In this document: one piece after another, positions 1 to 64,000 of the stretch
Position numbering within the stretch: the stretch's first letter is position 1
Layout of the letters: every line of letters starts with the position of its first letter
DNA from: Octopus bimaculoides
Lineage: Eukaryota
Direction of reading: 5' to 3'
Length of the DNA: 64,000 nucleotides
NCBI RefSeq assembly: GCF_001194135.2
Contig: NC_068998.1
Coordinates: 32,327,361 to 32,391,360 of the forward strand
Made by a program: the position numbers and the translations under genes
The notes under the pieces: generated by a model
Told to the model about the DNA's origin: nothing
The model's database searches: none
The model's input: the letters and a program-made list of their open reading frames with translations, nothing else

Positions 1-2579
1 ACCCTGATATGCTATGTATTAATTTATGGGAAATACTTTCTCCTATTTGCATTGTAAAGACAAACACAAATCTATGAATTTGCAAAGCACAATGCCATTG
101 TGTATAAGTTTCTGCAATAGTCTCTTTGTAATATAAGAGGTTCTTTTTCATTTATGTGTCTAAATCTACATATAATTGAATATACGCCTGTTGTTCTGTT
201 TATGCTTTCCCTGTATCTAAGAAACATGAAGAAATATTACATTATTTCTACTGAACTGTCTCTGAAAATGTCCTTCAACTATCGTACAATATAGTTTAGA
301 TACACATATATAATCCTCCAGCTATTGTATATCCAATTTCTACATTTCATTTTCAGCAGCTTCAGTCATTTTCTCTTCTAAAATATTGTGATAAGTGAAA
401 ATGGATTTTATTTCTTTCTTTTTTATAATTTCTCTTTTTCATTCTTTCCTGAAATTGTCACTGTCCATCTCATAACTCAGTTAAGGAAAACTAGCCAACT
501 TCTCTATCATTGCAGTTCTCTATTTACATATCTGTCAGAATATCTTACTTCATTAGTCATTCTCAAACTAGTTCTGTGTTTGCTAACTTATATAGATATT
601 CTCAGCAGCTTCATATCACTGATTCTTGAAATTTGTATTTATATTTACTTTATTCTCATTAGCACAAACTTTAAAAATATTATTCTCCAATTTTCATCAG
701 ATTTCTTTACTGGTGATATAAAAGCTAAGGGACATTTTAGTAATGTATCTTTATTAAATATGTATACGCTATATGAGCAAATTTTCAGTGTAGTCATTAA
801 CTTACCAAATAACATATTTCTTTCACAAGATTGAGTTTACTATTAATTGAAAAAATATGAACAAATTCTACAAAAGAAAAATGCACTTCACAAAAACTAC
901 AAATAATAAGCTGTTACTTCTGATGAAAAGAAAAATTGTAAAAATTATTCAAACATACTTAAAAGTGTGCTCATCTAAAATGCTTTTTTATTGCTCTTCT
1001 TTTCCTTGTTAAAAAGCTACTAACTGTTCACCATTTCCAGGATTTCAATTCAGATTGCCTTCAACATAATACTAATATTTTCTTTTCCATTTTCATTTCA
1101 TGTATATGAAACTTGTGCTTACAGTTAATCCTGAAGATAATTGAAATATTATTTTGCTGTGTGCTTCTTTTTCTATTACCAAATCACTTCAAAAAAATAT
1201 AAAATTGGGGTGAAATCCTATCTTTGTTTTGCAGGAATAATTTCTATTAAATTTCCATAACAAGCTCTTCTGTAATAATACTAATTCTGCTTACAAATTT
1301 CAGCAAGCTATAACTGATTCCATATGGTGTCAAAACATGTACTGCATTTCTGTTAGTAATCTGGAGTATCCAGTTGCATGTATATGACAGAAATGCAAGA
1401 AATGTTTTGATATGATAAGGAGTAAATGATAGTTGAATATGACAATACGTGTAGTTAGTGTGAACAGGAAATTCTTAACCACATCGTTATGCTTGAACCT
1501 ATGGATGTATATGTGTATACACACATGTTTGTATGCATATACATGCATTAATAGCCACACACACACACACACAAACACACACATTTAATGTACACAGATT
1601 TAAAAAAAGACTTACTGATAGTTTCATGCTGTAAAGATGCAATAATTGGGCAGACTTATATAACATGCCATATGTCTCCAAGCAATCTTTCAAGCTCAGT
1701 GCATACTGTTAGAGCTACTTGAAAATCAGAATGCTGGTCTATGAGAAAATGCAGGAAGAAAATGTGAAGAATATCGATGCAAAAAGTGAAATGAGAAGAA
1801 AGAAAAGAAAGAAAACCAAGATTTTCATCTCCTTCGTCTGTAAAAATCATAATTAAACTAACTGATATAGAATAGTATAAGGGAGAGAAGGTCAAAGTCT
1901 GTGAGATAGCCACTCAATCTGGTGATGGTAGTGCCATCCAGTTTAAGAAAAGAAATTTGTCCATGTACTTGCATTTGCTAAAAATTCCAGATCTGGAACT
2001 AGTGTGGTGAAATTTTGGGAATCATAAAAGAATGTGTGGTCTTTCAGCTACATATAACTTACATCTCTTTGATCCATTTGTATATGGAATAGATTTCTCC
2101 ATGATTCTTCACTTGACCAGCTGCACACCTTATTCTGGATTATCCGTAATCTCCTCCCACTACCTCCCATCAACCTGTGTAACATTAGTCATTTCAACCC
2201 TACACAATTTCTACAGTTGTCACCTACCATCCCTATTCCTTAACTTCCCTACTTTTCATCCCTGAATACTTGTTCATAATGATCACCTTCATATCCATTC
2301 TTCAACCAACTCTCACTCTCCCTTACACTTTTGTAGTCTCTAACCCCTCACATTTCCTGCTCACTTCTACTCACTTTGTATCTTAAGGGTCCACTCTGAT
2401 ACCTCATCACTAATATTTTTATCTCTCTTCAGTTCCACCCAATCACTTTTATCTTCTCTGTGATAATGTTAGAAGTTGTGTAGCTCTCTTACAGCTAGAA
2501 ACTTGTTCTGGCCTCTTCTCTTTCACATAATTCCCTCATCATTTAGCATAGAGTCACCTCCCTCTCTACTGTAGCCTGA

Positions 2580-2810
2580 CAGTTGAAGGGGATCTTAGTC
2601 CTGCTGGCTGCATGGCAGCCTCAGTAATGCTGGTGCCATGAAAAAAACACCCAATGCCCAATACCCAGGCGTTAGGAAAGATATCCAGGTATAGAAATCA
2701 TGTCAAAACAGACATTGAGGCACAATGTTTTCTTCAGAGCTGTTGGATCTTGTCAAAATTCCACCCCATTCCTGCATGGAATATAGACTTTAAATGATGA
2801 TGAGGATAGA
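2580..2810 (+). mobile_element. RTE-associated 3' tail fragment
   Basis: Resembles 44450-44640 (ggcgttaggaa...atccag...tagaaa) and ends with aaatgatgatgag. Confidence 0.5.
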
Positions 2811-3549
2811 GGATGCATGTAATTGGCAGAATCATTAGAGCATTGATATAAAGTGCTCTAATGATTCTGCTTTTCATTTCTCCTGGGTTGATAAAATAAA
2901 ATACCAGTCAAGTAATCAAATAACTCCTATAAAAATTGCTGGTCTTGTGCTTAATGTGAAACAGTAATATTGATGGATTTGCTCTTCATATTCCAATCAT
3001 CTGGAGATGGCTTTTGCTGTAATGATGAACATGCTTTTGTTAAACATCAAGAGGATGTAAAATTCATTTTGCCATACAAAGTGGCTGTTACAGATAAATT
3101 AGACATTTTAGCACTTTCAAAATGTGAATGATAAAGTCAATTTTGATTTCAGTTTGTAAATATGAGACATAAATCATTAATTACAAAAGAAACAGTGGAG
3201 AAATAGGAAAAGTCAAAGGGTTAAGTAAATTGTAAGGGTGATTCATAAGTTTGGTTGTCAAGAGAAATTTTGAACACTTTGACGTATTAGTAATGCAATG
3301 ACTGATGTAAGTAACAAAATAAGCAAATAGGCTGATAGATAGAGACAGGAAGTAGTTGATTAGTCTGTGGTAGCAGTGAAACAGGTATGTACAGGGTAAG
3401 TTGAGAAGAGAGAAAGAAAGAGGTGGTTGGGGTAGATAAGTGTTAGAAGGACCAACTAGAAATGTAGAGTGAGTTAACTAATATTTTCTGTGTTTGGACC
3501 TTTTCTATATAGATATAACACACTAAATTTATACACATGCATATATACA

Positions 3550-3608
<59 letters not shown>

Positions 3609-4471
3609 AACACACACGCACACACACATAGTATGAATACTGGTGCAGCAAACATGTTGTGGATTATTGATTTATTGCATGTGGAAAGTTCTGAGGACCA
3701 TATTTTCTTTATCTTGGCTGTACATTCCTTATTACAGGTTCCATCATGGGAAATATTTTCATCCATTTTTAACTATCTGTAAGCAATTCTTATCTGATAA
3801 TGGAGAAATAGTCAGGTCACTGATAGTACTGACAGTAAATGGGCTTTTAGTTCTTCAGTTTACAAACATGTAAGAACATTTATTCTGACCAAACTCCATC
3901 TGTATCTTTTTAGAATGTCATAACTAAGCAAAGGTTTCTCTTCAGACCTTTAATATTGTTTACAAAGTTTTCCATTTTCAAGAGATCTACAAAAAAGCTA
4001 TGAATGTGGTTGGTGTTTCTGTCTTCCTTTGGTCCAGTCATACATCTTTCATTTCTATGACAAAAAAGACATGCAGCTTACAGAAAATATAAACAACATC
4101 GTAAAGAGAATGTGTGTGTGCGTGTAAGCATGTATGTACATACATATGTATATACATATGTTTGTATGTATGTGCATGTATATGAATATATGTAGATATT
4201 TGTGTAAAATATACAGAAACTAACATATGTATATGTGAGCCTTCTTTTATATGTTTCACTCATTTGATTGCAGCAGTGTTGGGGCACTGCTTTGATGGGT
4301 TTAGTTAAAACAAATAATCTCTAATACTTAGTTTTAAGCCTGATGCTAATTCTATAGGTCACTTTATGTCAAACCACTAAATTATGGGGATGTAAACAAG
4401 CCAAAACCGATTGTCAAGTAGTTGTTGGGGACAAACACAAAGATACACACACACATACACACACACACACG

Positions 4472-4507
<36 letters not shown>

Positions 4508-4769
4508 ATGAGTTTCTTTCAGTTTATCTCTAACAAATCCACTCACAAGACTTTGTTTGACCCAGCCAAAGCTATAGTAGAAGACACTTGCCCATTGTGC
4601 CACACAATAGGACTGAACTTGAAGCATGCTTCTAGCCACATAGCAAAACTTGTGCCCATGGCTCTGCCTGCATTAATCTTTTGTGTTTTCCTCCCTTTCC
4701 TCATGCATTCACATATATTTCTCAGGCTTTCATTCTCCTCTCAATATTGGTTTCAAAATTTGGCAGAAG

Positions 4770-4955
4770 GCCAACAATTTGTGGGGAAGGAGTAAGTCGA
4801 TTACATCGATCCCAGTGCTCAATTGGTACTTATTTTATCAACCCTGAAAGGAGAAAAGGCAGACTTGACCCTGGTGGCAGAATGTAAAGACAGATGAAAT
4901 GCCACTGAGCATTTTGTCTGGTGTGCTAAAGATTCTGTCAGCTTACCACCTTATT
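4770..4955 (+). mobile_element. Abundant SINE-like repeat (second family)
   Basis: Core atcgatcccagtgctcaattggtacttattttatcaaccctgaaagg...gacttgacc. It recurs at ~29145-29340, 29370-29620, 31290-31475 and 47360-47500 (-), and at ~56875-56985 and 57165-57370 (+). Confidence 0.7.
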
Positions 4956-6013
4956 TCTCCTCTCAATGGACCGTTATGCTCCACTACTTGATGCCAATCT
5001 CAATACACTCCCTCCTATCTAATAATTGGCTCAAAGACATTACAGTCTACTCCTCTACTTTGTTGCTGCTTCGGTTTCCTGAAAATTCTTCACTTACTAG
5101 ACCCTAACCTGATTTCTATAAAAACAGATTTTGATGCACCGTTAAGTCTCATTTTCAGATGTCGTCTTCTCAGTTGTTATACCACTTCACCAATTCACAT
5201 ATTAGTTCACTGAACTATCAATTTAATTCATTTACATTTTCTCTGTTCATAAAAACAGCCTGAATAGTTTTAATCCTATGTTGAAATTTCATCAGCAGCC
5301 AAGTATTCACAGAGGTATGCCTATAAATTCATGATTGCTAAAGAATTAAGTAACTCAAATAGACTGATTTGCTTAAACAGTATTCTGGTTCAGTGCTTTG
5401 CTATATACTACAGAATATAGCTACAGATTTATATCTTTGTATGTATAAGTTGATGTAGATACTTTGCCTTTTTTATACACAATATCTTTGCAGTTAGAAA
5501 AAGAGGGGTAAGTCCAACTAATTTCAATCCTGTTTTGGGATTTTATCAGCATCTGAGTACCCTTCATAACTAACAGTATTATTAAAAGCTTAACAATTGG
5601 AAACTAATTCAGTTGATCCATCTTTTTCAGTCCAGGAAAATATTATAGATACAGACATCTGTTTACATATAAGTGTTGGTTAAAATCGTTAGATATTTCC
5701 TGTAGTAGACTTTAGCATACACGCGCACACACACACACACACACGCCTGCATGTGCATGCGCACAAAATAGCTATTTCTTTTAGACAAGACAAGGACATT
5801 TAATTTTTGTGTGAGTTATATGTATTTGGAAACAATATTTCAAAATATATTAATAAGCTACAGTAATCAAGTGTAATCATTATATAGCTTAATTGGCTTT
5901 TCATTGGATAATGGTTATAACATTTTATCTAAATTAGCTTTAGCTTTCAGCCAAAATAAATTAAATTTATTCAATAGAGAAGAAAGCAAGCTGTCTTTCC
6001 TTGTTGTTCTTGT

Positions 6014-6045
6014 TGATGATGATTATGATGATGATGACCAACATC

Positions 6046-6077
<32 letters not shown>

Positions 6078-6131
6078 CATCATCAACAACAACAACAACA
6101 TCAACATCATCATCCTCAACAACATCATCAT
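6014..6131. repeat. Compound (GAT)/(CAT)/(CAA) trinucleotide microsatellite
   Basis: Direct reading. Source of the poly-His/Gln ORF artefact. Confidence 0.95.
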
Positions 6132-7189
6132 GTTGCTAGTAGTGTTGGTGGTGGGGTGGTTGCAGAGGTTAGTATCATTTTGACATTTTTGTCTATTTCA
6201 ACAACTTTTGGGGATTTACTGCTAGAAGGAAAAAATGCACTTCTTTCTGTGCTGAAGAAATTATTTTGCTTCAAACATCAAACCAGACAAATTGTTTGAT
6301 GGGAACATTTCATGTAAATATAAGCTAGGTGGGGCATAACCAAACAAAAAATGAAAAAAAAACAAGAGAAAAAGGGAAATGAAAAAAGAAATTGTATTTA
6401 ATGTCTTTGAGGAAAAGACTGCTGTCCTTTGTAAAGACAGGAAGAACAAGGGAAAAAAACAATGGAAAGAATAAAATTATGGTTGTTCAGAGGTTTGCCA
6501 TATTGGAATAGTGAGCAGAAGGTCAAAAGTGAAGAAGTTACTTGGGCAAAGAAGAGAGATAAGAAAACGAAGTAAGCAAGTCAAATGGTAAAGGATAGTG
6601 TGTGGAATAAAGAGGTCTGTATGCCTTGGAGAGTGATGGTGCAGGTAAGCTTCTGTAAGGTGGTGGGAATAAAATAAATGAAAGAAATTATGTTAAAGTA
6701 TGTGTGGGAGATAGAAAAGAGAGTTAAGTATGAACAATGTTGTAGCACGTGTATCGGTTGAGTAAGGCATGATGTTAGTGGATAATATGTGAAAGGTGTG
6801 GGCTAGGGTATAGGTATGTGGAAGATGAGTAGTACAGTGGATGTGAGTGTATATGAGTAATAAAGATAAGTGGTATGGAACAGTGGTGGGGAAATATAGT
6901 CTGTGTGGTTATCAGGTGTGTATATGCTTGCTTAAAAGGAAAGCAAATATTTTCTTAAGAGAAGCAGGAAAAAGCTGTGTAAGTAGAAAATATTAACAAT
7001 GTAGCTAAAAAAAGAAGGTATCATGGAGTTGTGTAATCCTACAAATGGTGAGACGCAGGTAGGAATATCCTAGAGAATTGATGTGATATTCCACAGTGGT
7101 CTGGTGTTGTTGCATTGGATCTCCCAGAGCTTCATTGAAATGACCAGCAAAAAAAAAAAAATGATAATCTGATAACGAACCATGCAATG

Positions 7190-7600
7190 AATTGTATCTT
7201 GTGAGATGTGATTGAAGTCGTTCATAACATGGATCATTTTCTTCATGCATCTGCAACAAATAGCAGATGGAAATCTGTTGGGTGAGGTTAGCCTTATTCA
7301 ACTCATGTGGAACCCAAACATCAAGCATGTTAATGTAACCAAGTTGATGCAAATGATTTTCAAGTCAGTTTGGATATTTGAAGAATATCTGTGATTATTG
7401 TGATTGTATAACAGGAGCTGGTATTGACTCACTCCTTTTTTTGCTATTAATCTCAGTTGAGCAACCAGAGCAAGGTGCCTCTTGAACTGTAAAATTCCCT
7501 GATTGAAATCTTGAAAACTATTTCTGGCATAACATGTCCCATAACAGCATCCACTCTGTACAGAGTACATATTTACAGGCTTCTATCACTTTGCCTTTCT
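7190..7600 (-). mobile_element. Mariner transposase N-terminal fragment (decayed)
   Basis: Translation includes LDVWVPHELNKANLTQQISIC, containing the mariner WVPHEL motif. Confidence 0.75.
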
Positions 7601-7972
7601 TAAAATAACAAAAGCATGATGTGATAATAATGTCTGCTTTGGCTCTCCATTTTTAGGGTGATCCCAAGTACACAAAAATACAACCTGTCCCTCTGTAAGT
7701 TCATGTTGAACTATGTTGAAGAATCAAGGATCTAATGAGTGTTGGTGCTAGGGACATATTGAAGTTAGCTACTTAGTAGAGGGCTTGAAGTTTAGTGTCA
7801 ACAAAAACTAAACAGACATTTTGGCCAACCTGATATATCTATCTGTCTGTCTGTATGTATGTATGCATGTCTGTTTGTATGTATGTATCTGTGAGTGTGT
7901 GTAAGTTTTTGTTTTCATGTCTTGACATTACAGGATTGTTGTAAATGAGTGTCATTTTCATACAGACAGTAT

Positions 7973-9000
7973 GCGAGGTGGTATCAAGAAGTTCCCAGGC
8001 TAGTTATGTTTAATAAAAAAAAAACTTATTTACCTAAATTTTAACATCATCTCCTTAGAAATAGTTACTTTGTGCAGCAATAAACTGGTTCCGGTGTACC
8101 TGCCACTTTTGGAATCTCACCTGGAAATCGTCTTCCATAAGTGAGTCAAGGACCTTTGAGCTGCATTTTCATTTTGAGGAAGAGATGGAAGTCTGCAGAT
8201 GCTAAATCTGGTGAGTAGGGTGGGTGAAGAAGTGATACCATGTTGTTTTTGGTGAGAAACTCATGAGTGAGGAGAGCATGGTGATGGTGTATTGCCGTGA
8301 AGAATTCAATGCTTCATGCTCTGCAGTTCCAGTTGCTTTCACTGAATGTCCTCTCACAAATGCTTCAAAACGTTGCAGTTGAACTCTCGATTGATGATCT
8401 GGCCTTAGGGAACAAATTCTCGATACACAATACTGCAGATGTCAAAAAGAAATGATGAGCATGCTTTTGATTGAGCTGTGGCTCTATTGTGCCTCCTTCA
8501 GTCATGGAGATGAAGGTCTTTTCCATTGTGAGAACTGCCAATTCATCTCAGGGTCGTATCTGTAGACCCAACTCCCATCACCAGTGATGATCCTTAACAT
8601 GAAAGATGGGTCATCACTGCCATACTGACAGAGATCTTGACAAAATTCATTGCAGTGTTCTTTCTGCTCAGTGGTCAGCAGGCAGGGTTCAAACTTGGCA
8701 GAGACATGTCACATGTTCAAATCAGACGTTAGGATTGCCTAATGGACTCATACGACACACCCATATGACAGACCAACAACAGCAATGTTATTGACTGTCC
8801 TCTGATGATCTTCATGCACATGCTGATGAATTTTCACCACATCTCCAGTGGTGCTGCTCATGGCAGGTCATCCAGATCACACATTGTCTTCCAAGGATGC
8901 TCTTCTGCTTTTGAAGTGCCTGTGCCACTCGAAACATTGCGTACAACACATTGCCTCATCACCATAAGCTTGCTTGCTGAATCATGCTCAATGTCTTCAC
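7973..9000 (-). mobile_element. Mariner element, decayed, one TIR retained
   Basis: TIR cgaggtggtatcaagaagttcccaggctagtt at ~7974. Broken frames give IITGDGSWVYRYDPE and SIKSMLII-FFD-like motifs. The sequence matches the 57.4-kb element. Confidence 0.85.
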
Positions 9001-10214
9001 TTTTAAATATTCATCTGCCTAACATTTACACTACTTCAGTTAAGCAATACAAAGCAATATATTACTAATTGTTGGCACTGAAAATCTAAAAATACATGAA
9101 CAATGCTAAAATTTGCTTTTTATGTATATTGTCTTTATACATATGTTTGCATCACTCTTCTTATGACTGAATCTATGTTGTTTGTAATATCAGTTAATTG
9201 ACCATTAAATAAGGCTAGTCATTCCATCTCCAAATTTAAACCTTGCACTTCACATACGAAGTAGGTGGAAGTCTTATTAGGATCAAGAGGAATTTCTGTT
9301 TCTTCATGGATATTTTCAAATATAAGAAAAAATAAAAGAACAAATCTTTGACAGAAAAGTTTTTTAATATTTTCTATGGTTAGGTGCTCTTTCAGCTTCT
9401 TTTACTGATTTAATTTGGTGGATTGTCACCATTGTAGACACTATTTTCAAGGGTTTAGTTGATCATGTATGTTCAATTTTGTATAGTTCAATTTTGTCTG
9501 AGTGGCAAAAAGCAAAGCTGACTTCAATGTAATGTAAAGGTATTGTTTTACAAAATGCTGATTATGCTATCCCCAGCCAATATAAATGAATGCATATTTG
9601 ATTGGCTTCTACATAGTTTTCTCCAGCTGAATTCAATTCATAAGATTTTCATCTACTTAAGATTAGATGTGCAATGAGATTGAAATTGAAATTACATGAT
9701 TGTAATGTAGAAACATAAAATATATAGCTATGCCCTATTTTAATCATATGATCCACAAGAATGACTATGGCTGGGATTTGTGATATGATTAATAGTTGTA
9801 GGTCGATTTCTACAGGAAGAAGAATGATTTTCTGGGAAGGCATTATTGTGCATAGTGGTTAGTGTGGGGCCTAGTGGGTGGACACAATACCAACGACAAG
9901 AAAAGGATAGATGTAAAAGTAGGCTAGGCCTTATTTTTGTTGGGTATGGTGCCTAGTGTAAAGCCTTGATGAAAAAATTGGGTATTTGTACATGTGGGCT
10001 CCATTCCCACATGTGCTATACCCATTTTTTTTTTGTTATCAAGGGTTTATATGCCCCAATATTAGACTGTTTTCTTTAAACAATATTTGGTGAACATTTA
10101 TAAGCTTAAGCTTATAATTATTATTTACAGTATGTGCATGTGTATTTGTGTATGAGTGTGTGTGCATTTTTGCATGTGTGTGTGGGTGGGGTGTTGGGGG
10201 GGTGCGTGTAACCC

Positions 10215-10560
10215 ATGAATGTAGGTATACCTGTGGGGTTAAGAAGTTTGCTTTCCAACGATATAGTTCTGGGTTCAGTCACACTGATTGTTACTTTGAG
10301 CAAGTGTCTTCTTGCATGGCTTTGGGCGACCAAAGCTTTGCGAGTGGGTATATTCCGTGGAGCTTTAAAAAAGCATATTATCTATCTTCAGTGAAAATCA
10401 TGTCGAACCATGGGAAAATATTACCTTGTTTAAAAATAGATGGTTTGCAGCTGAAAGAGCACCTAACCATAGACAATCGACCTAAACAAATTCCTACTCA
10501 TGTAATCATGGAAAAGTGAATGTTAAAACGATGAAGGTGGTGATGAAGTTGGTCAGGAAG
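10215..10560 (+). mobile_element. SINE with tRNA-derived head (same family as 14 kb)
   Basis: gttaagaagtttgctttccaac...gggttcag...gagcaagtgtcttct. Related copies at ~4382-4660 (-), ~50320-50480 (+) and ~52340-52505 (-). Confidence 0.65.
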
Positions 10561-10634
10561 ATAATGAAACCTATAGTTAAATATATTTGTATGCATACAT
10601 ATACATATGTATAAAACACATGCATGCATAAATG

Positions 10635-10717
<83 letters not shown>

Positions 10718-11142
10718 TTATTTATATAACTTAGTAGAACTATAGAGACAGGATACATTACATACTAATTTTCATTTTGACACATATCAGTTTTCTTATA
10801 TTCTTGCAGACTGTTTATCCCCTGAAATATATATATATATATATATATTCTAATGAAATTGCCACTTTAGCAGAAAGATATCTAGATGGGTTCAGACTTG
10901 CAGCCTTATGCCTAATGGTGTGATTTTTCACATTGCATAGGTCCCATTCTAAATATCTATGCACAAATAGGTATTTCTGGTTGAAATATATTTAGAATTC
11001 AAAACAACTAATGGCTACTTTTGTCTTAACATGCTAATATCCATTTATGCTAATCATGGTTCACATGTATCTGTTCTTTGTTAAACAATAGAAGGAATGT
11101 TTTCTAGGTGAAGTAGCATTCTCTTTTGTGTTTTTTTTTTTT

Positions 11143-11143
<1 letters not shown>

Positions 11144-11180
<37 letters not shown>

Positions 11181-11221
11181 ATAGTAGTAGTAGTAGTAGT
11201 AATAGTAGTAGTAGTAGTAGT
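11144..11221. repeat. (TAG)n microsatellite
   Basis: Direct reading. Another (TAG)n lies at 12957-13019. Confidence 0.95.
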
Positions 11222-12955
11222 TTATTCAATTTTACTATGCATTTCCTTCTCATTATTGGCCAATTTTATTCTTCCAGACATTGTTCTGTGAAGAATTGAT
11301 GTAGAATTAATGATAATATTTCATGTTCACTGCATCTTATAAACACTCTAAGCAATGCTAAACAGCAATATGACTGTTTATAACAGCAACAACAACAACA
11401 ATAATGATGATAACAACAACAACAACAAAAATAATGATAATAATAATAACACCAACAACAAGAAATAAGATTATATTTCCCTTTTATTTTACATAAATGA
11501 TTTCTTACTCAACTTATTGATATATTCAAAATTGCATAATGCATAAATCACTCACACATATGTATATATGTATGAATGCATATACACCCATCAACACCTA
11601 CAGATATAGACACACATTCCCACATACTCCCCACTACCATCATTGACACACACAAAGTTTTATTATAAAATATCAAGTGACTGCTAAATGATTAGATTCT
11701 AATTCAACATGATGTAGAATTTAGATTCATTCTTGTTTCTTTAGATTAAGGTTTTGCAGAAGCAGTTTTGCATAGTTACTATTTTTAATTTGATTATTGT
11801 TTCAAAACTTTTCTCTAAAACTGTGAAATACAATCCTTATTAACTAATATATGAAATCCTTATAAACATATATATAAGATTTGCTTTGCATTAATTTACA
11901 GAAATACACAACCATTTTGCATCATAATTCTCTTCCTTACAGCAAATTCTTAAGAGCCTCTTCTTTGCCTTCATTTTAAAATGGCTACAATTTAAACTGC
12001 TGACCAAATATTTCTATTATTTTAACTTTACTGCAAGAAGTTTGTCAATTGATTTTACTTATATATAATTATATTTTCATTGGTTTTAAGTTAATATCAT
12101 TTTTTGATGAATTGTTAAACATTCAAACAAATTTGGCAGTTTACTATATTGCTGAAATTGCATCTCACTGTGTCGCTCATATATGGAGCAAACACTTCAG
12201 TGCTGAAGATGCTGCTATATTCCATCTCTGAATGTGGAAGTTGGTGCCTTATGAGGCAGTGAAGCATTGATGGGTGGCTCAGTGAGCTGCCTCAAGCCAC
12301 CCACCCATGTAGGTGACAAAATTCCTGCACAGCAACACAAACTTTGTTGAATCAGATGTTGTGACTTGGAGTAAGATGTTTCTACCACTCTCCATGCTTG
12401 CTTCATCACTCATTCATTCCCTTGAGCTAGATGTAATGGCTTGCTTTCTCACTGGCTTCTGATAATTTTCTGGCAACATTTTCTCTCTCCTCATAGTTAG
12501 TCCAAGGCTCCTGAGCAATAAGTGACCTTGATTCCAACAAATCTTCTCACACCTATCTCTACAGAAAGACATATTGCCCCCCGCTCCACTGATTTCACAA
12601 AGTTCAACCAATGCACTTAATAATTTCTATCTTTCCTATGTTTCATTATAACATTATTTCTTTTATTGATTTCATTTGGAAGATGTTGGGTATGCAAGAC
12701 TTCCGTGAGCCTCTGAGGCTGGTAATATCAATGGTTAACATTCCTCTTGAACAACTGTATGGCAGTGGATGCTGAAAAAAAAAACATATACAAGGAAGGA
12801 ATACTAGAAGATTAAAATTCTGGGAAAGAAGGAATGACTGGGTATAATGGTTAGTGCGGGCCTTTAAGGGTGGTGTGATTAAGAAAATGAACAAGTCCAG
12901 GTTGTCTGATTGGAAGTGGCATATGGCCCAGCCAGCTCTGAGAGCTGAACCCCCT

Positions 12956-13018
<63 letters not shown>

Positions 13019-14009
13019 ATAGAATGGTTGAGTGGAAGAGTAAGATAGAATATTTGAGGGCCAGTAGTTAAAGTGTGTTGTTAGCAACTTCGTGTCAGCT
13101 TTTTTTTATGTAGGATAACTTATTTGGATGTATTTTTATCAACTACTGTCAAAATAATTTGTTTATAAATGGATTAAGTTTCCAAATTTAAATTCTCACT
13201 TCAGGAGGATGATAAAATAAGTACCAGTCATATACTGAGATCAATTCAATAGACTATACTTCTCATTTATTTGGTCTTCTGCTAAAATTAATTATTGTAG
13301 TATTTTGTCAAGAATCAACACTTTCTAAGTGACAGTATTTGACATCAAGGTCATGGCAATCTTTCTAATATAATTTTGTGAAAGCAATGTCATTAAATAT
13401 TAATGATTTATTTCTATCCCTCATTTCCATTCTGAAATGTAATTTTGTCATTGGAGATTTCTTGTTATGTACAAATAAAGAATAGACATTCATGGCAAGA
13501 TAAAATCTACATGGAACTATTCTTAATGATTTATAAAAATTGTTTAAAATATTTTATTCACTCACATACCTGTAACTACTTTTTCTTTAAAATATCTTAA
13601 TCATATAGGTCTTTGAATGTTTAAGACAAACTTGTATAGTTGTAATAGTTTGATATCTACTACACAAGTATACAATAGATGTAATGATGGAATCCACAAT
13701 CTGTAGCACCCGTGATATTCTAACATTTAAAGTATAATATCATAATAATTTGCACTTGCTCTGCTATTCTTTATTCAGGACTAAATACAATAAAACATAT
13801 TTTGTGAGCTTTGAAGTACAATACATAAGTGTTTTCTTATTTATTTCTTAAGGATATTTAAAAATTTAATGATTCTAATTATAGTTAGTTATAAAAGAAA
13901 TTATGAAAAGGAAAATTAAATTAAAGTTTTCTAATTAATCATGGCAATAAAATTCATACCAATATGGGTCTTAAATGATAAACAACAAATGGGATGCAGC
14001 ATGACTGAA

Positions 14010-14460
14010 TGGTTAAGATATTCTCTTCATTGTTTTAAGGTCCTGGGTTCAATCCCACTGCATAGCATCAGACACAAAGGTAAAACCATAGACTCTGATT
14101 GATCCAATCCTTGTGAACAAAAATAGGTAGACAGAAGCTGTGGAAACCCATTGGATGGACTCTGCCTGAATATAGGTGTGTGTGTACATGTGTAGGTAGG
14201 TGGGTGTGTTTGTGGCCCTGTATCTTTATGTCATTTGATAGTTGTTAGTGAGTGTCACCATCCTATCAGTAGTGTTTGTTTCTAATCTTTCATGAAAACA
14301 CATTCAGTTATTGGAAAATATTGCCTTGATTGGAAATAAGTTTGAAGTGGGGACAGGAATGGCATTCAGCTGTTGAAAATCTCAATGAATTCCATTTGCT
14401 TCCACAATGTGTGGAAAAGTGGATGTTAAAATGTTGATATTAAAATTGATGATGATGCTT
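14010..14460 (+). mobile_element. SINE with tRNA-derived head
   Basis: A-box-like TGACTGAATGG and B-box GGTTCAATCCC, followed by the body shared with other copies and a gatgatgat tail. Confidence 0.65.
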
Positions 14461-15395
14461 TGCTAGATTGAGCCAACTCAATTAGTAGAGTAGAGCATGA
14501 TACACTTAATCTATTGCAAACATATTTCAAATCAACTAATTAAATTTTAACTCCTCAATAAAAATTTGTCTTATGAAAGTTCTTAGAACCGTTGTGGAAT
14601 AACAATGAAAGGAGAAAAAGCAAAACAAAACAAATACATAAGCAATGTAGAAAGAGATTGTGTACCTTGTGACTGACTATTTGATAAACTGTGCAGTGTG
14701 AACTCAAACATGACTGATTTGTTTTTCACTAACTTTGGAAGAAGTGATTTGAACTAACAAAGAATGAATAAATAAATTAATAAAAGAGAACAAACACAGA
14801 TTTAGAAAATATTTTGTTGGGGACTTAAGATGAATAAGATTTTCTTTGAATTTGATCAATATTTTCTCCTTGCCATTTTGTGTTGCTTTTCCATTAAATA
14901 TATTCTTTACATTCTAGTTATCAAACATCTAAATTGTATTTTTCATAGATTAAACTTGTGTATTTTCATTTTCACACAAAACTCTCACAGATAGAAAGGA
15001 AAGCGTGGAGAAGTGTTGAAAGGAGTGTTGTTAGACAAAATATTCTCTTCTTGTTTTATACCTGACTAAACAAATGTATTGTTTTTGTGTAGATTCTTCA
15101 TTTTTACAGAGTGAGATTTCTGCCTTTTTCTACACAACTCTACTCTGATGAACTCTTCAAAGTTATCTAACATACTTTATTTTATTGATAGAATAGCTTT
15201 AGGGAATTGTTTTCATTTCATTTTATTTATCTAACATTTGCTATCTAAATATATGTTTTTAGGTTTTTTGCGGGGAGACAGAGAGAAGATGAGGAAGTGA
15301 GTGAGAGAAAGAGAAAGATTTCAAACAACTATTTCCTTTTAACTTATTTCTTAAGATGGTCACTGTTACAGAATGTTCTTTACTCAACTGTCTCA

Positions 15396-15479
15396 TTAGA
15401 GACCATTGATTTTACTGGCAGCAGTGAAATGTATTTCTATTTTCTTCTTATCAACTCTGATATCCACGCATTCCTGCAC
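15396..15479 (-). CDS. Candidate terminal coding exon, VQECVDIRVDKKKIEIHFTAASKINGL*
   Basis: Acceptor gtaattttctaaag, phase 0, followed by a stop. AATAAA lies on the minus strand about 200 nt downstream (~15177-15182). Confidence 0.35.
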   Translation of the reverse strand: MQECVDIRVDKKKIEIHFTAASKINGL

Positions 15480-15628
15480 CTTTAGAAAATTACATAGGAT
15501 TCTACTTTTTTTTCCTTTTGATAAAAAGCTGAATATAATCTCTTTTTCAAACTTAATTCTGTTGGACACTTTTGTATGGATGTAAAAATCCTGTAGCATT
15601 TGAAGTGAAATGGCAATCAAGCCACAAG

Positions 15629-15630
15629 TA

Positions 15631-15695
<65 letters not shown>

Positions 15696-15762
15696 CATTA
15701 TTATTGTTATTATTATTATTGTATTTGTTGTTGTTGTTATTATTATTATTATTATTATTATC
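15629..15762. repeat. (TAT)n/(GTT)n microsatellite
   Basis: Direct reading. Confidence 0.95.
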
Positions 15763-17565
15763 ATTTTTATGTCTGAAAAACTATTTTGTTTATAATGGAA
15801 CATAGCCATTTGAGCAAATACTTTATTATGTTTGTGTGCTTGTGTTCTTTAACTTTATCCTATTAATGCATACCCATTTTTCTGACATGCATTTTTAGAT
15901 TTAAAAATATTTCTAAACCAGTTTTTGCCTGACACACACAAAAAAAAGAAACAAAATAAAAATGCTAAGAAATAACCAATTGATGTCAAGTACACATGTA
16001 AGAAGTCACCATTTGTCTGAAGGCAATAGATTTACCTTTGCTGAAGGGACAACTTAATAGCTCCAATAATATACTGTCTAGCTTGAAGTTCAAATAATAT
16101 TATTTGGCTTCTCTAATGTTTAAAAGAAAGAAATTTTATCATATTCACCTTGTTTTCATTTGCTTACTTCTCTCTTTTCTCAAGCTAATTCTCTATTCTT
16201 ATCTTCCCTTTTTCCATATCATATTTCTGTATATAAATGTTGAACCCAAAGAACTTATTTTTCTTTATTCTGTTTGTTATCTAGTTTTTCTAACCTGCTT
16301 TTTCTTTTCATAAAATACAATTATTTGGAGGTTTCCACCAACCATACCAGTCTTTTCATTTATTTATCAAATCATCATAGAACATTTTTTTTTACCATAT
16401 TTTATTTAATCTTTCTAGCTCTAGAGCTGTAAGCTATTTTTAATATGATATTACCTTTACCTTTTAACATTGCACATCGATATATTTATAGCAAAAAGCA
16501 TGCTACCAAAGTGATAATCGTTCTAACAATGTTATATCATTTTTACTCTTGTTCTTTCATATCAGCTTTGCTACAATGCTGTGAACATCCACAATGTAAA
16601 CTTCAAATAAATATACTGATCCTTTATTCTTGTATCTTGCTGATCTTTTGACTGTCTATGATACTGTTGAAAGAGTCTTTCATGAAAACTAAATAATATA
16701 ACATGTAGGTAATACTCTTACATTTATTTTTGTTTGTTGATATCAAACAAAGGGAACAAATATATTGAATGATTTTTACTTTAACTAATGCAGGAAGTTC
16801 ACTTTATCAGTTTGGTTTTGATGTAGAACAAAATACTACTGTAGTTGTGAGAATCACTTGAGCTGTACTTGGAACACTTTTGTGTAAGATCTATTCTCAA
16901 TGAAAAATATCTCAATTTGAAACAGTTACAGAGTACAATTTGATAATTCTTTTAAAAATTTTACTTTTGATAACTTTTGAAATTGACACATCAGCTATGG
17001 CATTATTAAGAAAGATATTATATTTTTAATGCTTTTGGCTTCAGCAAGTCTGGATTTATTCAAACTTTAATTTGCAAATATTCAGTCATGAATACCAATT
17101 AGAAATGAAATCTCTACAACTATGTATTTTAAATAATATAAGAAATAAAAGTTAAAGATATGTTATAAACTTATCTCAGTAGAGAAATCCTATTCATTTA
17201 TAGAACAAATTTGATATACATATATATATGTTAGCAATAGAATTCTTTTTTTTGATATAACATAGGTTGTATGGTTTTATATATTAATCGTTTTTATATT
17301 TTGAATAATATGATCAAAGGCGATTACATATTAAATATTAAATCGAGTTACAGAAATGAAGTTCCCTTATAAACATATGGCATAAACATTTGACTTAACT
17401 TCTTGAAAACTCTCATCAGGCAAACACATTGATGATGTATTTTCAAAATATTTCTTTTAGATACTGGTTCTAGGATATAACAACACTTGAGACTAATTAA
17501 ATTTTGTATATCAACAAGAATAGCAAGAACACAGAACAGTTCAAATCCTTGAACTGATTTTCTTG

Positions 17566-18731
17566 TAAAGGTATACGATCCTTTATCCCCCAAACCGAAC
17601 ATTTTTGCGGAGGTTGGAGCATGTCATAACAGGAGTTGTTTGGTGCACAAACAGCTGATCACCATGATCAGACTCACTCAGGTATGATGTGACAACACTT
17701 GGCAGGTCGGCTACCACTTACCACCAAGCATCAGATGTGGTTGAGCACTTATAGAGAAGACATCCATTTGCTGTTTTGTTGTCTTCGTGTTGTTCTTATG
17801 ACTATATATAATTTACCCTGTAAATGTCAAAAGGAACTGCAGATACCCCAATGGATAATAGTGACAACAACACACCTGTTGTGTGCATGAGTGATTGGGA
17901 AATTACTGAAATGGTGTTAAATATGTATAAGAATGAAGACAGTAGTGATGATGACATAGAGAACACTGCTGAAAAACTTCTTATGGACGATATAGTGAAA
18001 ATTTGTGATCAGTTAATAGCTGGTCTTGATCAACGTGCATTTATCATTGAGCAACAGATTATGGGAGTTTGCTCAATTAAAGAGACATTGCTTAGACAGA
18101 AACCTATACTAATGAGACAGCTGGCACTTGAAGAAGTCTTCAAAAATACCCTGTCTCTTAGTGTTACTTCATCACTTGAGAATCTCGTTCCTGGTTCATC
18201 ATCAGAAGTTTGCCTGCAACCTGATGACAATGTTGGCGACACCGATGGACCCTGTTCTACAAATTATCCGCAGCTACACATTTAGCCTAGTTTGAACCAA
18301 TTTCTGGCTCTAACAAATAAATAAACTGTAATACCATTTATAGTCTTTCTTTATTCAAATTAGTGTGAATATTTAGGCACCTCTCTACAGAAATATTACA
18401 GTAATGTGTACACCTGTAAATGTGGTTCGTGTATTTTTGTTTTAAATTATCCTACTATATGTATTTTGTTATTTGTGACATTAATTATCTCACTATTTCA
18501 TTTACCAGTATATTACTCTATAAATAAACTGTAATAATATTTGTAATTGTCTTTTTTTCCCATTGATCGTGAGGATGTGTACATGTGCTTTTGATACCAT
18601 AATAGGATGTCTATTTTGATGTGTAGTTTACAATCTGAGGCAGCTTGTTTTTTGTTCTGAAATCCAAAAGAATCTAAAATTCAGAACACAACTGTCCCCA
18701 AGGGTTCTGAATAAAGGATTGTGCACCTGTA
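17566..18731 (+). mobile_element. pogo/Tigger-family internally deleted DNA transposon
   Basis: Imperfect TIRs taaaggtatacgatcctttatcc / gaataaaggattgtgcacctgta (18 of 23 match). ORF 17824-18285 encodes a Tigger-type C-terminus (CDQLIAGLDQRAFIIEQQIMGVCSIKETLLRQKP). Confidence 0.8.
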
Positions 18732-18990
18732 GTAGTTTACTAGCAAAGAAAGATTTTCATTTTTACTTGCAAAGAATTGTAGACAAGTCAGGTCTGATGG
18801 CCTGCACAAGATCTCCTAGGTTGATGTGATTGATACTATTAATGTTCTGGGAAAACTGTTGAAAGTTGGCAGCTAAAAAGAAGACTTACAGGGAGGGATA
18901 TTCCAGAGAAATGATATTCTGGTCAGGAAGATTTTGTGAAGTTATGTACATATAAATATATAAATGTGTGTGTGTCTGTGTAAAGATGAT

Positions 18991-19037
18991 ACACATGGAC
19001 TCGAGTTTCTGGGTGGTTACCCATTCTCAGCATGTGT
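18991..19037 (-). ncRNA. Minimal type I hammerhead ribozyme motif, copy 1
   Basis: Minus strand reads ACACAUG-CUGAGAA-UGGGU-AACC-ACCCA-GAAAC-UCGA-GUC/CAUGUGU. It has a 7-bp stem I, a 5-bp stem II, a 2-bp stem III within the palindrome ACUCGAGU, and a GUC cleavage triplet. The core has one deviation (CUGAGAA vs CUGANGA). Confidence 0.8.
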
Positions 19038-19320
19038 TAATCACCAGCTAGTGATGAAAACTCACCCCACTCGCAAAATACTATATGTTTTTCCCAGCGA
19101 TGAAATAAGCTATATTAAATCTGAGTGAGATGTAAACAGTAGCAATATGGAATTGTAACATACAATTGCCAACCAAGTGTGGCGTCCTATATGGGGCAGT
19201 GCTACTGACGTTTATAGCCCCAGGAAGACATCTCCCCCAGATGGCTAACAACATGCATTCTGTGTCCGATTAATATTTGTAAGGGGAAGTCATCGCTCCC
19301 AACCCTAGCTTTATGTGATG

Positions 19321-19365
19321 CACATGGACTCAAGTTTCTGGGTGGTTACCCATCCTCAGTATGTG
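19321..19365 (-). ncRNA. Minimal type I hammerhead ribozyme motif, copy 2
   Basis: Minus strand reads CACAUA-CUGAGGA-UGGGU-AACC-ACCCA-GAAAC-UUGA-GUC/CAUGUG. The CUGANGA and GAAA core and the GUC triplet are perfect. There is an A:C mismatch at the closing pair of stem I. Confidence 0.8.
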
Positions 19366-19705
19366 TTAATCACCAGCTAGTGATGAAAACTCACCCCACT
19401 CACAAAATTCTATATGCTTTTTCCAGTGATGAACTGATACTGATCTTGAAAAAGGGGAAACAAGCTATATTAAATCTTTGAGCAAGATGTAAACAGTAGC
19501 AACACGACATCCATATCTGTTAACGGTTATTTTCAATACTTTTCTTGCTGGATTGCATGCTTGTTTCTCTTTTTGTCATTTGCGATTTTATTTTTGATCT
19601 TCTATATAAATGAAGATATTTCCTCTGTCTGCCTGTTTTTCTCTCTACAAAACGGAAAGTTACATTGTGGAGCAGTCATTTTAATGAGTTGTATTTATTT
19701 ATCAC

Positions 19706-19795
19706 CTGACGAGATACATCTGCATCACTGGATGCTCCTGAACCAGTTGTTGAGTGTCCCACTCTCAAGTTGCTTCTGTCTTTGATCATCATCAA
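19706..19795 (-). CDS. Candidate 90-nt exon, LMMIKDRSNLRVGHSTTGSGASSDADVSRQ
   Basis: Acceptor ttcattttatag and donor CAG|gtgata. 30 open codons, phase 0->0, GC-richer than the flanks. Confidence 0.6.
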
Positions 19796-20233
19796 CTATA
19801 AAATGAATTCCATTGTCAGTGGTATGCAAAGAACAGATCTGGAATTTCATTAGATTGGTTGATTTAGTTTGTGAATCATTTGAGAAACTCCCAGAAATTA
19901 ATATAATCTTGAAGTAGTCAAAAATAAAATTATAAAAGAAAAGAAAATGAAAATGTTATCAGCTTTATCTTAATTTGGTCCGAATAACTTTTTGTTAGTT
20001 TTGGACACCTTATTGTTTGATTTTCCTTCCCGTAAATATTTTGGAATTCAGTTTGGTTTTGCTTTCCTTCTGTCTTAAAGACAATACTATTCATTCAAAC
20101 TAGCTACACTTGGATTTCTTGAATGCTAATACTACCCAAGACATCCACATGAGAATACTACCCTGGCGATTCACATGAGAATACCAATACCTGTTTCATC
20201 ATTTCCCTTCTCTGATATATATATATATATATA

Positions 20234-20253
20234 NNNNNNNNNNNNNNNNNNNN
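20234..20253. other. Assembly gap (20 N) within (TA)n
   Basis: Run of N. Confidence 0.99.
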
Positions 20254-20291
<38 letters not shown>

Positions 20292-20348
20292 TATATATAT
20301 GTGTCTGTATGTATGCATGTATATAATTATATATATACACACACACTA

Positions 20349-21583
20349 GGGATGTTTCTTAAAGATTTCCCTTGACCCACTTCTGATTATTTCAGGAAAT
20401 AGAACTTGTACAGATATAATCATACATGTCTCTATATGTCACATTGTAAATTGCAGCTTTCCACTAGTATTTGTCTGTCTTTTACGGCTGCTAAAGTAGA
20501 CTAAGGTGTTATAATGGAGACAGTTAATGCAGATTAGTGATCAGGTTCTTATACTTGAAAGGGCATACACCAAAAGAGACTTTCGATGAGATGAAAGACG
20601 TTTATGGTGACAATGCACCATCATATGACATAATCAAGTACTGGCATCACCAAATCAAATGTGGTCAGACATTGGCGGAAACTGCTCCTGTTCTTGGACG
20701 TCCATATTCCGCCATTGATGATGACACCATCCATAAAGTGGAAGCCGTTATTTTGGAGGATTGCTGCATAACTATTTGTCAACTAGCCCAAGAAGTGAAC
20801 ATAAGTGTAGGGTTCATGGAAAAAATCATTCACAACCATTTGCACATGTGGAAGTTGTTTGTGTGATGGATTCCCTGGATGCTCACACCTTTTTTAGAAG
20901 CAGGAACAAGTCAATTGCTCCCAGTCTCATATGGCAATGTGCCAAGAAAACGAGGAAGACATTTTGGGTAGATTTATCACACAGGATGAAACATGGGTCC
21001 ATCGCTATGATCCTGAGACTAAAATCCAGTTGAAACAATGGAAGCATGATAACTCACCACCTCCAAAGATGGCTCATGTCCAACCCTCAGCAGGCAAGGT
21101 GATGCTCAGTCTTTTGGGACCAATGCAGAGTAGTGATGATGGATTTTCTGGCAAAGGGCACCACAATTAATGGGGCATATTATGCTTCTCTGCTGCAGAA
21201 ACTGTGGGACACTATCAAAGCAGAGAGGCATGGCATGCTGACCAAAGGAGTCTGTCTTCTCCAAGACAATGCCCCAGTTCTCAATGCGCATGTTGCCCAG
21301 ATGAAAGCACACTCCTGCAGCTATGAAATCCTTCCTCATCCCCCTTACTGTCCTGACCTCACACCATCTGACTTCTACCTCTTCCCAGCCATGAAGGTAA
21401 AGTCATGGCTCCTGACACAACCTACTGACTTCTACAGATGAAGTCTTCACAGCTACATAAAGCGATGGGAGATGTGTGTCACCATTGGTGGTGGTTATGT
21501 AGAGAAGGACTAATAATTATGCTAAGTTTCATTTATCCCACTACTTAGGGAGTGGGTCAGGGTAAATCTTTAATGAACACCCC
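20349..21583 (+). mobile_element. Near full-length mariner (DD34D), pseudogenised
   Basis: About 33-bp imperfect TIRs at 20349-20381 and 21551-21583. ORF pieces 20537-20866, 20931-21170 and 21133-21441 contain ITQDETWVHRYDPE, LQDNAP and PYCPDLTPSDF, with 34 residues between the 2nd and 3rd Asp. Confidence 0.93.
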
Positions 21584-22379
21584 AAATTGCAAGGATATAC
21601 AAGATCAGTGATTTTCTCTGATTTCCTATCCTTAAGCAAATGATTAAAATTATCCACAGGCCAGTTATTATGATTAGGTAGGTGATAACAATGATCTATG
21701 ATGCCAGTGATTAGCTTGGTATTAAGAGGTTGAAACTGTTATTTCTCACAGAATATAATGTTGGTTGGCTGGAGGTAGTCTTTGTTGTAGAAGAATTTAA
21801 CAGGGCCCTGAGACCTGAGCATTCATCAATTCAACAGTGTTGTTTTTATGTTAACTGCTGTTAGAGCTACTATCTAAAGTTATACAGGTCAAAGTGAAAT
21901 TGGTAACCTGATATCTACCATTACAATGTGATTGTAAATGTACTAGTAGATCCTGAACTTGTATGATACCCTAGTGACTCAGTTATACATACTCTTTACA
22001 GTTGAAAGTAATAGAGGGCTAATTTGTTGTCTCTTCACTGTTCTACATCCATTTTCTAATGCTTGTATGAGTGGGTTTGCAAATCTTTTTGGTTGTTGTC
22101 AGAGATTGGAAAATTTTCAAATTAAGTGAAAATTTTCAAATTTGGTATATTGATGTAATTTTTCACACTGGATCTGAATTTGGGATTCATTTATTCTAGA
22201 AATAAAATTTAGGAAAATGTTGCTGAGGTTCAAAGTTTGATAATCAGGAAATCATAATTGGAAGCTGGCATTTTCTGTGTGATAGCTATTTCACAAAATG
22301 CTCCTGGTCAAAATTTATGGTGGTGGCTGCAGTGGTGAAAGTGTCACTGACATGCATGAACAGCGTTGTTGTTACAATG

Positions 22380-22473
22380 AAGATGGCTGACGACAACTTT
22401 GCTTGTTACTATGGAAACAGACACCAATATGAGATTTATGGGCATGTTGCATAATGGTGGCTTTTGATTGGCT
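22380..22473. promoter_or_regulatory. Candidate regulatory cluster: RFX X-box-like site, YY1-like site and CCAAT boxes
   Basis: GTTACTATGGAAAC at 22405-22418, AAGATGGC at 22380-22387, CCAAT at ~22424 and ATTGG at ~22467. Motif match only. Confidence 0.3.
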
Positions 22474-25400
22474 AATATTACCCAAAATTTATGTACTTTA
22501 AAAGCTATTCACTTTTTGTTTATTAATTTATGACAAAAATGAATTTCCTTTTCAATACAAAAATAAATCAGTAAACCAATATTTGTAAACAATTGAAACA
22601 AAATTGAAAAAAAAAAAATCAAATCTGTGACAGCAACCAAAAAGATCCCAGATGGGTCTATGTTTTGTTGGAACAATTTCTGGAAGTAGATACTTTTCTA
22701 ACTTCTGCTAACCATCTATCAAGTAGGTGTGAAACCTGATTTTAGCAGTCAGGAAAACTGATTAGAGTCAGGACAACTATGTTACTTTCTTGATTACAAC
22801 TATAAAGTCACTAACCATTATACACTGGGGTTATAATGACTGTGAAGTGAAGATACTGGGCTTAAATATGTTTCAAACATCTGCATTCACCTGAGAACAT
22901 CTATAAATTCACTAGGCAGTATGAGGCTCAAACTGTAATGAATAGCAAATATATTTCAAGTTCATATATTAAAATTACCATTTTGTTTCTTGTTAACAAA
23001 ATATTCTTTTCCTTCTAACTGTATAATTTATCATTCTCCCATGAGGTTTGAGTTGCTCTGAACAACTATTAGAAATTAACTATTAAGTGCTTATACTTGG
23101 CCCTATAAGTTACACCATTTTCATTTTCCTGTTTTTCTCCTTATCACAGAAGCATCCATTCTCTATATTGTTCCATATTTTATATTCTGGATTTGCTTTT
23201 ATTTATTATAGACTGGTCAGAGGAGAATGGCAATACTCATGACCATTCTTTAAGGCCTTTGTAAACTGATGAAATTGATGTTTAGTTTAAAAACCTGCAG
23301 GCTGACTTCTGCATGAAAGCATTGATGAGAAGTGATTTCCAGATGGATAAAGGCTCGATGAAAATTACTGTGATAAAAGTATTTAATACAGAATCTGATA
23401 GGGATACAGTAGAATGAAGAGTAAAAATAATTATTTCTACTGGGCCTATATGACATATTGGTGTGTGAATCTCTTTGTTAATCATTAAATTGACTTTATT
23501 TTAAATACAGTCTAGATTGTTTGAATGTGTATCAGCATTACCATCTCAGATACATGAATAGTACTACAAGCTGGGTTCACAATACATTAACAAGACCAAC
23601 TAATTATAGTATAAAGGTGTAATAAAATTAAAAGCAAAATACCAAGTTTTACCTGAGAAGCCTCTTTTATTTTAAATGCCCCTAACAGTAAAATTCCTTA
23701 AATGCCATCTATGAAAAAGGAAGAAAAGCTTTAGTATTTTAAGCTACTGCAAACTGAAGGAAAGATATAAAAGATTACCCACTGGTCATATATTTGTTGA
23801 AAGAAATATAAATAGCACACTGTATACATGAAGAATTTTCAGAAAATCTAAGAGATTTTGCTTTGAGCTATAAATGCAGTATTGGTGCAGGATATGTAAT
23901 AAGTGTTCTTCCACACCATAACTAATTGAATACAATGGAAGCATTCCCTATCAAAACAACAACTGACATTGCCAAAAGAAAAGAAAAAAATAAGTATGTT
24001 CTGAAAATAGGTACATTTTGAATCTAAAATAACTAGAGAATAGTAAATTTGCTGTGTCCAGCATTTTTGAGACTCAAGATATATTAAAAGGAACTGTAAA
24101 GAATAAAATGACTTTTAACCCAATTTATTTTATGCTGAATACAAAAACTCAGAGTAATTGATATAAAGATCTAACATCATAAACAGAATAAGATTTGATA
24201 TGTTATGTTCTGCGCTCAATTCCTTTGCAAGCTGAGACATTAATTCTTCTGTAAAGGAAAAATTTCTTATAATGAAGGAATATGTAACTGTAATAAAGTG
24301 TGTTAAGTAACCAATTAAAACCTCACGATCTAGAATTATCCACTAGAACAGATGTAAAAAAGAAATATCAACTCATCAGTGTATCATTATTATTGTTGCT
24401 ATTTTCCATGGGCAACTGTATATAACAGAGCTTCTAACGGAATTGGAATTTTATTTCAACTTCCTTCATATAAACAAAGTGGTTTTAGCTATGCTGTCAA
24501 GGGAAATCTATGGAACACTTCTGTGCTCGCTATGTTTACTTTGCAATGGAAAAATAAGACTTGTCTTTGGATATTCTGATGTTTTTATATATTTTATGTT
24601 ATATTTTATTGAGCTGATATCTTGCAAAGGGGCAGTCATGCACTACTATAAACAGATATTCCCCAAACTTCTAAAACACTATTGTAAACAGATATGCCCC
24701 TAAAACTTCAAAAAGCACACAAAACTTCAGACATGTACACATGCACTATAGTGCAGTATACAAAAAAATAATAAATGAGCATTGATACAGGTGCAGTAGA
24801 AAATAATTCAAATCCAGTAGATTTTACTCTGATCAGCAATGAAAGGAAACTGTTTGGTTTAAAAAAGAAAAATGTGAAATGTATATTGCAATGACTAGTG
24901 TCTCATTGCCTGCTGTATACACAGAGGTACTGGCAAAAGGGGACTTATACACTGAAAGTTGAGAATGCTTCTAATTACAAAAGAACAACTGAACAAAGTC
25001 TTGGTCAATGTTTGGAATGATGCTGTTTCTATCATACAGGCATGAGTATATTGAAGCATGTGCCTGGTTTTCAAACTAAAGATGAGACAAGCCATACACT
25101 TGCTTACAAGACTGTGCTGCAATATAAGGTGTAGTGGAACATATGGTCACAAAGGACAATGAATCAGACATTGACTATTGGGTTATCATTTCATATGTCA
25201 AATAAAACTAGCAGGTTGTGAGCACTGAAGTCAAAAAAATATGCTATCTGATAGGGTTTACATAGACATACTGACCATGGTGACCACTGGAGACCACTTC
25301 AGAGTTGTACTTCATGATAGGTGCAGAAAGAAGGACCACTAAACTAAGAATGTGGAGCAAAATGCCCATCTATATAACATGTGTTATAGTAAAAGTAACA

Positions 25401-26689
25401 TGATGGCTTTCTGCCCTTGGAATATGAAAAGACAAAGTAAAAGGAAAGTAGTAAAAAAACCAACAGAGGTGCACCAACAACAGTAATACAACTCAGAAGC
25501 CACTGTTTTTAGAGTACCACCAGTCAGCTCTAAAGGACTGCAAAATCAATTACCTTGGGCTCACTGTCTGGACTTGAAAACCAGGATGCAGAGTATGCAT
25601 CCTAGCTGAACCATCTCAACATATGCAATGGTGAGGAGCAGATGGATATTAGAGAAGGGTGACATGCGGACAAGAAATGAATAAAATATAGAAACCAGCC
25701 CAAACTGAAGGCATCTGACATATATGGAAAGAAACCCCACTCTTCCTCAAAAGTTCCAGATGTATCTGCTGAATAGTTTGGAGGTGGGGTTATGTGGCTG
25801 TCTGTTTAAATGAAGATCAGAAATTTTCCTCTGAATGCAAAACTCAGAAATGGAAGATTGTTGAAGTCACGAAGTACTCTAATTCAACCTAAGTGGGGGA
25901 TTTTCATCTACCTGTCTGTGAGTTGATTGTATTTGAGTTTTAATTGTATTTATTTACTTTTAATTCTACATATATATTTATCTATTTTTTGGATTCATTT
26001 TGTATGAAATATTTAGCATGTATTTATATGTTGTATAATGCTCTTGCCCCATCTTTTGTTTTTATATGACTTTACTTGTAAATTTTCACATATTCTGTAA
26101 GCCATAGTTTTATTGCGGAGCTACCAACAACCCTTGGAATCTTGTTGGTTCCTATATTTCTCATGACATTGGGCCTAAAGTTGTTTACAAGCATATTTTT
26201 TAAAATCCAAAGCATAAAACAAAGAGGCAATTTCCCCCAGTCAGCAAGTAAGAAGGTGATGAAGGGGCATTATCTTCAAAAGCTTCCACTTCCAGGAAAA
26301 TGTCTTCCCTTCCTTGAAGGGGTGAGAGGCAACAGTAGTTGCAGCAGCAACAATAAAAACATCGATAGCTACGAGAATAATAGCTTCCATTACAAATACT
26401 GCACATAACCCTACCCCCAATATTATCCCTACCAATGTCACATCCAGTACCACTCTCACTGTAGCAGCTAACATCTGTAATACCAGCACTTTAATACAAC
26501 CTCTATTACAATGAAGATTAACAAACTGATAATAGCAGCTGAGGTACGGTTTGAGGTAAGTGGTTTTATGTGGAGTAAATTCTTATAAGCTTCATGCATA
26601 TATGTCAGATTTGTTTGGCAGCAAAACAGGAGAATTTGGTCTTTGTGCAATGAGGAATGGTATTAATGCAGTGAAAGGACAACAACAAG

Positions 26690-27450
26690 TGAGATGTTAA
26701 TGATAATTTTCTATTGAATGCAGAATTTAGGATCTTGGTAAAGGTACCAGCAAAAAAGTTGGTTTTTGTCTTCAGGAGCATAGAAAAGAAAACACAAGCT
26801 CATGCTATCCAAAGCACCTGAATAAATATAGTCACAAAACCTCCACCTCATGTGATACATCAAAGAAAGGTGGGTAACAAACATAGTTTTGCTGGTGCTC
26901 TGATCAATTTGAAACAAATCAAAACATTTGATAAAGTTGACAATTGTTCCAAAGTAGCTGTCCTCAAGGCAGTTAGTTTTGGTGTCTTTTCAGCGGTTGG
27001 AATGCTAATTTAATGAAACGTGATATCTGTTCCATAGTCAGTTAAAATGGTCACCTATTGAAATCATCTCAGTCTGTCAAGAGTATATTCTTTCATCCCT
27101 CCTTCATATACTAACTTTCAGGCCATTACTGTGAAAATATGAAATCTTGAGGGACATCCCATTGCAAACTAGGACACATGAGGCCTGTGCCAGCATATGT
27201 GGACCACATTAGTGTAATGGTGTTTGACACTACAGAAGTTGATGTGGTTGATACCATTCTAAAACATTACAAAGCTTTGAAAGGAGAAAAGATCAACTAA
27301 GAGCAAATCAATGGAGTTGCCATTGACACCTGGAGAGACAAGTCCATGCCTCCAGACTTGCGATCTGCTTCATACCAAATTTCAAGTGAGTAGGAACTGG
27401 GATGAAGGTACAAGTAGATTAACCAATCTCGCTCAGAAATGGACAGAATA
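26690..27450 (+). mobile_element. Tx1/L1-clade non-LTR RT remnant
   Basis: Decayed frames read LLNAEFRILVKVPAKKL...GALINLKQIKTFDKVD and AYVDHISVMV...KIN*EQINGVAIDTWRDKSMP, resembling L1/Tx1 RT motifs (LLNxDYKILAK, LDQSKAFDRV, YADD). Confidence 0.6.
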
Positions 27451-28679
27451 AATGATATCTTTCAAATGATCAGGAATTGCTGAGTTAAGCAACACATCAT
27501 GTAAAATATCAACATTTCATGAACGAGATATTGGTAGAGCAATTCTATCATATTGAAAATCTCTGTAACTCCAACAAACACAATGTACTTGAATGACTGT
27601 ACAAAGTGATATTTGTACTGAATAAATATAAACAGTAGTCATTGGTTTAGTATTCATCTCAAAATCTCAGAGAAAGTTCCTGTCATTGTTGGACAGTCTA
27701 AAATCTGCTCTCAGTACCTGATCTTAATTTCTTTGTTGATCATCATTTCTTTAACTCATGTTATATAAACTCTGAGACAATAATATCACTAACATGATGA
27801 AACAAATTCAAAGTCTATTCAAGTAATGAATTGTCAGTTTTGCAAAGCACTTCTGGCAATTTGTGCAGCTGAAATGTCTTCTGTATCATATCAGCACTTA
27901 GACACTGGCATCAGCTGCTTCAATGAGTGTAAGAGTCCCTGATGCTAATAAATTCCTTGTTATATGACTCAGGTCTTTTGATGACCAACACTGTAGCTAT
28001 CTTGTTTATATTATTTTCAAAAATTCAACATCTAACAGGCATAAGTGCCATCAGAATAATAAATAATATTCCAATCTGTTGGCTCTCTCAATGTTGGAAA
28101 TTTATTGAAGATGCTTATTAGCTTCAAATCAACTGAAATGAGTAACAAAATATTGGGGTATTTTACAGTATTGCTCATTCTATAAATATCAAATGATATG
28201 TCTGGATAAGTTTATGTAGATACCCACATCACCTGACATGCAAGTCTTTTAATTCAGATTTCTCATCTTCCCTTAAATCATCACTTTCCCTTAGTGACTT
28301 TACTTTCTTTATCTCTCTTGGAGATATGGATGGTTGTCAGTAATTCCACTCTTTGATTGACTGACATTTCATTCCAAATATTTGAATGATTTCCTTCTTT
28401 AAACACCTTTGCGGTATTGTAATTACATCCTTTTCTCCTTTTCAAATAATTCATTTCCACAAAATATAAAATCATTCATATGCATAACAAGAATATTCAT
28501 TTATTTTCTACTTGCATTGTGCCTGAGAAATAAAGCATTGTCATAAACCCTGACTAACCCTTCCAGTTTGATCAATACTTGAGGGACGTTCTTGAATGAT
28601 GACCATGGGGCACCTTTCAGTACATAGAAACATCTCTTCAACTTCCATACTTGTGACTTTAAGCGGCAGCAGAAGTAGC

Positions 28680-28896
28680 TTAACCCTTTAGCATTCAGAT
28701 TACTCTGTCAAATGTAATGCTTACTTATTCATGTTGCTTTGTATCAATTATGCATTATCTTGTAGCTCTAAGGTCTTGATGAAATGATCATTTATTTTTT
28801 GAATGATATTGTAGGGGAGGTGTAAGAGACCAAATCTGGACAGTTTAAACATAAAACATGTAGAATATTTGGTCTGATATGGCCGGTTTGAATGCT
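28680..28896. mobile_element. MITE with a piggyBac-like end
   Basis: Begins TTAA-CCCTTTAGCATTCAG. The right end is only a partial inverted match (tttgaatgct). Confidence 0.35.
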
Positions 28897-29622
28897 GGTA
28901 GACTTCAGTGAATTGCTTTATAAAAATGCTAAGTTGAAATCAAAAGTCTGTACTCACCTATTCATAACTGATGCAGCTAACATTATTAACCAAATGGCTT
29001 CATGCCTAGATGTTGGAAAGTCTGTTTTAAGATTATTTGAATCTTTCTTATTATCACATGCAACAAGATTGACTTTCATTATGTTTTGCAATCATCGGCC
29101 ATCTTGATAATATAGTTTTCTAACCTAAGACAATGAGCTAGTAGAATCATTAGCATGCTGGGTAAAATGCTTAGTTGTCTTTCATCCAACTTTATGTTCT
29201 GGGTTCAAATTCTATCAAGATTGACTTTGCCCCTCATCCTTATAGGGGTCAATAAAATAAGTATCAGTCAAACACTGGGGGTTGATGTAATCAACCAGCC
29301 CCTCTCCCCAGATTCCTGGCCTTGTGCTAAAATTTGAAATCAGTATAGTTTTCATCTTTCTAAGGTAGATAAAGTAAAATACCAATCAGGTACTGGGTCA
29401 GTATAAACAATTATGTTCCTTATTAAAATTCTGTGTCTATGTTAGAAATCATTAGCAGCATTTTGCGTATCTTTGTGATTTGAGTTCAAATTCCACCAGG
29501 GCCAACTTCACCTTTCATCATTTTGGGGTCAATGAAATAAGTACCAGTTGATCACTGGAGTTGATGAAATCAACTATCCTCCTCTCCTCAAATTTCAGGC
29601 CTTGTGCCTATAGTAGAAAGGA

Positions 29623-29625
29623 TTA

Positions 29626-29687
<62 letters not shown>

Positions 29688-29710
29688 GTTGTTGTTGTTG
29701 TTGTTGTTGT
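29623..29710. repeat. (TAT)n(GTT)n microsatellite at the 3' end of the R4/Dong-like element
   Basis: Direct reading. Confidence 0.95.
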
Positions 29711-30497
29711 CATTTTTACTTTTAATCTGCATCTTTGTTACAGTCACTTGCTGAGACACACCCAACATCCTGGGGCAAGTGAAGGTTAAGGGATGTTACA
29801 ATATGACTGAAAGCTTGGAAAGGGGAGGTAGTGAAATATCTTTATGTAATACAATGCAGTCATTTAAATTAATAGGGTTTTTCTAAGGATGTGGGCAGTA
29901 CTTGTCAGCACATTCTTTTGAATTTCTCTGAGACATGGTTCTCCTGGGATCTTATCTAGATGTATCTAGATGTTTCTGACATCCCTTTTTTATCATACCT
30001 AGGGCACCTACAATAACAAGAACAGTTCTCCTTTTAAGATGCCACATCTTTTGTATTTCTATTTCCAAGTCCTTATATTTACTTAGTTTGTCAAATTCCT
30101 TCACAGATATATTTTTATCAGTGGGAACACTTACATCTATTAGTCTACAAGAATTGTCTTCCCTATCTTTAATTATCATGTCTGGTCGATTAGCCTGGAT
30201 CATTCTGTCAGTGTTGACTGGAGAATCCCAGAGGATAGTGTCATTTTTACCTTCAACGACTGGCTCAGGATGATGTTCATACCAGTAAGTAGGGCAGCTG
30301 ATTTTGTAGTGTTTATATATTTTCCAATATAAATACTATCCTACCCTATCATGGCGATTTTTATATTAGTTTGGTGTCAGCACAGGACATCCTGAGATGA
30401 GATGGTCTATTGTTTCATCAAATGTGTCACAGAATCTGCATTTAGGATCAGAACCATTTTGAAGAACATTTGCATGGTAGTTTTTTTGTGAGCAAGC
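29711..30497 (-). mobile_element. R4/Dong-like non-LTR retrotransposon, 5'-truncated (zinc knuckle + restriction-like endonuclease + 3' UTR)
   Basis: Encodes DPKCRFCDTFDETIDHLISGC (CCHC knuckle) and NRPDMIIKD...LIDVSVP...KEFDKLSKYKDL (PD-D/ExK-type endonuclease). The 3' end runs into (CAA)n(TAA)n. Confidence 0.85.
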
Positions 30498-30514
30498 TTT
30501 ATTATTATTATTAT

Positions 30515-30845
30515 GTTGTTTTTTTTTCTTCTTTCTTCAAATTTTCTTCCATTTCTCGCCGAGTGTTTTCCGTACACCTAGGGCAGAGAAACTCGTTGTA
30601 TGCATTCCCAGTTCACACAAATTCACAGGTAAAACATGTATTTAAGAAAAAAAAAGTTCATGAATGGATGTTGTTTTCACAGCGATAATGCTCTTCTCAG
30701 TACATGAGTCGTTCCAGTTAGCATGATTTTTTGCACTACCTGTAGGGATGGTAAGCCTGGTATCATTTTCAAATAGGTTTCAGTACCTTTTTTTATCATT
30801 CCTAGAGATCCTACAATCACTGGTATGGTAGTCGCCTTGAGTATG
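30515..30845 (-). mobile_element. Second R4/Dong-like 3' fragment
   Basis: Encodes LKATTIPVIVGSLGMIKKGTETYLKMIPGLPSLQVVQKIMLTGTTHVLRRALSL*. It has a different 3' UTR and ends in a short (TAA)n tail at 30498-30514. Confidence 0.8.
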
Positions 30846-31180
30846 TATATATTGGCAGGTGCTTACTTCCTTCATTTTTTTTTTATTGTGCATTTAATTG
30901 TGTTGTTACAATAATGGGCATGTTTACATATTCTGTTAGTCAGGGAAGAAGGGAAGACAAAATATTCACACAAAATTGAAGATATTAAAGTTTCTAAATT
31001 TTTTTTTGAGGTGTTCGTTTGTATGTCCAAAGCTGTAGATATGTAAGTTCCTTAATTTATTTTGAGGGAAATTCAAAATACTCACAGAAAACTGTAGATG
31101 TTCCAGTCTTTTAGAGTTGTTTTTCAGTTGTCCTGCTGGGTTGTATTAGTGTTTCTGTCTTCAGCTGCTGACATTTATCA

Positions 31181-31218
<38 letters not shown>

Positions 31219-33129
31219 TTTACTATTATTTTTAGTATTATTTTTACTATTAATATTATTATATAAAGTGGTGGACTGGCAGAATTGTTATAGTACCAAA
31301 AAGGAAAAAAAATGTTTTACACTATTTCTCCCAGTTCATTATGCTCTGAGTTCAAATCCTGCCAATGTCAACTTTACCTTTCATCCCTCTGAAGACAATA
31401 AAATAAAGTACCAATCAAGTACTGAGGTGGATGTAATTGACTACAATTGCTGGCCTTTTGCTTAAACTAGAAACAATTATTATTAGATGGCCTTAGCACA
31501 ATCACATAACCAAAAATTTTTAATTTGCTCTTCTTACATTGTTAGTAATAATATCTGGTAATTACTCAAAAGGGTTTCTTTCAATCATAGCACAACTTGG
31601 TGCAAAAAACCAGAGCTTTATTGTTAATGCCGGAATATGCAGAAATCATTGTGAGACGTGTCAACTCTCAAATGACCAATTGTTATTGTGTGCTAAGTCT
31701 TTTTTGGCTATTTTAAACTTTGATGATGAGTGCAGGAAATGATGCAGGATAATATAAAGCAAGGCAATTAAGAAAATCTATTTATTCTATTGCCAGCAGC
31801 ATAAACAAGTGAAAGTGAAGAGGTGGGAAGAGGGTTGGTGGCTCTGTGAAGCCAACAATATATCTATAAAAGAGGTAGGAAGTATCAATTTACATTTCAA
31901 ATAATAGATGGGGAAGAAGTGTGATAGAAAGGTCATGACAATAACGTGTGTATAATATCTATAAAAGATATGGAGTTAGAAGAAAGAATAGTGGACAGAA
32001 CTAAATACTTTAAAGTATTCAACTTAGTTTTTTTTTATTTCTTTGTTCAATTTTTCACTTCATCTCACTGAGATCAATAAAATAAGTAAAAGTAATATAA
32101 ACTCAATCCTTCACCTTGTTTACCCATTCAGAATGTAGGTTGCCTTTAGCAGAATCTATTCTGCTGTGAAAATTCACACCAGCTATCTGATATGACAGTA
32201 GCTTCCTTTCCCCCTACAATCTTAGAAGCCCTCAACAATTAAAGTGTTATGCGCACTGTTTTCCTTTCTGGATGAAAGATAAAAAGAAGATGATCTATAT
32301 AGTTCTTTCACCCTATAGTTGTTATGTTGATACTTCTGGCCTAACCTGCACATTAGATAGAAGGCTGTTATGATAATTAGATTGAATAAACTTTACAATC
32401 TGAAAATTGGAACCAGCACAGTGGTCATAACACCTTTCCCAACTTTACCAATGTAGTGAATTATTAATTCCTCCATTGGACCCCTCTTTAAATTCATATA
32501 ACCAAATAAATGCAATAAAAGACAAAGTTGAACCCTTTCTCTGCAACTATTAGTCTTATGTCTATTAAAAACCTCAATATGTATATAAATTGTTTTTAAG
32601 GTAACTTCTAAAATTCTCTCATAAAATATTAACTCCAAGTGATTAGAATGAGTGTTTTTTTGGTGTATGACAGTAATAAGTGATCTCAGAATATAAATTC
32701 CAAAAAATATGAAATAAATAAATACAAAGATGCAAACAATAAGACATTGACATAAAGTTAATATTATTTATGAAATGCACCAATTTCACAGCCTATCTTT
32801 AAATGCTTCCAGGCTATTAATAAGAAATTTAAGACAAGTTGTCTGGAGGAACTCTTGTATAATAACAGTGTAATATCTTATAACCAAATAGCTGAAGAAT
32901 TAGAGGGAAAGTTCCAAACATAGAAGCAGAGTCTAAAATCAACATTCCCCATAGTAAGCTTAACAAAAGCAATGACTTAGTTTGAAAAAGACAATACAAA
33001 ACACTGTTGTTTTCTGGAAAATGGACTTACACAATATTGAAAAAAAATGAAGAGATAGGCATTCTTTTCAGTATCGTCTTTATTTCTATTTTATGCTTTA
33101 CTACACAATCAGTCAAGTTTTAGTCAGTT

Positions 33130-33173
33130 CCAACAGCATATCAGTCCAACAGCATATCATTCCAACAGCATAT
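33130..33173. repeat. 16-bp tandem repeat, about 2.8 copies (ccaacagcatatcagt)
   Basis: Direct reading. Confidence 0.85.
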
Positions 33174-33294
33174 GATTAGAAGTTGGTATCTATCACCCAA
33201 TCTTCCTCTACTTCTGGAGGCAGGAGCATTATGTGGGTCCACATACCCTTCTCACAGCACAATGTAGCCAATTCAAATAGTGAAGTTGTGGAAG

Positions 33295-33341
<47 letters not shown>

Positions 33342-33779
33342 TATCCAAGTTCTTAATTGATATTCTATTCATCAGCCACAGGAGGATGAAAGGCTAAGTT
33401 GAACTCAGAATACAGAGAACCTGAACAAATACTGCCTTCTACATTTTTTACCCAGTGTAAGTTATGAATGTGCAACAAATGGTACCACAACAGGCTGAAT
33501 GAAGGTGGGTTTTATACAGAACAAATACATAAGAGTAGCTAGCAGTAAGAGTACATTTGAAATAAGTTATTCAAATGCTCAGAAGGTTTGCTAAAAGTTG
33601 TTGAAAGTTTCTGTTACTTTAGAGAACTCATTAGTAATAATGATGGAAAACTAATAAACAGTTATTAATAGTAAAATCACTGTAGCTGGAGTAAAAATGT
33701 GGTGGAAAAATGAAAGGTAGATTGTATGGAGTGTTAAAATGAAGGATAGATTTTATGAAATTTCGCTTCAGATTACAAT

Positions 33780-34060
33780 ACTGCATGATAGCAAAATATG
33801 GATGTGCAAAGGTTGGACAGAATGAGACAACCCTGTTCTGCTGGATGATTGATGGAACAGAGGTAAGCTGACTGTAAAAATAGGTCTAAAAGAGGGATCT
33901 GCCATAGTATGAAAGAGAGAAGACTTTGCTAGTAGATTCAAGGGATGCATTTGAAAGATGATAGTTTGAAGAATAACCAATCAACTAAGGTGGAAGGGAC
34001 CATTTAGAAGTGGAAAACTAAAGAAAACAGGAAGAAAAAGTGGAAACTAATTTTCCAAGA
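33780..34060 (+). mobile_element. RTE LINE 3' coding remnant, highly decayed
   Basis: DVQRLDRNETTLFCWM...ERRL-like translation, homologous to the RTE copies at 38 and 43 kb. Confidence 0.5.
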
Positions 34061-34638
34061 TGCTGGACATGAAAAATGAGATGATAAAAGCTACAACATT
34101 TATCAGCCACTATGCTGAAGATGGCACATCCAATTCAAAATGCAAAATTATTATTGTTGTTGCTGTTGTTATATATTTCACTAATTTCAAGTATATTCTA
34201 AGTTTTCTTTCTCATTTATAAGCCATTATAAAAATAGCTGTACATATTGGAATATTATTTCAAATTGTTTATTAAAAAGTAAAAGGAAAGTATTATATAT
34301 GTAAATAATAATACTGTTAAGTCTTTCTTGGTTTAGCTTCTTTTATGAAAACCATATGAAATTAGCTAAATGGTAATATGAAAATGGAAATTATAAAAAA
34401 AAAGTGTTGACTGAAAAAAAATTATAAAAAAATTGAACTAATCAAACAGAAGTAAACAAACAAATATTCAGTAGTCGGAATTAACTAAATTGTGATAGAA
34501 GGAAAATACAGACATTTCAGCTAGAATTATGTGAAATTCTTCCTATTTATTCCAGACATTATCATCTTAATTTTTCCTCATGAAGCGTATGAATAATAAT
34601 TTGTATGCGAGTGCATAAGTGAGAGTGAGAGAGAGAGG

Positions 34639-35022
34639 NNNNNNNNNNNNNNNNNNNNNNNNNNNNNNNNNNNNNNNNNNNNNNNNNNNNNNNNNNNNNN
34701 NNNNNNNNNNNNNNNNNNNNNNNNNNNNNNNNNNNNNNNNNNNNNNNNNNNNNNNNNNNNNNNNNNNNNNNNNNNNNNNNNNNNNNNNNNNNNNNNNNNN
34801 NNNNNNNNNNNNNNNNNNNNNNNNNNNNNNNNNNNNNNNNNNNNNNNNNNNNNNNNNNNNNNNNNNNNNNNNNNNNNNNNNNNNNNNNNNNNNNNNNNNN
34901 NNNNNNNNNNNNNNNNNNNNNNNNNNNNNNNNNNNNNNNNNNNNNNNNNNNNNNNNNNNNNNNNNNNNNNNNNNNNNNNNNNNNNNNNNNNNNNNNNNNN
35001 NNNNNNNNNNNNNNNNNNNNNN
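34639..35022. other. Assembly gap (384 N) between (GA)n and (TA)n
   Basis: Run of N. Confidence 0.99.
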
Positions 35023-35074
<52 letters not shown>

Positions 35075-37141
35075 GTATGTATATATCAAGGCACAAAATG
35101 TTGCTACAGATAATTGTAAGCCTAAGTGAGCCAAGTAACTGTCCTTACTAACTCCTAAAACCATATTCAAGTGTCTACTTCTGAAATGAGTGGTGGTTAA
35201 TGGTAGGAAGCAATCCAGACACCAAAAAACAGTTGCTTTTACAAAATAACCTTCCACCCATGTAAGCATAACAAAATAATACAAAACAGTACAAAAGAAA
35301 TGGAAATCATCATTTCTGCACATATCTGATACTTCATTTATCTGTGTTGGTTTTTGTTCTGTATGTCTACAACATAAATATATCTCTCACATGTCTCTTT
35401 CTCCTGTTAATCATATTATTCCAGTCCACAGATCCAATAGTAGAAACTTAACCTTTGCTTCATACAAACAGTATGCTTCTATAAATGTCTCTTTATCTAT
35501 GTCTTTAGCCTAAAGTTTAACTTGTAGTAAATCAGAGATATAGCTGAAAGGACAGGATTCTAGTGAATGGACTGAGGAGTTGTCAGTTCATATTCTTTCT
35601 CTGATATTCCAATTTGTCTGTAGCCCAGTGTCTAGCTGTAAATATATTCTGTAAGGCAGAAACAACTTACTCATGTAAACAACAGTATTGCAGTAAAACT
35701 GATGTGACTTCTTAGTTTGCAGTGCTTTTTATACTGATTACATATACTTACCTGAAATAAATAGAAGAGAGTCACAGCTGAAATGCTTTGGATCATGGCT
35801 ATGTCTTATCAGAATTGACCTGTGCCACAAACAGTAACACAACATTAAGTGATAGTTTTCCAAAATGTCCTTACAAACTAAAAGTTTAAGGGCCCCATGA
35901 GCTGTTATTATTTAACATCAAGTCAACTTTCAGCAAGCAAACCTGTGATCAAAGGTATTTTAACCATACACTGCATCTGATTCTTTTGGGAGTATGTCAA
36001 GGACTCACTTATTTAAGATAGTTGGGGGAGATTTAAGGAAGATTTTAGCAGATCAGACTATCAAGTAGAATCTCTTTCATTAACTCAGATGTAAATCAGA
36101 TCAATATAATAAACATAACCTTTTATGACTATATCATGTGATAAGCAGTCTTATTCATAATTTTAAGGAGATTGTTTTTCAAAATAATGACTTGGTGTGC
36201 AAATCTATTTGCTAAGGATAGAATGAACTTATAACAATTGCTTGAACAAATATGGTAAGCTCTTGAAACATATTGTTCACAGAATCCAGTACAAATATCA
36301 GGCATTTAAGTTAGTTGAGTCATGTAGAGTCAAATCTAGAAACAAAAAACATTAGCACTGGAATTGAACTTATGAGTTAAAATCAAGCAGTTCAATACAC
36401 TATCCTCTGTCTGTTTCTATGATTGTGATATGATTTGAATACAATAATTGCTAGCAATTTGAATCCAGTGTCTCTTATTCTGTTCCTGTGACAAATAAGA
36501 CAAAATCATTTGGTTATATTTTTATTTCTCATGTACCAGTGTACATTGAGTACTTATTTTATTGATCCCAGGAGAGTGAAAAGACATAACTAAATACCCA
36601 ATTTACTTCTTTTGCTTGATGCCAACTGTTTTTGAAGCTTGTCTATGTTTCAATAGTCAGTATGAAATTTTCTAACTCTTCATTGTGATTCAGTTAAAAC
36701 TAAAACTTTGCATAATTTAGATGGAATGTTTATAACAGTAGGAATTAAAATTATCAGAGGAATAGAAGATAGTATTGCATGTTTCACATCATTGTCTCAG
36801 CTTGTATTCATTAAATGTTGGAAGAAAATCTGTTCTGTTAAATCCTACTGTTGTGTTTAGACTGATATTTTATAGAAACATTCATTTAATCTATGTACAG
36901 ACAAATACAGGCATTTACATTTGTTTTTAGATGTGTATTTATTACCCATGGGCTGAATTTAAAAAATGACATCAGCAATAGCTACAACAGTAGCAGTGAT
37001 GAGAACAAAACATTGTTTATAGAAAATATTCAGTTGAAAGAATCAGTTCTATGAATTATATGTTGTAATTATCCTTATTTTCTCTGAACGTATCATGAAC
37101 ATAAATTCCTTTCAAGTTAATAAAAAAAAGAAAATGATAAG

Positions 37142-37240
37142 GATGATGATGATGATGATGATGATGCTGGTGGTGGTGGTGGAGCTGCAACTGTTGCTGC
37201 TGCTGCTGTTGATGATGATGATGATAATAATAATAATAAA
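37142..37240. repeat. Compound (GAT)(GGT)(GCT)(AAT) microsatellite
   Basis: Direct reading. Confidence 0.9.
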
Positions 37241-37402
37241 TCCTATGTAAAAAAAAGACATAAAAATTTTGACATAAAAAAATGAGGTAAAATATAAACA
37301 TATCAAAATATCACAGGAGAGAAATATATAAATATCTATTATGACATTTGAAAATAAGAGATTATAATTGTTCAGCTGCCAATGGGGGAATAGAAACGGA
37401 AC

Positions 37403-37443
<41 letters not shown>

Positions 37444-37896
37444 TAAAATATTGAAATATTTCAGAAGTCAGGGAATTATTATTATATAACATACTTAAAA
37501 TATATATAGCTATTGGGAAGGGAAACATTGCAAGTGTATTTTAAAGAATGAAATATAAAAAGGGTATACAGAAAGTGAAAAATGGTACATAGAAATTTAT
37601 AGTACAATACTACACAGTAATTTGTTGTTATATAGTAGATATCTTGATAATATAAGACCACTAGAACTCTTTTCAAATATACCCATAGAGTTGAATTCCT
37701 TTCTGCAAATTAGTAAGACATTTGGCAGTGATCCTTTTATTTACAGTGGTAACCCATAGTAACTTGTTCTTTAGCTTCAGGTCAAACCTGATTGAGTAGA
37801 CCTATGAACAAGGGCATTCTATCTGTGACCATTTCATCTTTTCCAAAAGCAGGATGCAGCCAAGACAATATTAGCCAAAGTGTACAAATGAATTTA

Positions 37897-38795
37897 GCGT
37901 ACAGGTGTAGGAGTTCACCAAGGATCAGTTCTCAGCCTCCCCCGCTCTTGTTTATTATAGTACTCCAGGCCTTAACAGAGGGATTCAAGACTTGCTGCTC
38001 CTAGGAGCTCCTCTACACTGATGACCTTGTTCTTGCAGCTGAATCACTATCTGACCTTGAGATGAAATTTCAGCTGTGTAAGCAAGGTATGGAATCTAAC
38101 AGCCTTAGTTAATTGAGCAAAGACCAAAGTACTAATAAATTGGAAAACAGACAAATCACAAGTCTCTTCAGGAAGATGGCCCTGCTCGATATGTAAGAAG
38201 GATGTTGATAAAAATTCTATATGTTGTATCCAGTTCAAGCATTGGATACATAAGAGGTGCAGTGCTATCACATGAAAGTTAACAGAGAAATAGTCTTTAT
38301 GTGTGGCAAATGTGTGGGTACAATAAGTTATAAAAATGTACAGAGAATAGATTTCTACAAATGCTCCAGGGAATCTGTAGAAGTGGTAGATAGCTTCTGT
38401 TACCTAAGAGACCAAGTTAACAATGTGGGAGGAAATTCTGAAAAGGAAATTGCTTGAATAAGAATAGGCTGGGCAAAGTTCAGAGAGCTGCAACCTTTGT
38501 TAGTAACTAAGGGCCTCCCAAGCAAAGTGAATGGCAGATTATATGATACCTGTGTATGTTCAGTTATACTACATGGTGGTAAAACATAGGCTATGACTAC
38601 AGAGGACTTGCAAAGGCTTGAAAGAAATGAAGCTAGCATGCTCCACTGGATGAGTAATGTCAGTGTGGGTTGGCCATACAAAGTATGCCATAACAGACAA
38701 CTGGAGTTTCAACAGCTCTCCAGCTGGCCACCTCCTGCCAAACCATTCAACACATGCCAGCATGGAAAACGGACATTGAACGACGATGATGATGT
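37897..38795 (+). mobile_element. RTE LINE fragment (RT domain to 3' tail)
   Basis: Encodes GVHQGSVLSP, LLYTDDLVLAAES and RIGWAKFREL. Ends with a gacgatgatgatg tail. Confidence 0.88.
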
Positions 38796-39852
38796 CCTTT
38801 TTTAAGACAGTAGGATGAGATCTGAAGGAAAATTAGCTACTATTTTTAGCAGTTCACTTGGCTCGTTTGGTTTGCCTGTTGTAATAAGATACACGAACAT
38901 GATAGAGACCTTAAAGGTTAAATACATTAGTTCCAGAAGTGCCATATTACCCCAACCTCCCCTTTCCTCCCCTCCTCCTCCTCCTCTTCATCATCATCAT
39001 CATCATCATCATCACTGCCAATAAACCATTGTTTGACATGTATTTCTCCATGTTGAAATAGCTGGCATCACAACATATCTCTCATTATCAGTATTCTGTC
39101 ATATCTCTAACCAAAAGACTAAGCCACAGTTATTTTTATTGATGCATCACAAAAACGTTGATTTTATAGAAATCTATCAATGGTATATGGTTATTGCTAC
39201 TGTTGTTGTTCCTGACATTGTTGATGTTGTTGTCGATGAGAACCAGTCCCAATAAACTCTTGGAGCAGATCAATGAAACAGAGAGAGCCAATCAAATGAG
39301 TTCTTATTTCTTAATGTTTGCAGCATTTTAAAAAATTATTCTTTAGTTGAACATCTAATTTTCTGGCATATTGAACTGCAAATTTTTGTTTTATTATCCC
39401 CCTTTTTACAGAAAAAAAAATTTTTTTTTTAAATCCACATATTTCATCGTAATCAATATTATGGTTGGAAAATTTCTATAAGAATAATTGTGCAGATTTC
39501 CTTATTGTTAAAATAGTAATATAAGAAGTATGTCAATCCAATAGTTCTTTTACTTTTTTAATGTTGAACTTCAATGGGAAAATATGATTTGGATTGATTT
39601 TTGTTTTGGAGTAACACACACTTAAGATGCTGCTTTACTCACAGTAAAATATAACAAGCTTGTTAGTTTATCTTATAAATATATCCTAACTTATCTTAAC
39701 TATGTTTGTGATTTCATATCACCTTTTTTCATAAATCTACATCTGTAATTTATGCATATATATACATATAGTCACTTATACCAGTGCATATATACTTATA
39801 AGAGTATATGATTTTTTTATATGGATACACATATACATATGCTTGTATGTGT

Positions 39853-39854
<2 letters not shown>

Positions 39855-39929
<75 letters not shown>
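39855..39929. repeat. (TG)n microsatellite
   Basis: Direct reading. Similar TG/CA runs at ~4445, 10636, 50020, 50527 and 61245. Confidence 0.95.
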
Positions 39930-39932
<3 letters not shown>

Positions 39933-40072
39933 CTTGCGCTGTGGTCTTCTTGATAATCATTAAAAGCTATATGAAATGCACACTTTTTAGATATTCCTTT
40001 CAGATTACAATAAGGCTAATCACTTACCAGTGGATCAAGTTTGAATATCAGTTATTTGCTCTGCAACATTTA

Positions 40073-40120
<48 letters not shown>

Positions 40121-40319
40121 TGTGTGTGTACAAGTGTGTATGCATGTGTTTCTGTGCATTCATGTGTCTGTGTGCATGATAAACTTTCAAGCTGCAGAGT
40201 CTTATTTTACAACTTTATTTATATAAGAAAAATACACCAACTGATAAATATTTTCTACTTACATACATTAAAATATAAGGTTAATACTTTTAAAGATAAG
40301 AAATTATATATCTTCATCG

Positions 40320-40580
40320 TCATCATCAGCATCTTTATCATTTAACATCAGTTTTATATGCTGGCATGGGTTGGGTAGTTTGACAGCAGCTGGTCATCTG
40401 GAGAGCTACCTAGGCTCTCTGTCTGTTTTGGCATGGTTTCTACAACTGGATGCCCTTCTTAATGCCAACCATTTTACAGAATGTACTGGGCACTTTCATG
40501 TAGCACTGGCATGGGTGCTTTTATATGGCAGTGGCATGGGTGCTTTTTATGTTGCACCAGCACTAACGAACCTGTAAGAT
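40320..40580 (-). mobile_element. RTE-associated 3' tail fragment
   Basis: Reverse complement of the tail seen at 44.3-44.65 kb, ending in (GAT)n. Confidence 0.6.
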
Positions 40581-41379
40581 TAGGAAAATATTTAAATACA
40601 TATGTATTCGCAAATATATATTAGAATGTCATCATCAGCATTATCATCATCATCATTTACATCTGCTTTCTAATCAAGCAAAAGTTGGAAAGGTGATCAC
40701 AGACTATGTCAGTTCTTGCTGAATTACTGTCTTCTTAGATGGTTCAGAGAACTATGTCTTACTTGAACATTCCATTTCTGGCATGTTTTATATAACTGAA
40801 TGCATTTTCTAACCATATCCACTTTATAAAATTCATTTAATCCTGTCACCATCTAAAGAGACTAAGGAGTCCTCTCTGGCCTACATTGTTTCTTTCTGTT
40901 TGTCAGCCACTGTACAGTATGCTTTTATTGTGGAAAACACATATATTGTCTTCTAAGAAAACTAAGGAAATCTCTCTAGGTAGCCAAAGCAAACATAATC
41001 AAGAATATGATTAGAAGAGTGATAGCCAGAGTGTGAAAGAGAAGAGAATATGAATATGAGTATGACGGGGGTGGGTGGGAAACACAGAGATGGGATGATA
41101 TGTGAGAAGGAAAATATAGAAGACACAGTGTTGCCTATATGGTGGTTGGTGGTACTTGGCTGGAGGTTAACCAGTAAAAAAAGCATGAGCAGCTTGAAGG
41201 CAAATATGTCATGATTAGAGAATGCAAGTGATGAATAGCAATAAAAATTGGTGATGGTAAGAGTGATGGGGTATTGTAAGAAACACAGTAATAGATATTT
41301 GTTTTTTGTTGGCATAAAGTTGAGTAGAAAGCAGCATGTTCAATGTTAATGGGAATGTAATAAAGATGTATGATAGTAT

Positions 41380-41399
41380 AAGAGAGAGAGAGAGGGAGG

Positions 41400-41433
<34 letters not shown>

Positions 41434-41452
41434 GGGGGAGAGAGAGAGAGGG

Positions 41453-41515
<63 letters not shown>
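41380..41515. repeat. (GA)n microsatellite
   Basis: Direct reading. Confidence 0.95.
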
Positions 41516-41517
<2 letters not shown>

Positions 41518-42725
41518 CGCAACAGATATGATGATGGTAAGAGTGTAAGATATCAACTTAAGACTTATATGGATTTGGGAGAGAATAATGATTAGTGGCA
41601 TAGTGTAGCAGAGGAAGTATAATATATGGAAAGATTTCTTGTCCACCCTCATTACACATGTGTTGTGATGGAAGAGAGGAGTGGAAAGAAGTGGAGTGAT
41701 GGGAGAAAGATAGCTTGAAGATGATAATGGGTGGTAGTAGAGGGATGGGGTACAGACCATCACTTGTTGCACTGAGGGCATGGTATGATGAAAGGAATAG
41801 AGGTGAGGTATAATGAATAAGTAGTAGATAGAGACCATTATATTACTGACCATTTTATCATGATTACCCTAATGAGAATGCGTTCATCTATTATCATTGT
41901 TCTTTCCGTCTTTTTTGTGAATTTCAGCTTCATGAGGTCTATTTTCACCAGTTCAACCCATGTCTTCCCAGGTCTTCATTTTTCATAAGTTCCATTTATT
42001 TCAAATGCTTAGCATTTCTTTACACAGTATACATCTTCCATATATATGTCAAACATTCATCAGCAGCACAGCCTTTAGTACACTACATATGATTTCTCTT
42101 ATATCCATCTTTTCTGACAGATCATTTGTAATTTATCTTCCACACACACTAATATTACACATCCATTAGAATATGCTTGCTTCATTTCCTTTACAGTTAC
42201 AAACTATCCACATTCTGGTGCCATGTTTCACTACCATGCATTATTGTACTTCATGTTATACACTCTGGCCTTTATTAATAAAGGAAAACCCTTTAATATA
42301 TGCAAAGGTTATAGTTTTTTAAACTTTTTCCCACCCTACTCTAACTCTGGTTACTATGCTTTTTGTACATCCGTCTCAAACTTGATCCCCTAGGCAACAG
42401 AAGCTGCTAACTACTATTTGCTCCTTCAGATGCACACACCAGTCTAGTATGTGTACACACACTAGATCCATAAACACACATGAACACTAGTGTTATACAC
42501 ACATACATGTATGCATAGCAGATATACAACCACATGCACCAGATACACACATTCACACATGAGATACACACAAGCATATATACACAATGATCTGATGTCA
42601 TCAATGAGTACATACACAAATGCATGTGTGTGTGTGTGTGTGTGTGTATGTGTGTGCAGCAGACGCATGCACATATGAAATGCTTTCTTCACACATCAGG
42701 TATATACATGCACATATACTCATAC

Positions 42726-42895
42726 CGATGATCTGGTGTTGCTTCCACTTCCTACACAGTCTCCACCAACATGCTGTCTGAGCACATGGTTCCAAGAATT
42801 CAGTCTCGAATTTTTGTTATTAACATCTATGTTGATAACATCATATGACCCAAGTTGGTCAATAGCAGCCCAATATCCAGAAGCTATCTTGAACC
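42726..42895 (-). CDS. Candidate 170-nt exon, FKIASGYWAAIDQLGSYDVINIDVNNKNSRLNSWNHVLRQHVGGDCVGSGSNTRSS
   Basis: 56 open codons in non-repetitive sequence ending at a strong donor TCG|gtatgagt. The acceptor is weak (ctaattgaaaag; a second phase-1 AG lies slightly downstream). Phase 1->0. Confidence 0.55.
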
Positions 42896-43034
42896 CTTTT
42901 CAATTAGTTTCTCTAAGCCCGATGAAATAGGTTTGATGGCAGAGCCTATGGAACTTTAGGTTGCATGGAGCCAAATGAAACTGTTATTAGATAAATAAAT
43001 AAATAAATTATATATATAAATATATATACACACA

Positions 43035-44645
43035 TGTACAGTGATGCTGTCAGTAAGGTGAGGTTTGGCAACAAGTACAGTAAGAATTCCGGGTAGAGGT
43101 AGGTGTCCACGAAGGTTCAGTCCTCAGCCTCCTCCTATTTATCATAGTCCTCCAGGCAATAACAGAGGAATTCAAGACAGGATGTCCCTGGGAGCTCGTC
43201 TATGCTGATGACCTTGCACTGATTGCTGAGTCTCTAATAGAACTAGAGGAGAAGTTTCAGGCATAGAAGCAAGGATTAGAATCGAAGGGCCTTAGAGTCA
43301 ATCTAGCTAAAACCAAAGTCCTAATAAGTAGGAAGGCAGACAAACCACAAACCCCTTCAGGTAGATGGCCCTGCTCAATCTGTAGAAAAGGTCTAGGTAG
43401 AAACTCTATAAGATGTATCCAGTGTAAGATATGGACACATAAGAGGTGCAGCAATATCAAAGGAAGGCTAACTGGGAAGATAGTTTTTGTATGTGGCAGA
43501 TGCACAGGAGCAATAAACACCGAAAATGTGCAGAGAACAACTTCTGCCACATTCCAGGGAGAAAAACTACAAGTAGTTGATAGCTTCTGTTACCTAAGTC
43601 AGTAGCTGGAAAGGGTGCGCTGAAAGTGTAGCTGCTAGAATAAGAATAGCCTGGGCAAAGTTCAGAAAGCTCTTACCTCTGCTGGTGACAAAGGGCCTCT
43701 CGCTCAGAGTAAAAGGCAGACTGTATGATGCATGTGTATGAACAGCCATGCTACATGGCAGTGAAACATGGGCCATGACTGCTGAGGACATGCATAAGCT
43801 CGCAAGGAGTCTCCACTGGATGTGTAATGTCAGTGTGCATACTCGACAGAGTGTTAGTACCTTAAGAGAAAAGTTGAACCTAAGAAGCATCAGTTGTGGT
43901 GTGCAAGAGAGACGACTGTGCTGGTCTGGTCATGTGGTGAGAATGAATGAGGATAGCTGCATGAAAAAGTGTCACACACTGGCGGTTGAGGGAACCTGTG
44001 GAAGAGGTAGACCCAGGAAGACCTGGGATGTGGTAGTGAAGCATGACCTTCGAACATTAGGCCTCACCAGGGGTGTAACCAGCCCACTTATGCATACCTT
44101 TCCTTCATTGGGCACTAAACTCTGCCTGCGAAGACCTGTTGAGGCAAGTGAAATTGAAATCGAATCAAATTCAATGACTGACACCCATGCCAATGGAGCA
44201 CTAAGAGCACCATCCAAGTGTGATCATTGCCAGAGCAGCTGACTGGCTTCCATGCCAGTGACATGCAAAAAGCACCATTCGAGCGTGATCGTTACCAGCA
44301 TTGCCTTACTGGCACTTGTGCCAGTGGCATGTGAAAAAAACATTCGTGCGAGGTCGATGCCAGTGCCACTGGACTGGCTCCTGTGCAGGTAGCACATGTA
44401 AAACACCATTTGAGCATGGCCATTGCCAGTACCGTCTGACTGGCCCTCATGCTGATGGCATGTAAAAGCACCCACTACACTCTCAGAGTGGTTGGCGTTA
44501 GGAAGGGTATCCAGCTGTAGAAACTCCGGCAGATCAGATTGGATCCTGGTGCAGCCATCTGGTTCACCAGTCCTCAGTCAAATCGTCCAACCCATGCTAG
44601 CATGGAAAGTGGACGTTAAACGATGATGATGATGATGTTGATGAT
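43035..44645 (+). mobile_element. RTE LINE, 5'-truncated, with 3' UTR and (GAT)n tail
   Basis: Encodes ELVYADDLALIAES, MLHGSETWAMTAED and GTCGRGRPRKTWD (ORF 43748-44242), with frameshifts and stops. Confidence 0.92.
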
Positions 44646-44730
44646 AGACACACATATATATGTTATGTATATATATGTAGTGATGTATATATTTCTGTCT
44701 TTAGGTTGTAAAATTGCGAATTAGCCACTC

Positions 44731-44812
<82 letters not shown>

Positions 44813-44835
44813 TAGATAGATACACACATACATAT

Positions 44836-45455
44836 AGGAAAAATTTAATCATTTCTAACTGTGAATGAGGGTGCTGAGTAGCACCCATATTGCAAGAAAT
44901 AAGAGTTAAAACACTTAAGGCTGCATGAAGTGCACAATATATATACATACACCGACAGAAGAGATTACTGCCATGTGAACAATGCACAGGAGTAGACTAG
45001 TTTCATCTGTTAGTGTGCTTCATAGAGCCTTAAGGGTTTTAACTCTTATTTCAAGCAATATACGTGTTATTCAGCACCAATTAGTGACAATTAAATTTCT
45101 CCTTTATGACTTTATATTGTACCTAGCTGCTTATATGAATTTTTAGTATACATTATAGCAGTTTGCTAAATCAGACATTGATTTATATGATAAATATATA
45201 TACTGACAGATGGATTTAGCCAAAGAACCCGAGCAATGGTGTGGGCACTGCTGACAAGCCTGCAACTAACAGACAAAACTAGTCCAGTACAGTGCTTCTT
45301 GCTTTGCTCATGGGGTAGTAATCTCCCATGTCACTGTATACATATTGTGTGTGTCATGCAATCTTAAGGGTTTTAACTCCTATTTTCAGCACTGTCAGTC
45401 ACAATTAGTGATGATTACGGTTTTATATTACACCTGGCTGCTTATATCAATTTAC
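44836..45455. repeat. Three-arm inverted repeat (foldback-like)
   Basis: 44870-44920 is the inverted complement of 45028-45077. 44836-45001 also matches 45279-45455 in inverted orientation. Confidence 0.8.
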
Positions 45456-45477
45456 ATATATATATATATATATATAT

Positions 45478-45670
45478 GAGTCGCCATGATAGATCGCTGA
45501 CCACGACATTCAAATTTTTTTTTTCTTGTTTTTTTCCTTATTCTTTCTGTTGAAGAGCGTAGCTCGAAACGTTAAAGACTTTCTCTATTCCCGAGCATTA
45601 AACTAATACATCCTTTTGTTGTTTACACCACCTGTCCTCGTCTGTTGTTGTTTCTTTCGTAAATTCTCCC
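45478..45670 (+). mobile_element. Short (TA)n-embedded repeat, probably a Penelope-like terminal fragment / solo pseudo-LTR
   Basis: 193-bp CpG-retaining unit bounded on both sides by (TA)n (45456-45477 and 45671-45690). It contains the hammerhead-like motif. Confidence 0.55.
45542..45578 (+). ncRNA. Variant minimal type I hammerhead-like motif
   Basis: UCUUU-CUGUUGA-A-GAG-CGUAG-CUC-GAAAC-GUU/AAAGA. It has a 5-bp stem I, a 3-bp stem II and a loopless palindromic ACGU stem III. The core has U in place of A6 plus an extra A. Confidence 0.5.
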
Positions 45671-45719
45671 ATATATATATATATATATATCCAAGAAGGG
45701 TAGTTGATCTTTACTGTAT

Positions 45720-47200
45720 TCCATTGTGAAATGTTTTTTATTGTTTTTAATTAATATCTAGGGTTTTGTGATCAACGTTCTGTGTCCTCAGAATGGTGCA
45801 ATCATTGAAGTAAGGATTCCAGCTATGTAATTGATATTCATAGAAGCATTTGCTGTGATTTAGGCTACATTGTTCATTCCTTTAGACTTTTAGATATACT
45901 ATGATCAGTTGGCATAAGTTGGGGTAACTATCATTCCCATTGCAGTCCCTAGTATTTTGTAAATGATGTTTAAAAATTGTTTTGCTAGATGATTTATATT
46001 ATTTCAGTGATGATCCTGTTTCTTATTTGATAAAAATTTTCATCTGAGTGATTTAACCTGTCCATATATTTCAGAATAGGTTTCAGGAGTATGTTGTCAA
46101 AGTTACTGGAGGTGTTTCAATGGTTAGGCCTGCTATAATTGATCTTAATTTAAGATCATTGGAGAATCTTCCATTTATACATATTTAAGTTGTTTTCTTA
46201 CAAACAACATATATTATTTTGCTCTTTTAGAGTTTGAAAGTCTGTAGAAACTGCTGTTTTTGCATTCAAATTTCATTTAGAAGACCTATTTCGTGTTTGC
46301 TAATTTTTTTACGGTAGGTAAATGATGGTACTGAGTTTCTTCATCATTTCTGATTGTTGATAATTGCCTACTATTTTATAATAACCAACAGCCAGTGGTA
46401 CATGCAAATTCCATTGACTGCTTCACAAAATATTATCTTTTAATCTTATCGTTTTGTTGTTATTGTATTTAGTGACAATTACTTGGTTTTTGTCAAGTTT
46501 TCTGTAACAACTGTTCGTTCTTAAGTCCAAATTATGGCTTGTTCTGTCTGGGATTTTTTGCAAGTTATAATCCCTGCATGTTTTGATTTTGCAATCTTTG
46601 GTAATAGGAGATAGTCTGTCTTAAGAGATAGGAGCTTTGGAGTCTTCTAGTTAAGTTGTTACATTGTTTAAATACTCTGGAATTAATGATATTGTTTTTG
46701 TATTCTTAGTGGTTACAATTTTTACTTTTTGATACTTGTACAGTTTGTGAATAGAGTTTGTAGATTTGGCTTTTAGCAGTAATGTGTTAACAGTATACTT
46801 CTTGAATTTCTTTTCATAATTGCTTAATCAATTAACAGTCACCCCTCATTTCTAAAAAAAATGTTAATGTTTCATTTTCACACCTTTTTCTCTCCTAACT
46901 TTAACATTGTTCTTATGTAAAGATCTTCATTTTCCTTTCTTAAATTTCCACTTCTATATATTTATTTTATCAGTTGATTTGAATTTTTGTTTAGTGGAAT
47001 TTCCTTTTGTCGTAATAATTCAGTTTTGACTTTGAAGATGTCAAAAGCCATCTTCTTTCTAAGTTTTCTTTGTGGTTCAACTTCATTATTGATAGGTTTC
47101 ATTTCTAATTTTCTGAGAAGAGCAACTGGTATTGAATTAATCCAGATTTCAAGTATTTCAATTTTGCTGCTTTTTTTTCTACATGTACACACATTATACA
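45720..47200 (-). mobile_element. Penelope-like element RT remnant
   Basis: Decayed motifs appear in the expected order: SNDLKLRSIIAG (~46130-46170), QILGTAMGMIVTPTYAN (~45905-45960) and WNPYFNDCTIL (YxDD-like, ~45795-45825). The N-terminal part is less certain. Confidence 0.75.
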
Positions 47201-50200
47201 TACATACACACAAATATACACACACACACACAAGCATACTGATACTTTCCCAAATCCATCAACTACCATTACAATAATATGATATGGTATAAATCTATAT
47301 GTATATCTGTCTGTCTGACCATCCATCCATCCATCCATCCATATATCATTGCAGCAATGAATGAGAGAATTGGGAAAGTGCCAGATAAAATGCCTTTATC
47401 AGTTCTAATTCTAAGAGGTCGACTTTGCATTTCATCCTTTGGGGACTGATAAAGTTATTACCAAGGAATTGGTTTGGTAAACAATTCCTATACCAATGTT
47501 GGAAGTCTGTATACTTGTTACAAATGAAGATAAAAAATATGCATACAACTATTTTATCTTGATTTTGATTGGATTTAATTTTGAAGTAGCTTGTAATCAT
47601 CTTTTGGGTTCATCAATTATTAGGTCAATGAAAATGCTTCAATCAATACTGAACAGTTTTAATGTTTTCCTTCAAAATTGTAGACCAAAACAGTCACAGC
47701 TCAGAAGTTTTAGTATGCTAACTATGATCATGTTTTATTTATAACTGAAACTATGCAAATACTTTATGTGAGGAAATATTCCTTGGCTGTGCTAAATGCA
47801 AAAAGATTTTTTTTTAAATAATAATTATCATAACTTAGTTACTGTTCATGTTCTCCAGTTTTTAGTTTTAGCCTCAAATAAATTTATTCCAGATTTAAAG
47901 TTGTCTTCCATATCTCAAGTGTCAATAAAACAAAGTAAATGGTCAGATATGTTATAGAAGTGATAACTTGGATTAGAAGTAATAGGTGTTACTACAGCCT
48001 GAAACTAACAATGTATTTGATCAACATTGTTTCTCTGACAATTTCAATTCTCTTGTTTGCATGCTGTTCCAAATTTAGGCCACCAAGCATGCAGCTCTTA
48101 TTTTCTATATAATTAGAAAGTAATCAAAGGAGATATTGTATCTGCATTGTATATATTAAATAACTATATTGAAGCTTACTTGCTTGCTTGTCTCCATTTT
48201 ATTCAATATTGCAAAAAGAGATTGCATAAATATTAGATGTGACCTTTTCTGACCGCCTCATTTTCTTGTACTTAGCTATTCAATGCACTATAGAGATACA
48301 GCGTGATCTGAGGAAAGGGCAAATTATAACATTTTTGTGGGTTACTCTTATATATTGAATTACTTAACACTGTACCGTTGTTTTATTTGTGATGAAAAGA
48401 TAAGCAAAGAGTAAAATATAAATGGTTTCTTTGTTGTTTGAAGGATGAGCATTCTAGTTGAACAATCAACTGAGCTACCTTCTCATTAAATTATAGTGTA
48501 ACTGAGTTTCCACAGAAACTTGTGTATTCTCATAACATGACCTTCAGACATAATCAGTACAAGACCATGTTTGACAAGACTAAAACTAGCCTGTTTTGGA
48601 AAACAGGAATAATCCATGTGATGCACTTCCATACATCTTCTGCTAAAGCAATTTCATACACAGAAAGGGATTGACCTGAAGTTTTGGTAGAGGGCAACTA
48701 ATTAAGTGCTTTATAATTACAAAACAAATATCTTACCTTTTGAACTTGCTTATACTTCTGAGTAAAATAGTCACGCAATCACAGAAACTGATTGGTTTCA
48801 ATTAAGCAACAAATTTAACAACTTGTTCATGCTTTAATAAAGATTTAAAATGAAGTTTAAAGCACTTTGTCTAATAAAATGCAATTATTTATGAAGAGGT
48901 TAGTGTAATTTAATTTTTTTATGGTGAGAAAAAAGCAATAAATATAAAATGATATAAAAATAATTTATTTTTAATAAAGGATTCTTTAATTAACCAGATT
49001 TTGGTCCAGAGAATTAAAGAAGATTAAATCCTAGTTTCAACAGAATTATTTCAGGATTCTTACAAATGATAGCTCCAGAAATATTTGAAAACACCCTACA
49101 TCTCTATAAAACCAACAGAGCCAATTGCTCTACATGCATGTATGTGTATGCTATTACTTTCTTTCCATATCATATCTCTTATTCTCTGAAATTAGGTACT
49201 ACTAGATACATTTTGGTAAAAGTGTGATTTAATCCTGGTGTGCAAATTCCATGATACTTAGTGTATTCTTTGTTTGATTCATTTCATAACTCCTTGTACC
49301 TGTATTTTCCAGATGTAGATTATCTGATTTGTCCACAGTATCATTAGTGTCAGCAATGTATTTGCTCCTTATTAAGGATATTTCCAAGGTCTCTGAAATG
49401 CTGAGACCATTTCCTCATGATGTTAATTTAAATGGAGAAAGAGTCATGAGTTTAATTCCCTTAGAGCTTTATCTTCAAGCCTTTTTATCCATGAAGTAAC
49501 ACTTTTGAGACAAATGGAGGCTGGCTAGATGGCAGAAGTTGGTATCATTGTCTGATGTGCTCTACCTTGGCACCATTTTTATTGTATAGATAGTGATGAC
49601 AGGTCTAACAGAGAGATTTAAAACCTTTGGCAGAATATGGACTCAAAATATGAAGAGCCAGAAAAAAACTATTGCATGCTAACTCATTCAACTTGGAACT
49701 GGCACTTTGTTTAACAACCCAACAGGAATGCAACATTAACCTTAGCAAAATTAAACTAAGAGAGTAGATAACCGGATCAAATACTGCAAGACATTAGTTC
49801 CAATGATGTGATACCCTAACTTCATGCTAAACGTACAGTATAAAGTAAAAATCTTTGATAATGTCTGGGAGATATTTGAATGTCTTTTAGTTTGTAATTT
49901 CAGAATTAACACATTTTCATTTTATATCAATGATATCTGTTGAATGGTAATAACAGTAAAGGTATTGAAATTTATTGCTAGCAAATGGTTCTGATTCCAT
50001 CAAAATTGAAATAACTGTGTGCGTGTGTGTGTGTATGTGCACGTGTGTGTGTGTGTGTGTGTGTGCACGTGTGTGTGTGTGTGTGTGTATGTGCACGTGT
50101 GTGTGTGTGTGTGTGTGTAACATTATTATAAAACCCACAAATTTTGTTAAATACAGCTATCCAGGGTTTCCTTGTCAAAATAATAACTTATTTCACCTGG

Positions 50201-50533
50201 GTAGCTATATATTCAACAAGATTTGTGGTATTTATTATAACATTATCTTTACTCTCTTAGCTGATTGAGTGCTTTTCTACTTGTTGAAGCATTATCACAT
50301 AATTATATATATATATATTTATATGGCTGTGTAGTTAAGAAGTTTGCTTTGCAACCACATATTTTCAGGTTCCCACTGTGCAGAACTTTGGGAAAGCGTC
50401 TTCTATTATATACCCAGACTGACTGATGCCTTATATGAGTTAATTTTTTAGTAGATGGAAAGTGTGTGGAAGCCTGTCATATGCATAAATATATATATAT
50501 TATATACATATATATATATATATATATGTGTGT

Positions 50534-50624
<91 letters not shown>

Positions 50625-50759
50625 AATCATTACCATTATCATCATTTTCAAACCCACGTTTCCATGCTTGCATCATTTGGACAGAATTTATTGAGGTAAA
50701 TTTTCTGCAGTCAGATGCCATTCCTGTCACTAACCTTCACCTTTTTGCAAGTAAGGTAA

Positions 50760-52250
50760 TATTTCTCTATCGCTAGATATGTTTGTACAGAATATTGAAA
50801 ATGAACGACACCACTTGTATGACATCATCATCATCATTGTTTAACATCTGATTGCCATGCTGGACTGGGTTGGATGGTTCAACAGACAAACTCCAATTGC
50901 CTGTTGTGGCATGGTTTCTACAGCTGGATTCCCTTCCTACCACCAACCACTTTACAGGGTGTGCTGGGTGCTTTTTATATACCACTGGTATGGGTGCATT
51001 GATGTAGCACTGGTGTGAATACATTTTATGTAGCTCCAACACCTGCAAAGTACAAGCTTGTATTGATGACAATGATTTTACTTAGCTTAACACATCTTTT
51101 CAAGTAGAGTAAATTGCTGCAACTTGCAGTCCCTTGTCATTTTCTCAGTGAAGCCCAGCCTCTGAAGATCCTTTCTTACCACTCTGTTCCACATCTTCCT
51201 AGGTCTACTCTTTCCAAAAATTCCCTCCACAATTAGAGCTTGGCACTCTTTTAAGCAGCTGTCCTCATCCATATGTATCATATGACCAAACCAGTGCAGT
51301 CATCTCTCTTGTATACAACATCTGATACATCTTATACTCAGTTTCCCTCTTAAATCATTTACACTCTCTTGTGCAGGCACAATAACATTACCCATCCAGC
51401 AGAGCATGCTAACTTCATTTCTTTCAAGCCTTCGCAAGTTCTCTGAATCAAAACCCATGTTTCACTGCCATGTAGCATAGCTGTACATACAGAGGCATCA
51501 TACAATCTGCTATTCACTCTGAGGTAGAGGCCCTTTGTCACCAACAAAGGTTGTAGTTCTCTGATCTTTACCAAGCCCATTCTTATTCTTGGAATTACAC
51601 TTTCAGAACTTGCCCCTCCACTGCTAACTTGCTCTCCGTGGTAACAGAAGCTATCTACTACTTCTAATGATTCTCCTCAAGCATTTGTGGGAGTCTATTG
51701 TTTGCGCATTTTTAGTGCTTGTTGTAGCTGCACATTTGCCACACACAAAGACTATATTCTCTGTTAACCTTCCTGTGATACTGCTACGCCTCTTATGTGT
51801 CCAAAGCTTGTACTGGATACAATGTATGGAGTTTCTACCGAAGGGACTTGTAATTTGTTTGTTGTCTGCTCAATTAACTCAAAGGCCCTGAGATTCGAGG
51901 CCTTCCTTCCACACCAGATATTTCTTCTCTAGGTCAAGTAGTGATTCAGCTATAAGAACAAGGTCATTAGCAAAGAGGAGCTGTCAGGAGCAACTAGGCT
52001 TGAATTTGTCTATTAGGGTCTGGAGGACTAAGATAAACAAGAAGGGGCTGCAAAGTGAACCTTGATGAACTCCTACACCTGTGCACTGAATTCATTGCTA
52101 TACTTGTTTCCAACCTTCACTTTACTGGCAGCGTCCCTGTACATGGCTGGTACAGCTCTCACTAACCACTCATCTATTCTTAGCTTCCACATTGACCATT
52201 AGATAAGTGAACAGAGCTTTCTCCATGTTGACAAAAGCCAAGTACAGAGG
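50760..52250 (-). mobile_element. RTE LINE, 5'-truncated
   Basis: Encodes LQPLLVTKGL...RLYDASVCTAMLHGSETW and GKSRPRKMW. The (CAT)n tail is at ~50823. Same family as the 43-kb copy, in opposite orientation. Confidence 0.9.
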
Positions 52251-53779
52251 TTAATCAGTTACAATGTCAAGGCAGAGAGACACTAAGATTCATACACACG
52301 CATGCACGCGCGCGTGCACGCACACACAAACACACACACACACACACACACATGCTCGGGTTTTCAGTTTCCATCTTCGAAGTCCACTCATGAAGTTTTA
52401 GTTTTCTCAGGGCTGTAGGTTAAGACACTTGTCCAAGATGCCATGCTGTGGGACAGAATTTGAAACCTTGTGGCTGGAAGTAGACTTCTTAACCATACAG
52501 TCATGCCTTTGCCTATAGGCTACACCTACGTGTGTGTGTGTGTGTGTGTGTATCTTTGTGTTTATGGTTGTGTCCTCCATGCACTGCTTGACAGCTGGTT
52601 AACTTCATTAACTCAGCTTTTTTCATTGACCATGCATGTATGACATTCTCCTTCCAGCTCACTTTGCAATTTGAAGAAGTAAATGCAATGCTCCACATCA
52701 AACAAAGCAAAGCTAGATACAAAGACATTCTGTACCTTACAGAATTCTTTACAAAAGCACATAATTAATGGTTGAAGCAATACTCATATTGTTTTCATCA
52801 CTAATGAACACAAAAACAGTATATCTTCTCTCTGCAAGTGCACATATTACACAATAATCAGAATATTTGTCAAGCTCCAGTTAAGCAGACATTAAGTAAG
52901 TACAGGAAAAGATTTGCATTTTGGACATTCCAGATGAAAAAAAAAAATGCTGCATGAGAAATGAAAAAAATACTGAGTACATTCATTTGTTCTTCCATTG
53001 TTCTTTGCATCCTTGCAACTATTGTTAATAAAGGACACTCACTTCCAACTATTGCTACAATTTAATGAAAAAATCTTATGTGTTCTTTGGTTGAAATCTT
53101 CCTCACAGTATTAGTTCAGGTTCTCTTTGGCTGTTCTTTCTGGCTTTCTAAAATAGATCCTTGCAATTTTTTATTTCCTCATCATAAAATAATAGCAATA
53201 AAAATATTTCTTTTCCTTGAATTGTTTTTTAATACTCCATCTTCATTTGAGCATAACTGTTCTCTATCTTTTCATTTGTAGTAACTATCATGTCAAATGA
53301 AGACGTGTATGTATGTATGTATGTATGTATGTACGTATATATGTACGTATGTATGTATGCATGTGTGAATGGGTGCATGCATGCACGTATGTATACATAC
53401 ATACATACATACATACACACACATACAATATTATATATCAAGCAAATATTGCTGTAATGAATGAAATATTCCAAAAGATTTTTAATGAATTGAAAATTCT
53501 TTTGTAGTTTAGAGAAAGAAAGCAAAAACCCAGTGGCAATCATTACTCTTTCCCTCTTACACATACACACATGCAAATACATACATACTCATATGAAATT
53601 GTGCATAGATAATTGTGGTTTCTGTTATTTAAAAATTCTATGCTTCATTTGGAATAAACTTCCAATTAACTGTGTTCATATAGTATGCCATTTAAAAGAG
53701 CAGATTTCAGTCTGTTGACTTCTGTTAATAGCAGGTTTCTTTCTTTATACTTGTTATTTTAGGCTATCAAATTTAAGAT

Positions 53780-54870
53780 CAGAAACAAATAACAAACTAT
53801 TTTTGTTGAATGAGCTCAAAATGGAATGCAAAACAGTGGTAACTGCTTGCAGTATCAACCAAACGTTTGCCCAGAGATGTATCTATGAATGTACTGTTGA
53901 CATTGATTCCACGAAATTTCATAGTAAAGATAAAAACTTTGAAGATGAGAAAAGTTATGGATGGCTTGTAAATGGACTATGACAATTTTAGGCTATTACT
54001 GAAGCAAACAGACATTAAGCAACTTGCAAGATTACAGAAGTGTTGATCATTCCACAATTGTTAGCCATTTACACTACATTTCAAACCAAACAAGCTCAAC
54101 AACTGGGAGCTACATGGTTTAAAAGAAAGTTTTTTTTTTAAATCATGATTATGAAGTATGCTTTGCACTTCTTTTGTATATATACAAGTGGGTACTGAAA
54201 GGTTCCTGGCTCTAAGAGTATCATGAAAGGCTTGGCTGGAGGCCCAACCTTCCAAGTTATTTTACAGGGCTTAGAAAAATGGAAGGACTGCTGCAGTAAG
54301 TGGGTGAATCTTAGAGGGGAATATGTAGAATAAAATCATAATTAACTGATCCTCCTGTATTTTCTTTTACCCAAAGCCAGGAACTTTTCAGCATCTTGTA
54401 GATAATTCATTCTTGATTGTATTGAAACTTGGCAGAAAATGGATCCTATCAGATGGACTAACAATATTTTCTTCATTTGCTGGGCTGATGTGAAGTTTTA
54501 AAGGACTTTTACAATCAAAAGCTACTGTTTGGTGGTTGGCAAGTGGAATCATTCACTACAGTATCTTGAAATCAGCAAAGAAGTATTGCTGCAAAATCAA
54601 GAAATGTGCTGCCTAAATTTAGCATTAAGGAATCAACAAGGACCAGTTTTTTCTCCATGACAATGCTTAGCCATCACTTTTACAAATGATTCTGCATAAA
54701 TTGGTCACAATAGGCTTTACAACGCTTCCTAACTCAACTTACTTCTCAGAACTCTCCCCAGTTGACTACAACTTTCACAAGCATTTCAATAAATTTGTAC
54801 CTAAGAAAGATTTGATAATCAAATAGCAGCTCAAAAAACCTTTGAAGAATTCTCAGTTTCTAGAATAAAT
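53780..54870 (+). mobile_element. Mariner element (Hsmar1/SETMAR-like layout), highly decayed, interrupted by a MITE
   Basis: Decayed motifs VWWLASGIIHY, FLHDNA and ELSPVDYNFHKHF lie downstream of an HTH-like N-terminal piece. Confidence 0.7.
54183..54400. mobile_element. Mariner-derived MITE
   Basis: TA-flanked TIRs: tacaagtgggtactgaaaggttcctggct / agccaggaacttttcagcatcttgta. Confidence 0.8.
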
Positions 54871-55584
54871 ATAATTGAATCTTGTTGAGAAAAAAGGTGT
54901 ATCCTAAAGGCTGTTATTTCAATTCATAGAATTCATTGGGTGAACAAGTGATGGATAGCTAGAGGTGAGTAAAGGTGAGAGTGAATGATGAGTATTGATC
55001 AGAAGATCAGAAGACTAGTGGTGAGTACTGGTAGACTGTATGAGGTACATGTAAGTCTGCTGAAGCCCCTTAATATGGTGAGAGAACAAGGGTGGATAAG
55101 TTCTGTAGCATATCCCTGTCACACTACAAACAATGTACAGTGAGATGAAGAAATCCATTGCTATTCTAAGCCACATGCTCAGGGATGCATCATCCCTAAG
55201 GATATTGGGATTTAGAGGAATTTCAGGTCTTTCAACCTCAGATCACGACCTCACTGAGTTAATCCAACTTTGGTTGCTCAATTTTTAGCTTGCATCCTTG
55301 TAGCAATATGCTTTGGGCTGCCCTCTTGTAACTTTATTTCTAGTTAACGTGAAGGAACATATGAATCCCTCTTTGTGGCACCAATGATTTCCAAGCCTAC
55401 TTAGAGCTATGTAGTGGGAATGTCCCTCAATATACATTTATCATTTATGATATATTACTTTTGCCACCAAAGAAGATTGCTAGCATTTACTTGGATTATT
55501 ATCAATGTAAAAACTAATTTAGCACACGCATAAACACTCATGTACATAGATGCCATATATGCATATATATGCCAATGCACTCAC

Positions 55585-55632
55585 ATTTAGACATGAATGT
55601 TTCAAAAAAAGAAAAAACCTGATCAAATAAAA
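55585..55632 (-). CDS. Candidate 48-nt exon, LFDQVFSFFETFMSK
   Basis: Acceptor cttttctctcttttattctgcag and donor AAT|gtgagt. Phase 1->1. Confidence 0.45.
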
Positions 55633-57383
55633 CTGCAGAATAAAAGAGAGAAAAGAGGCGACAAATTCGGCTAATGTATAATACTTTAGTTTTTAGAACA
55701 TTTTTAGCTTGCATAGAAATGAAACAAAAATGAAATGCTACCAAGTTTGAATCACCATTAGTTTATCTATCATATAAATAGGTTTGATATCAATTTCTTG
55801 TGATGTGAATACATTCAATCTTCTCAGAAATTTGTATATGTTAACTTTTTTTTCGCTATTTTAATCTGCTTAAGCATATAACAAGCATCATTGAACTTCC
55901 AGTGTGTGTATGTGTGTGTGTGTGTGTGTGTGTAGATTAGAGAATATGGAAGAACTCACAGAGGGAAAGGAGCAATAGTAGCTTTCTTATTAACTTGCCT
56001 TTCATATGAGCCACTATTAGAAGTTCTAGAAACATTTATCTGCACTACTTTTTTATGTAACATTTCTTTAAAGCCAAACCAGTTTTGTTTTATGGTGTCT
56101 CTCTTAACTTGATCACATAGGTGATATGATTTCTTACAAAAATAACATTTTTATAGCAGTTAACTTATATGCTTGTGAATATTCCATCCTTAAAATGGTT
56201 AGCATTTAGTGGGTAGAAATACAGTCACTGCATGGTCAGTAAGAATGTCAGACTAATACTGCTATCTTATTGAATGGACATAAATATTCTATATTTTTAA
56301 GAGCAGTAGAATAGTAGGTTGTGGTGATCATGTCTTTCTCTCAGAAGTTTACAAATGTAAAATGAAGCAAAATGTATTTAACTGGTTCTTTGGAACAACA
56401 TTAGCTTATATTGTGCTGTGCAATGTTTTCCATAGTTTAACATTTAAGGCATTAAATTGAAGGCCATATAATATTTAGCTTCATTTCCCTCTATTTCAAG
56501 TTTAAATTGATTTGGCTTTCTTTTATATATTATAAAACTCTGAGTATAAATTCTATCAGTGAAGTACAAGTAATGCCTCTGCAGTTCACTTTATTCCTCC
56601 TCTATAGCAATTAGTTTCATGCTTAAGGAATATCTAACGAATCATGTATTCTATTAACACATTCCCAGGAATGTTGCTATTCCCTGAGGTTGTAAAATAG
56701 GTTTGAATTAAAAACTATTTTAATTACTTTTATAAAGGGGAAACAGAATTTACAAAATATATTTTGCAAAAAATTCTGAAATAATTCGGAAAATCAATTT
56801 GGAACTCAATATTGATTTTAAACATACCTCAAAGTCAGTATATGATGCGTAGTTGATTTAATTGCCTCTATCATATCATAGGTACTTATCTTATGGGTCC
56901 CAGAAGGATAAAGGTAAAGTCAACTCCAACAGGATTTGAATTTAAAGCATGAAGGTCATAACTAGATACTACAAGGCATTTAATTTAGCTGCTTCTGCCT
57001 TCCCCTACCTTCTGTTAGAGATAGATAGTCAATTATTATAGTCAATTTAATTAGCTGAATTATGCTTCTGGTACTTATCCTTTTGACTCTGAAGAGATAA
57101 ACAGAAGTGTTGATTCTGATTGTAAATGAGCTCAGAACTAAAAAAAATTAATAGTAAATACTGGTTTCAAATTTTGGCAAAAGCAGCAGTTTTGGGGGAG
57201 ATGGGGAAGTCAGTTATAGCGACCCCAATGTCTACCTGCTACTAATTTATTAACCTCAAAAGGCAAAGTTGATCTCAATTATATTTGAACACAAAATGTA
57301 AAGATGGATGTAGTGCTGCTAAGCATTTTGCCCTGAATGCTAATGATTCAACCAGCTTGCCACCTTAAGGACAACAATAAATA

Positions 57384-58273
57384 CAAGGTAGTATCCAAAA
57401 GTTCTCAGACTAGTTCTGTAGCATGCCAACAGACAGCAGCACATGGTTGCATGTGCAGTGAGACATAGCAGGTAGCAGTGACCTTCATGAAGCAGTGTGC
57501 CAAGTGACATCACTCTGTTTACTTCACAAGTTGTGAAATTTGTGTTTTTGTGATCACATGTATGCTGGACAAGAACAAAGAGTTAATGTGAAATTTTGTG
57601 TTAAACTTGGGAAAACTGCTACAGAGGCATTGAGCCTGCTTCAGCAAGCTTATGGCAATGAGGCAATGAGTTGTATGCAATGTTTCAAAAGCAGAAAAGT
57701 GTCCCTGGAAGATTATGAGTGATCTGGAAGACCTGCCATGAGTGTCACCCCTGGAAATGTGATATTGTGCATAGAGAAGTCATCCTTCAGGGCCAGAGCA
57801 TCATTGAGAGTTCAACTGTGACGTTTTGAAGTGTTTGAGGGAGGACATTCGGCAAAAGCGAAAGGATCTGTGGAATACGAAGAATTGGGTTCTTCGTGAT
57901 GACGATGCACCTGATCACTGTGCTCTCCCCACTCATGGGTTTTTCATCAAAAACAACATGGTATCACTTCTGTACCCACTCTATTCACCAGATTTCACAC
58001 CTGTGGACTTCCGTCTTTTGCCCAAGATGAAAATGCAGCTCAAAGATCACTGTTTTAACACTGTTGTTGAGATCCAGAGTGAATTGCAGAAAGTCCTCGA
58101 CTTGCTTATAGGAAAATGACTTCCAGGCTGATTCCAAAATTGGTAGGGATGCTGGGACTAGTGTATCACTGTGCAAGATGACTATTTCGAAGGAGATGAT
58201 GTTAAAACTTAGGTAAATAAGTTATTTTTTTTATTAAGCATAACTAGTTCAGTAACTTTTTGATACTATCTCA
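57384..58273 (+). mobile_element. Mariner element, internally deleted, both TIRs and TA target duplication retained
   Basis: TIRs caaggtagtatccaaaagttctcagactagtt / aactagttcagtaactttttgatactatctca, with TA on both sides. Encodes QRVNVKFCVKLGK and LYSPDFTPVDFRLLP. Confidence 0.9.
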
Positions 58274-58916
58274 TATTGCAATACATTTTATCTGGTGTTC
58301 CACTCTTTTAGCCCTCAACTTGACTCAAGTGGTATCATCATAAAAGATTAAACATATCTTCGATCATAGTATAAAAGTTAGCTAGTTTGTGGCAGGTACT
58401 TTCTCAGACTGGAGTAAATTCATAAACCATAACAGATAGAATGTGGTTAGTAGAATAATGTTAGATGTGTACCTCCCAGAATTAGGTTGATAGTTAAAAG
58501 CTTATTGTATGTCTGTAGCTATTTTCTCTGATCAAACATCATTCATCTACATAATATTAATAGCAAAACTTCATACACAAACATGTTTTTGAGAAAAATG
58601 CAATGCTGCTATTTCTAAGTGGATAATATACATTTTCATTGTAATATATTCCAAAAATGCAGTGTTCAAAACTTTTACCATAGTGGTATTTCGTTTTTTA
58701 ACTATTGTACTTTATCTGATTGTTTTCATCATCCTGAATGTCTATTTCCTCACTTTGAGAATTTAAACTTGAGAGCTTCAAGTATGCAATAAGTGATTGA
58801 AGGTTCATATTCCTTCACCAGTACTATACAAACTTCAAAGTTAAGTTAGTTACTACATCTTACTGACACAATGTACCTAGCTACAACCTGTTACAAATAG
58901 CACTGACACAGCTTAC

Positions 58917-58936
58917 CATTGTGGGCAACAGGAAAT
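58917..58936 (-). CDS. Candidate 20-nt micro-exon, FPVAHN(V)
   Basis: Acceptor ccatttttcaattgttcag and donor ATG|gtaagc. Phase 2->1 joins the 55.6-kb exon in frame. Confidence 0.35.
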
Positions 58937-60312
58937 CTGAACAATTGAAAAATGGTGTTAAGTTCAACTTGATATATAGTCTAAAGAGAAAGAATTCCAC
59001 AGGAAATCGTTTAGTTCCTTCATCTCAAGTTATCTTTCATCTTCAAATATGAGAAGTAATTTATGAGTCAGTAGAACTTGCTCAAATGTACATCTAAACT
59101 TCTGGAATTTGTAAGACAAATATGTGTTGTAATGTATTTCTCTTATAAGAGTGATAAACAACAGTCAGCTGAGAAATAGATAATTTAGCAGTATCTGTAG
59201 TATTCAGTTACATTCTTTTACATCTTGGGTCCAAATCCCACTACAATTAACTTTGTGTTATTTTTCTGATATCCATAAAATGATAAACTGTCAAGTGTTG
59301 ACTTAGCCAAATATAGCCTTCCTAGCAAATTGTGTTCTTGTACTTATGTTAGAAATCATTCTGTATCAACTAATGTCATGGTTCTTCAACCTTTTCTCAA
59401 ACAATTTTGGATGCTTTGTTAAAAGATCATGAGTGTTGTCTTTTCTTCAGCATTTTGTGCTGAAGAAAAAAAATGAGATACCTTGTTCTTATGCTAGAAA
59501 TTTGTGTTTAATATGTAAATGTTCATGGGTCTTGTATCTTAAATTACAATAAACTTGATTTCTAAGCTGTTGCAAATATTAAAAAAATATTAAATATTAA
59601 AAAAATACAATTTTTTTTGTTGTTAAATGAAAACATTTTGGATAACAAAAAATTATTATAGAAAACAAATATTTTGATAATTCCAATTAGATTCTTACTT
59701 GTTTTCTGTCTAAAAGAAATTATATTTACCTATATGTGCAATGCCATATACGTGTATAGTTTAGCCATGCATTATTAAAAGCATGGAAACTTAAATATGG
59801 AAATTATTTAAAAACAAAACTACGAGTTATAGTTTGTGCCATCTATTCAACCAATATTCATGAACAGATTGTGTAGGAATTATAAAAATCAATAAATTTT
59901 TGTATCATACTTAAAACAAACTTTATGCTTTAATATGTTTGTTTGGGGAGTTAAATGTATTGATTTTAAATAATGTAATTAATTTAATGATAATGTCATA
60001 CTTAAACATTTTTAATGACTTTACATCCAATATTAAACCTTGTCACTGGCCATATTTCAAAATAAAAACGTAAAAGACTTAATGAATTTTTGCATTTTCA
60101 TAGCATTTTTTATTTTAACTTTTTTTAAACGTATTATTCATATGTGAACAGCATTGTTATAGAGCATATTATCTCTGGCACTTTCATACAGAAACCACAG
60201 TCATCATAATTTTCCTCAACTTCGTTATCTCTTTTTCTTGATCTTTTACATCAAATTTATGATCTTCTCTTACTTTTTCTCACATTCTCTCTTCTACTTT
60301 CTTTTTTCCTAC

Positions 60313-60337
60313 TTTTGTTCTTGGAGGTTATTGTCTT
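60313..60337 (-). CDS. Candidate 25-nt exon of unidentified minus-strand gene, (E)DNNLQEQ(K)
   Basis: Strong acceptor ttttttttacag and donor AA|gtagga. Phase 1->2 fits the next candidate exon. Other GT donors nearby make the boundary ambiguous. Confidence 0.2.
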
Positions 60338-61245
60338 CTGTAAAAAAAATTGCTAAATTTCAAAATCCAAAATTGTGACAAAATTATAACAATAAAGAAC
60401 AATAACAATAAAGAAATGTATGGAAATCAAAATACATAGATGTTCACAAAGTTATAAAATTGTTCATATGAATTGTATAGGCAGATGCATGTGTCACATT
60501 TTTTAGTTGTTTTTAATCAATGTGTATATGCAAAGAAAATATGTAACAGATATATGCAAATAAAGGGTGCATGGAGATTGCACATATAATCATTTAACCA
60601 TTTGTTTAAGAATTATTTAAGTCTGGGTTGACACACAATGAAGGGTCTACAGAAAAATCATTAGCAATTAATTAACAACCTATTTAACAATTCTTTGGGA
60701 ATTATTTGCGAATGAGTTGACAATCAGATAGAATTTGTTGTAATAATTATAGCAGAATTTGCATTATAGAATTTCCAGTAATAGAATGAAAATGCAATGG
60801 TTATCATTGAAGACATTGCAAAAATTAGTAATTTATGTAAAAAGTTAGAAATGCACGAACACATGGGTTCTTAAGCAAATGAATGAATATACAATAACTC
60901 AATATAATATAAATGAAATATCACAATTATGAAGACATATTATATCTCCGTGTTATGATGGTTGTGAGATGAATAATGATTGAAGCATATGGGGTTATAT
61001 TAACATAAAGTTTGGGGACGTGCATACATACAGGTATATTGGGAGGAAATGTATGAAGAGGGGCATATGGGTTTAGAAAATGTGGTGTAGGATGTATTTC
61101 ACTGGCTGTGGACTCTGTAATTATTAGTGTGGATTGTAGGGTTCAGGCTTCAGGCTGTAATATGTCAGCTTTGGGAGTTAAAACATGAGTATTGGATAAA
61201 GAGTGGAAGTTCTGAATGTTAAATGCATGTGTGAGTGTATTTGCA

Positions 61246-61277
<32 letters not shown>

Positions 61278-62072
61278 CATGTGCGTGTGCTCGTGTGTGT
61301 GTGTGCGCACGCATGTGCTCGTGTGTGTGTGCGCACGCATGTGCTCGTGTGTGTGTGTGTGTGAAAACACAAACCATATTCTCATACATTGCATGCTATA
61401 AAAAAAGACCCACTGTTGATATCCTGACATGACTAAAATTTCATTTTCTAAAACATCAGTTTACCAAAATAAAACTGGATTTGTATGTTATCTTTAGCAC
61501 TATTGAAAAGTTCTTTATAGCAAGTTTTATTGCCAAATTCTATTCTTGAAACATTAGTTTCAACACAAGTTCAAACCAATCTATATCTATAAATGTCATC
61601 ACCATTTCTCAATGAATATTTTCCAAACTTTTAACATAAATTCAAAAATCATCTTGAAATTTTGAAATAATGCATGAAGGTAAAAAAATTGCAGGTTAGG
61701 TGTCTCTGGGGTAAAACAGGAAGGATTTAGAGAAAGGGATGTTGAAAGTGTGATAGTTGTTATGGAGTTGTAAGTTTTCCCTTCTCTCTCTATCTCACAC
61801 TAATTCTTTCTCTCTCTTTCACATACAAAACACACCTACACATACAATTTCTTAGCCATCTTTCTTAGATGTCACATTACATATTGGAATGCACTAATTA
61901 TTACCGTTTTACATTTAAAATAATATTGTCCCAAAATTAATATAAGGTTTCAAAATACTATGGAAGGAAGAAGGTAATTAATTCTTAAATTATTTAACAT
62001 TTAAATTAGTCTGTATTTATAAAATATTTGAATATGCTCAATGACTCAAACTGTTAATTTTAATAAGGTTTG

Positions 62073-62118
<46 letters not shown>

Positions 62119-62762
62119 GTCTGGGTGGAGTCGTTCTCTTTTAGTGCCTTATTATTTAACACACTCACCAGTTAAGTTTCCACTCATTTACTTATTTATT
62201 TTCCCTAAAAGTTTCATTGTGTCATGCAACTTTTTCAATTGTCGTTGACTCTGAATGTTATCCGAGCTGCGTTCTTTTTGTTTGTTTGTGCATATGTGTG
62301 TGGGTTAGTGTGCGTGTACATACACATATGTATGTATGCATGTATGTGTATGCATGTATGTGTGTACGTTTGTATGTATATATATTCTGCATATTCATGT
62401 GTTTGTGTGTTCATGTTTGTGTGTTTGTATGTGTGGGTGTGTGTGTGTACCTCTGTCGCCTTGTGTGTGCATGTCTGGGTGTGTCTGTGTATGGGTTTTT
62501 GTGACTATGTACTGCATTTGTTATGTATGGACGTGTGTCTCCATATGTGTCCTTGTGTTAAGTGGAGTGTGTGTGTATATGGTCATGTGTTTCAGTTTTC
62601 ATTTGCATATGTGTTCTTGTCTCTTCTTATTATCTATGTACCTAGCTATCTGTATGTCTATTTGTTTACATTCATATCCATTTACCTACATACATATGCA
62701 TATACAAATACACACACACACACACACACATCTACATAGCAGTCCACTAACTATTCTATCTG

Positions 62763-62765
<3 letters not shown>

Positions 62766-62842
<77 letters not shown>
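62766..62842. repeat. (TA)n microsatellite
   Basis: Direct reading. Abuts the 3' end of the Penelope-like element. Confidence 0.95.
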
Positions 62843-62846
<4 letters not shown>

Positions 62847-63925
62847 CTGGGTGCAGGGGTATGACTACCTACTACTTATATTTCCTATTTAGTACTGAGG
62901 ATGTTTCATTTGTGAGGACATACTCCTGTATTTGTCTGAGAGTTGGGTCTTTCAGGTGCTTGGATAAAATGTGGATGTCAAGTCGCTTTGCTCGACTAAA
63001 GGCAGTACTCCAACATGGCTGCAGTCAAATGACTAAAACAGGTAAAAGAGTAAAAGAGTAAATGAATATGTGGTGGTTAAGGATATACATGAACTAAGGT
63101 TATCTTAAGGCAACGAGGAAAATGAAACTATAGAAACTAAATTGGTCCTTGATGTGTTGGTAGAGTATCGAGGACTGTCTTTTGTCATCATATTGTCTCA
63201 AATGTGCATTTAGTCTTTCCACAATGCTCCTAGATGTTTCACCTATGTATATCATGTTCTTGTCTTTGCAAGTACCTTCTATGCACCTTATTTTGTAGAC
63301 TACATTTCTAGTTCTACAGTTAATGCCTGGGTCAATGTTACACACCATGCAGTTATCATTGGTGCATGTGGTATTCTCAAAAGAGTACGTCCTACATAGT
63401 TGTGATCTGATTGAGCTCTCTGGCTTTTCAACGATCATAATGTTGAGTTTGGCCTCCTTCAGAGCTTTCCTAAATCTACAGGCTAGTTCTCCATGGGCTG
63501 TGGCCTCTACAAGCATCACTCCTTGATATTGTCAGTCTTGTACCATGTGTACCATTTGTTGGTCTTGTACCCTGTTTGCTTTGTCACAAACTCTTTGTAT
63601 TCTATTCCAGTCTTTACTTCTGTATCTAAGGCAGTTACCACTGGTTTCGTTACATATAATGTTATTTAACTTCTTTTTAGCACCCCTGTATACCTGGACC
63701 CTATCTCTCTGACCATATCCAGAGAATTGCATGTGGTGCATCAAGTTCTGTATATGTTTCTTCATTACATAGGGTTTGCATTGCAGGGATACGTTCATTA
63801 TCCTGAGTCTGCTATCAGTATGTTGATTTTCATGTGTGACAAAGCTGAGCTCTTGTGAACAACATATTTCAAAGCTATGGGTTTCATGTAATAGAAGTGG
63901 AGTAGCTACACTCTGTTGTTCACAA
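62843..63925 (-). mobile_element. Penelope-like element 3' part with GIY-YIG endonuclease, interrupted
   Basis: ORF 63100-63519 has a Cys-rich linker plus NVVYKIRC...IYIGETSRSIVERLNAH. The frame resumes after an insertion as LDIHILSKHLKDPTLRQIQEYVLTNETSSVLNRKYK*. Flanked by (TA)n and (CT)n. Confidence 0.9.
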
Positions 63926-63943
63926 TCTCTCTCTCTCTCTCTT

Positions 63944-64000
<57 letters not shown>

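What the first reader, a model, noticed from the sequence alone, without database searches (positions are those of the whole stretch)
18986..19502. Tandem hammerhead ribozymes 329 nt apart: a candidate retrozyme / circular-RNA-producing element
Seen: two direct repeats, each holding a minimal type I hammerhead fold on the minus strand. The consensus is CACAUG-CUGAGGA-UGGGU-AACC-ACCCA-GAAAC-UCGA-GUC/CAUGUG, with predicted cleavage sites at 19327/19326 and 18998/18997, and the unit has no ORF. Established: small non-coding tandem repeats of a few hundred bp with type I hammerheads (newt satellite 2, Schistosoma SM-alpha, metazoan retrozymes) and Penelope-like element termini self-cleave into monomers that can circularise. 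Their short palindromic stem III favours a dimeric fold. Inference: this is a non-autonomous ribozyme-bearing retroelement family, possibly mobilised by Penelope-like RTs, remnants of which are in this window. I cannot tell from here whether it is already catalogued. Caveat: the stem II closing pair is U-A rather than the usual G-C.
Basis: partly seen in the sequence, partly recalled or inferred. Interest (0 to 1): 0.85.

Follow-up and report, generated by a model that had tools for sequence, protein, structure and literature searches.

The report
Decayed hammerhead-ribozyme repeat (animal retrozyme)
A 521-bp non-coding repeat holds two mutated copies of a self-cleaving hammerhead RNA motif: it is an old, probably dead insertion of an already described class of animal mobile elements (retrozymes, or Penelope-derived repeats), so it is real but ordinary.

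Summary
The quoted "consensus" exists in neither copy. Copy A (19366-19320) has an intact CUGAGGA core but an A.C mismatch at the inner pair of helix I. Copy B (19037-18991) has a perfect helix I but CUGAGAA, which is G8-to-A in the catalytic core. Rfam gives no hit at gathering score: copy B scores 13.7 bits against 34, and copy A scores nothing.

The array is 1.46 units, R1-U-R2. R2 carries a 26-nt deletion, so the ancestral unit is about 357 nt, not 329. R1 and R2 differ by about 8%.

The family is real. An antisense-translation search found two further copies, about 75% identical, lying head-to-head on Logan contigs. They keep 10 of the 11 fixed core columns. Partial tandem, inverted 5'-truncated partner and microsatellite ends match Penelope-like integration.

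This fits the published metazoan non-LTR retrozyme / PLE-derived class, as a fossil copy unlikely to release a circular RNA from this locus. The host organism and the genomic copy number could not be determined. Interest is low: a new member of a known kind.

The parts
19316..19502 (-). R1, the upstream copy of the direct repeat (187 nt). It starts at TTGCTACTG (19502) and ends about 11 nt past the hammerhead cleavage site. It keeps the 26-nt segment 19435-19460 that R2 has lost.
19314..19374 (-). Hammerhead copy A. Outer helix I extension GGUGAU (19374-19369) / AUCAC(A) (19319-19314); UA bulge (19368-19367); helix I ACACAUA (19366-19360) / CAUGUGC (19326-19320); core CUGAGGA (19359-19353), intact; helix II UGGGU-AACC-ACCCA (19352-19339); GAAA (19338-19335); helix III C-UUGA-G; GUC with C17 at 19327. 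Defect: A at 19360 gives an A.C at the inner helix I pair.
19146..19315 (-). U, a single-copy spacer of 170 nt between the repeats. It is homologous to the same part of the two copies on L014, so it belongs to the unit (unit R1+U = 357 nt).
18987..19145 (-). R2, the downstream copy of the repeat (159 nt). It is 92.5% identical to R1 (11 transitions, 1 transversion, K2P 0.081) and has a 26-nt and a 2-nt deletion.
18985..19045 (-). Hammerhead copy B. Extension GGUGAU (19045-19040) / AUCAUC (18990-18985); UA bulge; helix I ACACAUG (19037-19031) / CAUGUGU (18997-18991), 7 perfect pairs; core CUGAGAA (19030-19024) with A at 19025 in place of G8; helix II 19023-19010; GAAA 19009-19006; helix III C-UCGA-G; C17 at 18998.
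   Evidence: (RF00163, 13.7 bits, model positions 1-45/45)
18940..18984 (.). (CA)n/(TA)n microsatellite directly abutting the 3' end of the array on the element's strand. It is the likely insertion target, as described for PLE-type integration.
   Evidence: (family D1)

Best explanation
This is a fossil insertion of a short non-autonomous retroelement of the metazoan non-LTR retrozyme kind. That kind is now argued to derive from the terminal repeats of Penelope-like elements.

The family unit is about 357 nt, non-coding and 41-43% GC. It carries one canonical metazoan type I hammerhead: helix I of 7 bp continued past a UA bulge by 5-6 more pairs, helix II of 5 bp with an AACC loop, and helix III of 2 bp with a 4-nt palindromic loop.

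Inferred life cycle, from the published class. A multimeric transcript folds its hammerheads, probably pairwise through the helix III palindrome. It cleaves after GUC into unit-length RNAs whose ends are held together by helix I. A host tRNA ligase circularises these. A PLE reverse transcriptase/endonuclease copies them back into microsatellite targets, leaving partial tandems and inverted 5'-truncated partners.

At this locus the inserted 1.46-mer (R1-U-R2) has decayed: about 8% divergence between R1 and R2, a 26-nt deletion in R2, G8->A in copy B and a helix I mismatch in copy A. It most likely no longer releases a monomer or a circle.

Shown here: the motifs, their defects, the repeat anatomy, family members elsewhere and the insertion architecture. 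Inferred: transcription, cleavage, circularisation and PLE dependence.
For: - Motif and repeat coordinates are as read.
- Copy B aligns end to end with Rfam RF00163, model positions 1-45/45.
- The two-copy consensus passes a strict descriptor that hit once in 400 dinucleotide shuffles.
- The family is found independently. The antisense translation of the hammerhead region retrieved P0004. P0004 sits on Logan contigs L014/L015, which carry two further copies at 68-76% identity covering R, the hammerhead and U.
- Across the 4 copies, 1 of the 11 fixed core columns varies, against 18 of 36 non-core columns (Fisher p 0.016).
- 82.5% of cells pair in the proposed structure, against 14-51% when partners are slid.
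- The L014 copies and 2 of the 4 copies respectively carry the 'good' alleles, G8 and G at position 2.1. So the window's defects are derived, at least for G8.
- Class features are met: unit length about 330-360 nt, GC 41-43% (published value below 45%), no ORF above 57 aa, short palindromic helix III (PMC7229834; PMC4209133).
- PLE-type insertion features are present. The window holds a partial tandem. L014 holds a head-to-head inverted 5'-truncated copy. There is a microsatellite at the 3' end in the window (18940-18984) and in L014 (positions 1-46). Copy endpoints are circularly permuted.
- A PLE-type endonuclease remnant (GIY-YIG preceded by C-TNDN-C-MV-C) is in the same window, so PLEs have been present in this genome.
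- The 2026 preprint shows pLTR-retrozyme relatedness in Xenopus.
Against: - No Rfam family reaches its gathering score. Copy A, L014plus and L014minus are not detected at all.
- Neither window copy passes a strict descriptor.
- The pair at the base of helix II is U-A in the window and C.A in both L014 copies, instead of the near-universal G10.1-C11.1.
- With only 4 sequences there is no significant covariation. There is one compensatory pair, and it can be explained by CpG decay on both strands. Shuffle controls are not exceeded.
- The hammerhead segment is not better conserved than the rest of the unit: 70-79% against 67-81%.
- The 329-nt monomer does not fold significantly better than shuffles (z -1.44), whereas published retrozyme RNAs are 'highly self-paired'.
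- There is no other copy in the 64-kb window. The genomic copy number and the host organism are unknown.
- The element has no sequence similarity to the PLE remnant in the window.
Confidence: 0.75

Rival explanations
1. It is not a dedicated non-autonomous element. It is a heavily 5'-truncated insertion of an autonomous Penelope-like element, of which only the 3' tail and the pseudo-LTR (R-U-R) remain.
For: PLE insertions are typically strongly 5'-truncated, form partial tandems (pLTRs), carry hammerheads in the pLTR and prefer microsatellites (PMC8557442; PMC4209133). The window array and the L014 head-to-head pair have exactly these features.
Against: - None of the three loci continues into RT/EN coding sequence.
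- Published PLE hammerheads are mostly 'minimal' variants, with helix III absent or 1 bp, a long helix II and a short helix I. This one has the canonical metazoan type I architecture associated with retrozymes.
- There is no similarity to the PLE remnant at 62.9-63.5 kb.
- The distinction is partly semantic if retrozymes derive from pLTRs.
Confidence: 0.15
2. The locus is still functional. The two hammerheads cleave, perhaps as a double hammerhead, and release a 329-nt RNA that is circularised.
For: - Copy A has an intact 11-nt core.
- Helix I/II/III geometry is kept in both copies.
- The helix III palindromes of A and B can pair (8 bp with one G.U), and cofolding favours the dimer by about 2.7 kcal/mol.
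Against: - Copy B has A in place of G8. The 2'-OH of G8 is the proposed general acid, and G8 is one of the invariant core residues (PMC6155905). Strong loss of activity on G8 substitution is established knowledge.
- In the double-hammerhead fold each site uses the other copy's core. One site would therefore use the G8A core, and the other would use copy A's strand with the A.C mismatch.
- The 8% R1/R2 divergence and the 26-nt deletion show neutral decay.
- Weak or absent Rfam scores.
Confidence: 0.05
3. The hammerhead resemblance is fortuitous. This is an ordinary local duplication or an unrelated short repeat.
For: - A relaxed descriptor gives about 0.5 hits per shuffled window, plus one unrelated hit at 46930-46859.
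- The pattern CTGANGA-N14-GAAAC with up to 1 mismatch is expected 1.07 times by chance.
- No Rfam support at gathering score.
- No significant covariation.
Against: - The strict-consensus chance rate is about 1 in 400 windows.
- Copies about 25% diverged from another source keep CUGA, G8, A9, GAAA and U16.1. The sole core change in any copy is G8A in copy B, and the cleavage triplets stay within UH (GUC, GUC, GUA, UUC).
- The architecture matches the published canonical metazoan type I hammerhead point by point.
- The motif sits in a roughly 350-nt non-coding unit with PLE-like insertion features.
Confidence: 0.03
4. The element carries a short protein-coding frame on the strand antisense to the ribozyme.
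For: - There is a stop-free stretch of 87 codons at 19218-19478 (+).
- The same frame is open in R2 and in L014minus.
- Over 49 ungapped codons omega is 0.29, against a null median of 0.66 (2.2% of 3000 simulations as low).
- Substitutions follow pos3 > pos1 > pos2 in all three comparisons.
Against: - The frame was picked post hoc from six, and P0004 was found by a protein search, so ascertainment is biased.
- Phase chi-square p values are 0.03, 0.26 and 0.42.
- A 13-nt indel and two stops break the frame in the L014 copies.
- 6.8% of shuffles of the unit have an equally long open stretch.
- There is no Pfam family, and no homologue other than P0004.
Confidence: 0.02

Closest known systems
Metazoan non-LTR retrozymes (Cervera & de la Pena, NAR 2020, PMC7229834)
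   Same: - Type I hammerhead inside a roughly 170-400 bp non-coding, low-GC unit arranged head to tail.
- Helix III of 2 bp capped by a tetraloop.
- Unit size like the mussel (350-390 bp) and axolotl (330/350 bp) families.
- Coexists with PLEs in the genome.
   Different: - Here there are only 1.46 units, against dimers up to 62-mers in the literature.
- Both ribozymes are mutated.
- The base of helix II is U-A or C.A, not G-C.
- Expression as circular RNA and high self-pairing are not shown (z -1.44).
- Copy number is unknown.
Penelope-like element pseudo-LTRs and their hammerheads (Cervera & de la Pena 2014, PMC4209133; Craig et al. 2021, PMC8557442; Li et al. 2026 preprint 10.64898/2026.07.22.740005)
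   Same: - Partial tandem giving a direct repeat that contains the hammerhead.
- An inverted 5'-truncated copy at the 5' end (L014).
- Microsatellite insertion sites.
- Palindromic helix III suited to dimeric action.
- A PLE endonuclease remnant in the same window.
   Different: - No RT/EN ORF between or next to the repeats.
- The hammerhead is of the canonical type I form, not the 'minimal' PLE form.
- No demonstrated sequence similarity to any PLE terminus.
Newt satellite 2 and Schistosoma SM-alpha hammerhead repeats
   Same: Short non-coding repeats of about 330 bp with a type I hammerhead. Newt ribozymes act as dimers through an extended helix III (PMC6155905).
   Different: Those are high-copy families with demonstrated transcription and self-cleavage, and their helix II base pair is the usual G-C (from my own knowledge). 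Here none of this is shown and the sequence is unrelated. No match was found in the papers or supplement searched.
Plant LTR retrozymes (PMC4918200)
   Same: Non-autonomous, flanked by direct repeats that each carry a hammerhead, and propagated through circular RNA.
   Different: Plant elements use type III hammerheads, roughly 350-bp true LTRs with PBS/PPT, GC above 55% and Ty3/gypsy machinery. None of that applies here.

Membership tests
Hammerhead ribozyme, type I (Rfam RF00163) | Conserved core: C3 U4 G5 A6 N7 G8 A9 ... G12 A13 A14 A15.1 ... U16.1 H17 | tested here: inconclusive
   Copy A has all core residues (CUGAGGA...GAAA...GUC). Copy B has A in place of G8 (19025). The L014 copies have intact cores. 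Met for the family consensus, not for every copy.
Hammerhead ribozyme, type I (Rfam RF00163) | Three helices around the core, helix I open (type I topology) | tested here: met
   The 20 proposed pairs have 82.5% of cells paired in 4 copies, against 14-51% with slid partners. Helices I and II appear in MFE folds.
Hammerhead ribozyme, type I (Rfam RF00163) | Score at or above Rfam's gathering threshold (34 bits) | tested here: not met
   0 hits at gathering score in the window. Copy B scores 13.7 bits, E 0.71, in an 81-nt search. Copy A and L014 give no hit.
Hammerhead ribozyme, type I (Rfam RF00163) | G10.1-C11.1 pair closing helix II (near-universal in natural hammerheads; from established knowledge) | tested here: not met
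   U-A in both window copies and C.A in both L014 copies.
Hammerhead ribozyme, type I (Rfam RF00163) | Site-specific self-cleavage after H17 | not testable with these tools
   Needs in vitro transcription and mapping of the cleavage products.
Hammerhead ribozyme, type I (Rfam RF00163) | Covariation supporting the helices | tested here: inconclusive
   There are only 4 sequences. One pair changes on both sides (U-A to C-G), which CpG decay can explain. 186-362 of 500 shuffles reach the observed values.
Metazoan non-LTR retrozyme | Head-to-tail repeats of a 170-400 bp monomer, each with a type I hammerhead | tested here: met
   R1-U-R2 is 1.46 units of about 357 nt (329 nt between cleavage sites after a 26-nt deletion), with one hammerhead per R. 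This is the minimal case: dimer-like, not a long array.
Metazoan non-LTR retrozyme | Non-coding, low GC (below 45-50%), no LTR/PBS/PPT | tested here: met
   Longest ORF 57 aa. GC 43.2% for the monomer and 41.1% for the array. PBS/PPT were not specifically searched.
Metazoan non-LTR retrozyme | Multi-copy family in the genome | tested here: inconclusive
   No other copy in the 64 kb. Two diverged copies on Logan contigs from runs of unknown organism. The genome was not available.
Metazoan non-LTR retrozyme | Highly self-paired monomer RNA | tested here: inconclusive
   MFE -92.8 kcal/mol, z -1.44, with 11 of 100 shuffles as stable. This is a decayed, deleted copy, so it is not a fair test of the family.
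Metazoan non-LTR retrozyme | Expressed as linear and circular RNA of unit length | not testable with these tools
   Needs RNA-seq junction reads, or northern blot / RNase R.
Non-autonomous derivative of a Penelope-like element | PLE-type insertion architecture (partial tandem, adjacent inverted 5'-truncated copy, microsatellite target) | tested here: met
   Window: partial tandem ending in (CA)n(TA)n. L014: minus copy 261->47 head-to-head with plus copy 266-~650, with its 3' end in a (GT)n/(GC)n tract. Criteria taken from PMC8557442.
Non-autonomous derivative of a Penelope-like element | Sequence similarity of the unit to the 3' end or pLTR of an autonomous PLE in the same genome | tested here: not met
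   No similarity to the only PLE remnant in the window. The genome-wide test was not possible.
Non-autonomous derivative of a Penelope-like element | Autonomous PLEs present in the host genome | tested here: inconclusive
   There is a GIY-YIG ORF at 63100-63519 (-) (Pfam PF01541, 25.3 bits against a cut-off of 22.6) preceded by CX4CXXC, as in Neptune-type PLE endonucleases. No RT domain was found upstream, and protein searches found no homologues.

The most novel reading that the evidence does not exclude
This could be an uncatalogued retrozyme family whose master copies are still active, with a hammerhead that works without the canonical G10.1-C11.1 pair: U-A here, C.A in the related copies. 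That would widen the known natural sequence space of the ribozyme core periphery. More speculatively, the strand antisense to the ribozyme may carry a short frame under purifying selection (omega 0.29 over 49 codons, nominal p about 0.02).
Probability: 0.12. Interest if true: 0.5.

Novelty: new member of a known kind. Interest (0 to 1): 0.2.

Why it matters
It adds one more, apparently undescribed, sequence family to the animal hammerhead repeats. It is also a small independent example of retrozyme-like units showing Penelope-type insertion architecture: partial tandem, inverted truncated partner and microsatellite targets. That agrees with the recent proposal that animal retrozymes derive from PLE pseudo-LTRs.

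For genome annotation the practical point is that decayed copies like this escape Rfam at curated thresholds. The locus itself is a fossil, so nothing here changes what is known about ribozyme biology.

Tried and rejected
- Rfam at gathering score on the whole window, and at E<=10 on 1.5 kb, gave no hammerhead. Only an 81-nt search gave a weak RF00163 hit, for copy B.
- A strict descriptor scan of the window found nothing. The relaxed scan adds one unrelated hit at 46930-46859, which is at chance level.
- blastn of the element against the window found no further copy.
- Pattern scans of metagenome contigs returned 13 hits, all unrelated sequences. Some look like other hammerhead types, for example L004/L005. 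Two scans of viral contigs found nothing.
- The search for homologous proteins was run on a 57-aa spurious ORF, on the GIY-YIG ORF and on a concatenate of all spurious ORFs. All found nothing.
- The search of protein representatives on the antisense translation worked and returned P0004. Its other hits are not relatives: P0001 is a 62-nt satellite without a hammerhead core, and I took P0002, P0003 and P0005 for chance matches from their sequences (long repetitive proteins) without further checks.
- Organism identification failed. Exact look-ups of five window ORFs were not on record. The run accession prefix led only to an unrelated paper. The hammerhead sequence was not found in the paper library or in the NAR 2020 supplement.
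- The bacterial promoter/terminator scan is irrelevant for a eukaryotic window.
- The coding hypothesis for the antisense frame was considered and set aside.
Full report
WHAT IS THERE. On the minus strand the region reads R1 (19502->19316), a single-copy spacer U (19315->19146) and R2 (19145->18987). R1 and R2 are 92.5% identical over 159 aligned bases, with 11 transitions, 1 transversion and K2P 0.081. R2 lacks 26 nt that R1 has at 19435-19460, plus 2 more.

Copy A is ACACAUA-CUGAGGA-UGGGU-AACC-ACCCA-GAAAC-UUGA-GUC-CAUGUGC. Its core is intact, but A at 19360 makes an A.C at the inner helix I pair. Copy B is ACACAUG-CUGAGAA-...-GAAAC-UCGA-GUC-CAUGUGU. Its helix I has 7 perfect pairs, but A at 19025 replaces G8. 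The longest ORF in the element is 57 aa.

IS IT MORE THAN CHANCE? Curated tools do not see it.
- Rfam at gathering score gives nothing in the window.
- At E<=10 over 1.5 kb there is no hammerhead.
- In 81-nt searches copy B matches RF00163 end to end at 13.7 bits (gathering score 34, E 0.71), and copy A gives nothing.
- A strict descriptor finds neither copy.
- A relaxed one finds both plus an unrelated site, and hits shuffled windows about 0.5 times. A single degraded copy would therefore not be convincing.

Three things make the motif credible. First, the consensus of the two copies passes a strict descriptor that hit once in 400 dinucleotide shuffles of the window. Second, the architecture matches the published 'canonical metazoan type I' hammerhead: helix I about 6 bp, helix II 4-5 bp, and helix III 1-2 bp capped by a small palindromic loop (PMC4209133). 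Third, independent copies exist, as described next.

FAMILY MEMBERS ELSEWHERE. DNA pattern scans of the metagenome and viral collections returned only unrelated sequences. Three word-indexed protein searches returned nothing.

Translating the strand opposite the hammerhead (DTHGLEFLGGYPFSACVNHQ...) and searching the representative library found P0004, a 103-aa spurious ORF. It lies on Logan contigs L014/L015 (SRR11869391, SRR11869385). These contigs carry two copies of the same unit at 68-76% identity, head to head:
- a plus copy, L014:266 to about 650, made of the last 35 nt or so of U, then R with its hammerhead, then most of U;
- a minus copy, L014:261->47, made of a 5'-truncated R with its hammerhead and then U to its end.

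The plus copy contains the 26-nt segment missing from R2.

In the 4-copy hammerhead alignment only 1 of the 11 fixed core columns varies (G8A in copy B), against 18 of 36 other columns (Fisher p 0.016). 82.5% of cells pair in the proposed structure, against 14-51% with slid partners. Both L014 copies have G8, and two of the four copies have G at position 2.1.

Weaknesses:
- Both L014 ribozymes are also damaged in their stems.
- All four copies lack G10.1-C11.1 (U-A or C.A).
- There is no significant covariation. The single U-A to C-G double change is what CpG decay on both strands would give.
- The hammerhead is no better conserved than the rest of the unit.
- The 329-nt monomer is not unusually stable (z -1.44).

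This is the picture expected of dead copies decaying neutrally. It cannot prove selection on the ribozyme.

INSERTION ARCHITECTURE AND THE PENELOPE LINK. Craig et al. describe four PLE insertion features: strong 5' truncation, partial tandems that create pseudo-LTRs, an inverted 5'-truncated copy adjacent to the 5' end, and a bias for (CA)n/(TA)n microsatellites. They also describe non-autonomous derivatives that form pLTRs and head-to-tail multimers (PMC8557442).

The window array is a partial tandem whose 3' end abuts (CA)n(TA)n at 18940-18984. L014 shows the inverted head-to-head pair, with the minus copy ending in a (GT)n/(GC)n tract. Copy endpoints are permuted relative to one another. 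The window starts at the start of R and ends 11-13 nt past the cleavage site. L014minus ends at the end of U. L014plus starts inside the end of U. This fits multimeric or circular templates better than a linear unit with fixed ends, though that inference rests on three loci.

The window also holds a PLE-type endonuclease remnant: a GIY-YIG domain (Pfam 25.3 bits) preceded by C-TNDN-C-MV-C at 63100-63531 (-). It ends in a (TA)n tract. No RT domain was detected upstream, and it has no similarity to the element.

HOW IT MOST LIKELY WORKS. By analogy with the published class (PMC7229834; PMC6155905), the steps are as follows.
- A multimeric transcript of a master array folds its hammerheads.
- The weak 2-bp helix III with its palindrome (ACUCGAGU) favours pairing of two neighbouring ribozymes into a double hammerhead. 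Cofolding of A and B gives -41.3 kcal/mol, against -38.6 for the two monomers.
- Cleavage after GUC gives unit-length RNA whose ends are clamped by helix I. The MFE of the monomer does pair its two ends.
- A tRNA ligase circularises the RNA, and a PLE RT/EN reinserts it.

All of these steps are inferred, not shown. At this locus G8->A in copy B removes an invariant core residue, whose 2'-OH is the proposed general acid. Copy A has a mismatch next to the core. In the double-hammerhead fold each site borrows the other copy's core, so neither site has a clean ribozyme. With 8% R1/R2 divergence and a 26-nt deletion, I regard the locus as a fossil.

COMPARISON AND NOVELTY. The thing is a member, by architecture, of the metazoan non-LTR retrozymes and PLE-associated hammerhead repeats. 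Retrozymes derived from PLE pLTRs are already proposed in a 2026 preprint. The particular sequence was not found in the paper library or in the one supplement searched, and Repbase/Dfam could not be queried. I therefore file it as a new member of a known kind. The host organism could not be identified. The window is a 34% GC eukaryotic draft with N gaps, many CA/TA microsatellites, and mariner, non-LTR and PLE debris.

SIDE OBSERVATION. The frame antisense to the ribozyme is stop-free for 87 codons in R1-U. Over 49 ungapped codons against L014minus it shows omega 0.29, where the null median is 0.66 and 2.2% of simulations are as low. Substitutions follow pos3 > pos1 > pos2.

The frame was chosen post hoc and the partner was found by a protein search. 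The frame is broken by a 13-nt indel and by stops in the L014 copies. Equally long open stretches occur in 6.8% of shuffles. I treat it as probably chance, but it should be rechecked when many copies are available.

Noticed in passing
window 62870-63531 (-): Remnant of a Penelope-like element endonuclease. The ORF at 63100-63519 has a GIY-YIG domain preceded by a C-x4-C-x2-C linker, and no RT domain was detectable upstream. By eye, the coding sequence seems to be interrupted by a roughly 120-170 bp insertion around 62970-63140, then resumes and ends at a long (TA)n tract (62770-62850).
   Followed up: partly
window 20528-21438 (+): Frameshifted mariner/Mos1-type transposase about 1 kb from the element. 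Pfam hits are HTH_48 (4.6e-10) and Transposase_1 (9.8e-10), spread over three frames. By eye, a similar fragment lies at 57808-58116 (+), without a Pfam hit.
   Followed up: partly
window 43267-44239 (+), 51090-51676 (-), 38590-38802 (+): By eye, ORFs carrying or resembling the 'MLHGSETWAMT...' motif, which I read as C-terminal fragments of a non-LTR retrotransposon ORF2 family. The first follows a PHD/C1-like zinc finger at 43267-43602. No RT Pfam hit was obtained for the pieces tested.
   Followed up: partly
window 19218-19478 (+), and 18964-19128 (+): The reading frame antisense to the hammerhead is open for 87 codons and shows a weak coding-like substitution pattern against the L014 copy (omega 0.29, nominal p 0.02). 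It is not robust to ascertainment and multiple frames, and it is broken in the other copies.
   Followed up: partly
window 17824-18285 (+): A 153-aa acidic ORF just downstream of the array on the element's strand (lower coordinates). It has no Pfam family and no exact record in the contig collection. Its nature is unknown.
   Followed up: partly
window 20234-20253 and 34639-35022: Runs of N (assembly gaps) flanked by TA microsatellites. The window is a draft eukaryotic assembly, so repeat arrays near gaps may be collapsed.
   Followed up: no
L004:2135-2160 (-) and L005:7593-7618 (-), metagenome contigs JACCDO010739159.1 and JACCDO010565612.1: Sequences of the form ACUAGUUU-CUGAUGA-AGGGUAUUCACCCA-GAAAC-UAGUC. 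They look like hammerheads of another topology, with an A/A at the base of helix II, and are unrelated to the window's family.
   Followed up: no
L016:3001-4422 (ENA ERZ21930238 ctg26102l): A 62-nt tandem satellite translated as a 473-aa 'protein' (P0001). It matched the query only by chance and has no CUGANGA...GAAA core.
   Followed up: yes
window 46859-46930 (-): The only other relaxed-descriptor hammerhead-like hit in the window. It has one core mismatch and an AT-rich 5-bp helix I, and is at the level expected by chance (about 0.5 per shuffled window).
   Followed up: yes
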